64,000 nucleotides of DNA, from NCBI GenBank assembly GCA_013115145.1, contig JAAPAO010000099.1, positions 1 through 64,000 of the forward strand. Direction: 5' to 3'. The notes beneath the pieces are model-generated. The model searched no databases. It saw only the letters and a program-made list of their open reading frames with translations, and was not told the origin of the DNA. This DNA comes from Perkinsus chesapeaki ATCC PRA-425 (Eukaryota; Protista; Perkinsozoa). Each line of letters opens with the position of its first letter. Position 1 is the stretch's first letter. A program made the position numbers and the translations under genes. Of the stretch, positions 1 to 64,000 are shown one piece after another.

Positions 1-95
1 TCATTTCCGGAAATTTCCAACTTTTAAATTTCCAACGGAAATTTCCGGAAATTTCCGAAATGAAACGCTGCGCGAAATGGAAACGGAACACCCTG
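1..95 (-). mobile_element. Probable terminus of a hAT-like DNA transposon or MITE (rest lies outside the window)
   Basis: The minus strand begins CAGGGTGTTCCGTTTCC. AAACGG at 81-86 and repeated GGAAATTTCC (22-nt palindrome at 36-57) resemble the Ac/Ds CAGGG terminus and AAACGG subterminal motifs. No second end or TSD is visible. Confidence 0.4.
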
Positions 96-659
96 AAATA
101 TCCACCTCAATGGTAATCGCCACCGACAGCGGAGATAGTTCGCGACATTACATCGCAAAAATTTCGCCGAAGAGTTTACTGCCGATGAAGCTTAATGAAC
201 CCTTGACCACCCAACCCGCTAGTTATCTCCTGTTTCACATCAACGGTATTCATTTAGCACGAGTCCATTGTAAACTAGAAATTATGTTATTATATATATG
301 GATGTCACGCTTCCTTTTCTGTCGGCTTCTGACGCCGCCGCCGACAACACCAAAAAGACCGACGCAACTTTTGCCACCATGACTCCTCAGGTTGGGCCAC
401 CACCTTTTCCCTGGCGTCTTGGTGATGTTGCAGATTTCGAAATGCGTCATTCCATAACTAAAAAGGAACAGACGTGCTGCACATTTAGGATACCGTTACA
501 ACTGGTGCGTACGACGACATGTCATAACGTGAAGAAAAACAAAACTTCTACGAGGAGGAACTACGGGAAAATGCCATGCAGCTTATGCACAATTCTACTG
601 TGTTAATGAGCAGACTACAGCGGATATAATCTGTGCAGTACAATACAGTAAAACTGTCA

Positions 660-695
660 ACGTAGACTCTACGTATTTTTGTCTACGTCGTAGAG
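660..695. other. Hairpin-type excision footprint, long variant (W=ACGTAGAG)
   Basis: acgtaga C tctacgt atttttg tctacg T cgtagag; both central bases are the complements predicted from W8 and W1. Confidence 0.7.
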
Positions 696-764
696 GATCG
701 TAAAAATACTTACCACTGAAAGTCAATTCTTTGAGTTCAAGCTTTCTCTAATTTTAGCGCAGTT

Positions 765-2014
765 TCAACCATCGGCGACTGGTTGAAGGGAGAATTCTTC
801 AAGTCCCGTGATTTTCCCAGGTATATCCGTATAGTTGAAGTTAAGTATGAGAGGATGCTGTAAATTAGCGTATCATAGAGTCTGTAGCACCAGCAAGAGA
901 TAGGCACAAACTGCAAGATACCGTACGAATCGCGATAGGTGAGCTAGGTTCACCGAGGACTTTGAATGCATCAATCTATTTGACGAGTGATATTAAAAGT
1001 AGAAGAATTTAACGTAAACTAATTAATGGATTACATGAGATGAACATAAAGTGGCGCTTCCAGGAAATAGACCCGTCAGGAGCCCGCAAATACTACCTTC
1101 TTCTCCTGAGCTTGATGCTCTTTATCCTCCTTATTGACAGCTTGCAGCAAATGTTGTCCCAATGAAGGATTTACTGTCTGTAAAGTTGCCAGATATCTAC
1201 CAGCAGGAAAATTAGAAGCAGTAGAGCGACCCATAGGTTACTCTCGAACTTGGTCATACTCTCCTTTTTGTCGAAGAGCAGTGGCCTTCCTGTACAACGC
1301 CTTGGCATCCAAAGGCTTTTTATCGAGCACGTTATCGCAGTGCCGTACGGCATCGTCCCAACGCTAAGTGCAAAACCCGATAAACTTGAAACCGCGCAAG
1401 TTCGATCCCACCCTAAGCCTAAGACAGGCCTGTGCCGCATTCAAATCTGCTCTTATAGCGATCTCGTCTACTTCTGAAGAGCATAACTACTACTGGAAGC
1501 CTCTCTGGCTTTACCAGTTTGCTTCTTCGTGTCTTCTGCATAGGCGTTTTTACTATTGATGTAGCCAATGCTCTTCAAGGTCAATTCCCAGGCTTTCAAG
1601 GCACCCTACAATAGCAATCCTGATAGTCGGGATTCGCAAATGGAGACTGGGTTAGAGAATTTAATCAGAGAATACTGGAGAAAATAAAAAACGATACCAG
1701 AAACATGATGACCAACGAAATGAAAAAGTATTGTTGATCGGGAAGAGACTCAGTGGGAGGTCAAAGGACTGGATCAAGCGATAGCAATCTGACAGGATAC
1801 ACAGTGGGCGACTAATGCGCTTCAAGGAGTTATATTTGCCAGTATAACATTACAGGTTAAGCAACCTTATGGACCATCGCTAGAAAGCCCTAAAATCTCT
1901 GAAGATTACCTCATAATCCCCGGCAGCATAAAGCTCTTTTCCTTTATCAGGTGCGGTAGTGTCTGTAGAGTTCTCCAGCGTGGGAGATGGATTAGATATC
2001 GAACTATTAGGCAT
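765..2014 (-). CDS. Multi-exon TPR-repeat protein (FKBP/cyclophilin-type TPR)
   Basis: Spliced translation by eye: MPNSS...KGKELYAAGDYE/GALKAWELTLKSIGY.../EVDEIAIRADLNAAQACLRLR/RWDDAVRHCDNVLDKKPLDAKALYRKATALRQKGEYDQ, with GT-AG introns. Confidence 0.8.
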
Positions 2015-3260
2015 GTTAATTAGGGACACGAGTGGTTCATATTCAAAATATATCGATTAGAATGGCGCGCGCTAAATACTTTGCGCAGTTTTCGAGTACT
2101 GAATGATTGACAGTTTGACGGGAATCGGTTGTACGAGAGGTACCCCTCAATTGAATAATGATACCTGTCAGTCAGCACTCAACTGTCCAGTTGAACGGAC
2201 CCAAATTTGAAAGACAGCGCGATGAGTGGAGGGCAGCCGCGCAATAGCGCACAATTGAAGCGAGCAACGTGCTTATGAAACGAGAAATTACAGAATGATG
2301 ATGATTGTGTATCAAACTCAGCTCCAGAATACTAAACGATATGTGTGTGATTCGTACTAGGTCCACAAAGTTTGGTATCATTAGTAAGGTTTCAGTTTTC
2401 CCTTTATGGGGTGCTCTGATGGCGATAATATCGCCTTACCTGAGGACATCAGTATGGATTGCCTAGACGGTCATACTGGCGGTAATACAAGTATAGGGAT
2501 TACGAACTTTTCGTACCATATTTCCGTCACATCTATGCCTTAGTAGACGAGTTTGATGTATAGAACTAGTACTAGGGGCCTCAAGAGCTACACCGATATA
2601 CTAGGGTTCCTGCTGCTTGGGAAGGCACTGTCTCGTATTTATAGGATTGTTTTATTTGGTTGAAAGACACTATTACGGTCGATTCTAGTGCTTTGAAAAT
2701 ACAACGTCCATTTTCTTAGGAAGTCAGACAAATGAAGAAGCAGAAGTAAAACCGAAAGTTTTAGTAACAAAAAGAGGTAATGAAGTTTTAATTATTCCAC
2801 CATTACACATCATAATAGATCGTCATGAACGTCCTCCCTCGGCGACCGTTGAGAGATCCATAGCAAGGCATGCGGCGTTAGCATGCCAGACTCTGAGGCA
2901 TCACATGGCTATGAGCCTTAAATTGGTAGTAGTATTGGTAGGGCGGTAATCTTCAATAGGTTGGCTCTGTAATAACTGCCATTCTTTGACGCTCTCTGTG
3001 TTGTTGTGATAGAAGATGACTAAATCTGGAGTCCGTATATTTGACCTGCTCACAGTGAATGCAGAAATTATCACGTGTCTTGTGCAGGTATCTGATTTAC
3101 ATGTCGAGTACAATTCAACCAGACACCAGAGCATCTTGAGATCCGGAAAAATTGGGGAAGGTAATCGTGTCCGTATAAGTACCGAAGGGGTGCTCTATTT
3201 CACTTCTATATTTCTTGTAGTCGCAACTTCTCTCATACAACTTGAACTGAAATCTTGAGA

Positions 3261-3403
3261 CTTGTCTATATCTTCGCTTGTCTATATCTTCGCCCGTCTG
3301 TATCTTCGCTTGTCTATATCTTCGCCCGTCTATATCTTCGCTTGTCTATATCTTCGCTTGTCTATATCTTCGCTCGTCTGTATCTTCACTTGTCAATATC
3401 TTG
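3261..3403. repeat. Tandem repeat with a 16-bp unit (TCTTCGCTTGTCTATA), about 9 copies
   Basis: Directly visible, with small variants such as CCCGTCTG. Confidence 0.9.
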
Positions 3404-3822
3404 AACTTTCGTTATTTGAAACTGTAAATCAGTCCTTAGTAGACTCAACCTCGCAATCTGACATCTTAAGATTCTAGGAGTGGTCTGAGATTTCGTGGCG
3501 CGTTATGATATTTTGGGGCGATTTCTGGTATTAATAACTGCTGATATTCTTCTTCCTCCTCTTGGCTCTTTTTTCGATATCTTAATACTTGTAATCTCAG
3601 AATCTTATTTAGATGATTATTATTTAGTATTAACTACATGCCTTATAATTACGGTTGTTATTTCCCGCAACTTTTGTATTTCTTACCTTCACATCTTTTT
3701 CAGGTCAGAATAGCAGAAGTCCACAGGATAATGTAGCAATGGGTATAATAATGCTTAATTCGTCCCTACTGAAGGGCTTGCACGTACTGGATTGCTTACA
3801 GAGCAGATGTGTTCAAGAGTAA

Positions 3823-3868
3823 TAATCGAAAGGTCCCGGGTTCGAATCCCAGCGATGGCAGGTATCCA
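3823..3868 (+). pseudogene. Degenerate tRNA 3' half or tRNA-derived SINE fragment
   Basis: AAGGTCCCGGGTTCGAATCCCAG is a T-arm/B-box with a mismatched stem; no convincing D-arm. Confidence 0.3.
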
Positions 3869-4504
3869 GAATTAAACTATGATCTTGAGGATCATCTCAT
3901 GTCGTTTGATGGCAGTTTAACTACAATTTATGAAGGCCATCAGAGCCAAAAGGTATCTTTTTGGATGAAAAAGTCGAGGGTCAACCTTGTTCAGGTAGTT
4001 GAAGATGTAGAAGATTTGTGCGAAAGATTGGTAATACCGGACGGGAATGAGTTCGGTGGAATTGTCAGTTATCTCAAAACATAGGAATGATAGTGGAAAC
4101 TTTTTCGCTTAGTGCACAGTGCGGTGCGCACTGCGGAGATTTGTCTCAATGTATCTTTAGTACAGCCAGATCAACTCAATACAGCCTGATACAGGATTTA
4201 AACTTGAACCAGTGTTAGGTTCACCAATGCTCAGGCTAGTGAATCAGGCCCTGATTCAACCAATCCCGTACTGGATTCTTCTAGTCAACTTATAGGATAA
4301 TTCACGAAAAACATATTACTGAAAACATTCCCTATCTTCGGATGTTCCCTATCGCAAGCTTCATTTTGGCATCGTGTTCGGTATAATATATATTGTTTTA
4401 TGAGTTCGTCTTTTTATGTAATATCAATAGCATTATATACACAAACCGAGTTATAAAATTAGGAAACAAAAATGTATTAGAGCCATATTTGGGTACGTAA
4501 AGAT

Positions 4505-4725
4505 TGAGCCAGGCAGGCTGAGCACGAGAAGTTGAAGGGCAGGAGCTCTTCAGAAAATGCGGTATGGATAGATCACTCTTCGAGTGGGTTTTCGCTCAGC
4601 TTAACGGCAACTTAATAACCACTGAAGACGCAAATGCAGCTTTAACTTCGCAAAAAGACAAATACGAGCTGGACAAAGTGGAAATGGCGGAAAAACAGAG
4701 ACAGTTGGAGGAGCAATGTGAACAG
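4505..4725 (+). CDS. Exon fragments of a coiled-coil protein
   Basis: AEHEKLKGRSSSENA/LNGNLITTEDANAALTSQKDKYELDKVEMAEKQRQLEEQCEQ bounded by GT/AG; the full gene could not be reconstructed. Confidence 0.4.
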
Positions 4726-5124
4726 GTAATATTCGGAGGGAGAGCTGGGACTCTGGGGAGAGCGGTATAAAACATATTGGATTTGCTGGTAGTGTTGTAC
4801 TATTATTCGAATCTAGACTCAACGAATGTGCGCAATTATGGACCGTAAGTTACAGTCTCTTCCTTCCGAGCACTTCATCGATTCGGGTAGAATCTGCTTA
4901 CATTGGACCACAACAGGCTTGATGTTGGCACACAAGAATTGATTTGTTGTATCGTGTATGATTGATCTCAGGACTGTTTCCATTGATTTGATATATTTGT
5001 TACCAAAAATATGCGGCACATCTTGGCTAATGTGTTCAACCGTTTTTCGGAGTGATGAATCACATTTTGTGAGTGAATCACATGTAATGCTTCGTGCTCA
5101 GCTCCGTTTGGCATTGGAAGCAAG

Positions 5125-5188
5125 TCAAAAGTCAAGGCCAGTGACAGCGGAGACGTGTACAGGTTCGAACCCCGGTAAGGGTATTTTA
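5125..5188 (+). pseudogene. Degenerate tRNA-like (Asp/Glu-like) fragment
   Basis: GGAGAC...GGTTCGAACCCCGGTAAGGGTA followed by TTTT; the cloverleaf is incomplete. Confidence 0.25.
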
Positions 5189-6044
5189 AATAAATCCTTT
5201 TGCGTATTGGTCTTATAAGATGCCGCCAATTCATCTGGCGAAATATTGGTGTATGATTCTGATGAGGAGGAAGGCAATAAGAGCAAAGGTGGTAGGATGG
5301 GTGATGTGATGTAGAAAGTTGGACATTCATGGAAACGGTGAAGAAAATAAAAATCCCAAGCTTCATGTCTACGAACTCCGCATAAGTTTGTTGTCATCGT
5401 TTAGTAGACGAATGAGCGTTCGCTTGTTCGAGACTCGAAATTCCAAGTTTGAGATCAGTAAGACTTGCGTTAACACCTCTTCGAGGAAGCAAGTCCCAGA
5501 TTGAGGCGCATCCATTGATCAATATATCATTCTCAAGAAAGGCTATCTCTACGGCGATACAGTGGGAAGCTTGATATGGGATGTGTTTCGGTCTATTTAT
5601 CACATTGTGATACATTGTTCAAACTTAGTCAGTATGCGTATCTACCAAGACAAACCGATTCGAGGTGAGAGACTCGATCGATGTTCCGGGGCTACAGGGC
5701 AGTCGGGAGGATGCCTGGCGCCCCCTACTTACCGCCGTTGAACATACCTACCGCCCTGGTTTACTTGGCAACGTTCCGTTGTTCAATCCAGCGTAGGGCC
5801 AGGGTCATCGATGCGTAGCGGGCGCAGGCTGTATGCATGCTCGCTAAGGGGACACTTGAACTGAGCCCCAGCTTCAGTACCTTGTTTCTAGCATGGACTT
5901 CCATTTAAAAATATGTCTGTCACGGACGAAGTACACTCGGCGGCCTCAAGTTATTGTTTGTAGTAATTGCACCATATAGTGGTGATCATCAAGTCATCGT
6001 AAATAGGGAGGCTTCTACAAAGAGAAAAGATCAGTATGAGCTGA

Positions 6045-6066
6045 TCTTGAGTCTCAAGACTTGAGG
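6045..6066. other. Excision footprint (W=TCTTGAGG, 1 mismatch)
   Basis: t cttgag t ctcaag a cttgag g; a second near-match lies at 6075-6096. Confidence 0.75.
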
Positions 6067-6288
6067 TGCGTGGTCCCGATAATATCGACCCGATATCGAA
6101 TACCGCGTCATGATGATATCGTATGGGGTGCTCTTGCCAGCCGCAGAAGCTCCGGCTCGAATAGAGCCGAGCCGCTCTATCACTGGAAATCCGTGGGAGA
6201 TTGTCAGCTCTAAAGAGGTCCACTCGGCCCTCAAGCGCGACACTAGGGATGGATACCATCAAACCAAAAAATGGTAACTCGGCAAGCG

Positions 6289-6306
6289 GTAGCCATCTTG
6301 GCTCAA
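6289..6306 (+). other. Relict Perkinsus-type spliced leader
   Basis: GTAGCCATCTTGGCTCAA is identical to 18 nt of the Perkinsus SL ACCGTAGCCATCTTGGCTCAAG and is followed by TCAAG. Confidence 0.75.
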
Positions 6307-6447
6307 TCAAGAAGGTATCACAACTTTTCTGAAGATATTGCGCAGAACGCCTTCGGCGATAAAAAGCTCACCGTTGCGGGTATCTGCTAATACATACTTT
6401 TGGTTCGCGTATAATATACTCCGTATATTAAGACGCTCGCTCGTGCA

Positions 6448-6469
6448 GTCCTCACTGAGGATTCCTCAG
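6448..6469. other. Excision footprint (W=GTCCTCAG, 1 mismatch)
   Basis: g tcctca c tgagga t tcctca g. Confidence 0.75.
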
Positions 6470-7476
6470 GTATGAGTTCTGCCGCTGAGACTCAACACCA
6501 TTGTGATCAAACCCTGCCGGCTAGACAGCTTGGCAGATTCTTCAGTTACCCTGTTGCGTTTTGCATTTACCAACACGCGCCCACTGTATGTAGAATTTGT
6601 AGACTGTAGAAAACTGTAGGCTACCGTAGAAACTATGACATCATCGAGATGACGGTCGTTCTTTCTCTGGGTTTGACAATTCGGTGGAACAATGTTCCAT
6701 GTGGCAACATCGTATGCCTCCCCACGCTACTCTTATTGCTGATCGAAAACGTCCGATTTGCCGGATACTCCGTAGTAGTATTACTGGTTTTCAGATGCCT
6801 GTGACGCTACAAAAACTGCCAACGACTCGTCGAAAACCGTTTCACTACCAGAAGATGAAGTAACAAGGTTACTATCTATCATACAGGTGAACTTTATCTG
6901 GGGCCTGTGTTCGTGAGTACTTGAAATTCATACTTCTTGATTGTTCACAACTTATGATAAAGCTTGGACTCTCTGAAAGCTATTATGGCAGTAATACACT
7001 GTGAGGCTTTTTATGAAGTTGAAATATGTTTTCGATACTGGAAATTATATTTTGAAAATCCATGACTTATTATCCTTCAGCGCTTGACATCTCGCTTGAC
7101 ATCAACTCGAACAGAGCTGGGAGAGCTGAAACGCAAGAAGTATGGAAGTGGTGGAGAGAGAAGGAACTCTAACGGTGATGGGAGATATTTACTATCCATC
7201 GTATTAGAAGTTTCAGGCACTTCTACTACAAACAAAGGAGAGAATATAACAATTACGGTAAGACGCTTTGGGGGCCATCTAGCTTCACGGAGAGGCTTTC
7301 CGCGGCGATTGAAAGGTGCTCCTTATTTGGATTTGATGGAGGCCCATGCTCCTAGCTCGAAATACAGCATCCGAAGCATTGTTTTTTGGAATAGTGTTCG
7401 ATTCTTTAGGACTCTCTTCTCGGAGGAAAATTCACTTCAAAAACGCTAAAGATATGCGTGTATATTTTTGATTGTT

Positions 7477-7498
7477 GCTCCCGACGGGAGCCTCCCGT
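7477..7498. other. Excision footprint, perfect (W=GCTCCCGT)
   Basis: gctcccg acgggagc ctcccgt. Confidence 0.85.
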
Positions 7499-10431
7499 AG
7501 ATTTTCAGTATAAATATTATCTTCGTTTCAGCCACGTTCGGCAGTTTCGACCAGGCATGGAATTCTGAGCACCTCCCCAAACGGGCGATCACCAGATGAT
7601 ATAGAAATAAGGTGGGCGGATGGAGTTACGGTGGGTTTAGGATCTGGCTTAGATTCCAGAAAGTCCATGAGATGAACAGTCGATTGAACAGAGCAATGGG
7701 AGCTATCAGAGCACACAGTAAGATATTGGATACCCAGGGGCTCCCTTGAGGGAGCCTCTCGTACGATATCCTGTCTTTTCATAAGGGAACAACCAACCAC
7801 CACATGCGCAGTGCACCTTGATTGCGTTGCTTTATTCAGCTTGGGCAGTTCGCTAGTGGCTCTGTAATGCTCTACGAAGCTCTAAGTATCCGTGTATCTT
7901 TATTTGTTGAACTCATGATAGATGCAAAGGAAAATAATTTAGGGAGTGTGAATGATCTTCACTATTGCAGATGGTGGGAGAGTGACTTCCAGTAAAGGTG
8001 ACCGCAGCCCTCGAGAGAGATTGAAGAAAAATACGGTATGAGAAGTAAACCGAAAGAGCTAGCTGCCCTTACTTCAGGCAATACGAATGTCCAGGTGATG
8101 AAGTTGAAGATTGTTGAGGTGTGTAGCATTAGTAAGATTGGACTCATGTTGACTGGATACGGATGATAATGAGACATAAAGATCAGTGTTAGTCATTCAA
8201 TTCAGGGAGTCATAGAGATGGGAATTGGTTTGAGATATCGGCCTTAATAGAAGCCTAATTTGTACTAGGTCCCAGGACAGCTTTTTGACCCATGGAACAC
8301 ATTCGTGTCTGATTTTGGCATCGTCTTCTGGACAACTCCTCAATACTCCAGGTTGATTTTTTCGCCATTAAGGCAGCTCGGTTGGGTAACCTAGTAGGCC
8401 TCTCCGACATCTCAGTAGCGTCATTACTGGTAGTGTTGAAGCCAAGATCTGGCTTAATGCAAAGCCTCGCAGTTTGGAGAGGGAGGCGAAGTTATGCTAT
8501 AGATGCTAGTTGTTGTGATTAATTTTGTTTATCTAGCACTTGTGAATTCTTCCCAAAATCTATTATGGCGTCTATTGAGAATGACAATCTCTTTTTATTG
8601 CATCCATACGGCCACTGGCCGTCGGTCAGGCGACTGCATCGCCTCCTGACGGCACTATTGGAGTTTATAAGGTCGGTGTGATGCATGTGATGGCCGCCGA
8701 CAGGACTGAGTAAAATTGAGAGAAGATTCACAGAAGTTTATACTCTCCATGAGGATGCGAAAAGGGGATCTTGGCGCTCAACTGAGGAAGGTCGACATAT
8801 ATTCCAGCAGTGCATTCGAGGTTGTTCCCAAACGTATCAGTTTTGTCCGGATGGTTCACAAAAAAAGTCGTTCAATGAAATGATTTACTTTCAGTTAAGA
8901 TTTTTTGAACTACTTCATGTCGGACAGGAGCAGACATGCTTGCAGCAATTGTCAGGAAGGGAGCGATCAGTTGCACCTCTCTGTGAGCCATCGATCGATT
9001 TAACAGTGAAATTCGGGTTTAAAATCCTACGTGTTCCTCGCTGTGACTTCCTATAGCTTAATGATCGTGTGACGGCTTGATGCTAGCGAGTAATCTTAGG
9101 CGGCTAATTTTCGTGACCAGCGTGTGTGGTGAAGTTAAAATTTAACTTCTCAACAGAGAACTTCAATTTCACTCTGCACGATGGTGATGCTGTGGATTTT
9201 ACAGCTCACGCGCGACCGGTAAGGCAAGTGGTCGTTGCGTTGTCTCTTTCTTTGAAGAAGCTCATCTGTGAAACTTCGAGGATAGAATAGGAATGTCACC
9301 AACAAACTCGCGAAACTTCTACCATTGGTATATAAAAATTCGTCTTGTTTTGCAGTCAAGAGAATGGCTCACTTGTGATCTTATTCATGATATATTTCTT
9401 CGTTTAGGATTCGGTTGGCGGCGGCAAATCTCAAAGGACTGAAGGGATGCCGCTTCGCCGTGATGGTCAGAGTAAGCAGGGCCCGAGCAGATACTACTCT
9501 GGCAGATGATCCAGGAATCTCGATTCGTGTTTTTTTGCTTCACGAAAGGGGAATGCGGAATTTTAACCAAGGAAAATGCTTTCAATGTCTAGGAAGATTT
9601 TCATCAAACTTCTCACCATTTTTATGTGACTCATCAGATATTATCAATTTCGAAATTAAAGGTTTAATTCTTCATGAAATCGAATCTCTTAAAAGTAAGT
9701 TTCTATGAATAACTCTGTAGTATTTTGACATTTGGACACTTCTCGCCCCTCCTTCGTGTGACACGGCCCACCTGGTCGATTATGACCTCACTAGTAGCTG
9801 GCTAGGAGAGCCATAGGTGTTTTGTTGAAGCTCCTCCAGTCAGCATCCTGTTAAGTGAACATAAAGCGCTTTAGGCCTAGGTTGAGACCCTCCCATGCTT
9901 GGCTCGCTTAACTCAGCATAAGGGCGATTCTGCTCGGGTAATGTTAATGTAAATCGCTTTCAAGGTACCGGTAGTGTTGGGTCCCGTTGCACTGGCCGAT
10001 TCACCATCGAAGACGGAGAATCTATTTCCTTTGACAGGCTTCCCGGAGGTGGGGTGGGCCTGGAGGATTACTCCACTCCTATTGGTTTCGGGCTCTCGTC
10101 CGGTCGGGCAGAAGAATTCTCAATCTCCGGGAGTTGAATAAATTCTGCAACGGTGAATTCATTGGACAATCTGCCAGCGCGAATGGCCTCTACATTATAT
10201 AGCACCAGTGAAATAATTGACAGTTCCGTCAATAGCTAATAATATCAGTGCAATGTGAAACCTAGTTGCTGTTGAATGTCGATTCAAGCCGCAGCCGAAG
10301 CCAGACTTAACGAGTGTACTGGTATCCATCACCATCTGTTATCAGCAGTGTGTTTTATCTTCAAAGACTCTACTTGCAATGAAATATTCGCTCTGGGCTT
10401 GCCTGATAACATTAGACAGCTATTTATCACA

Positions 10432-11102
10432 TTATAGTAATACTTCATTACGTATCTCGATAGCTGTTAATGTATTAAATCTATTTCCCCTTCCAGGTAG
10501 CGTTTCTATCCGACGTAAGGAGACCCTAGACGAGCTCGACATCGAACCCGTGCTGGAAAATTCCTCTCTTTGGAGGTCAACAGCTTCCTGCTGTGAAATC
10601 GCGGGGGAGACTGATGGCCAAGGATCAGGCGAAGAGTCACGGAGGGAATCTTGCAGCAACGGATTCGGAGACACTCGGTCGTGCTGTGCGGAATTGCCGC
10701 GGCCACAGCTTTCGGTTAAGGTGAGCGTTCGTGGATTCAGGACATACTAGAGCAGGATAGGCGGAAGGAAATGCAAAATACAGTATTTTTACCACCTCTG
10801 TCCGAAGTATATTAGTTTTCAAAAATTCAAACCCCAAAGTTTTCCCGTACCAAGGCCACCGAACCTTTAGCGTAGAATGCGGGCTGTAGTGTGATGATGT
10901 TTTCATAAATCTTTCAACGGAAAGTGGTTGATGCGGCATTGCTGGGATTTAGGTGCCCAAGAGAATCGGGAGATTCGACGTAGTCGAAGCCACACCGACA
11001 GCGCGCCCTGTGCGGATGCCTTCGGTAAGTATTCGTTGATGAGGAGGTGTTGCTTCTCGCGACACTCGCCTGCGGTGTGACTTTTTTTCTCAGATGCTCC
11101 AT
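10432..11102 (-). CDS. Hypothetical multi-exon protein (Ser/Pro-rich)
   Basis: Open segments MEHLRKKVTPQ... and ...SPNPLLQDSLRDSSPDPW... with splice-like boundaries; no recognisable domain. Confidence 0.3.
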
Positions 11103-12317
11103 ATAGATTCTTGGGACAGTAATCCTAGTGGCGGTGAAAGCACTTTACAGGTGGTAGACCAGTTAATGAAATATACCTCAACAGACTATGTCTCGCTTAC
11201 TACCGAACGCCCTGCCTATTTGGCAACTTGCCAATGGCAAGGCGACTAATACTTGCTTCCGCCCGGGATCTTTCACGCTATTCGGAAGCTTTGGTGTGGC
11301 AGTCCTTCTGGGATTTGCGGCCAAGTCAAAAAATAGCTACAGACTTGCTGAATGAACATCAGGCAATCGAATCAATATTGGCTTCGTGTGGCAGTTGTAC
11401 ATCAACAGGTTATGGTTTGGTGTCATTTACAGAAGTTATTTAGTGAGTAGTATTTTCGAAAGTCTAAATTCAGCACGTAGTAGGTTTACGATCTACTTCC
11501 CCTAGAAAACTATCGGAATCCAGTCACTAATTTTATTCCTTCCGTCACTGCATGGCTTGATTGTAGTTACTGGATGATCTTAATCGACAAGTCAGAGCTC
11601 TTCTTGATCGAAATGCGGCGCTCGAGGCGGAAAATTCACTGTGAGGATTTTAGTGCGGTGATTTCTCGAGACTCCATCTCAGCCTGCATAGTCGATGTGA
11701 ACGATTCTCAAAGCAGCTTCGAGAGCTCGGAGCTCAACCGGAGACCCCTGCAGATGTGAGCGCACAAACTACTATTACTAAATGTCTTGTTGTTGTTGTT
11801 GCAGTTTCCAGTCGCACTCACTCGTGCCGACACTCCTCCTGCTTATTTTGCTATGCGTCATCATCCATTTAAAAATGAGAATACTAATGGAATGGGATTG
11901 CCATAAGATTGTACTTTTGTAAGTCATTTTCGTTAGCAAATAATACCTGTACGTTTGGTGGCTTATCGGGAATACGACATGCGCCCATAATGGCTGGCTC
12001 GGAATGCTTCGCTATGGAAGAGCGTCGTTTTCGGTACTTAATTCGGTTGTGTTTCCCTTTCAGGTTTCTGTTCCGTGTCTCTGTACATCATCACTTTGCC
12101 TTCGCTAATCAGCGACGTTTTCCCCATCTTATGGTTTGAGTTTTCCGAGTGATAAGCCACACTACCCGTCCGTGAATTAATCGATAACCTGTGAATTCAA
12201 TTAGTCGTACTGGCAGCTCTTGCAGCTACATAAAGGACAATGGACTCTCGCGTTAATATATACACAGTTGTGCTACACATCTTTGGAACACAAGAGATAT
12301 ACTCCCTACGATACGCG

Positions 12318-12589
12318 TATTTATGCGGAGCACAACTTGTTGTGTGTAGAGTAAATACGCGTATCGCAGGGAGAGCATGTCCGTTGCGCACCAGAGATGT
12401 GTCGCACAACTATATATATATATATACTTTTATATATATATTACGGGCCAGCGAGTGCCCATGCGACGACGGCCAAGGGTTGTGTTCAAGTAGTGGTTCA
12501 AGGCCACCAGTGTAACCACATGGGCTTCTCGCTAACCTTCCGGTTCATCCTGCTGTAGCAGTATTGTGCCAAAAAAGGCAAATTTTTTT
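12318..12589 (+). repeat. Split direct repeat A1
   Basis: Nearly identical to 18802-19077; differs by one substitution and in TA/T tract lengths. Confidence 0.95.
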
Positions 12590-12593
12590 CCTC

Positions 12594-13734
12594 ATGCCCG
12601 TCTCCGAAGGCATCCAAGAGATCGTCGAGAAACACTGTGACGATGAGATCATCCTCAAGGCTGTGTTGGAGGTCCTCGAGAGTGGGGCGGTGAGCCGCGT
12701 GGCCCTGCTCGCCGGCCTCAAAGACTCCGACATAGATTTCTTGCGTGATGCTGTCCTTGAGAAGGACGATAGCCTCAAGGTTAAGAAGGTGGCTATTGGT
12801 GCCACTTTCAGGGCTTTGGTTCGAGAGGCTTCGTTCCAGATGGACCTCGCCGAGACGGCCGGGCGGGTTAAGCATGCAGCTTCCCGCCAGGAACAGTCGG
12901 TCATTGCCCTGAAGTCTAGGTTGAAGACGTTAAAATCTCTTTTCGGTCTGGATACTATTGACAACGACGTCTTCCCTACCCTGGAGGTTTTCAACAAGCT
13001 CAAGTCCTCTCTGGGTACATTCGTAGACTTCAAAAGGGAGTTGCACAACTGCAAGTACGTGCCGTCCGAGAAGAATGTTCTGCTCAACTTATCAACTGGT
13101 GAGGGACAGCCAGCGCTAGCAGCGATTCCTCTAAAGGAATCTGGTGCCGGAGAAACGCCAGACGATAAGCTTGGAGGTTCCTCTTGGCTTAGCTGTTTCA
13201 ACAGGTACATGTTGGGTCTTCTCCTCGCTGACTGTGACGCCGGTGACAAGGGTGTTCGCGACAACGGCGACGGTCACTTGCCGTTGCCTAACATTGATCC
13301 CCTAACCCTCTTGACCTATCAGGCCAAGATTTCTCAGATCGCTTCCGATTCTGGTTGGAGTGTAGCTACTCTGGTCGACGATAGATTCAGGCGGGTGGTC
13401 GAGACCAAGTTCATGAATGGTTCACGGTGAAAACAGGAACGGAGAGGTGAACCGTTCACCTCTCCGTTCCTGTTTTCAAGACTTCGCGGTTCTGGCTGGT
13501 TTGAGAGTGGAGTTGTCTATGAGGTCTTCCGGCTCTGGCGGTTCGAAGCGTTCGAGCGTCTCCTCGCATGAAAATAACCCAAATAAGAAGAAGAAGAAGT
13601 CGAAAGGCCCCTGTTACGACTTCCTTGCTAACGGAGTGTGCAAGCGGTCCAATTGCCCGTATGCACACAGAAAGGCATCTGGGAAAGCTGAGAAGGGCGA
13701 GAATGATGCTCCCAAGAAGGGTTCTGCAAAGTAA
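12594..13734 (+). pseudogene. gag: gag-like ORF1 with a C-terminal CCCH zinc finger, frameshifted by a 34-nt insertion
   Basis: Removing 13426-13459 joins ...KFMNGS-PLRSCFQDFAVLAG... into one ORF of about 368 aa ending CYDFLANGVCKRSNCPYAH. Confidence 0.8.
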
Positions 13735-14182
13735 TGCATGTTCCTTGCATTTCTCTTTTTTTTTCTTGCGTCGTCTTCTCGGATTTCTTCGACCATTGCG
13801 CTCGCAGAACGGGTAATCCTGAGTGACTCTACGCTGCTCTGTTCTCGTTGTGAGGTCTACCTTGTTGCGTTGTTACCCACTAGTTTGGATTCGCAACGTC
13901 CTTACCGGTGGAGGGCTCTGTCCGTATAGGCGCGGCGGAGTAAACAGTAGGCGTTCGGGATCGGCTAGTAAAACAGGCTAGCGAGGCCCTTCGCGACTGT
14001 TTGGAGCGGTTCAGGAACACCCTCCAAGTCAGCGATTCCGTTGGGGTCGTCGGGTTTATCGAGGTTCGAAATCCTCCTTAAACAGCGAATAAAGCATTCC
14101 TCGTCTGTCCTGCTATTATGCACGAGGACGACGGATAGGCCGTAGTAACCGGTAACTCATTTAACTGGTGAATCACCAGTGG

Positions 14183-14204
14183 TTACCATGATGGTAATAC
14201 CATC
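14183..14204. other. Excision footprint, perfect (W=TTACCATC)
   Basis: ttaccat gatggtaa taccatc. Confidence 0.85.
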
Positions 14205-14489
14205 AGCTCTCAGTTGGCTCACTCCTTTGTGAGTCGCATTGTGAGCATGACGATTCCTGGTAGGCCTCGGTACTGCTTGGAGAGGTCCGGAAACCTCATC
14301 CATGGTAGCGCCAGGTTGTCCGTTGTCGCCCGTCCTGCTATTGTGCATGACAGGGCCGACGGAATAGTCATATTGGCTCACCATTAAGCTCTCCAAGAGC
14401 TGCTTTTGAGTTTATGAGCAACCGATCCAAATGTCTGTTTGTGATTTCGGGCCAGGTCTTTACCTCGTAAAGATGGGTGGGGGCCCCAA

Positions 14490-14511
14490 TCTGAGAGTCT
14501 CAGACTGAGAC
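14490..14511. other. Excision footprint, perfect (W=TCTGAGAC)
   Basis: tctgaga gtctcaga ctgagac. Confidence 0.85.
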
Positions 14512-14671
14512 CAATGGGTCCCACGAGAGGACTATCTAGTTGAGTCAGAGCCAGTGGTATTGCCAGTTAGGGCAATCACACACTAAAGGCCGAGCTGTCT
14601 CAAAGACGGTGTCTCTCAGAGAGATTCTCCCTTAGCTCCATTAGGACCTCGCCTGTGCTCCTTGGGCCTCG

Positions 14672-14693
14672 CCAGGGCGGCCCTGGCAGGGCC
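14672..14693. other. Excision footprint, perfect (W=CCAGGGCC)
   Basis: ccagggc ggccctgg cagggcc. Confidence 0.85.
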
Positions 14694-14814
14694 TTTTTCC
14701 AGTCATAGACCGGGACAGGGGCTGCTTGGTGATGCTCAGTCTCAGAGCGGCCCAGATTGGGCCTGATTCCTAAGGAGTTGGGTGGTCCGTGTTCCATTGA
14801 GGGGTTATCGTTCT

Positions 14815-14836
14815 GTCGTCATTGACGAATCGTCAT
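14815..14836. other. Excision footprint-like motif (6-bp core exact, both central bases deviate)
   Basis: tcgtca t tgacga a tcgtca. Confidence 0.65.
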
Positions 14837-15041
14837 TTTGATGGCGTCGAAGGACGTGAAGTCGACCTCTGCCTGCCTGGGTCTCAGGCTGTGGGGCCGG
14901 TAGTCACGGGCTGGTTAGTAACAGGCAGTTTACATCTGGGCGATGTTGGCAACATTATGCTGCCCAGTTCTCGCAAGAGGGGGATGTGTAGAGTTACAGC
15001 CTCTGGGCCAGAGGCTGTGGCTTTGTGTAGTCGCCTGCTGA

Positions 15042-17325
15042 ACGAGTCCCGCTCCCATACCTCCCCATCGTTCTCTGTTTTTTTTTCTCCTTTTTTCGCA
15101 GCTCAGCCGCTCCTTTCTTAGGCCCATTGGTCCACCCCTAGTCACGTCGGGGGAGGTTCACAAGCATCTGCAAAACATCGCCGACCTCGTTAGCGACAAC
15201 GCTAGAGAAGAGGAGAGGCTTTTGCTAGAGTCCTTGGTGGACGGCACAGGCGAACGTGGCGTACTTTCGCGAGATGACTTTGCAAAACCTACTGACTCCA
15301 TGACACATCTTGTAAATATCTTCCTGGAGGAGGTGGAAATCTTATCCTCACCGCGTGTGGTCGAGAAGATCATGTCGTGGGCCGCTCTGGATCGTGAAAG
15401 CCAATCTGAGAGTACCGTCTGGAATGAGCTTGAGAGTTCTATCCAAGTCTGCGCAGAGCGAATAAGGAACTCGTGGGGTGCGGTCTTGGGGGTTCCCACT
15501 CGGTCCGCCTTGGCGGGTGGTCCTATTCGCGCTCCGCTTGTAGAGGCAGTACTCCGAAAGATGCAGAAGGAGTCTCCCCAACGAAAAATTGACTCGGATA
15601 TATTCCCGGAATATATCCGAGTCAATTTTTAATATTATATTATTCCGTCTGATTGATGTCGGAGTGCCTCTGGGGACATCATCCGAGGTGGCCGTCAGTG
15701 GCGCTTGGCCTACTTACCACCCCAAGCACAAGCACGACTATCAGCTCTCGCGCGATCTCTGGCGAAACTATGAATCCGCGGAGCATTATAGCGAGGAGGT
15801 TACTAAAACTATCGAGGCCGAGATCACGGCTGACCGGATGGCGGTCATTGACCGAGGTGACCTTGGCCAAGTTCGAGCCGTGACTCGACTAGCGTGCATC
15901 CCGCATTTCAAAGAGGATGGTACTATTCGGAAAGTCCGGTTAATCGATGATATGAGGCGAAGCGGTGCGAACTGTCTTAGAGAGCCTAACCTGCAGGAAA
16001 CTATCCTGCTTCCATCTATACGTTCGGCGGTGGCCGCTGTGCTGCAGGACGAAGGTTCGCCAGGTCCTAGTTCTCCAGGCCGCGTTTTCTGGCTCGAATC
16101 AGATATCCGGAGTGCCTTCCGCCTAGTGCCATTGGCCGAGCCCGACACTTGGTTTTGCGTGAACAAAGTTCATGAGGGTTTTGTGAGGCATTTGATGTTG
16201 CCCTTCGGGGCTACCAGTAGTCCTCTAATCTTCGTGAGGGCATCTTCAGGTGTCGCTCTCATCGAATGTCGAGTCCGGCGACAGGCGGAGTTGCATCCCC
16301 GCGTGATCATATACGTAGATGATAGAGGTTCTAAGGCTCGTGCCAAGCAGCTAGCGAAGGCTACACTAATATCAATATTAGTCGACGCAGTCTGCGGCGT
16401 TCCGACCGCCACGGAAAAGTTACATGCCTCTACCACTCCACACTGCCTGGGGTTCGTCATGGATCTTGACAGGGGGGTTCTCACCATCCCGCACGAGAAA
16501 TGTACCACAATTGGAGACGCACTACTCCCTCTGACTACCGTAGGCTCTCTTGCAGTTGTGAAAGATCTCGAGCGATTGACGGGCCGGCTCAGTTGGGTGG
16601 CCGGAGCTTTCAAGAGAATCAACCCTTTCTTGTCCTCCTTCTACAGTACTCTGAAGGTTGCCGAGTCCAAGGGTTTAAGGTCTATAACAGTTGGCCGCAA
16701 TCTAGCCTACGCGGCCCGTTTCCTCCGTCATTTTATTTCGGCGGACTGCTCTATTCCCTTCAACAGCCTCCTACCGGAGTTGGGAACGCTTGCGCGAGCT
16801 GTTGTCGTATTCGATGCATCTGGTGGCTTCCTCGGGGGTGTTGTATTTGAGCGCAATCCTCCAGGCTGTGGTCATTCGTTCTACTGGTACCACCTCGATT
16901 TGAACGACGAACGAGTCGTTAGCAGCGTAAAACAGATTCTTGGCTATGGCGACGAGGTCTTGGAAGGGATTTGCTTCCACGAGCTCCTTTCGGCAGCTCT
17001 CGGCATACTGCTCACTGACCCATCCCAGCCCGTTGTTGTCGTTTCCGATAATGTGGCCTGTGTGAGAGCACTACAGAAGATGCGGAGTAAGTCTGCGGCT
17101 CTCAATTGTATTTTGGAGCGACTTATGCTCGTTCGTCCTGGCTTGGCAGCCCCATCTCTATATGCGCAGCACCTTGCCGGGGAGCTCAATATCCTGGCAG
17201 ACCAGATATCGCGTAGTGATATACAAACTAACCGGAGTATTTTCTACAGAGTTGACGGTGCTGTAGAGCGAGACGCTTTGCTCGAGTTGGCGAAGCTTAC
17301 ATGCGCAAGGACCGGCGGTTTCTGA
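15042..17325 (+). pseudogene. DIRS-type reverse transcriptase plus RNase H, frameshifted by a 40-nt insertion
   Basis: Motifs KVRLIDDMRRSGAN, ESDIRSAFRLVPL, LPFGATSSPLIF, YVDD, and RNase H FDASG...ELL...SDN...HLAGELNILADQISR. Removing 15607-15646 restores DSDIFRLIDVGVPLG. Confidence 0.92.
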
Positions 17326-17458
17326 GTAGGTTGTTTCTCTGTGATGCCTCAGTCTCACAGCTGTTTCAGTCAGAAGGGTCCTGAGTTCAGTCCGCTATTA
17401 TTGAGCGTTCAATCAAGCGATACCGTTCCCTTTTCCCTGATTTGATAGACAGATTGGG

Positions 17459-18592
17459 ATGGTCCCAGCATTCACCCCTCTGAAGGCTTGCCAGCGCGAA
17501 CTATCAAACCGGAAGTCATTCGGCCGGCCCTCACTGACTCGTGCGGATAGGCCTCCAATCGTTCGTGGGACCATCAGTCCCAAACGACGAGGCTCAGCCA
17601 AGAAGGCCTCATATGTCTCGAAACGTCTGTCGCGTGAGGACGTGAATGCGTTTGTGACTGAAGCCAGGGCCCCCAGTACGAGGAGGTCATATGAAGCAAT
17701 AAGGAAGGCTTACGTGAGAGTTATGGAGAGCGCACAAATTGTCCCATATCCGCTGGTGCCGGCTAAAGCTATTCACTTCATAGTATCGCTAGTTAAGGGC
17801 GATTATACGTATGAAAGTGTCAGAAACTATGCACAGCGCATCAAATCTTTAGCGAAAGAGGAACGTGGCGATGTTTTTGATGTCTAGGGAGAAGAGCGGT
17901 TCAAGCTGGCTCTGCGTGCTGCGTCCAAACTGTGCCGCCAGGCCAGTTCAATTGAACAGAAACGCGCCGGGACTTTCACAGCAGACGAAGTCATTGCTAT
18001 TGCGCATATCCAGGACCCCTTACACGAAGGAACCGTATGTGCGATCCTATGCGGAGTCAGCTGTCTGTTGAGAGTCAATGAACTGCTGGCGCTATCTAAG
18101 GGCGATATTCACTTCAGCTCTGACGGCCTGTCGGCCCAGATCATCGTAAGGAGGAGCAAAACAGACCCCAGCGGGCGGGGTTGTCAGCTCACGGTGGGCT
18201 GCCTGTGCGGACAAGGCCCTGCACGTGACGAATGCGCGGTGCACAGGCTGAGGTGGTGGGTATGCGTGACATGCGAGGCGGAAGACAGCCTCCTGTTCCC
18301 GTACACGAGAGACCGCTTTATTAAGGACATGTCCGATCTAGCATCCAGAGCAATTGGTTTTCGTGGTTGTGTCGGACGGTCGTTCAAAGGGCACTCTCTT
18401 AGGCGGTCGGCAGCCCAGATCCTCTTTCATCATGGAGTTAACATCGAACACATAGTTGAAGCCGGGAGGTGGGCCTCGTCGCGCTCCCTGTCGATGGCAT
18501 ACTTGAGAGAAGGAGCATATAAACCTATCCGTCAAGCTGAATTGACGAGGATAATGCTGGACACCTCTCGCTTCCAAGCAGTGAGGACGTAA
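17459..18592 (+). pseudogene. Tyrosine recombinase with one in-frame TAG (17885-17887)
   Basis: The reading frame is continuous across the TAG; catalytic motifs LLRVNE, RSKTD, HSLRR, GRW and SMAY are present. Confidence 0.92.
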
Positions 18593-18616
18593 AAGTAAGA
18601 ATAGTGGAAAGAGGTT

Positions 18617-18801
18617 GGGAGGAGCTAGGTGTCTGATACCTTTAGCTGACGGCCTTGCAGTCGGCACGTCACAGTGATAGAGTCTTGTGGCTGACTCATC
18701 CGTTCAGGTATCGACGCCAAGCTCGCGACTTTGCCTCCAGCAACTGCTCTACATTGCTGCAAGGCAATGTCGCCCTCTTCCCACTCTCCCGAAGAGATAG
18801 C
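18617..18801 (+). repeat. Split direct repeat B1
   Basis: 185 bp, 2 substitutions relative to B2. Confidence 0.95.
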
Positions 18802-19077
18802 TATTTATGCGGAGCACAACTTGTTGTGTGTAGAGTAAATACGCGTATCGCAGGGAGAGCATGTCCGTTGCGCACCAGAGATGTGTCGCACAAGTATATA
18901 TATATATATATACTTTTTATATATATATTACGGGCCAGCGAGTGCCCATGCGACGACGGCCAAGGGTTGTGTTCAAGTAGTGGTTCAAGGCCACCAGTGT
19001 AACCACATGGGCTTCTCGCTAACCTTCCGGTTCATCCTGCTGTAGCAGTATTGTGCCAAAAAAGGCAAATTTTTTTT
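18802..19077 (+). repeat. Split direct repeat A2
   Basis: Copy of A1 immediately after B1. Confidence 0.95.
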
Positions 19078-19086
19078 GTCTCTTTC

Positions 19087-19271
19087 GGGAGGAGCTAGGT
19101 GTCTGATACCTTTAGCTGACGGCCTTGCAGTCGGCACGTCACAGTGATAGAGTCTTGTGGCTGACTCATCCGTTCAGGTATCGACGCCTAGCTCGCGACT
19201 TTGCCTCCAGCAACTGCTCTACATTGCTGCAAGGCAATGTCGCCCTCTTCCCACCCTCCCGAAGAGATAGC
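19087..19271 (+). repeat. Split direct repeat B2
   Basis: Copy of B1, followed by the terminal TATTTA. Confidence 0.95.
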
Positions 19272-19796
19272 TATTTACTCTACACACAACAAGTTGTGCT
19301 CCGCACACAAACGAGGGTGCACGGTGTCAATACACACATTTTGGTTAGTGATCGTGTTGGCGAATTACCGTCCTCTTGGTCAAGTAAACCACTGGACTAG
19401 TGAGCCAAAACTTGGTCATGTTTGAACAATTCTCCGTTTATAGACTATAGATCTCTCACTCACGGTGTCATGACGTATATAAAGCTAGTAGCTCCGGCTA
19501 TATGTGACCAGCCTGTGGGTGGCGTTTAGTGCTACGAAACAGTGGCAGTACTGCTGCAGGTTTGAACAGTGCAATACTTTCAGGTTCCTCGACATTATTG
19601 CAGGGTTTAACTCCCATAAAGTTTGAAGGGATTTATACGCCGCTTGGTAAGCTTTTGAGTTTCACGTTTTTGACGTGTCTGTTTGAGTTTCACTGATTCG
19701 CTCCCCTAACAACGTGCCCCAATGGAGTGCGTGTGCACTTAGTTTGACTATTATTTACTTTCAAACACCAGTCATACTCCCTCAGAAACCTTTCTT

Positions 19797-21984
19797 TTAA
19801 AGTTTAAAATTTTCAAGCCATGCGCGTTCGATGCCAGCGCAATGTCCCATGCCTACCACCCCCACCATTTTACGGTAATTAGATCGACATAGGTAACCTG
19901 ACCAGTTTAAGAATCGCATCAGGAAGAGTCGCCCTTATCTCACCGGCCATTGTCCGATCTCGGTCTTCAATCATAACCTCGTAGACATGCGGCGCGCACT
20001 TCTGCATGATTGAGTTTATCTGGCCAGCTTTCTCACGACTCTTCAATTGCTCAGCTATACTGAGTATACCTGTCAGTCCCAACTGATTGTGAATATTCGC
20101 TAAGATGTACCTCCAGTATGATCAACGTCGAGGTCTTGTAGTTCTCTACATGCCAGCATCTGCTGCCAGTCTTGCTGAAGAGCTTTTGTGAGGCCCTCCA
20201 TGGTCAAAGTGATATCAACGTCCCCGGTGATAACCTAGAAAAATAAAAGCATTTCTTACATAAAAATAACCTGCAAAAACTCAGCACAAAGAGATAACCT
20301 TTTCGGTTACGAAGCCTGAGCTCGGTCGTTCACAAGAATCAACAGGGAGGAACGCAGAGAGGAAAGAGCCTTCCATTTTTCAGGAGCTTGTCCCCGACTA
20401 ATATGCAACTTGTGAAACGCTAAAACTTGTCCATTCGACCTGCAACCGTCCCACTGGGACCGTCTCAGGGTACATATAAGAAGCGAGGTTAACTGCTAAC
20501 CCACCTATCGCCATTAATTAGACAGTCCCTCATTCGAAGGAAATGTCACCCTACCCACCCTGGCTCCAATCTCCTCCGCGGTCTGGACCGCGGTCTTGAA
20601 CTCCGCTCCCGGCTCTATCCCCATCGACTTGAAGTTACCTTGAGAAATAAAGTATTTGAGAAGGGAGGATCGAGTTCCAAGTGAACTCAGTGCTGATTGT
20701 CTTTGAGTGATATGCAGTATTGGAATGTATGCATGCATTCAACTATGTTGGCAAGACAGGAAGAATTCGGGAATTTTCCACAAAAATGGCCCCTAACATC
20801 GCGTAGCAGTAAAGTGTAAGTTCTATACTTAATCGAAGGCCGTTATAGTCATCATCATGCTCAAGCTGATCTAACATGTGTATTATTATAATCGAGGTTT
20901 TGAGAACCCGCATGATACTATTATAAGATATATAATCCTTGGTTTTATTGTACCATAGAAGCCTCGAAGCCCTTGCTCCAACATAGCCTGCAGAGGGAGG
21001 CCTCCACCGGAGCCAACTCCACGCAGGAGGACTTTAAGCATTTCCGCGAGGCCACCAGGAGTGTCACCGAAACCACCGGCACGCATCTGAAAGAAGTATA
21101 GGGGCTTAATGTTGAAAAGCTCAAGTGGAGGACGAGGATCAAACGCATTATAATATTCGATAATGCTAATATTCATCGACTAAATTAGACTCTCAAGCGT
21201 CGCCGGATTCGGATACCTTCTGCAGTCTCTTTGGGCATAACTCCACCATTACACCTTCAGGGCGCTCAGTCAGTATCATATCTCGAACTTGCTCTGCACT
21301 GGATGACGACACATGAGCTGTTCCTAAATAACACAGCTACAGAGAATCACCCGAAACTGTCTGTGACATCTCCCAGCAGCATAAGACGGTAATCGATTCT
21401 ATTCGTTCTGGGCTACTGCTGGCCGAGCCAACCTATCCAATCCTACATTGAGTTAAGACTACGCCGGAAGATACTGAAATACCACCCGAATTCACCGCTC
21501 GAATAATATATAACTTTTTTATGAAAAGTTTTTATATTGGTTATGTATGACAGATCTTTAAAGCAGAAAATCTCCCTTTCGTGGCGCTCAACAGTAAAAG
21601 CCATTGGCTTCAGCTCTTTGCTGAAACGCTCCTTATTTTCGTGACTCCGTTATATTCACCAAATTGCCCCCCAAGAATGAACCTTCATTGAACGCATATC
21701 ATTTTCCTACCCCAAATTCACAGAGTGCGCATTCAGCTACGTCATTGTCTCAACCGGGTTCAAAGACAATCCTACTGCATGTTCTTCGATCTCGCATGGG
21801 AGAGAGATGCAGCAGTACCCCAGACCTCACCGATGAGAACAACCTCTCTCCCAGATGCTCTTAGATAGCTGACTGTTGGGTTCCTAGTACTGTGCTCTAC
21901 CGATGCTCCTACTATAGAGGAGGAAAAGCATCTTAATGCGAAGCTTAATGCAATGCGAGGACTGTGAAGATATGTAGATATCAT
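19797..21984 (-). CDS. TRABD: TraB-domain protein, multi-exon, with a possible mitochondrial presequence
   Basis: REVVLIG/TAHVSSSSAEQVRDMILTERPEGVMVELCPKRL, GIEPGAEFKTAVQTAEEIGA, GDVDITLT, DRDRTMA and MVGVVGMGHCAGIERAW are TraB family motifs. Confidence 0.88.
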
Positions 21985-22249
21985 TCAACAAACGACTGTA
22001 TAAACTACGTAATTTTCAGTTTGAGTCTCGGCGGCTGCCCGACTTGGATTTATGGTCATTCGAGTGCGCCTTTGAGCCGTGAAAAAGTTGCCCGCCTTTG
22101 GCACGCATTCTCAGATGACACGTGCTGTAAACATATAAATATTTTTCGCGATTAAAGATAACGATTTTTTATGGCGACAGAAATGATGAACTTGATCAAT
22201 GATGAACTTTTGGCCGAAGTGCTCGCCAGTGAATTCAATATTAATGATA

Positions 22250-25200
22250 CTACTAAAATCTCACCCTTCTTTCTTGGGGGAGCTATTCAGAGAAATTAAC
22301 AGTGGAATTTCAGCATCAAACGAATTTCCTGTTCCCTCCATTTTGTTGCGATCCAATCTCTGCGATATGTCCCTCCGGGTCGAACGCTCTCTCTATCCAA
22401 CAACCCTAGAGCTTCCCTATCTGTCCTAATGCCCACAACAACGACTTTACTAACTCAACAACTTCTCAGTGGTACTTACGTATTCAACTATGTAGCACCG
22501 ATACTAAAATGAGTAGCAAGTGTTAGCAATTGATTGATCGGCTCCTAACTGACGGAGCCTGTAATGAGTACAGAAATGTTAAATTCAATGATAATAATAA
22601 TATGAAACTTATATCGACATTGCCCGCATTCTAAACGTCGCAAACGACACTCGATCCTCGTGCCTTTCTCGCAGTTGTTGCTGAACAAAGCACTTCTTGA
22701 GGAATGTTAAACTAGAAATATTACTTGTTTCCAAACCCATTTCCGCATCCGATTGAATTCTGCAACTGACATTGGATCTCGTGGAGGATTGAATGATGAC
22801 TCGCAAGGATGAGTCCGCCGCTCGAGGCCCACTTCTGAAAGGAAAAGGGACAGAGTAATTTTATAAACCGCAAAAACCTAAGTGGTGCGATATAAACACA
22901 TGCTTGTCTAAGGAAGGCAATTTCATGAATGATTCATGATGGGACAACATCGAACATTGATGATGTTGTTCAAAATGGGATTCATGATGAATTCCATTTT
23001 AATCCCGAGGATTGTATAAACAAATACTTATTATATAATTATAAAGATATGTACATCATCCTACCGCAGCTTCGAACTCCATGACTGGAAGACATATTTA
23101 TCTTGACATTGCATACTTTATATATTTTTCTATTGTACGTATATTTCAACTGTTAATCACCTATATTGTATAGTCTCCCCTCTACTATTACTACCATTAA
23201 ATGACACATGATGCTTGCCATGTTCATTTATTCTCTCTCCATTTCTATCATACCGTAACGGCATCAGTAAACTATGTACCCTATCTCGAGTCCTCCTGTT
23301 CTCTTCCAAAGCAAGCTCATCAAATGAACCTTAAAACCAGCAAGATCTTCAACATCCCACTTGAGATTTCTCCTACTTGTCTCGGCAGGGGCTTCACACG
23401 TTCGTTTCAGGATGCTATACACTGGCGTTTTGCACTCATGTGCCACATCTTCAGGCTTTACCACCGACCCATTGGCGCCACGCTTGGGAGGATGCATTGC
23501 AAAGAATCCCGTATGGGGACAGGTTGTGTTGGAAGCTGTCCTGATAGATTATCACATGACCCCTCTCCATGGAATGCCATACAGCAGCAATCGGAAAACA
23601 CCACTACGTGACGTTGTAAAGTTAATAACGCAATCGAAGGGACCGATTAAATCTTAATGAAGTCGATACTCGACACTGATTGAGAATAATAAACCGCTTA
23701 TTATAATATTGAGACCTTTCAGACATTTACATAATCATTAATAATATATCGGCTGTATTGAACGCATACAACTGCAACAATTGTATTCTAATTTGACGGA
23801 TTCAGTGAAAGCTCCTAGCCGAGAAGAAAAGACAGGCCTACAACTTCTAGGCTTCAAGTTTCGGCCCGGACTTGACATCTGATCGGTATCATATCCATCA
23901 CTGCCAGCGAAACCGAGTACTGCTACTTTCCCTTTATAAATATCAAATCGTCTTTCCCTCCCTTCCCCCGTTTCCGTCGCTCCACCGTATTTCGACGCTC
24001 TAATTTTTAGATTCTCTTTCCCCTAGTACTTCTTCGGGCTCTTTTCTCCAGCACTTGCCGGCAGTCCACGATGGGGCAACCCAGCATGTCGATGATGACC
24101 CCCGCCCGCACTCCCTGGACCTCCAGGCTGCTCCTGAGACACCACCTTTATAGATTACTGTTTCAAAGCTTTGAATAAAGAACAGGTTACTTTGAACAGA
24201 TCTCTCACATATCACCAATCAACAAAACAGCATGTACTTGATAAACAGCGAACATTCGGGTTGGCATATCCACAGCGACTGTCGGACAGATTCCTTTTTT
24301 AAGGTTTCCTTCTCCCTTAAAACTTTATTAACATAATCATATCCTGCAGCCTATTCGAGCATTGGCTATATTAAGGGGTTGTTATACTATATTCTTATAA
24401 GTCATTATTTACTTCATTATCACACTTATTTATTAAACATTTTATAACTCCATTCAAGAAGATCCAAAAACACCCGACACCTTCTCTAGAATTGTCCGCG
24501 CCTCCCCAACTACCTGCACAGCATCGTCATCTAATGACAACGATATCCCTTTCTCTCTAACTTTGGGTCTGGCTCCTACAAGCAGGGATACCACATACTA
24601 CAAAGCAAGAATTGTAGCTAAAGTGGGTGCATAGTCGCAAGTACGGATTGTCTCTCCAAGGAAGAATCAACCACTCGCCGCTCTTCTCAGTAGTACGCTT
24701 ATGACAAGCATTATCTCCCGAGACATGGAGATTCTTATATTGATAAAAAAGAGGAACGGCCAAAGAGGATGTATTATCAACATGCCTACTGTACTTGCCC
24801 GAGCCTCTCTTTAAAGACATTGAAGATAATTTTGCTACAGTAGTTTCCGAAAAACCGTATCTGTTCTTTACAGGGACATCCCCTCCTTTTTCACTACGTC
24901 CTGTCTCTTCATTCCCTTTGCGCCTATCCCTTTCAATTAGGAGTCTAAGTCCCCTCGAACATGCTCCACAGCAATTCTCAATCGGTGTACTAGACGACAA
25001 TCGCCTTCGAGATGGTGACAGCGGCATTGGTGTCATCGCATATGATAACATTAAAAACACAATCCTGAAATTAGTGGTTCGATCGTCTACATGCGAGGAA
25101 TTTTTCACCCGATAGTAGCAATACTATTATCACCATTTTCACATGATAGCCGACACGTAGCTCAGAAGCAGGATTATTGCAGTAGTTCCTTACGAGACGA

Positions 25201-25420
25201 GGATGAATAATATTCCGACTTTCGGGAACCTGTACGTCGAGGGGAGCTCCAAAAACGATGCTCTGATCGTTACTATGTAGCCTTTTGATTATTATCAACC
25301 AGGTGAGTGGCGCTAGAACGAACCAATGTCCAGGATGAATCTCATCAATAGCTTGCTTGAGAAGGATATTTACTATCAACATTATCACAATATTAAGCAC
25401 ATTGCATCCTCCTTTTCCTG
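22250..25420 (-). CDS. One or more hypothetical multi-exon genes
   Basis: Several exon-like peptides (DPMSVAEFNRMRKWVWKQ; DVAHECKTPVYSILKR; LEVQGVRAGVIIDMLGCPIVDCRQ); no family recognised. Confidence 0.3.
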
Positions 25421-25710
25421 CCCGACACTCTTAATGTTATTACTCATTCAGCCCCCTCGCACTCCCTCCTACGCCCCTAGCATGAATGTTCCTACACCAA
25501 CAACCACATTACTACTAGTAACTCCTGAAGCCCTCGCGTAAATATAACAGTTCTAGCTGAGGAATGCATTCACTAAAAACTCGGCAAACCGTTGATAAAA
25601 TACCGAAACGATTGCAAGCATGCTCAAAAACTGAATAATCAACATGGATCCAGCTGAATAAGAAGAATAATAATTTAAAACTGACCCAGCAAACGATGTT
25701 ACCGCCGCGC

Positions 25711-28700
25711 TCATGCGTTGCAAGCTGTTATGAGCCCACTCGCAACAGTCTTGCCGCCTTCTCGAAGGGCAAAACGCAAACCTAGGGGGAATCATTCAGA
25801 GAAATGCAGAGACGTATAGGACTTACCAACTTCAACGGCTTGAGGTCTGTCTAACTTCAGTGTAGCTTTGATGCTATCACCTAGAAAAATAATAATAATG
25901 GTGAAATAAAACACCCATGCCAGCAGCGCATGTGATATTGTACCATCTATAGTGGACATTTTATATCAACAAAAAACTTACTCCATCAAAAAGTTCTTCC
26001 TTACTTTATCAATGCTAATTACTAGTATTGATAAATACGCTAATTCATGCCCCTATACGAATGAGATGCGTTCCCTATGTACAGTCCTACGGTATAGTGT
26101 ATGGGTTATATTGCGACCTTCTAGCTGTAATCTAGATCTGGTGAATCGACAATAAACACTCTGAAAAGTGGTACAGGTCCCAAACTTACCAGGCATAGCC
26201 ATGTCTATCCCATCAGGCAATATAATCCTACATGAGCAATCACCAGTTCTGATGTAGGCTTGGGGACGATACTCACTATGGAAGGGGTTCTTACGTCCAC
26301 CTAAATGTGTTGGTAAGAATGAAGCCCCCCAGTCTTAGCACATTGGTTACAACGGAGGTGTGTTCAGCAAGCAAATGGTAGGGAGCTACTAAAAAAGTAC
26401 CACGCTAATCAGACTTGTCGTTTCCATCATCATCAACAAGGGCGAGAGGGATTTCCGCTCCCCTATCGAAGATGAGCAAGCTTATCAAAACCGCTCATTG
26501 TCACGTGAAGTCGATGGCATTCGTGCACACGGTAAAATTGTGTATCATTATCTGCACAGGTGAGCCGATGGTAATGGTTCCTACCCTCATCCTCCTTCAA
26601 TACATACAAATCTGTCTCGAACTCTGTATAGGTCTTAGCAGCACCGGGCTTGGTTAGTACCATACCGCGACGGATCTAATAAAGGGATCCCATTAAATTA
26701 AGTAATATACAACTCAACGAGATTATCCTAGTTAAGAAGGGCACACGAAAAGAAAAGCTTTGAGAAGATGATTTCCTGAAAAAGAGCTGAAAAAATATTT
26801 TTTTGTGAATAATATATTAAAATAGTTGATAATATATTAAAATAGTTGATAATATATTAAAATAGTTGATAATATATTGAAACAGTTGATAATATATTAA
26901 AATAGTTGATAATATATTAAAATAGTTGATAATATATGAAAACAGTTGATAATATANNNNNNNNNNNNNNNNNNNNNNNNNNNNNNNNNNNNNNNNNNNN
27001 NNNNNNNNNNNNNNNNNNNNNNNNNNNNNNNNNNNNNNNNNNNNNNNNNNNNNNNNTAATATATTAAAATAGTTGATAATATATGAAAACAGTTGATAAT
27101 ATATTAAAATAGTTGATAATATATTAAAACAGTTGATAATATATTGAAATTGATGATACTGCTAATAGCCCCTCACAACTGCCACTTGTTAATACTATAT
27201 ACGCTTACCTGATTCTTCTTCACCCCCTTGAGCATCACCCCACACTGATCACCCGCCATGCCTTGATCAAGAGTCTTATGGAACATCTCAACACCCATAC
27301 ACTGCGACTTGAACTTCTCTTTACCCTATCAATAGAACACCAACATAAAGGAATAACAGCAGACATAACTCAGCAGCAGGTTACAAAGCCAATATCGATT
27401 CTACTATATCACCAATGGAAAAGAGGGATTAATCTAGCGTCACTAAATGTGTTCATCGAGATTTGGAAAACGAAATGGGATAATGCGAAGTCTTGCGACT
27501 ACGATATAGTACAGCATATTTCCGTAACTTATTGCTGTACAATTTTTCCCTCTGTTATTAGTACATAAAAAGACGTTTCCATTTTGCAAGTAACCGAAAG
27601 GTCTGCTTTGCTATAAATCAGTCTTACCTGACCAACAATCTCCAGCGGGTCCCCGACTTTCACCAAGCCCTGCTCAATCCGGCCAGTGACAACATAGCCT
27701 GATCGCTAAAATCATCGAGCCACAGTGAATCACAGCCCACCTTTTCCTTGAATATTAACCACCGTTTCGATAGGCAGCAAAAACGGTTTGTCTTGAAGTC
27801 GGGCTAATAACATCAATACGTCATAGATGACCTAACACTTGTCTACGTGGCTCTGGAATGTATTCATCAACCGCATCCATCAGCTTCAAGATGGCCTCTT
27901 TACCGTACTCGCCCTCCTCACCACGAAGGGCCTTCAATGCCGAGCCCTTCACAAAGGGGGTCTCCTCACCTAGAACGCAAGATATAATATATATCGGACC
28001 TAGTATCCATATAGAAATATCCATACTCGACATTTATTTAAACACGCAAGCGATTGAGAAATCAATCTAGGTATACAATCTACCATCACGGGGATGCTTT
28101 GTCCCTAACACGGAGACACAATGAAATGTTCTTTAGGAAAAATATGTTTCTATACCAAAAGTAAACATCATTCCTCCTGTGAGCTTGTGATGCTCTTTAT
28201 TACTCGCTTACCTGGGTATTTATAGAACTCCAGCAGCTCTCGGACCTCCAGCTCAACGAGCTCAACCAACTCGGGATCGTCGACTTGGTCCATTTTATTC
28301 AGGAATACGACAAGTCTAAACAGGTTGAAAGAACGACTCGGGAAATTCCGATTCGAGAACTAAGAATTTCGTGAAGAGACAGGAACTTTTCAAGATGTAT
28401 AGTAACAAAAATAAAGCAAATAATAGTATCCCCCGAGAGGATCGAAACTAACATGACCGGCTAAAAACAACTAAAACGCATAAAACTCGAGTTGAAATGT
28501 GACCAGAGTCTTTCGAGTTCGGAATGCAGTAAGAAGAGTAAGATTGAAATGTAAAATGTGCCCGATAGACTGAAGAACTCTCGACTGGAGTGCACTTCAT
28601 AAATCCAAACGACCTTACCTCGGCACCCCAATTTGCTTAGCAAGTAGTATATGTTCCCTCGTCTGAGGCATTGGCCCGTCAAATGCCGATACCACCAGAA

Positions 28701-29727
28701 TGGCTGGAGTCGAGCTTTACTAGACAGATATGATAATCATAGCTCACCTCCATCAACTTGGGCCGCACCAGTAATCATATTTTTAACATAATCTGCGTGG
28801 CCAGGGCAATCAACGTGACCGTAGTGACGCTTTTCGGTCGAATATTCAACGTGGGTCTGGTTGATGGTGATACCTGCGGACATACGCCTTATTAGAGGAA
28901 AATACGGGGGAAATTCGGTATAAAAAATTACGTCGCATTGAGAAAGGCGTTACTAGCTTGAATGTTGTAAACGAGTAAGGATATGAGCTTGAGGGCTCGA
29001 AAAGACCCTCCGAAAGAGAGAGAAAAAATGACGATAAACTGAGGGTGTATTTGAGCGAAGGCAAGGCATACCTCGTCTCTTCTCCTCAGGTGCTCTATCA
29101 ATAGCTTCATAGGTCTGGAAATCTGCCAGACCTTTGTCACTGAGGATCTTGGTGATCGCTGCTGTGAGGGTCGTTTTACCATGATCAACGTGACCTGAGG
29201 AAGTCAATGATAAACAATTAAATGTACGTTACTATAGGAAACCCGCACTATGGACAATTGAGAATGCACAAGCCCGAAGGTTTATATACAAAAAGGGATT
29301 ATAATCCATTATTGTATTAGTTGATGATATAATACTTATATACCATACGAGGAATAATATGTACCCATCAAACCTATCACGATAAATTCATGCGCTCTTC
29401 ATTATCATTACAAAGTAGTTAATAGTTAATACTAGCGCTAATAAGGAAATATATAATAACTCCGCTCCTACTTTATATGGAGCGGAAAGAAGGAGGGCAC
29501 GAAGTTTTCCAAGAAATAAAGCGACGGAACTTGCGAAAATAAATAGATTCCGGCGAAAGTATCGATGCATTGTACAACTTACCAATAGTGCCCAAATTCA
29601 AATGAGGCTTTGTTCTTACAAACTTGCCGGTTGCAAAGCCCCTCAGCGATATAAGCGCCGCTGTACTTAGACGGGAGGATAATGATCGATTGACGATGCT
29701 AGGGGAGCAGTAGGTAGCAGCAAACAT
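25711..29727 (-). CDS. TUFM: Mitochondrial elongation factor Tu, many introns
   Basis: [87 protein letters not shown]; the N-terminus resembles a presequence. Confidence 0.96.
26809..27148. repeat. AT-rich 20-bp minisatellite (AATAGTTGATAATATATTAA) in an EF-Tu intron, spanning a 100-N assembly gap
   Basis: Tandem copies on both sides of the Ns at 26957-27056. Confidence 0.92.
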
Positions 29728-30536
29728 TAGTAAAATACTAAAAGGAATTTTAACGAAAATAATATGCTACAAAAGTACTGTATGAAAGCACAGGGTACTA
29801 TTAAATCACTAAACACAAAGTAGCTCCTGATTTACTGTATACTGTATTCAGTAATACCCATAGTATTAAGGTTTAAGAGGTCATTTAGCCTTGACGGAAG
29901 GACCAAAGCGATGTGATCAGGTCTTAAATAATACCATTTATTCCTTTACGAAAAAGGCAACGTTGCCCAAAGACTTAGCCATTTCCTTAGCAGTCTATAT
30001 TATGCTCTAAGAATGCTACCTGCGATCCTAACCTCCCTCGAATGCACGTCCCTGCTGTTGCGTTGTTCAACGACGTAATCGATTAGAATGGCGAGCGCTA
30101 CTTACAATGCGCACGTCCAGTACTGTAGTGGCATACATGACTTTAGACAAGGCATTGACAGAGCTGGCCAGGTGTATTTGTGATGATAGTGATGGGAGCC
30201 TATTGGGACGGATTAGGGCTGCTAATGCTGAGCTTATAGTAATATAACGGACTTTCACTTATTGACAAACAGTTTAGTCTCCTCAGCAGCTTTTGCCGTT
30301 TTTTGTGGCTTGACGTACTTGGTATTGAATAGGCCGAGTGCTAATCATCAATCTAAATTTTTTCTCCTTCCAGTGGGACACTATGCAAGTATACTTCTAA
30401 CCCGGTAAACTTCCGGCTTCAATCGATTGTAAAATTCGTATATTTCAAATAATGTCAAAATGAATAGATTTTCATTAAATTAAGAATAGTGTTACTTTTG
30501 TTTCGTAATGGATTATACTTTTGTTATTTTTCAGAA

Positions 30537-33500
30537 GACACAGTGTGTAATTGAAGAACTCAGTAAACTGCGCTGGGCTGTCCAACAAGAGGAAAAGAAG
30601 AGGGAAAAGGAGGCTGCAAAAATCCAGCTCTCTCAACCGATTGAAATTATCACTCCAAAAGAGCGAAAGCCTTTGGCGCCCGAGATCCTAGACCCGGTGG
30701 AAGCTATGTTGAAGAAGGCTCGTGAAGCTCTAATGGCTGAGCGAATGGAACGGAAAATTGACAGGTGTGTACGGATGATGAATGTATGTAATGGAGTGAG
30801 GGGGAGAGGGCCGTATCTCAATAGTTTCCAGAGGTTTTGCTCTCACGGCTTTTGATTCAGAAGTTTCTTTTCAATTTTACGCTCCTTGTATATATCAGTA
30901 CATTTGATCATGTCGGCTATTGAATTGCTTAACATTTTTAGACATTCGTATACTGTACATTTTAAGTTCACAAACAATCCAATCTCGAATATCCTGTTGT
31001 ACTACGTAAGTCTTCACTGCATTAGGCGAGGGAATTAATGACAGGCATTCCTGGTCATGTATCGCCTAGACTGGATTGTTGCCAGCGTACCGTTTTATGA
31101 CTAAAAGCTTGCTTTTAGACCTTCATATAAGCGACCGACTCCTCGATCTAGTAAGGATAATGAGACCGGGGGGACAGACAAGAGTACTAAGACGGGGAAC
31201 AGGACGGATAATAAAATGATGGGGAAACTCGAGAGTGATGTGACAAGTAATCTCAAATGCGCTGATAGGGAGTTTTCAGAGTCATCGTCTTCGACTAACA
31301 GCGTGGATAGTGGGAGATGTAAAGTGGATGGATCCCAGAATCCTGGTGATGGCAGGAACGAGGAGGTAGTATGTAATAGGGGGCTTAGTGGTTATTGGGA
31401 TTGAACGGTATGTAGTCAATAGAATACTGATGTAGTCATCTGTTCAAATGATCACAATCCTAGCAGCTAGATATTCTTCAGATGAGCTTTATATGTTGGT
31501 TCGAGAGTCAACTTCTCTTCTGCTCGGCTGCTCAGCAACTATGCATAGTTCGAGTTTTCACGGCATAATTTATGCTTCAGAAACTATGCCATAACGTTCG
31601 ATCTCATTCGCAATGTCTGCATCGCTGTCTTTTTGTAAACCGCCCAAGTTTGGGAAGCAGTGAGCAGTTTGCATAATGAGGCACCGCTCGGAGGTTCAGA
31701 ATTGGGATGCTACGAGTGGGATTGTTGTAAACGCCGAGATAAATTTCGGCTGAGCTATATAACTAGCTCCCGATTGTAGTAATTCCGAGGCCGGGCGTTT
31801 CTGACGCAAAGTGCCCTGATTTGAATGGGGGGGATGTTTCATGGGACGATACGATGCTTGTTCTAGAATTTGAGTGTGTCCGAGAAGGTAATTTTAAGAG
31901 AGAGTACGACGCTATTGAGGCATGTTTGGAAGTGAATAGAGATCGCTGTTAGCGACCTCCGAAAATGACAAGTTGATAGCTGAGATGTCAGAAAAGGCTA
32001 TTACTGGAAAAATATGCCTCATCCCGTGCGGATCCGATCCGCCGGATCGCTGCTCACTACTCGAGTATCTCGTCGCGCAATTCGTTTGTGGCTCACGAGA
32101 GACGCGATGTCATTGCTGACAGTGCAAGCTTCGCCTAGAAATTTCGAGATCTACGTAACTTTCACCACTATCTTCATTGGATACTTGGCGAATGAAGCTA
32201 TGATGCAAAAGGGTTAGAGGCTGGCTGAACAAAAGTCTGTTAGTGTCGATGTTTCTATCCATAATCGGCAGCTAGTAAAGGTGTTGAACGTTTTCTGAGG
32301 GTTAACGTAAGATATGGTATGATTGGCGGAGATGTTTATTATGCCTTTATGAGAGATACGAATATTTATAGGAGACTTTTTATGAGGCCACGAAAAAACA
32401 CTTTCGGCCCTACTGATGAATTGCATGCTCGAGAAAGCATTGATTGGGTATTGCACTGTACAGTAGACGTGCATGTTCTAGAGCATTCTCTCCGTGAAGG
32501 AACTTTTTTTACGTCTTGAGTTGGTCTCTCTGTGTTTCGACAAATATACAGTCTGACTGTGCAGACTATATCTCTACACTCGATGTGTGAAACTCAACTC
32601 TTGGCTCCGCTCTTCAAATTCCGCGTAGTGTACCAGTTAAGTATACTTGTTCTCTAACTGACTTTTCTACGCATTTGAAAATGAGATTTTCATTCTTTAT
32701 GGTAGGCGATCATAAAGGCATCAATGGCATCCTTCGTAGACGATAACAGAAGTCGCATCTCCAGGTTTCGACGTGATGTTTCCACAGCACGTCGGCGAGC
32801 CTTTGGGGAAGTTGCTGTGTCAGGTAGGAAATACCATTACTTAATCGTTCCCTTATTAGCGATATGATTCATTCCTAAGAAGTTATGCTAGGTTTATTCG
32901 AGCATTCGGTGCCTGAGTGGGAGGAAGATAGATTCCGAGCAGAATTGTTGCGAATGGCCTTACCTGTTCTGCAGCAGTTGAAGAGTGAAATAGACATGCA
33001 GAGTGGAAGCGAGGTATAATCGACAATTGAATGGCTAATAGCCTTCTAGCTCCATCTGTCTCCCAAATCAGTATGCAGTGAACACACTTGTGACGGGTTA
33101 ATAGGACCTAGTTTTACTTCTCGGATCTTTCAAATTCTAACGAACATTGTTTAGAATTCCGAGCAGAGTAGTTTTCTGCACTTTGCCCAATTTAGGCGCT
33201 CCCCTCTATGATGCCATGCAATGTAATTTCCAAGCACACTCCTGGGGTCCCTAAAAATGTGCTGCGTAATTTTCTTACGTGACTGCGTAATCGTAAAACT
33301 GTTATTATAAGGATATTTGTGCAACATTTGCTCAGCTTTCATCTTTCAGATGTATAACTCAAATTTTCAATATCCACGCATTAGGTTAGCCCTTCTACCT
33401 TGGAGGAGTGGTCGAAGATCCTGAGTTGCATGTGGTATGTTCGATACAGGAAGCGACTGTCTGTCTGGCTGCCTAGTGAGGGTAGGAAAATGGATATGTC

Positions 33501-33590
33501 AAGTTGGAAACCTACCTTCCAGATTCTGGTGAAGCAAACTGCATGGATGATGATGATAGCGAATTAGCCTCTTTTTCTGGAGGATAGATT
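30537..33590 (+). CDS. Hypothetical multi-exon protein
   Basis: Exon-like peptides EELSKLRWAVQQEEKKREKE..., GGDVYYAFMRDTNIYRRLFMRP..., FEHSVPEWEEDRFRAELLRM..., LEEWSKILSCMWYVRYRKRL; GT-AG borders. Confidence 0.45.
32028..32049. other. Excision footprint, perfect (W=GCGGATCG)
   Basis: gcggatc cgatccgc cggatcg. Confidence 0.85.
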
Positions 33591-33670
33591 GCAAGAGCAT
33601 TGTGTTGGTTAATTAAATGTGGGGCAGGTGACATGGTTGACACATTGATACTTAATAGTTACTCTGTGCG

Positions 33671-33692
33671 GCTAGTAGTACTAGCCTAGTAC
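33671..33692. other. Excision footprint, perfect (W=GCTAGTAC)
   Basis: gctagta gtactagc ctagtac. Confidence 0.85.
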
Positions 33693-33967
33693 TTTTTCCC
33701 CTTTATTTGTGAGGACTAGCTTAAGTCGAGTTGATTAGAAAAAGTTGGATTTCAAATCCTGAAGGGGAGTCACTTCAGTTTCAGACGATAAATTCTAGTC
33801 GAGATTTCTTCTAACCATCAAAGAATGAGGATATCGAATTTTCTAAAGAGAAGCATTGCATCTTCCTTCGCTCTTCGCCTCCGCGCTGGAATCCAGTCCA
33901 TCGAGAGCTAGCTCGAACTCGCTGGCCGAATAAAGAAGTCCCATTTGTTGTCACAGTCTTCCTTCAC

Positions 33968-34366
33968 ATGGCTGCTAGGCAAAATAATCGTCGCAAAAAG
34001 CGAGGAGAATATAAAACCCATTCTACCTCGGTGAGAGCAGAAATAGTAGAGGCCGCCTTAGAGGGGAAGGGGCTGGCTGAAGGAGAAACCTGGCGAGACC
34101 GAGCAAGACAGCTGGGGGTCAATGTTAGCACCGCGCGAGCGTGGGTGAAGAGCGGCCGGGTAGCCCCGCTCCCGAAAGGGGGACGGTTGGCTGACCCGAA
34201 GAGGAAACTATCCGATACACACGGGGACTTCATTTATACACTTCTACAGGAGCGACCTACAACTCCATTGACAACTGTGAAGAAACTGTTGAAGGAGAGA
34301 TTCGGGATTGAGATTGATCCCACTAATATATCTCGATACGTTAAGAGACAGGATAGATTCACCGAG
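33968..34366 (+). CDS. IS630/Tc1-mariner-type HTH plus winged-HTH DNA-binding protein (first exon); no DDE domain seen
   Basis: RARQLGVNVSTARAWVK...PKGGR...KL...ERPTTPLTTVKKLLKERFGIEIDPTNISRYVKR, ending at a GTGAG donor. Confidence 0.65.
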
Positions 34367-35654
34367 GTGAGTCTCTGCGCCAGAATAACGGATTTACCGT
34401 TATAACCTGGCTAGTAGTATGGACGACTATTCTGCTCACACGGTGGTCTCTCATACCGTCTAATCAAAACGTTATGTGCTTCTACTTCCGATGGCCCTCG
34501 TATGAGTAGAGCTCTACTATTATTATATTTTTACATCGGACGACATAGCTTCTTTTGGTACTTGGTCGGTTTATTGCCTTCAGATCCTCAAGGTACGTCA
34601 ACTTCGGCCGAAGCGCCAAGCCGCCATCGAGAGTCAGCCTGTGGAGCCGCCACCACCAGTACAATTGTCGCTGGGATTCACTGCTGTTCGCTCGCTTTAG
34701 GAACGATGAGCCGCTTTCTGATTCTAATAGATTCTCATCGCGTTTCCTCCTGTGTGTCGCCTTGTATTCAGGCACTTCGTTACACTAGCGGCACTCGACT
34801 AACAGATGAGCTTCTCCGATCGGGGCCGATACAGTCCTTTGGAAGGTTTGACCAATTACCGATGATATCCAGACGACCGACTAGTAGCACTGAGCAGTAC
34901 ATTATGCCAAGGTTTAGGAAGAGCAGTCGATTGCTTAAATGAACATATGTGAGTTTCCTCAATCTATTACAATACACTCGCTGTTTGCCAAATGCTGCTG
35001 GTCTCATACTACTATTACATAACAGTGATTCCTCCAACGTGTCACCAGACGAACAAAACTGAAATAATCTTACCTGCGCAACTAAAGTGAAGTAGCGCAC
35101 AAACTGTATTAGATCGGGGAACTGAACGAGGAAGTTTAACTCTTGGAATTAACTGATACAGGTCTATGCCTAAATGAGGCAGCCTCCTAGCCATGGAATG
35201 TGACTCTTATCAGTTACGCGTCACTGAGGAGCCTTCCGGAAGATAACCCAAGAAGTGCTGCCTCTCGAAAAGTAGCTTCAGTTGTATCCCCACTGGCAGA
35301 TGCAGACGTAGTTGTAGACGATGCACGGTTAATCAGCTGGACGCAACCTTAGAAAGCGAGGGCCCAGAAGGTACGTAAAAGTATGTGCGCAGCTGCTCCA
35401 TAGCAATGAGTTCAGGCTAGAGCTCTCCTAGTCGCTTCCACCGCGAAACGGCCAAGGTTCGGCAATGTCGGCGAAAGTCGCTGAGCTGCGATGCTGTAGA
35501 AGAATCGATAATGTTTAAACAACATGCAATACTGTGTAAATGTCTCACATCATCTGGTTGCTTTGGTTTCCACGAAGGGTACATGCTATCGCTGAGAGAC
35601 CATCAGTTCTAGTACAAACGCCGACCGAAAACGAGTGATGGCAACCATTTGTAA

Positions 35655-35726
35655 AGGTTCTATCGGGATTTGAACCCGAGTCGCTGGATTCAAAGTCCAG
35701 AGTGCTAACCACTACACTATAGAACC
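35655..35726 (-). tRNA. trnQ: tRNA-Gln(TTG)
   Basis: GGTTCTATAGTGTAGTGGTTAGCACTCTGGACTTTGAATCCAGCGACTCGGGTTCAAATCCCGATAGAACCT is a complete 72-nt cloverleaf. Confidence 0.97.
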
Positions 35727-35737
35727 AATAGTTATGC

Positions 35738-36108
35738 CCTGGGACTTCTCATGACGGCAACGTACTTTGGTACAATGCCCTCCAGGGAGTCACAGAGCCT
35801 GGCGAGCATTTGGACATTTCAGATTGTTAATGTCACCGGCTTTATTCAAATGTTGCGGTCCAGGCGGCCAGGTATCGAGGCGAGGGCTGCCACCTCTCTC
35901 CAAGGACGGGCGCCGCAACGGGACCCTCTCTTCTGGCGACTCGGTGATGAGCAACATTGCATTCCTCAAAGTGTTGATGTCCATGCTTCAGGATGAGGAT
36001 ATAGAGGACGCCGTAATGCGGCTGAGCTTGGCAACTATACATGGTGGATCGAATTGTGATAATGCAGCAGATGTTCTTGTGAAGCTAGGAGTTTTAGAAG
36101 TGAAGTAA
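35738..36108 (+). pseudogene. Possible Harbinger (DDE_Tnp_4) transposase remnant
   Basis: PGTSHDGNVL resembles the WPGSxHDxxV motif; a GDS motif follows after frameshifts. Confidence 0.4.
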
Positions 36109-37899
36109 GAGATACAGCTTTAACTATGAAATGCAAATAGCTGATACCATTGCTGGGCTGTTCGGCGGCACTTCCTTATCGAATAGTCATTATAAATACA
36201 CCATTCCGCAGTGCTGGAGGCACAAAAACTAACCGTAGGACTTTCCCAAATTATTCTCAGTCGCCAACATGTGTAGCCAAAAACATGCATATAGTCCAAC
36301 ACTGGGGAGAAAAGTTATAGTATAGTATTAACTTGATTGGTAAATAGAAAGGAATTTGCTACAGGCTGTATCCTGTGGGCTACATGTCATTCACATATTA
36401 CCGAATTAAGTGAACTATGGTGAAAACATTATACTACTTGAGATGGGTATGCTGATAGCCGTTTAACTTGAGGTTTATTTAATAGTCGTTTCACCTGGAC
36501 GGTGCTTATCTATTGTAATATTCTAGCCTACTGTAGTGTATTAATGCTTCATACAGTGCCCGGTGTAGCTCGAAAGCTCCTGTGTATCCCTCCATACAGG
36601 TCAGTGACATGGCCGCAAGACACCAGAATGCTTCTACATCATCGCAGCGGATGTGTTTTCACCAGAGTGAGCTGACCGCCTCCTGTTGCTGCGTCCTTCT
36701 AGCCGTATGTTATCAGCACTTTCGGATCCGTCCCGAGCCTGATCATACCACCTTCATAATGCGACTCAATTGCGAAGTCAACATTATGTGCGACTTAGCG
36801 AAAGTAAACAGCCAAATGCGGTTGATGGAATTACAAGAGTTCCCTCTCAGGACTACCTCCTCAACTATTGGAGGGCCCTAGGTCACCTGGTGCATCCGGA
36901 GACTGTGGAGATCGAAAGACTATATCAGGAGCGACGACTGGTCAGTCACGGGCGTCTCCTTACTTTACAATGGTCTCAGGTGCGGGACGTTCTTTTCCAT
37001 GGATCATCCAGCGCGATACTAAGCGAATTTAGTAAGTCTCGAGACCGTTTGTTGCCCGATTCCCATGTACTTTGCAGTTCCCTCTAATGGACCTTCCGAG
37101 CCGCTTGGGTCAGATTCTCGGGAGGTAGGCGCTGTGTGAATTTGGTTCCATGTTTCAGTGCAGCTTCACCTAGGCGATGTTATCTTCTTTGTCAGTATCT
37201 TCTCTCTTTTTGCTTTTGCATCCGGCATGATCAATCAGTGTATGAGCGTTATATTCAATCGCAGTTATAATTCCTCATGTTTTCTAATTCCCTTTCTATT
37301 TTCTACTTAATCGACCATACCATGCCACACAAGACGTTTTCTTGTAGCTACACTAAGCTTTCAAGCTTCTTGGCCATATTGTATCTAGATCTACGGCTCT
37401 GTAGCGGTAGAGTCACCAACGCTATATCAACCGTCCTTATAGGCACATCACTTTGGATCCCAGGAGACTACCCGAGAGAGAACGACCCATCGATTGCAGA
37501 CAGCTAACAGTACAGAGCCCCGTCCTTCATCATTGCCTTGCTATCTTATAGGCCTACCTCGTATGCGACGTCCAGTACTAGCCAAGCCGACCATTCTACT
37601 TCGAATAAATGTTGAAAATGACAGGTGAACAGGCTGATGGCGGTGGATGGCCAAGTGGATCCAGTGCAATATCTGTTCTCTAGCCGACTTAGCTAGAACG
37701 ATACTGAGTGTTCTCTGGATTTCCTATCGCAGTGGTATTCTCTAAGGTACATTATACGTCGCGAGCCTGAGCAGGGTGAGGCAATCGAGTCTACTGCACA
37801 TGGAGATAGCAGTTTGTGGCAAATAGTGGAAGGTGGTGGATCATAGGAGACTGTCCTCGCCGAAGACAGTCATATCCTTCAGTTAATAGTGAGATTAAA

Positions 37900-40200
37900 C
37901 CACCAACGAAGGGGCTGATGTCGGACACGATGGGTCGAGCCCGTGCAAGCTTAGCAAAGTACTACCGCCGCGGCATCTGATCGAGAGGAGCGCAGTTGTG
38001 TATTTCAGGCCGATACAGGCTGCTAGACGACAACTTCCAGGAAGCACGAGCCCACATGCCCCTGTATACCTGGAGAAGGACGACATTCTGAGGTGGGCCA
38101 CGGATAGTGTCATAGTAGATATTTTACAGCCCCAATTGCTTCATCGTAGCCTGGTTTGATATAACAAAGTCGAGTAGTCTATAGGAAGGGCTACCATTGC
38201 TCTACTGAACCACTGTTTGAGCTCTGTACCCTATTGAAGGGGGGTGGGTCTCAAAGGTGTCTCCAAGTGTTCGTCTCGGAAGTTAAAGTGCCCGTTGTTC
38301 GTATTGATGGTACAACACTTGATAGGGGATAGGCTCGTAGTCGGAGGAGAGTTGAATACATTCCTACTGGGGGCGTATCACTCATATTTATGAGTGATAT
38401 AAATTATAGCACTGGCTCGATCTGCTGAGGGTTCAGTAACTATTAAAATGCATGACTGTTCCATCCGACATGCATAATCATACGAACATGATACTATCAC
38501 AATGTTGTGCAACGACCTACAAATACGTCCACTTCACCAACTTGAATATATGCTCTTAATGCAGATTCGGCTCGTTCCGGCTCACCGTTACTGATATTGT
38601 CTTCGACTCCTGTGGTCGCTGTTCTTCAAAGCCTAGCGGAGTGCTCGGAGACACCATTGGGGTGACCCCGAGCGATCAAGGTGGAACTGCAAGCACACCT
38701 CTCCACCAGATTTCTCTCTCAGTCGACCCCTCCGGGGAAATATCACCGAGCAGCAGCTCTGACACCTCTAGCCAAACCTCCTACGAAGCTGCTCCAGTAA
38801 GTGCAACTTACCATTGGTGACCACTATGTATTAAACGCACTGTGTAACCCTGTTGCGGAATATAAGATACCGTTGATGGAAGAACACCTGCCTCCCCCTT
38901 CCCATGTGCTCGAAATGTCTCCCGGGAATTATATCAGTTTTATGCATTTTACGTCATTACAGCCTGCTACCTTACATGCTAAATTATGTTTATCAGGTTT
39001 GTCGTATTTGTTTTGACGAGGGGTCCCGCGAGGATAAGCTGTTGCGGCCATGCGACTGCAGAGGGAGCGTCAAACACATACATCGATCCTGTCTAGAGTG
39101 AGAATCCTCTCTGCTCGTATATTGAAATTGTCATGCATTCCTTAGGAAATGGGTAGAGGGGCAGATGAGAACTCGGCGATTGGATAACGGTGGGGGTACA
39201 TACCTCTTGAGACCCCTCAAGTGCGAGCTATGTCGAGTGTTCTATCGTAATGAATCCTACTCATCTGATCTATTACCGAGGTAAACTCGTCGATGTCGTT
39301 GTGATGAATTCAAAAGATGTCATTTTAGTGCGGCGAGCTGTACATTCCTCTGTAGATTCCACATGCCACCGCTGCATTCATTATTGTAATTTTCAGGCCG
39401 GCTTGTCCCCATGTTGTTCTAGAGGAGGTCCAACCATCTCACAACCATCACGTTCGAGACCAACACTCCGAGGCTCGACGGGTGAATCTGCTGATGAATG
39501 CACATATCTAAGGTTCATCCTCAGATTCACATTGTAGCATTCCCAAAACCGAGCTATGTTGGAACGATAGGGAGATCCAAAGACTGCGATGTTTTGCTCA
39601 CTGATATCAGTGTCAGTCGAACTCATGCCGCTATGAAGTGCGTGTAATTGGAGGACTACTCTTTTCATATTATACAAATAGTTAGTACACCGGATTTGCT
39701 TGCTTGATCATTTTCGAGTCATTACTTACTGTGATCCTCGCCTTCCCTGTCTTTTCGGATGGCTACGATATGGCAGTATATTGGCTTACCAAGCGATAGT
39801 GTCTTACAGCATACTAACAATTTACTGACAGGTGATGCGCGTCAGGATTGGGATTGGATTATCCACCAACATTCATGGCATGTGTTAGAATTTGGTAGAT
39901 AGTCGATTGATGGTGCATTTGTTATATGTCAAGTCTGCTGCTCACTGTATTGCTCTCTAACATTCATATCAGGCTCACTCGGAATCGAATTCTTCTAGTT
40001 GACAGAGGCAGTAAGTTTGGGACCCTTCGAAAGATTGGAGACAGAGTTAGTCGAAGGCCGGCTATCATCTGGTCTATTTGGAATGCTCCTCAGGTTGAGG
40101 TGCCGCCGAACTGCACATTCGTACTTCAACATGGTTCCAGTATGTTTTCGTTCACTGCGTCTAAAGCCCTGAAGTACCGGTTATTCCCTTTGCGATATCT
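37900..40200 (+). CDS. FHA / RING-CH (RINGv) / FHA protein, multi-exon (may extend upstream to about 36600)
   Basis: LEKDDILR/FGSFRLTV, CRICFDEGSREDKLLRPCDCRGSVKHIHRSCLE/KWVE...KCELCRVFY, PHVVLEE, ILLVDRGSKFGTL. Confidence 0.8.
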
Positions 40201-40239
40201 CTCACCGGTGAGTTGCGTACTTGAAAGTCTTTATGTGAG

Positions 40240-41537
40240 AATGCCTGTTAGTAAAGGCGCGATTTGTCCAGCTAAGTTCCTCCTTGCTTTTGACGAAATA
40301 GAAGGGATAAGCCTCATCGAACTTGAACGTTTGATGAGATTTATCTACCGAAGTTCGTTACCTAGCGAATGGTATTGTGTATTTGGTTTATATGAAATGG
40401 CGAAATGTTCCCTATAGGAGGACAAATACTGCTTGTTTGGAATAACACTTGGTAGGCTTTGCCGCCCAAGGAGAGAGAAGTAGCTCGACTGAAAGCGTAC
40501 GCCGAAGGCTTGAAAGATGCCGGGATAGCTGATAAGATTGACAATATGGACGATGATAAAATCATTGCGGAGCTTAAGCGCGTCTTCCCCGAAACTGGCG
40601 TCAGGTGAGCGGACTTGGGTTCACCAGAGGGATATCTTACCATATCAGAATGTATCGCTCATGTCTACCACGTTTGGCCATGATAGAAGAAGCATGGCAG
40701 CATTCACGAACACTCAATATCCCAGCCCACGAGGGGGACAACCCTCGACCAACAATCGTGAGCACGCTTGTCGCCTGCCGTACGAGTATGTGTGCAACTA
40801 GGCGAGTGACGGAGACATCCGAAGAGAATCGGACAGGGAGGACGAGATCAGTCCCCGTAAGCTGGCACCTTTTTTTCATTTTATCTTCAATAAACTTCAG
40901 GGCCTTTGGATCTGTCTATGCTCGGAGCTATTCAGCGGTCTATTGTAACCCCTCTCGCCCGAAGACTAACGTTTTCCGAGGTTGGTGTAAACATACCTTG
41001 TCTGTGGTCGTGTAATTGCTCCTTTGCATTTGGTACTTACGGTACGCATGCCATTTCCGAGAAACTGCACTGAAATTTGCTGGGGAAGATCGAGTCTTAC
41101 CAGAAGAGCTCGCTGGAACTCTTATGGTTGCCTCGAGTTTCCTCTGCGAGAATAGCCAGTGGCTATTAGCCACAGATATACTAAGCCTATGCCAGATGAT
41201 ATCTTCCTACTGGCCCGACTCCACTCTGCTCAGGTTTTACCTGTGGAAAGCCAGCCCTCCCGTGACAGAGCGTTCAGCGTTCCTCGCCCATCTGGCTTGC
41301 GGCCATCACCGCGGACACCTCGCAGAGCAAGCATCTTTTTGCCCTTACAAGTATCTGTTTCATCGTGTTGACATCAGTATCACTGCGTTTTCGCAGATTT
41401 TAGGAATCGAACGGCAAATGATTGATGAAGCCGAGACTGCCCGCGCGGGTGACCATGCGCCGGCAGCCCGGAATATGGTAGATGACATTCTTACACCGCC
41501 ACTGGTGGTCTTTTGCCGTTTCAGGATCGAATTCTAA
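40240..41537 (+). CDS. Hypothetical multi-exon protein with a possible BTB-like segment
   Basis: EIEGISLIELERLMRFIYRSSLP resembles a BTB C-terminal helix; the other exons are unrecognised. Confidence 0.3.
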
Positions 41538-42861
41538 CGGAGCTCACGTCTAACGCTTCGAGATCCTCTGTGTTCCCAACTGGAATTAGCGAGGACTCCG
41601 GGGATATCAATGAATCGAGCAGCCCGGCAAATTGATTATTTGATTGAAGCCTACTTTACCGAGTTAGGTTATTTATTACTCACATTGGTCGTACATTATT
41701 TATTTGAGATATCATTGCACTTCCTGTACTGACATTGCCATGATGCTGCCGTTGGTGTTACCTCTTATGGTTTTGCGTGCAGTATGTTATACAATGATTT
41801 CACACGGCCTTGTACCGTTATCCACAATAGCTCTCAGCGAATTGAGAACTACTCCAGGAGTGTGCGGAGATTACTCGGGACACGTGTGGCCTGGGTGATC
41901 AAGGATTGGCCGGTCAAAATCATGACGACGAAGCATTGCCACTGCCTTTGCGGCAGTGGACGCGCGCGGTATATTATGGCTGCGTAGGGTAGCATATCCC
42001 GCGCGTCATATATCTTTCAGTTTCAGAGTCCTGGGGCCGATTTCACAACGCTGCCTCTCACTTCGCTCCTTACAAATAGGTGCGAGACGCAAGGTGCCTT
42101 GAGCTGTGAGGCGACCTATATCACACCTTACACCTTATGCACCTAATCATAAGGAGCAAGGTGAGATGCACCTCACCCAACGCCTTGCGCGCGAGATTGA
42201 AGCACCCAAAAAGGCGATTTTTTGAAACTTCACCAACTCCGGGAGGTTCAAGCACCAATCGAAAGTGCATGCCATCCTGATTACAATGGTGCCTTGGATG
42301 ATGTCAGATTCGATCAGGTTGCGGAGAAATGCGAGATTAAGGTTCGATGATTTATGTTGGGCCGCCAGAAATTTTCTAAAATTATAATTTATCCGGGGAT
42401 AGGGCCCGTGCGCAGGTGGATCGTATACCACTGGAAAGGGCTACGAATTTCTGATCCAATGCTACCTTTTTCATCCTCAGACTCGATCGACATCACATTC
42501 AGATCGGCGCTGGACCATTTTTTTGACCAGTCTGTATAATAATTACCAACATTAATATACAATACAACACAGTGTACAATACAGCTTGCCAAATAATCAT
42601 AGATTATGGCGTATATTTTGTAAAAATTCTCGGCTATACACGCTCATCCGTGATCCACACTCGAATACATACGTGAATAATATAGTAAAGAAACGCTAAG
42701 ATATTATATCTTCATTTGGGAGGCTGCTGTATATCCCAGTTAAATGCCTTGTTAATATTCGTCTACTACTATTGATTATATTAGTCGAATTAGTGGTAAA
42801 AAATGATAATTTCTCATTGGGACCAAGTTGGTCCCTGTAGTCAAGTTTTTTACGAGCTGCT

Positions 42862-43449
42862 AATACGATATTCACCGCTATTCTGGATAGTGGTGCGTCC
42901 TTGTCGTTGTTCCCTTATGACTTGATCCATTCTGTATCACCTGCTCCAAAGATTGAGCATACAGTGCAGACTCGGCGAATCCATACTGTCATGAATGATG
43001 TCAACTTGGACCTCACTACTGTACTGGCATTCACGCTGTCGGGAAGACAGCTTGTACATATATTTTATATTGTAATGAATACTGCTCTAAGATTTCCCTT
43101 GCTATGATTGATTTTCAGTCAACCTATACGCTTTCCCTAGATTTTAGTGTGAAGCCACATACATATTCGGTGCGCGACACATGTACTACATGTTTATAAT
43201 GCTAAACCACATAATGCGCTGGGACATAAATGTCTATATGAAGTATTGTTCGGAAGAAGCCCAGCCATACCTGACCTAGGACGAAAAGGTTATGATTTGC
43301 AAGAGCTTTATGATATATGGGATGAAGACCTCATGTCCGCACCTCATCATGAGGTACAGGTTAAGCAAGAGGAGCAATCTTGTGCCAACAAGTTGCAGTG
43401 CGACAAGCACTACAAGACCCAACCAAGATTTAAACCAACCATGATTTAG
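42862..43449 (+). pseudogene. Internally deleted LTR-retrotransposon pol (aspartic protease plus integrase C-terminus)
   Basis: AILDSGASLSL protease motif; YNAKPHNALGHKCLYEVLFGRSP integrase tail about 300 bp later; no RT. Confidence 0.7.
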
Positions 43450-44442
43450 AAGATTATGCGGAAGGCAAAGTGGTCATGTGGTACACTAGAAGAGTTAGTT
43501 CAATGCGAATAGTAAGCTTGAGGATATTTATGAAGTGGGATGGAGAGTGATCGACCTTCTACACGGTTTCCTAATACAGCAGTGATATCTAGTGGTAGTG
43601 TGAAGAAGATTATAAACTGGAGATATGTTAAGCCTGATAATCACTGGGGAGAAGACTTCCCAGTAGTAGCGGATCATACAGCGAGAAGCAGTTATAAGGA
43701 TAAGAACGATGAGAAGACCCCTAATTATGTTGTCGATGTAGACAGCGATGATGATAGAGAAGAAGAAAATGAACTACAGGGATGCGTGCAAGACTCGAAT
43801 GAGCTACAGGTTCTAGCGTGGAACACTGTGTTTGTAGTTAGACTTTAATAGATAAGGTTGTTATACCCCTATAAGTTGGGTGTTGAGTTAACCACTAGCT
43901 ATATACTGTTGGTCGCCAACGCGAAGCCGAGCAAGATCTATCTCTGAAAACGATTGGTCAGAAGTCACAAGGGCAAAAGCTCAGTATGCGAGCTGTTATG
44001 TGTAACCAAAAACTGCCAATGTTCCGCCCTCTTTTGCTTGCTCCCGGGAAGTGGAGATATGAGGTGAAAGCAATTAGGAGCAATGCCTTCGTGATACATT
44101 TGACAACCAGTACGGCTACGGCACTGACCATGGATGCCAACACTCACTGAGCGCCTCGATCGTCGGCACAATCGCATGACCGCCCCCGTGCATCGGTATT
44201 TAATCGTCACGTCTTGCCGCGGCATTCGTATAAGTTTCGAACTCAAGCCTACATGCCACTGAAAATCGAAGTTGTGTCTACTGGCTACATCTAAACGTCA
44301 GATTCTACAGGCCATGTTTTGTAGTGCAGCTCACTCGTACGCCATGGTCATGAGATAAAATATGTATAAGGAGAATAGACCAGAACTCCACGAGAGTAAG
44401 CATTCTAAGATAGGATGTTAGACTGAACCAGTACCAGTATCA

Positions 44443-44871
44443 CTAAGTGTGCTCAAATCGTCCTTCCCATTCCTCCGTGGTGGATCTCAACTCGATAGCA
44501 TTCTCGTTGTCAGACGGATTGAAGTAAAACGTCATTTCAGCAAAGTCTCCGATAACGATGCGGAGATCGCCGCAGGCATTCACCTGCTGCACGAGGTTAG
44601 TGCCTGTATGGTCGACCTTCACATTGTACGCTTCTTCCTTTAAATGGACAACTTGATACTGTAACCCTTGAACGGCAAGAGGACATCCCAGAATCACGAC
44701 ATCCATTGAAAACGTGGGGTGACCAGCATTGAAAATGATCTCACCAGTGGCGTCTGGGACGGTACCCCCATAGACGCCGCTGGGGCGAGGAGTAGCTTGA
44801 AGGAGGCCTCTGAGTCCTTCGACGATTAAAGTGGAGATCATGAGAGCAAGGAAGGTGAAGAGACGGGTCAT
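44443..44871 (-). CDS. Intronless predicted secreted protein (about 142 aa)
   Basis: MTRLFTFLALMISTLIVEG is a signal-like N-terminus, followed by PRPSGVYGGTVP; uninterrupted ORF. Confidence 0.65.
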   Translation of the reverse strand: MTRLFTFLALMISTLIVEGLRGLLQATPRPSGVYGGTVPDATGEIIFNAGHPTFSMDVVILGCPLAVQGLQYQVVHLKEEAYNVKVDHTGTNLVQQVNACGDLRIVIGDFAEMTFYFNPSDNENAIELRSTTEEWEGRFEHT

Positions 44872-46031
44872 TAGTGCGAACGTGACTGGAGCTGAAAACG
44901 GATACCGCTTGAGACTGAACTCTAGGAATGCTAGGTCACCTAACCTCGGCGCCACTGTCTTGATCCCTCTGAGGCTTGACTCGTGAAAAGCGAGTAGCGA
45001 AGCACTTTGCATACGCAGCGAACATCTGCGTGACGCGCGAAAGCCTTTCGCGCGCCACGCAGATGTTCCTAAGGTAGCGCAGGTAGCCTTCCGAAAGGCT
45101 ACCTGCGCGGGACTCCCTCCAGGTAGGTAAGGTTTCCTTGTGCCATCTCACCGAGTATACTGGGGTCAATTCCACGCTAAGCATGGAGGTTCTGTGATTG
45201 TAGCCTCGGCCCAACTCAAGGCATTGAAGAGACAAACATTTCGTTACACTGGAGCACACCAGGTGAAGGGTCCTCACTGAGGACTTGCAGTTTCAAGATT
45301 ATTCACCATACGTAACATTTTCCGTACGACTCAGTGTCTGGTTGGAAAGAATTCAGTCTTCACAATAAATCAGGATACGCTGGATTTTGATTATCTTTCA
45401 CCCCCCGTTGTACCCTTGAATACCGCGATATAACTGCGTTGGTGGAGTGGAGGGCTCCACTGGAGCAGTAGTGGTAGGAGGATTGCGTATCCCTTCTGCA
45501 ATTGTCGTTGGTAGATGACATCTACTAGATGTGTGCATGCTCTACTGTATGCGAATCGTTTCAGTCTAACTGCAGCAGCTCAGCCATGTCCGCCTGTGAA
45601 TTCCTTGCATTCCTTTGTTGTTGTAGTAGTTCGTGGGCGTGGCGCTCCTTTCGTTGATGAGCTTTTTGCGTCACAAGGGTTTACTAACCGGACTCTTTTA
45701 TCCGTGCTTTTGGTAAGAACTTCTTACCATCTGATGGTAACCATCAAGCTTGTCTCGCTTCATTATTTGTCTTTGAGGTCTCAGCCTAACCTTGAAGCTT
45801 GCCCGTCCGCTAAATTACAATTTGTAATCTTGTACTGTACAAGGCATGTGGGGTTTTGCTACCTGATTCGGTCTTTGTCTAGCGTAGTACCAATCGTCTT
45901 ATCGATCATGACCCCCCTCCCCCCCACAAGCTAGAAAGCCTAGGTTAAGAGGCAAACCTTTGGGAAGGCTGTTTACGGCAACGTGATTCGAGTGATTTGA
46001 ATCTTCTGCTATAGTGAAGCGTTTCGTGTAG

Positions 46032-46733
46032 GTGATTGTTGATGTTATGTGCCCTCTCTATATCCGTATACCTAGTGGTGAGGACTTGCAGAGGTCTGTG
46101 GATTGTTTCCGCCAGTTGAGTGGCATGATGGACGTTTGGGCAGTGCTGGACGGGACTCACGTCAAAGTCCATCCTCCATCACAGCTGGAAGGAGCGTTCG
46201 TCAATAGGAATCATGAGCACTCCTTGAACTGCCAGGTTGTGTGCACCCACTACCTCGAAAATATGTAGCCTCTCGTCTAGATGGGGAGGGTCGGTTCACG
46301 ACAGTCGAGTTTTTCGGAACTCGGCGCCTTGAAAGCGGGTGGAGGCCTGACGGTTTGAACCTCGTTCTGCTTGGCGATAGCGCGTATTCCAGCGCCTACT
46401 TGCGTACGCCACACTCTAGAGCGGCTCTATCATAGAGTGCTTACTGTCGATCAGCAAGAGTTTAACAATCGTCAACGGAGAGCCAGGACGGTCTTCGAGA
46501 GGTGCATTGGAGTACTCAAGATCAAGTTCAGGTCGTTGAAGGACTTCCGTATTAGGGGACCCAGGCAGACTGGTGCGAACTCCATGGAGCTCACTGCAAA
46601 CGCTATTCGCCGAACATGCCCGAATAGTATTCGCGCATGTGTGGCTCTCCGTAACTTTCTGATCGTAGACAGGGCCGAGCAAGTAGAAGATGTTGACTCT
46701 GATCTTGGTGATTCCAGCCCCTCGTCGGGGTAA
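46032..46733 (+). pseudogene. PIF/Harbinger transposase (DDE_Tnp_4) pseudogene
   Basis: VLDGTHVKV...NRNHEHSLNCQVVC, LLGDSAY...LRTP, FNNRQRRARTVFERCIGVLKIKFRSL; stops, frameshifts and a missing PGSxHD block. Confidence 0.85.
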
Positions 46734-47865
46734 ATTGTGTATGAGCTATGTACTTTGTAACTTATTTGTAACGGATTTTGTGGAATCGTTCTTATCTTGA
46801 ACCGAACTAGGGCTTGAGTTAGCTTTAAGGCAAAAACACTAGTGGACGGCACTTTTCCTAGTGAGGATGACGTTCCGAGCAGTTACTGGGAAAGTGAGAA
46901 TGCACTTGAACACTGTGAGTGGGCACCCGTGCCGAGTACTCGGCCAAACATCTCGGAATACTCTCCTTTCCGAGCTGTTCCACTTGAACAGAGACGTGCT
47001 CGGATTTGGCGGGCTCGGACTCGGAACTCGGAGGTCGTTACTCAGACTCGGAACTCGGAGCAGTTGAGCACTTTAATGGGCTCCAGGAGTCCACTCTGAG
47101 GGCCTCTCCATTGTAGCCCTCATGTATTAACAGTTTCCAACCTTTTCACACTACTGTACGGCTTCGTCCACCATCCCATGGAATATAGCAAGCCTATCCT
47201 AATCAGGTCCACCACAGCTGAGGTTATTTTTCGTGTAATGATTAGACTTGTCCCATTATCGTATGAGCTTAGTAGACCGAGTGCATCTGAAAGTATTTTA
47301 AGTTGGAATTCCCAAGGTATCGTTATATGTTTGAAAACGCGTCCTCGATAGTAGGCAATGCCTCGCATATTGTATCGCGCGCAGTAACTCACTTCAACAC
47401 AACACTAACCTCGTCGATGAAGTTACCTCATATTTTCAGCATCCCGTCACGATCCATTGCCAATGTCAAACGGGCAGCATAAACAATAATCTAGAGTAAG
47501 CTAAAACAACAGTTCCACTGTCGAGTGGACTAGATCAGAATGGTATCGATCGGTGGTCAAATGGATGAAGGGGATGCGAGGATGATGATAATAATGATGA
47601 AGGAAATGCCAGGAGCGACCTAGCGTAACTATTCGTAACGGCTTTTTATTAGTTTAGTATTATATGTACACTTAGGCAGATCCAAAGGATAAGCAAATCC
47701 TGGTGGTGGTGGTATCAATCATAGAGATAACATAGCTTGAGCTTGTACATCTCATTACTAGGAAACATCGCACATGATGAGACCTTATGCAGACAAACTA
47801 CATTCAAGAGTATTAATAATAACAACTTACTACTACGAAGAAAGATACAAAACTATATCGAATGT

Positions 47866-50762
47866 CTAGCTGCCAACAAGGACAGTGGGAGATCTCAGTG
47901 GGACTCCCGATTTCGGGACGAATACTCGTCTGATGTTCGGAGGCATCGTGCTTTGTTTACATTTCTTCTTTCGATCACTTTGCTGAGAAGCTGCAGATCC
48001 TCCAGAGAAATATCTCCTGTAACTTGTTCCGCGATGGACGCATGGTTTTGTCGGAGTAGAATAGCTACTTGTTAAATGTGAAAATGCCATAGCGAAGTGG
48101 TCCCATAGATAGCGAGAAGACGGCCTTGCACGGTCATCGGGAATCATCTGAAAGCATTGTTATTCAACGTACACACATTTATCCCAGAAAACCGCGGCAG
48201 AACGTTGAAAAATTCTTAGAAATTGACAGACTCGACACCAAGTGCGTTGAATAACGAAGACCAAACCTGGATGCGTTTTGTAGATCACTAGGTATAGGTA
48301 GAACAGGTCGACGCAGTCTTTTATTGTATGATGAACAATTGCTGAATTTCAGTTACACGAGAACTTCCAGTAACGCAAACAAGAAAAACAATGCGAGCAG
48401 AGCATCAATACTATAGTGATTCAGTGACGTCACATACTAAGACCACTACAAGGTTGCTATGTTCGATTAGAATGCAATTTGAAGGTACCCTCTTACGCAA
48501 GCGTCTGCAACATCCATCATGTCAGCTAGTTGGGCGTTTGGCGGATCCCTCAGATTCAGCCTGTCCTTAGCTCTATAAATATCTATTAAATACACAACTT
48601 GTACCATTACCAAACCAAGTGAGTAGATATCACAACTGCACTGTTGGCATAATGGATGATTCGGGCATGCGTACCTGAACCATGACATACTGAAGCCGGC
48701 AATGGGAATAGATGTACTCGACAGTAGCACATGCTGCAGTAGCGGCGCCATTATCCAGCTCCTTTACAGTAAAGCATCCACCGAAATCACACAACTTAGC
48801 TATGTATGAATGTGACAGAAGTACCTAAAGACCGACCCATATCATGAATAGGCATCATACTAGCAGAGTTGCTGATATCATATAGGGCAAGATCACTGGG
48901 TTTAGAGTTCGGAGTTCTCACTTTCATAGACAATGGCGACTCACGGTTATTGTCAGCAAAGAAATATCAATTGTCATTGACAAGAGTGCTTGTCAAAAAA
49001 CGTGATATATCTCAAATTTATTTGGAGGACTGCATAACCGAATAGACACTAATATGTCTATAATACGATGATGATGATGATGATGAAGTGATATCAGTAG
49101 TAGTTGTATTATAACACATCATAGGTGAATCTCAAATAGGGTTCTGACTCGGGAGATCCTCCTACATTAGCTGGTTTGATGTCTCGATGGACGTATCCTT
49201 GAGAATGCATAAAGTGTAGAGCTGAGCTAACATCACGTAATATACCAATTCTGGTGAGGGTAGAGGGTACCTAATAAACAACAGGTATTAAGTTATACTA
49301 TTGGCACTATAATCTGTCATGACAACTATACTCTACCGCTCAAGCGAATAAAACGGAATGAAGTGCATTTTATAGATTTCACCATCAGAACCATAGAGAA
49401 AGTAATAGAGGAACATTAGATGTTCACAGAAGGAATGCATTCAAAGTTCCCTTGTTCTAGATCAAAATTGGACATTCGTGCTAGAGGCACCTTGCCGTTC
49501 CTAGTGGGGGCATAATTCCGTCAGGGTAGATGACTCCTCGATGCTGAGAAGGATGAGATTTTAAACACCAAGTAAAGCTTCACTTTAAACGCGTATCATT
49601 GATAACACAGTATTTTGCCACATGTCTTACTGTTAAATAACAAACTCTATCGGAGCCTACATAGACAGTTCAACTGTCACAGTTGAAAAAGGCTCCCTGT
49701 GGTGAGTGACCCAACAGGAATCCACTGGGTTATGTCCCACTAGTACTATTACCGGTAATGGGCCAACACCCTCAATAACAGCCTGTAGTGACGTAGCCAT
49801 TTCTTCCATAACTATCAGACATGAGCCTTGTCCAGCAGCAGCAGCATCCTCATCATCAGCCTGTCCAGCAGCGACAAAACCAAGCATTGTGACTATGTTA
49901 GGGTGAGACTGCAGCTTGGAGAGTGTGGTGACTTCTCGGACGAATTGGGGATCTTGTCCGCCCATCGCCGGAGAACGGCCCAGTCCACGGCTGACCTGAT
50001 AAACACTCCCTTCCCGTGCACGACTGAGACCAAACCGATGGTAATACAGCTTCCAACCGTACAGCTCATATGTGAATCACCACTAACTAGTTGCTGGAGC
50101 ACGCCCATCGGAGACGTCATGTCCATTTTCCTAGCTTGTCAATATTTCTTAAGAGTCACGATTTTCGGTATCCTCATTAGAATACAGGTCGTAATTAGGT
50201 ATAGATAGTGCTACTAATATCATATACAACTGCTGTGGATTCACAGTACTAATAGTGTTATCAACCTATATGATAGTATATCCCAGGTTACCCAGTCTGG
50301 GTTGGAGCTTTGTAGAGTGATGATGACTATGATGAACGACTGACTAGACTGCTTAATATCGAGTATATTATTAGAATACACGCCTGTGAGTAGTCTCCTA
50401 TAATTATTTATTATTACCTTGATTGCACAACGGTTGTTGCCATGAACCATACCAGAGCATACATATCCGAATGTCCCACCGCCTAGATAGCCTGGATGAT
50501 GATGCTGCTGGTAATGACCACGAAGAGGGAGCGACGATGGATCAGGCGCCCTGCTCATCTGTACCTGTGATATCATTACCACTGGCAGCCGGCTGGCGAC
50601 AATGTTATTTGTTACATCCGATCTGTTCAACTGAAATTTCTTTATTTCATCTGTAATGCTGTCTTTGCCGAGCATCATGTCGCTCGTAACACCAGCAGCA
50701 GGGGGAGGAGGAGGAGGAATTGCTCCATCGTAATTGATATTTTGCTGGCGCAATTGCGCCAC
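47866..50762 (-). CDS. Ser/Thr (TKL-like) protein kinase, multi-exon
   Basis: LGGGTFGYV...CAIKV, FVREVTTLSKLQSHPNIV, LIVMEE, HRDIKPAN, KLCDFG, DIYSLGLVM, RARPS. Confidence 0.88.
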
Positions 50763-52280
50763 TTGTTGTGCATAACAGCCAGTGGCGGCATGACGATGAT
50801 CTAGTGGATAGAACTGCGCGCAGTGATGTGGGTTTAAAGCGGGGCCCTAAAACGGAACACCTCGGAAACCGTAATGGGCCTTTAAGAGGTCAGAAAGTTG
50901 CCACTGTAGAGAGCGTTTATAGAATGAAGAGTAGATCTAAGCTGTAGATAGATGCATAGACGAGCATACAGCGATGGAGTATGATACAATTCCATACTAC
51001 GTCATCGAGTGCTACTGCAGTTTCGAGTAAGCCTGCGATAATCTCTGTCGGTTATATGTGTTCAATTATATGGTCGATCCAGGTGGATGGAATAGGAAAT
51101 TGTTAGAAAGCTACTATGGCCATCGCCCCTCTTTACCATGGCTGCTGCTGCTGGTGGTGGTGGCGGGGGTTGGATTAGATTACCCGAGTGATCGAAAATA
51201 GGGGTACCTGATTATAATAGCCTATCTGAAGCAGCTCCATGGTAACTACTCAAAACCGGAAAACCCTCATATACATAGTTGTCTCTGAGTTGTCCAATAG
51301 AGGCCGTAACCCGAAATAGTACATGCCTTGTCGATAGAGTAAATACTGTATTGGTTATAGGATATAGAAAGGTGCATAATATTCCGGCAATCGCTTATAT
51401 ATCGGGACGGCATTATAGCTATATGAATTATATAACTATTAAGTAGTATTAGTATAGATAATATATAGTATAAGATATATTAAAATAACAACGTGTATAA
51501 GTCTAAAATACTAGTGTGTATTACACCTATAATAGTAATAAAATAACCACTAATAATAGTATATACTATAATAGTAATAATAGTAATTAAATATATAACC
51601 AATATAGTGTAATACCCACTATATTTTACCGGCTTTTGGACTAATACTGACTTATATACGTTGCATATTACAATTAGTCACATATTGGCCATTATTTGCC
51701 ATAATAAAGGGAACACTCCCATCCTGCTGCTGCTGCTGCTGATGATGATGTCGATCTGCCGTTTGATACTGTCCATTAAATTGATGATGCGCCGACGAGT
51801 TGGGAAAACTGTGGCGATAATCGATATTGGTGGTTGTGCAATAGTACATGGAGGAGGATGATGAGGAGCCTGAAGGGGAGGAATACCTATATAGGAGATA
51901 TTGGTAAAGGAGTTTATTAAAAGTACAATAATGATGTAAGTTTTATATTGAGAAAATATTTATTAGGAAGAAAGCGGTACGGAATAAAGGATTTCATTTT
52001 AACTAGGAATGGGAAATAACCTTCTTGTGCCAATTATCAAGTTGTCGTATCATATTAAAATGATATCGTAAAAATTGAAAGACCCAACCCGATAAAATAC
52101 ATATCCGTTAATGTGTTGGACACACCAGGTAAGCTACTATGACAAATTATTGAATATTTATGTGAATCGTCCTCTAATAGTAGCACAATATGTACCCATT
52201 CTAGCTCTGAAAAATTATAATTTTCCCGAAATTTTCATGAAATTTCCTTCCCTCACATTTTGACTGAGCCATTCACCGTA

Positions 52281-53400
52281 TCATCCCAGGCACTTACAGT
52301 TTCTAAATAAATATGCTTGCTGCTGTTGCGGCTTATATCGTATACTAATCGGACTCAGCTGTCCTTGTGGGCGAAACACCGGCTTAGGTCTCTGCCAGAA
52401 CTCTTCTTGATAGGACGGAGCGTAGCACGCTCGTCTCCCACTGTCTCGATAATCATAATAATAATTGTTCTCCGATACTGACTTGTCGTAATATGGCGGT
52501 TGTTGTTCATACGTATTGAATTGATTAGCATGAGTAAGCCCACTTAGTTCAGGAACAGGAGAGTTACCGAAAGTGTGGTAGACAGCAGCAGCAGCAACAG
52601 GTTGTCGTTCTTCTTCTTGGCTTGTTATCGTCGTCGTTGCCATCGTCATCATCATAGTTAATAATACGGAGGGGTGTTAGATGGCGACGTATTCTCGGTA
52701 AATAATGAAAAACTGACAACACCAGTGACTTTATTATAACCCCAATCAACCCCACAAGAAAACGCAGAACCGTGGTTCGGGTGCAAGAGAGGGATATGGC
52801 AATAACGACTCTCTAATAGATAATTGATATAAACGAATTTATTATATATACTAATACTTATAATATGCATTAACATTATGTATATATAACCTCGAATTTA
52901 ATACATGATCAATAGTATCATCCTTTTACTTGATATCAAACACTTTTACACTAGCAATGGTGAATATACAAGATAATAGAAATACAACGCGATGAAATTT
53001 CCGGTGAAATCCTGATCCCTCAATAACATACATAGGAACCAAATTCCATCAGTGAGCAGTAATAGTGATATACACAATCCTACAGAAAATGGGGAAGAGT
53101 ACAATAGTAGGAGATAACCTAATAACACACCTGCGGAAGGTGATACAATTGAAGGACTTGAAGGGTACTACAGGCGAAAGACAACATACTACGGCATTGT
53201 ATACTCTACAAACCCAACAAACAGTGCAGATAACAGAGCATGGAAATCTACTGCTCATGAGGAATCATAAGTTGATGAGTGCAGGATACTCGGGAGCTTG
53301 TTGTGATATCATAGCTATTGGGACAATAGCACATTTCTGAAAAATAAACCAAGTATCCGCAGCCTTCTAAGTATTTCTAGCGAGAAATTCTAACAATTGC
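52281..53400 (-). CDS. Hypothetical membrane protein exons with a Gln/Tyr-rich tail
   Basis: Hydrophobic exon peptides (LLLLTDGIWFLCMLLRDQDFTGNFIALYFYYL) and an open 124-aa segment. Confidence 0.35.
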
Positions 53401-53569
53401 TAATGCTCCTTCCTCGATGTTCGGCATGCTAGATACAATAGGATGGAATCTGAGCTATCGCATTAACCTGGAATACGGCTGCAATTCATATTATAAAATA
53501 TATGAAGGAGTTTTGCCTTTTGGGTTTGCGATCCATTATTAATCGAAATATAAAGATATTAGTACCAAC

Positions 53570-54076
53570 TTATATTACATCAAATTCGTCACCCATTTCC
53601 TTCTTTTCCCTCACAATACTTTTCCATTTTATAAAATAAGACTTCACCAAATGCCTAGAGTTTCGCCAAGTCTTGAATACTCCAGATAGCTCTATGAGTT
53701 TATCAAATGATGCCCCTCGGTCTCTAGAGCTCAGCAAAAGGTCTCGTTCTTCCATTGCATCCTCAACAATCCTACATGCCGACCCATACACGGCCTTCTT
53801 ATTGCCCTTGCTGATAGTTATCATTATACGGCATATAAACGATCCTTTATTCCACGTTATGTGATGAGGTAATGAAGTCTTCCGCCGACGACTGCGAACC
53901 AATTTACGCAAGTCCTTAGGAGAACCACCTGCCTTCTTCATTGCTTTCATAAGAGTTAGATCTACAACAGATTCTTCAACAGATCCCCTTAAGTTACCAT
54001 ATATCCGATGACCATCAATGTATATACTCGATATTAACTTACCATTATTAATATTAATACCACTAGGAACTGACAT
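53570..54076 (-). CDS. Intronless 168-aa basic protein with two repeats of a putative AP2/integrase-type beta-sheet DNA-binding module
   Basis: Repeats PSGININNGKLISSIYIDGHRIYGNLRGSVEES.. and PHHITWNKGSFICRI..AVYGSACRIVEDA..; the fold assignment is inference. Confidence 0.6.
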   Translation of the reverse strand: MSVPSGININNGKLISSIYIDGHRIYGNLRGSVEESVVDLTLMKAMKKAGGSPKDLRKLVRSRRRKTSLPHHITWNKGSFICRIMITISKGNKKAVYGSACRIVEDAMEERDLLLSSRDRGASFDKLIELSGVFKTWRNSRHLVKSYFIKWKSIVREKKEMGDEFDVI

Positions 54077-55047
54077 TTAAAGACGTTTAAACTGCTCATG
54101 AAGGTGCTCATTAAGAGCAAAACATCAATGGATCTTTCACAAGGAGAATGCTCTTTATCATTACTGTGTTCCTTAAAGATCTAACCTAGATCTATTGAGG
54201 CGAGTCCCTTAGATCATCTAAGGGACTCGCCTCAATAGTGATAAAGATGATCTTTTAAGGGGTCCCCTTGGAAACTCTTTTTTAGTGGGAATAACAACAA
54301 CAACGCCCCCCCTGAATTTCCTGTTAAAATATAAGATAAAAACAACAGGATTGCCGACCGTGTTTGTTACCAAATGACACGCTTCTATATTTGCATAAGG
54401 CTATTAATATTTAATGTGGACCCTCAGACAAATGATACAGGGTGTTCCTGGGCCCACCCTCACAGTTTCTCAATATAATAATCCAGATGAGTTGAATGCA
54501 AGGCTAACGCAAATATCGCACTAGATATCTTCTAGTGTTCTTTTGAATCACTGCTGCCACCTCGAGGTACGGATATTAAGCGATGAGTTGGCCGCCTACA
54601 TAACCCCGTTTGAATCCCTCCCTCCATTTCCCTTCACTACTATTAAACATTAGTCCTACCAACTCCACAGTCTACAGCAGTGTTAATGCTTCTCATTGAG
54701 AAGTGTATATGAAAATATGAGATAACTATCATGCATATTCCATCGGTGATAAAATGATCAATTTTTCAACCGGTTGAACTTCGAGATTCCAAGGCTTGCT
54801 GGGAATCTTGCAACCTGTGAGGTTGAACCTGAGCAGTCATATGCGGTATCCAGAACCATTCTCGCATTAATGCTCGGAAGTGCATTGAGCCCGTGGAAAA
54901 CACGACCTGGATGACAACCGTATACCTGACTTATACTAAATGGCTTTCTCGAATTTCGGGCACAACATGCATTTCTGTAATTTTACTCTCATAAACAACC
55001 AATTATATAGCTAATCTATCAAGCATGCCCAGTGACTCGAGTAACTA

Positions 55048-55734
55048 TCACTCACCTACGGCTACTCTCTGATGCCAGTGGTGGCTGCTGCTGTCTTCTC
55101 ACGTTTCTCTATCATGGCCTGTCTGTACCGAATATTCTTAAAACTTGTGGCGATGTCAACAAGCTCCTCATAGGACTTCCCGCTGCTCCTAGCGGCCAAT
55201 AACACGTCCCGTTAGGCAATGGCTTCATCGATTCCAATGCACCAAGATCCATAGATAGTCTTTTTCCCACTACCAACAGTTTTGAATACTCTACATACAT
55301 ACCCGCCTTTATTTTTTGTAATATTATTAGGCATTGCTTTACTTCCTTTTTTAATCAGGCTTTTAACCAATGCTCGGAGATCTGACAAGGAGGAAAATAC
55401 CAAAAATACAGTTCAGGGACAATTACAGGCGGAATCTGATCCAGAAATGACCGGAAATAACCCAACTAACTGGGTATATAGAGTAGAGAATGCCCCTCTG
55501 AAGTGCACGTTAGACTGATTCAAATAAGTCCCCTAAATTTTAACCTTCAACTGTGAACCCATCACTTTTAGCTTTCTCGAGGCACGCTCTGTCGTCTATG
55601 GCTTGCTCAAGCCCTTCCCGCAGAGGACCATAGACTCTCAGTAATTTACCATCGGCTTCATCATCTTCTACATATATATTAGCGATGTATTTACTACCAT
55701 TAAGGTTTACACCTTTGGGAATTACCCGGGACAT
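55048..55734 (-). pseudogene. Paralog of the 53570-54076 gene with a 163-nt intron and an in-frame TAA
   Basis: PKGVNLNGSKYIANIYV..RVYGPLR..; intron 55382-55544 (GT..AG) restores VE/DLRALVKS; EAIA*RDVLL aligns to EDAMEERDLL. Confidence 0.7.
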
Positions 55735-56355
55735 TCAAGTGACCAACCAACTGATGTTCAAAGTAAATATTGGTACCAAAGAGGGAATTTACTTTGGCAG
55801 GTGATACTGCTCGAGAGAGCTCAAAATCCTTCACGGTTTTCAATAGCCTACCCCACCTGAAATTGAAGAGCTCTCCTAGGATTGGATTTAACGTATAACA
55901 GTCGCTCCTGGGAGCGCTTCTCGGAGGAGGTCTATCGAGCCGCCCCAATATTATATACCTGTATGCTATACCAGTCTTGCATTGTCGAGGCGGATGATAT
56001 TTCGTGGCGCGCGCCATTGACTTTGAAGTCGCGCCCGCCGATCACCTTACCAATTTAGACATGTGAATGAAGGGGTGGCATACACTCTACACAAGCTGGA
56101 TGTTACTAGGGGGTCTTAACCCCTCCAGTCCTCGAAGCGAGGGGCTCCGCTTGAAGATAACGAATCATAGAATGAAGAAGTTCAACCGTTATTAATTCAA
56201 TAAATTATACATTAGCAGTTATTACAGTCGTATCAAATATCTTTAATAAATAGGAAACCTCTATTTGGTGATATCCATACGTTATTAACCAACATCTACT
56301 CAGATCTAACCGTAAAACTACTTGTATTCCCTAATAGCTGTTGGTTTGAGTCCTG

Positions 56356-59300
56356 ATGCCTCCTCCTCCTTCCCCAACCCCTCGACTCAAGGTTAATGGC
56401 CCTACTCCTCCTCCACCACCAACAGGTCCTGTGCCAAGACGGGGGGATATAACACAAACTGATAAGGCTCGACAACAACAAAGGGAGGGTGTCTCACCAA
56501 GGTACTGCTGGGGCATACACGGTTTGGGGGAATTGTCGGTATGACTTAATTTCGAGTTAAAAGTTTAATGTTTTTAATGTTTTTCTCAGTTATGGACTCT
56601 TAGGTCTTTTAGGTTAATTTTGCACTCAATTCATCTCCACAGCGTAATCTTTTGTACTCTGGTCTCCTTGTCGCCTAATTTAATACTAGTACTGTACCCC
56701 CCTATAGGTCTGCCACCAGTCCACGTGCGGACAGTGGACTCCTTCCCCTGGAGGTATCCAAAATGGTAGAGATCAACCCAGACGTTATAGGCAGACCCGA
56801 GCGGCGCGCCAAGGTGCGGTGGTGTCATGTGGAGATTTGTTAATTAATCATTAGGTCTACAGTTTGGATGTTGGGGGCACATGGGTTGATAGAGGCACAG
56901 GTTTTGTCGATATTGTTGTTGCTGATGATAGTGAAGCAATAGACCAGATAGAGGAGGGGAATGCATGGATAGTGGTAGTTATATTAGGACGGGGGACGGT
57001 TAAGTGGGTGACATGCTTCAGGTGGCACCAGAAGTGGGTCGAAAGAGCTCGGAAGCTGCCAGAAATGGCAAAGAAACCGGCGGGGATAAGTTGATTTTGC
57101 AATCACCTATACAAGCTAAGGATTGCTATAGTCGGCATACGCCTTCTATATTAATATGGACTGAGCTTGATCAGAGACAGGTAGTAGGATGGTAATGATA
57201 TTGCGGGGTTAATTCATTGGAGGGTATTTCAACATACTAGGCTATTCAATCTTACTCTATATTGGCGCATACACGGTGCAGTTGCGACCTCTGTACGTAC
57301 TTGGATTCCCCTAGTTACCGGGCAATGTTTGAGTTAGCTCCTTGTGAAAAAATAAATGAAGTTGGTATTCAGCGGTTGGATATTAGGTGTCAGTATGCTT
57401 TAATGCCTCAGACCGATATTGCTATAAGCTTTCAAGATAGAGCTGGTGCAATACAAATATGGAATATGATACAGGAGGTTAATAAGGAGGTAAAATGGTG
57501 GTACTGTGATAATAGTTATTCTCGACGATTGTAGATGCTGAATGGATCTCCTAGATCCAGTGGTGGTAGTAGTACACCAACCAGTTCCCCTCGATCAAGT
57601 GCTGCGGGGGCGTCTAAAGAACGATCGTTGTCTGCTGATAGTAGCAGTAGGAGTAGTAGGACTGCATCGTGGGGCGCTACACCTGATGATGATGTTAGTA
57701 ATGGTAATATAAAGGGAAGGTTGATGATGGGGTTGATAGGTAATAATAGTAGGTACACTTGGACCACAGGAACCTCTTATACCATATCCAACAATGAATA
57801 ACATTATGCATGTAGTCAGTGCTTTAAAGGAGGCTGGTAGTACTATATGGGATATTACCGCTATTACTGCTGCTTCTGCTGTTATCATCCTGAATAATAA
57901 AATAGGCTCATGAAATCGGTGTTATAACAGCTCTTATGTATATCTATTAAAGTATCTGGACCACACGGGGGCCATATTTCCGGCAGTTGAGAGTGACCTA
58001 TATGATATGGTTGCAAATAAAGGAAATTTACATATTAATGAAATACAAGTCGAATCCTCCCCTTGTTGACGAGTCGTTCATTGCGTATGGTTACCGCCAA
58101 TGCTGGCTGCTTTTTAGGCGAAAAGTTCCCGATTACATTTCATCGTCGAGTGGTAGAAGAGGTAGTATTGTTAATTATAATATCTATCCAGGTCTTGGTG
58201 CATGGGGGATATTAGGTTACATCACCCGAATGGAAGGGATGCCTATGTAGAGTATTTCATGAAGCTGAATCCAGTGGTAATGAAGATGTCTGTGCTGGCA
58301 CAGCGGCAGTGGTAGTAAGGGCACTGGAGGAGGGATACTAATCGAGTATTACTTATGCCGAATATATAGAATTGAAACTTGCACAATGTTCTTGCCGAGA
58401 ATTGGGAGGTTTATCGGACTGTGGCGCCACCGAATCGGTATGGAAAATACACCTCTAAATGTTGGGCGAAAATGGTAGTAATTGATCGCAGTTCCTTGGG
58501 GACGGTATGTTCGTAGGAGCACATGCAAATACTGAAATATAGTATCATCCAAGGCTCTTTTATACCAATACATTCGGTACTCTGCCTGGGCAACTGAGAG
58601 GCAGCTGCAGACGATGAGCTGGTTAGTATCGTGAAGTGTATTATCATTTCTCAATGGCAGCGACGTTGCACCATTAGTAATGCTGGAGTCCCCTTGCGCA
58701 TCCACATCGCAATCATGTAGAGATACAAACCTTTCCACAACGTATTCATAAGCGCGCTATATAGATGTGTTATAAGGTATTCCCCAGGGCGGATGATCAT
58801 CACTGTCTTACTTAGGATTTTATTATTTCTCAAGTGGTGGCATTTCAGGTTCGAGCATTAATCGGTCAGAATGAGGCAGATGTACTGTATAGCCTTATAC
58901 AGAGTGAGGATATCTATATGGATATATTAGGGATGTTAGAGCATGACGGTAATAGGGAATGGCAGGGGCAGTGCAGCAGCAGCAGCAGTAGAGTAGATGA
59001 GTTAAACAGTCATTGATGGCTATCTCAGCTACGTATCGTCAAGCAAAGCATCGGTCATTTGTAAGCCAATACCATCCTCCATCAAATAGGGTATGTTTCC
59101 CTCCTACTATATTGGACTGCGTACATCTGAACTATCGGATTGGATATCTAAGAGATTCAGTATTGGCAGCACTCATTGATGAGCAGTCCTTCACGACATT
59201 TGCAACTCTACAGTAAGACAACGGGTGCGGGTTTCGGGTTTTAATTCGGGTTTTGGGTTTTATTATGCGAAATAGATGGCAATCGTAGAGAAGTACTCCA

Positions 59301-62300
59301 TATCAGTCCGGAGTATTGTGTATGCCGGATGCATGGGGGTGTTTTCGGAGTAACATCGAATGGTGCGCGAAGTATGGGAGAATTGTCTAGTATCTACTCT
59401 GAGAAGGGCTGCTATACTATTATATATAAACTTAACCGCTACCGATACTACTACCAGCTAGTTCCCATGCCCTATAAGTAGCGTCAAGTACTGTTTTAAG
59501 TGTTGTTAGGGACTCTGTCCCATTATAGCCTGTATTATTATTTATTCAGTAGTAATAGGTGTTTATTGTTGCTTCAATGTAGGTACTCAAATAGTCTAGC
59601 AATATTGGACTACATTACTAAGAATTATTCTTCAATCTTTTCCAACCTTTTACCTAAGGAATCTGAACGGAAGGGGGACGAGGAGCATTGGCGAGAAGAG
59701 AGGAATAACGGCATTAGATTTGTAAGGGAGGGATACGCTGGGACGTTTTTACACGTGTTACATCGTTTGAATATTGCAGGTATTGGAAGTATTGGTAATG
59801 TGCCGTTTGATGCCGCCATTGGATAGGAAGGGAACCACAGATATGATGAGTAATAATTACACCGGGAAGATGGATCTACTAAGATTTCCAAATCTCTCAC
59901 TGAGCTCTCGTTGGAGGGATACCGCTGTCATACACAAGGTTTTAAACTAAGGAATATCATTACATATCTTGGAGCTCTCTTGAATCTCCCGCCGACAGGA
60001 TATTTTTAATACTGGTTTAATTGCATTTTCACGTTTTAATGCCCAACGTGAGGATGATACCATCGGGCACATCTTCACTACCGCGGATGGATGGATCAGT
60101 TTTGACCAGTATAGTTGTGTAAATCCTACCAGGGGGGCTGGTGAGCGTTTATCTACCCGAGGCTCATCTCTATGTGGTTTCATCTATACTACTTCTCAGA
60201 GCGTCCTGAAGTTTATGAATCCGTGCTCCGAGCGTGCACAGATGTGATAGCTGAAATGGATGATCTAGCCCTCGATGCTGCGGTGGAGATACTGGTTACT
60301 ATGGCCTTGGCTTGCCCTGTGGCAGTATGGGACTTCTGTGACTCTGAAGGGGGCAATACTAGTCCGGAGGAACTGGTCCAGAAGAATAGGAGTAATGGTA
60401 TAACTCATGATAAGACAACAACAACAGCACAAGGTAAGATTTAGTGTAGAGCAGTGATTTATTAATATGATATTATTATACGGATTACTATCGACGATAT
60501 AAGCTATGCAACAGGAAAATGAGCTTATTAACGATGTAAATGTTTCAGTGACCCATCAATATGTCCGTGATTTAGCATATTTATTTGGATCCAGTTGCTG
60601 TTGTCCTTACCGTTGCTTTATAATGTATTATTCTTTCAGTGGATACCCCATGTGATGACCAATCTATTCATCCCCCTCTCCCAGCCCTATTAGTTGGCCT
60701 TTTATCATCTCCTCCCAGTAACAGCAGTGTAGCTGATGAGGGCATACTGTCACAAATAAGGGATGTTATACAATTACTATTGGAGCCAGCATGTACTAGT
60801 GATGATGATGGTATTCAGGGATGATCATTAACCTGTTTAATGGTTTTAGTTTCGGATACAGTGTTAACTGAGAATCTCATGACCACCATGTATTCGGATA
60901 CAGGATTGGTAATAGGGAGAGGCAGGCTGCCGGACAATCAGTCGGTTTAGTCGGGCACTGGGGTTGTTATTAGCGAAAACCCGAGAGCCGGATAAATCCA
61001 GTTAATTTTATCAAGATTATCTCTAGTTCTACAATGTTTAGTATTCGGATCCAATGGGACAAGTTTGATTAGATATCTCTGAAAACTCACTCGGTAATAT
61101 TGCCGTTTGCCACGTACTACCTGTTATAAAGCCACAGTACATTGCCAGAGCACGCTTCTAGCTCCGTCAAATTAAACTTTTAAACAAGTAGAAGAGTTTT
61201 TCATTCAAAACCATTCATGCTTTTTTATCATCAGAAGTATGGATGTAATTCTATCCGTATGCGGTGTGAACTATGAGTCACCTAGCCTCACATAAGTGTG
61301 CTCCTAATGCCAACATACAATGGATATTCACCCGTTTGGTTAAAACCGCTAGTGTAAAACGCTTAAAGCATAGCGCTTCGCGAAACGAGTGCATTTTAAC
61401 GCAAAAAGGCGAAAAACGTTTTTTTCCAAAAAACGGTTTTCGCTTCTCGCGAAAACCAGGTGAAAATCCAATATAGATTCCGCGAGGAAATGTGTTCCTA
61501 GACAGCAGCAAGGAACCCTAGGAGCAGGGAGTCATTTGTGTCTCCCTGCTCTTAAAGTGTTGTTACTAACTTGTAGCAGTAGCAGCAGCAGTATTGGTGA
61601 TAATACTGTATCGTCGTGTCTTGTAGGTATCAACCTTGTTAAGAGTCCTTGCTAATCCAACGGGGAGGCAGCCTTATGGTATATGTGCATGTTATGAGTT
61701 ATTAAGTTACTGTGTTAGAGTGCATAAGAGTAATACTCGATAATATAGGCTAATATTTCACGTTATATTTCAGCGGGTCGAGCGAGGTATCTATTGAGTC
61801 ACCGTCTAGGCCAAGTTGTTGATTATGTAACAAGAAATGTTAGGAATCTCGAAACAGATCTATCTGCTCCCAAGACGGTAATAAGGGACTAATAATTGTC
61901 CTATATTCTTCTTCTTCTTTAAGGTTGTCGTTGCTGGTCTCCGTTTCGTCCTTTCGGTACTATATACCAAAGTAGGATGAACGAGGGGTGGGGCTACTGG
62001 ATATTACTGGGCTATCAGGATCCGATATTTGCCCCAAGTCTGGAAGGGATAATACCAGCAGTGTTGGAGTACCTGCATAATCGACAAGAGACCGCTCGTT
62101 CAGGAGGTTTGATACCAAATCTATGCCTTGGCATAGTATATGAAATTAGAAATATTGAATCGGTAGTAATATTAGGGAAGGTGCTGCTGCTGCTGTGGTT
62201 TCCGGTTTGAGGTTACTAGAGACTGGTCATGGAGGTTAGGTTACTAGTCTAAATTACACCCAACGGGAAGCACTAGCAGCAGCATCAACCATTCAGCCAT

Positions 62301-63837
62301 TTACACCATATTGTGTAAATTGTATTGCTCATTATTGTTATATTTCTTAATAATATTCTTGAAAATCACTGCATATTAAACTGGTAGAAGATAGAGCATT
62401 TTGTGAGGATATGCATTATAATATCAAGTGGGGTTTTCCTTACCATTCATTCCAACTATCATATTGGATAAGACATCTGGACTAAATCAAGCATAGAGTG
62501 ATCGTTCACAGGGTAGCCGGCCCCTTCTGTGGAGTTTATGGGGCAGTGACTATCAAATAATCAGTCCATATTTTCTATATAACTGCCTGACCACCCTCCG
62601 CATTTCACCAGTTATTTCAGTTACTAAGAAGTACATTACGCAATCCCAAGACCTACTCCTATCTCCAGAATCTGGACAATTCTGCAGTAGGGGGGGGGGA
62701 ATAAAGCACAGAATAGTGCACAGTGCATCTAGTGACAGAAAAACACAACAGAATGAGTGGATCTTGATCACTGCTTACTTATTCTGTTCTGATTTTTCGC
62801 TTAACGGCCCTCCATAACAATCCCCATTCGTTACGGAAGATGGAAATGTGTGAACTTAAAATAATATTTTTCCGTCTTTTTCACTTGGGTTAATTTCAAC
62901 CTTGGCCTTACGTTGTCTCTCGAATGGGACATTATATATTGTTAGATACAAAATTTAATACCTCAATCCGTTCGCATGAACCACGATGACATCCGGAATA
63001 GTGGATCAACACCAGCCACTATGGTGTCAGGGAAGTCAGATAGGTTTGGAGATGATATTGAGGAAGAACAATGGTTTGAATCGGATGATGAGGAAGATGC
63101 GGTTAGTGGATCTGATGAGGGAAGGAAGGTACTGGATCAGGGGAGGGAAGCATTTCTGGAACCGGTTCGCGTGCACCTATATAGTGAGCAAACCGAGAAA
63201 AGTGGGTCGCCGTCCTTTTCTATTGAGCTGGTATGACATAGAGTGATATGTGTTCTATGCTATTACTAATAATGGCATCTCAGTTATAATGGTCCATTAT
63301 AGTAAGTGTGGTAATAGATGTACCCATGTTATATAGGTGTGTATATATTATACATTACAGCACTCATAATGGATATAACATCTCATTTTATTCCAGACAT
63401 CATCATCGTCGGGGGAAAGAGGAAGGAATTACTTCCAAGACTCCCCAAGACCAACTAAGAAGACTTCTGGATCTATATTGGCATCACCTATAGAGGAGAG
63501 GCGGACACCAAGGAAGAACTCTAATGCAGTTGCTAGTCTATTGGAACAGTAATAATTTGCGATATGGATAAGAGCTTTATAAGGGGGATACTATGCAGCT
63601 ATTGACGGGAGAGTTGTGGTTCATAAGTTTTGGTATGGGCTTCCCAGTCGTCTGTATTTCAGGTATCTGGAGGATATAGATGCTGATGAGGATGGTATGA
63701 TTGGGCAACAGCAACCCAGTAAAAGATTGAGGATGTCATTTGATGAAAATGATGATGATGAATTCAATGCTTCATTGAAGGTGGCCCCTAATGAGCATCA
63801 TCATCATCAACAAGAAGGACAAGGAGTAAGTTTATAG
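56356..63837 (+). CDS. PPP4R3: Protein phosphatase 4 regulatory subunit 3 (SMEK/PSY2), many introns
   Basis: EVH1-like RRAKV/YSLDVGGTWVDRGTG, SILIWTE, DIAISFQDRAGAIQIWNMIQEV; SMK-1 domain DILGMLEHD, VHLNYRIGYLRDSVL; LLSYCVRVH; acidic C-terminus. Confidence 0.88.
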
Positions 63838-64000
63838 TAAGGTGCTGCTTGCGTCCATTGCTAAGCTTTAGGAGCATTCTCTGCAATTTGTGGGCAACCT
63901 GCCAACTCTGGTCACCGAAGGCCTAGCTGTTGAGGATTCTGACTCGGAGAATGAGGGATAAGTGCAACCGTGAGTAGGTTTTAGGCTCATCAACCTTTCT

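Follow-up and report, generated by a model that had tools for sequence, protein, structure and literature searches.

A young Ngaro-type retrotransposon of Perkinsus chesapeaki probably entered an inverted A-repeat remnant of a sibling family by conservative recombination

The window, by which we mean the whole stretch of 64,000 nucleotides analysed from the shellfish parasite Perkinsus chesapeaki, carries a retrotransposon whose repeats and genes are listed in Table 1. The element has the split direct repeats (A1-[ORFs]-B1-A2-B2) and the gene order (gag with a CCCH zinc finger, reverse transcriptase, tyrosine recombinase) that characterize Ngaro elements and, judged from its repeat layout, gene order and tyrosine recombinase (YR) domain, is assigned to the Ngaro-type YR retrotransposons (DIRS order). 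The DIRS1-like class, which has inverted terminal repeats and an internal complementary region, was rejected, because this element carries split repeats in direct orientation at its ends. The inverted A pieces that flank it belong to the target and not to the element. The second YR piece (18068-18592) matches PF00589 with E = 1.4e-7, and in a sibling element in C157 the recombinase is encoded by a single ORF of 410 aa with the same match. The match of the reverse-transcriptase ORF to RVT_1 (20.1 bits) falls under the Pfam cut-off of 29.6, and a P. olseni relative is labelled as having a reverse-transcriptase domain. No Pfam match to RNase H was found in the ORFs of the window copy or C157, and none of these ORFs matched a methyltransferase domain, a result that depends on the sensitivity of Pfam. 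Relative to the C9 copy, the gag region of the window copy contains a fold-back insertion of 34 nt that forms a palindrome at 13428-13478, and a second, perfect palindrome of 23 bp is located at the start of the reverse-transcriptase ORF (15584-15630). The near identity of the A and of the B repeats to each other (265/266 and 189/191, respectively) indicates that the insertion is young.

Table 1. Coordinates (positions in the window) of the Ngaro-type element and of the two parts of its target.
Feature	Position	Strand	Remarks
Left part of target, diverged inverted A-like remnant of a putative sibling element	12256..12317	-	A nt 41 to ~104
TATTTA core, left junction	12318..12323	+	common to target and circle junction; putative crossover region
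Element, Ngaro-type	12324-19277	+	layout A1-genes-B1-A2-B2
A1 repeat	12324..12589	+	conserved block nt 7-56 = 12324-12373
Motifs within A1			CACAAC-TT-GTTGTG 12331-12344; inverted core TAAATA 12352-12357; GGGAGAG 12369-12375
Gag-like ORF1 region, CCCH zinc finger	12564..13734	+	broken by 34-nt fold-back insertion
Reverse-transcriptase ORF	15589..17325	+	weak RVT_1 match; 23-bp palindrome at start
Tyrosine recombinase, two ORF pieces	17459..18592 (17459-17887, 18068-18592)	+	second piece matches Phage_integrase
B1 repeat	18617..18807	+	ends CTCTCCC-N11-TATTTA (18784-18807)
A2 repeat	18808..19076	+	265/266 identical to A1, plus 3-nt TA-run length difference
B2 repeat	19087..19277	+	189/191 identical to B1; ends in TATTTA core 19272-19277
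Right part of target	19278..19305	-	reverse complement of A nt 7-34, 28/28; CACAAC 7 nt from core

A previous sequence-only reading had described the element as bounded by TATTTA, and we located three copies of this motif, between the left flank and A1 (12318-12323), between B1 and A2 (18802-18807), and at the end of B2 next to the right flank (19272-19277). When the flanks 12302-12323 and 19278-19305 were joined, the resulting sequence matched A nt 7-56 (12324-12373) in reverse complement at 49 of 50 positions, as that reading had claimed, with the lone mismatch at 12308 and an equal score against A2; a match over 50 nt far exceeds chance expectation. Past this core block the left flank is 35/45 (~78%) identical to A nt 59-104, with indels, and the score was equalled in none of 2000 shuffles, which bears out its earlier description as a diverged inverted A-like sequence. 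Taken as a whole, the target before insertion shows 85-86% identity to A nt 7-104, so that ~100 nt of an inverted A remnant are firm; weaker similarity may extend to ~A nt 146 (~140 nt in total; window ~12170), and no A-like or B-like sequence was seen in the flanks past this point. In the empty site rebuilt from this homology, the target had one TATTTA before the insertion and two after it, with neither gain nor loss of bases and without duplication of target sequence, as is expected for conservative site-specific integration by a YR at a short common core. The target is a single diverged inverted A remnant, neither a host gene nor a repeated landing pad, and it is older than the insertion or derives from another family, because identity drops to 78% beyond the conserved block. 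Searches of the genome with the flanks 12000-12317 and 19278-19600 returned no further copies, only the locus itself and short matches to A starts, which argues against a landing-pad family; likewise, the sibling family that left the remnant has no further copy in the assembly.

The features that make the A repeat a potential partner for its own junction became apparent from the arrangement of motifs around the core. The second, inverted core noted earlier within A is present as TATTTA-N28-TAAATA (TAAATA at 12352-12357), where N28 is centred on CACAAC-TT-GTTGTG, and the complete B/A junction of this family forms the dyad CTCTCCC-N11-TATTTA-N7-CACAAC-TT-GTTGTG-N7-TAAATA-N11-GGGAGAG. Conservation at the target had been described as limited to ~50 nt, and the same 50 nt (A nt 7-56) proved to be the block that is conserved across all families (80-95% in 27 copies), within a conserved region from ~B -36 to A +56 that coincides with the outer arms of the dyad. 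A 49/50 block followed by ~78% identity thus mirrors the cross-family conservation profile, as would be expected for the remnant of a sibling family. This layout, in which spacers separate a centred palindrome from a core on one side and from an inverted core on the other, was found in four independent Perkinsus lineages with differing sequences. Since aligning the families with each other (MAFFT, RNAalifold) misplaced the cores relative to one another and yielded no consensus that could be used, the inverted core and centred palindrome were assessed by shuffle tests for each lineage (P = 5e-4, 0.015, 2.5e-4 and 2.5e-4; Fisher combined ~2e-9). A role of TAAATA as a TATA-like promoter box was rejected as a general explanation, as the inverse cores of families 4 and 5 (GAAATT and TGAAATC) are not TATA-like; they still mirror their own cores. 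The novel aspect would be the second inverted core as part of a conserved junction layout, and the dyad as such may already have been described when Ngaro elements were first reported (Goodwin and Poulter, 2004; Poulter and Goodwin, 2005).

We consider it quite probable that the element was inserted by conservative YR recombination into a pseudo-attachment site in the A remnant of a sibling, and that sibling-targeting is a by-product of this process. The young element would have integrated by a crossover inside the 6-bp TATTTA core, using as partner the inverted second core of the old A remnant left by the sibling family, and this site would have been picked for its resemblance to the element's own attachment site. 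Due to the dyad symmetry of the B/A junction a reversed A repeat mimics the right half of the junction: read backwards, A would present the core, C and N7-CACAAC in a near copy of that half. Sibling-targeting would then fall out of the symmetry with no need for a dedicated landing pad. The history proposed in the sequence-only reading, recombination of a circle junction (B-TATTTA-A) with the inverted core in an A-like repeat, is the simplest one: bases were neither added nor removed, and the 6-bp core is common to both partners. It would involve a circular or otherwise junction-bearing intermediate, catalysis by a recombinase of the element's type and, presumably, recognition of CACAAC as a half-site. 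Phage integrases similarly recombine at secondary attachment sites that resemble their own site.

It appears rather unlikely that the dyad module is a structured attachment site, which is folded in single-stranded cDNA and recombined as a hairpin like integron attC or the CTX phage site. Single-stranded cDNA is an intermediate form reported for DIRS-1, and the Perkinsus module, with core and inverse core placed around an internal imperfect palindrome and separated from it by spacers, is laid out like attC (R''-L''...L'-R'). Minimum-energy single-strand folds pair the core with the inverse core, with z-scores of only -1.1 to -2.3. The likeness to attC is one of layout; the Perkinsus recombinase is only distantly related and its crossover would lie at the 5' core. 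If the hairpin reading were true, the nested insertion would be a eukaryotic counterpart of attC x attC recombination, and Ngaro elements would build clusters by feeding on one another's repeats.

Recombination of the junction with a pseudo-site, as preferred here, can be weighed against the other insertions in the genome. About 25 of 30 insertions reside in unrelated DNA and have in common only wTTTr, then C. TATTTA is found at the left flank in three of the four family-1 copies having both ends, while family-2 left flanks are merely T-rich; overall, T occupies positions -2 to -4 in 18-20 of the left flanks (n = 31), and, among the right flanks (n = 28), 14 have C at +1 and 16 have A at +11. 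When 16 insertions with both flanks were tested for likeness of the target to their own A/B repeats, the result was clear only for the window copy and for a family-2 unit on contig C2947. This unit forms a clean nest in inverted A at ~nt 177, 7 nt from CACAAC, and its exact empty site could also be rebuilt from homology; its junction has at most 1 nt of core in common with the target, so the 6-bp identity is not a general rule. Together with one probable case the inverted-A nests thus number three, all adjoining N7-CACAAC. In the C2889 target TATTTA is accompanied by CACAAC at N6/N7, and the alignment to inverted A is weak (P 0.013); weak likeness to the element's own repeats was also obtained for C2931/L054 (P 0.017) and C157/L097 (P 0.06). 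Two P. olseni targets that resembled inverted A by eye, L102 and L103, were rejected (P 0.73 and 1.0). Several points weigh against the mechanism: the window copy is the single perfect case, the common core at C2947 is short, family-2 left flanks are only T-rich, the sibling family has no second copy, no independent contig bridges the right junction, and most second-core sites carry no insertion (see below).

The idea that the element carries and seeds its own landing pad survives in part: A repeats account for 24 of the 33 TATTTA-N7-CACAAC sites found genome-wide (the reversed control pattern gave 6 matches), and two clear nests and a probable one were found among the 16 insertions, but of 21 inverted second-core sites 20 have no insertion, and the majority of copies reside in unrelated DNA. 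Chance nesting, in which the element needs just TATTTA or nothing and landed in an old A remnant amid a gene-poor transposon pile-up, is improbable in our view. Transposons do pile up in gene-poor DNA, which inflates nesting, and no ORF of at least 120 aa was found close to the element; the predominance of unrelated unique DNA among the targets and the lone perfect case would also fit. However, there are ~37,000 TATTTA motifs in comparison to ~31 second-core sites, so that the probability of at least one match among eight family-1 insertions is ~0.007, and of two ~2e-5. In addition, both clear nests are inverted and lie exactly 7 nt from CACAAC, while the chance of finding CACAAC at +8 to +13 for two random positions in A is ~5e-5.

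Little speaks for the possibility that the element itself made the inverted A flanks at insertion through fold-back (snap-back) synthesis on the hairpin-prone start of A. The genome does make templated palindromic insertions, as seen in the gag region and possibly in the palindrome at the reverse-transcriptase ORF, and the left junction folds as a long hairpin (-24.8 kcal/mol, z = -7.8). A copy should, however, equal its template, yet the left flank beyond the conserved block is 35/45 identical, with indels, while A1 and A2 differ by 1 in 266; moreover, the right-flank piece is 430 nt away from the nearest possible template, and the left and right pieces join colinearly as one A-like fragment. 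That fragment, which fits to the base, also makes a local misassembly of repeats very improbable, even though the assembly is of short-read style (3544 contigs). Contigs assembled from the public runs of two studies show the left-flank letters running into TATTTA-A, and the depth within the element is similar to that in the unique flank; at the right junction the short run-built contigs end at the repeat border and none bridges it, and they contain nothing contradictory. The earlier suggestion that the 50-mer is a conserved host sequence, landing pad or RNA gene, copied by the element, can practically be dismissed despite the unusual conservation of the block, since no solo copy besides the target was found genome-wide (all other copies among the 31 of the 28-mer are A starts that run into A body), the flanks are unique, Rfam and tRNA scans of 11800-19800 and 9000-23000 gave nothing meaningful, and none of the RNA runs among the public runs contained the stretch.

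Target choice of YR retrotransposons has so far not been tested experimentally (PMC7192593), and what is known of it is mainly a 3-bp rule for DIRS1-like elements. According to the model for the DIRS group, the circle junction carries a short sequence that recombines with its identical counterpart in the target and is 3 bp long in DIRS1-like elements (PMC3266345; PMC7192593). The window locus, a rare exact Ngaro empty site whose target can be rebuilt from the element's own relatives, is similar in that the junction and both ends carry the same short sequence, of which the target contributed one copy, with neither duplication nor loss of bases. In contrast, the core of this family, at which the insertion is base-perfect, comprises 6 bp, and the CACAAC 7 nt from this core points to a further half-site as a possible second recognition element; other Perkinsus families seemingly have only 1-4 nt in common with their targets. 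As the junction layout is kept across Perkinsus lineages with little sequence in common, it leads to definite predictions on recombinase binding, and it would account for how such elements can come to nest in each other, as DIRS-1 does in Dictyostelium centromeres. DIRS-1 was described as inserting preferentially into DIRS-1 sequences (Cappello et al., 1984, as cited in PMC3266345 and PMC7192593), and, to the extent that these citing papers allow a comparison, the Perkinsus case appears to resemble this self-insertion, with a YR retrotransposon inside copies of its own kind and no target duplication. Unlike DIRS-1 with its inverted terminal repeats, the Perkinsus element has split direct repeats, and it nests at a defined pseudo-site in inverted orientation, in only 2-3 of 16 insertions. 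Likewise, Ngaro elements of Cafeteria burkhardae are built as A1-[ORFs]-B1A2B2, also occur as solo AB units and favour other mobile elements in a type-specific manner. They insert into endogenous virophages with a preference that was tied to ORF1 and for which no sequence motif was reported (PMC8547959), whereas the Perkinsus target is the repeat of a sibling with a visible motif.

When the two flanks of the window copy are joined, 49 of 50 positions agree with reverse-complemented A nt 7-56, as the sequence-only reading had proposed, and the second, inverted core that this reading placed within A is likewise present (TATTTA-N28-TAAATA). The insertion is precise, and element and target share the core. 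Beyond the near-core block the left flank proved, as also suggested, to be diverged inverted A (35 of 45 positions identical to A nt 59-104, a score reached by 0 of 2000 shuffles), and the rebuilt pre-insertion locus is ~85% identical to A nt 7-104. Weak A similarity of the target extends to ~A nt 146, with nothing A-like or B-like in the target flank past that point.

Coordinates of the element, its target and related copies
Feature	Position	Remark
Window copy	window 12324-19277	6954 bp, split direct repeats
A1	window 12324-12589
B1	window 18617-18807
A2	window 18808-19076
B2	window 19087-19277
Core TATTTA	window 12318-12323, 18802-18807, 19272-19277
Joined flanks	window 12302-12323 and 19278-19305	empty target site
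A-start match in target	window 19272-19299
Palindrome at left junction	window 12300-12380	~72 nt, -24.8 kcal/mol
Perfect palindrome in gag	window 13428-13478	25-bp arms, 1-nt spacer
Perfect palindrome in RT start	window 15584-15630	23-bp arms, 1-nt spacer
Stretch missing from C9 copy	window 18283-18558
C9 sister copy (L066)	C9:2838-7950	family 1
A copy L067	C3014:2023-2307	internally deleted
A copy L071	C630:56719-	internally deleted
P. olseni relative	L103:1-2966 and 13202-17154	positions of the flanking tandem arrays

Misassembly of the locus is strongly contradicted by the base-exact joining of both flanks as one colinear fragment; furthermore, in contigs assembled from the public runs of two studies the left-flank sequence continues directly into TATTTA-A, and depth within the element is similar to that of the unique flank. 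These contigs do not contradict the right junction; they do not bridge it either, being short and breaking at repeat borders. Production of the flanks by fold-back (templated palindromic) synthesis, rather than from an older target, has a parallel in the P. chesapeaki genome, as the palindrome in gag is a 34-nt insertion relative to the 95%-identical C9 copy, an inverted copy of adjoining sequence and hence a templated fold-back scar that disrupts gag, but this explanation fails because the flank is diverged whereas A1 and A2 are almost identical. Another small palindrome lies just downstream, in the C9 copy. At the left junction, nesting itself created a near-perfect hairpin-prone palindrome; such junctions may be unstable, in which case counts of old nests like this one could be too low.

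The A repeats are identical at 265 of 266 positions, apart from a TA run that differs in length by 3 nt, and the B repeats at 189 of 191, and the insertion is therefore young. Among its ORFs are a gag-like protein with a CCCH zinc finger, a 578-aa ORF with a weak RVT_1 match and a Phage_integrase match; the recombinase is divided between two ORF pieces, palindromic insertions lie in gag and the RT start, and no ORF matched a methyltransferase. With its gag-RT-YR order, split repeats and no methyltransferase match, the element fits, from structure and gene content, the Ngaro rather than the DIRS1 type. The C9 copy ends in a single B repeat without A2-B2 and lacks one further stretch of the window copy, and is perhaps a B1/B2 recombination product.

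The alternative that the element carries a copy of a conserved host target was not borne out by a search of the P. chesapeaki assembly (41.7 Mb, 3544 contigs), which gave 31 matches to the 28-mer at the A start and 29 to the B end. The target is the only A-start match that is not followed by an A body; its flanks are unique, with no landing-pad family detected, and Rfam and tRNA scans gave no match. The 50-mer (A nt 7-56) is thus not a host sequence but a conserved element end: in at least two families of this genome, conservation covers the ends of the element, ~50 nt at the A start and ~36 nt at the B end. Family 1 comprises the window copy, the C9 copy, the solo AB units of C2889 and C3014 and the decayed C630 copy, while family 2 comprises >20 AB units of ~490 bp. 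Identity to window A1 across 27 A copies is 80-95% for nt 7-56 and 30-50% from nt 57 onward; the target profile, 49/50 followed by ~78%, mirrors this pattern and is therefore as expected of a sibling-family remnant. No further copy of that sibling family was found in the assembly. 5'-truncated A fragments are common (e.g. C3137, C3098, C3423), and the two internally deleted A copies retain 56-64 nt at the A start and ~20 nt at its end, as would be expected if the conserved block were the functional part. Family 2 (L045, L047, L050-L055 and others; C3348, C1851, C3287, C1741, C459, C2828, C2931, C3009 and further contigs) consists almost solely of AB units that are 80-95% alike, and no full-length copy was seen. 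The units are solo AB relics or else a non-autonomous derivative that retains just the conserved junction ends.

The family-1 junction reads CTCTCCC-N11-TATTTA-N7-CACAAC-TT-GTTGTG-N7-TAAATA-N11-GGGAGAG, and its arms and spacings are kept in family 2. This double-core dyad is conserved in three further lineages, namely C157 (P. chesapeaki; RT 42% identical), a P. olseni/P. marinus family (L102, L103, L105) and a second P. olseni family (L107), each of which, despite a different sequence, repeats its own junction core in inverted form 27-38 nt into A (TTTTA/TAAAA, AATTTCG/CGAAATT and GATTTCA/TGAAATC) and has between both cores a 5-7-bp palindrome centred within 1 nt of the spacer middle. Core and inverse core covary between lineages, and shuffle tests of the layout, in which centring was not required, gave P = 5e-4, 0.015, 2.5e-4 and 2.5e-4 for the four lineages (Fisher combination, 2e-9). 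Single-strand folds of the family-1, C157 and L102 junctions pair core with inverse core at modest stability (z -1.1 to -2.3). A TATA-box reading of the inverse core suits families 1 and 3 only and was rejected as a general explanation.

Most other copies lie in unrelated DNA. When 16 rebuilt empty sites were each compared with their own element's repeats, the flank survey called for by the sequence-only reading, two were clear nests, i.e. insertions inside an inverted A repeat (the window copy and a family-2 unit on C2947), three were weak (C2889, P 0.013; C2931/L054, P 0.017; C157/L097, P 0.06) and 11 showed no resemblance. The C2947 unit sits in inverted family-1-like A at ~nt 177, where the host A aligns across the gap with zero bases gained or lost and at most one base of the core is shared. 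The distance from the crossover rightward to CACAAC is exactly 7 nt in the circle junction and in the window and C2947 targets, and 6 or 7 nt in the C2889 target, depending on the placement of one extra A. With four such hexamers in A, two per orientation, two positions drawn at random from A in either orientation would both show one at +8 to +13 with a probability of ~5e-5. Genome-wide, TATTTA-N7-CACAAC occurs at 33 sites (reversed control pattern, 6), 21 of them inverted second cores of A and 3 flank/A or B/A junctions, so that the elements themselves supply ~3/4 of the best composite sites. Under equal use of the ~37,000 TATTTA sites, a second core would be hit by one or more of the eight family-1 insertions with a chance of ~0.007. 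Nests are hence in excess at defined positions, and self- or sibling-targeting stands as a tendency arising from attachment-site symmetry, but not as a rule, given the many copies in unrelated DNA and the 20 of 21 second-core sites that are empty. The target preference is real yet loose. A left-flank TATTTA, besides that of the B end, is present in 3 of 4 family-1 copies with both ends; T occupies positions -2 to -4 in 18-20 of 31 left flanks, and among 28 right flanks C is at +1 in 14 and A at +11 in 16, indicating a loose, core-like general target, wTTTr then C.

Based on one perfect and two to three supporting cases in one fragmented assembly, we propose as the most probable explanation that a junction-bearing, presumably circular copy recombined by a conservative tyrosine-recombinase crossover within TATTTA, with the inverse core in the A remnant of a sibling as partner and CACAAC as a putative binding site. 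Because of the dyad, the remnant read backwards resembles the junction (29 of 50 positions when counted by hand, among them the complete core and CACAAC...GTTGTG).

DIRS-1 is reported to insert preferentially into DIRS-1 (Cappello 1984, as cited in PMC3266345 and PMC7192593), and the model for DIRS1-like elements is recombination between 3 bp at the junction and the identical 3 bp in the target, with no duplication (PMC3266345). Cafeteria Ngaro types favour endogenous virophages, no motif being given (PMC8547959), and the specificity of such recombinases is described as lacking an experimental test (PMC7192593). Our analysis adds an exact empty site of an Ngaro element, a 6-bp core, a candidate half-site and the conserved double-core dyad, which may already have been noted in the original Ngaro descriptions. 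The Perkinsus junction resembles integron attC sites in its core, inverse core and inner palindrome; this layout, together with the single-stranded cDNA reported for DIRS-1 (PMC7192593), raises by analogy the rather improbable reading of the dyad as a folded single-strand attachment site.

The P. olseni relative lies in a region with, on either side, tandem arrays of a ~652-bp unit with tRNA-Ser(GCT)/tRNA-Arg(ACG) genes, and the 8.1-kb contig of the L102 copy begins and ends in pieces that are tRNA-like by eye, where ARAGORN called none; this family perhaps prefers tRNA gene clusters. The P. chesapeaki assembly, in which YR retrotransposons are diverse and abundant, holds at least 40 loci for related tyrosine recombinases and ~75 for related reverse transcriptases, many on short contigs.
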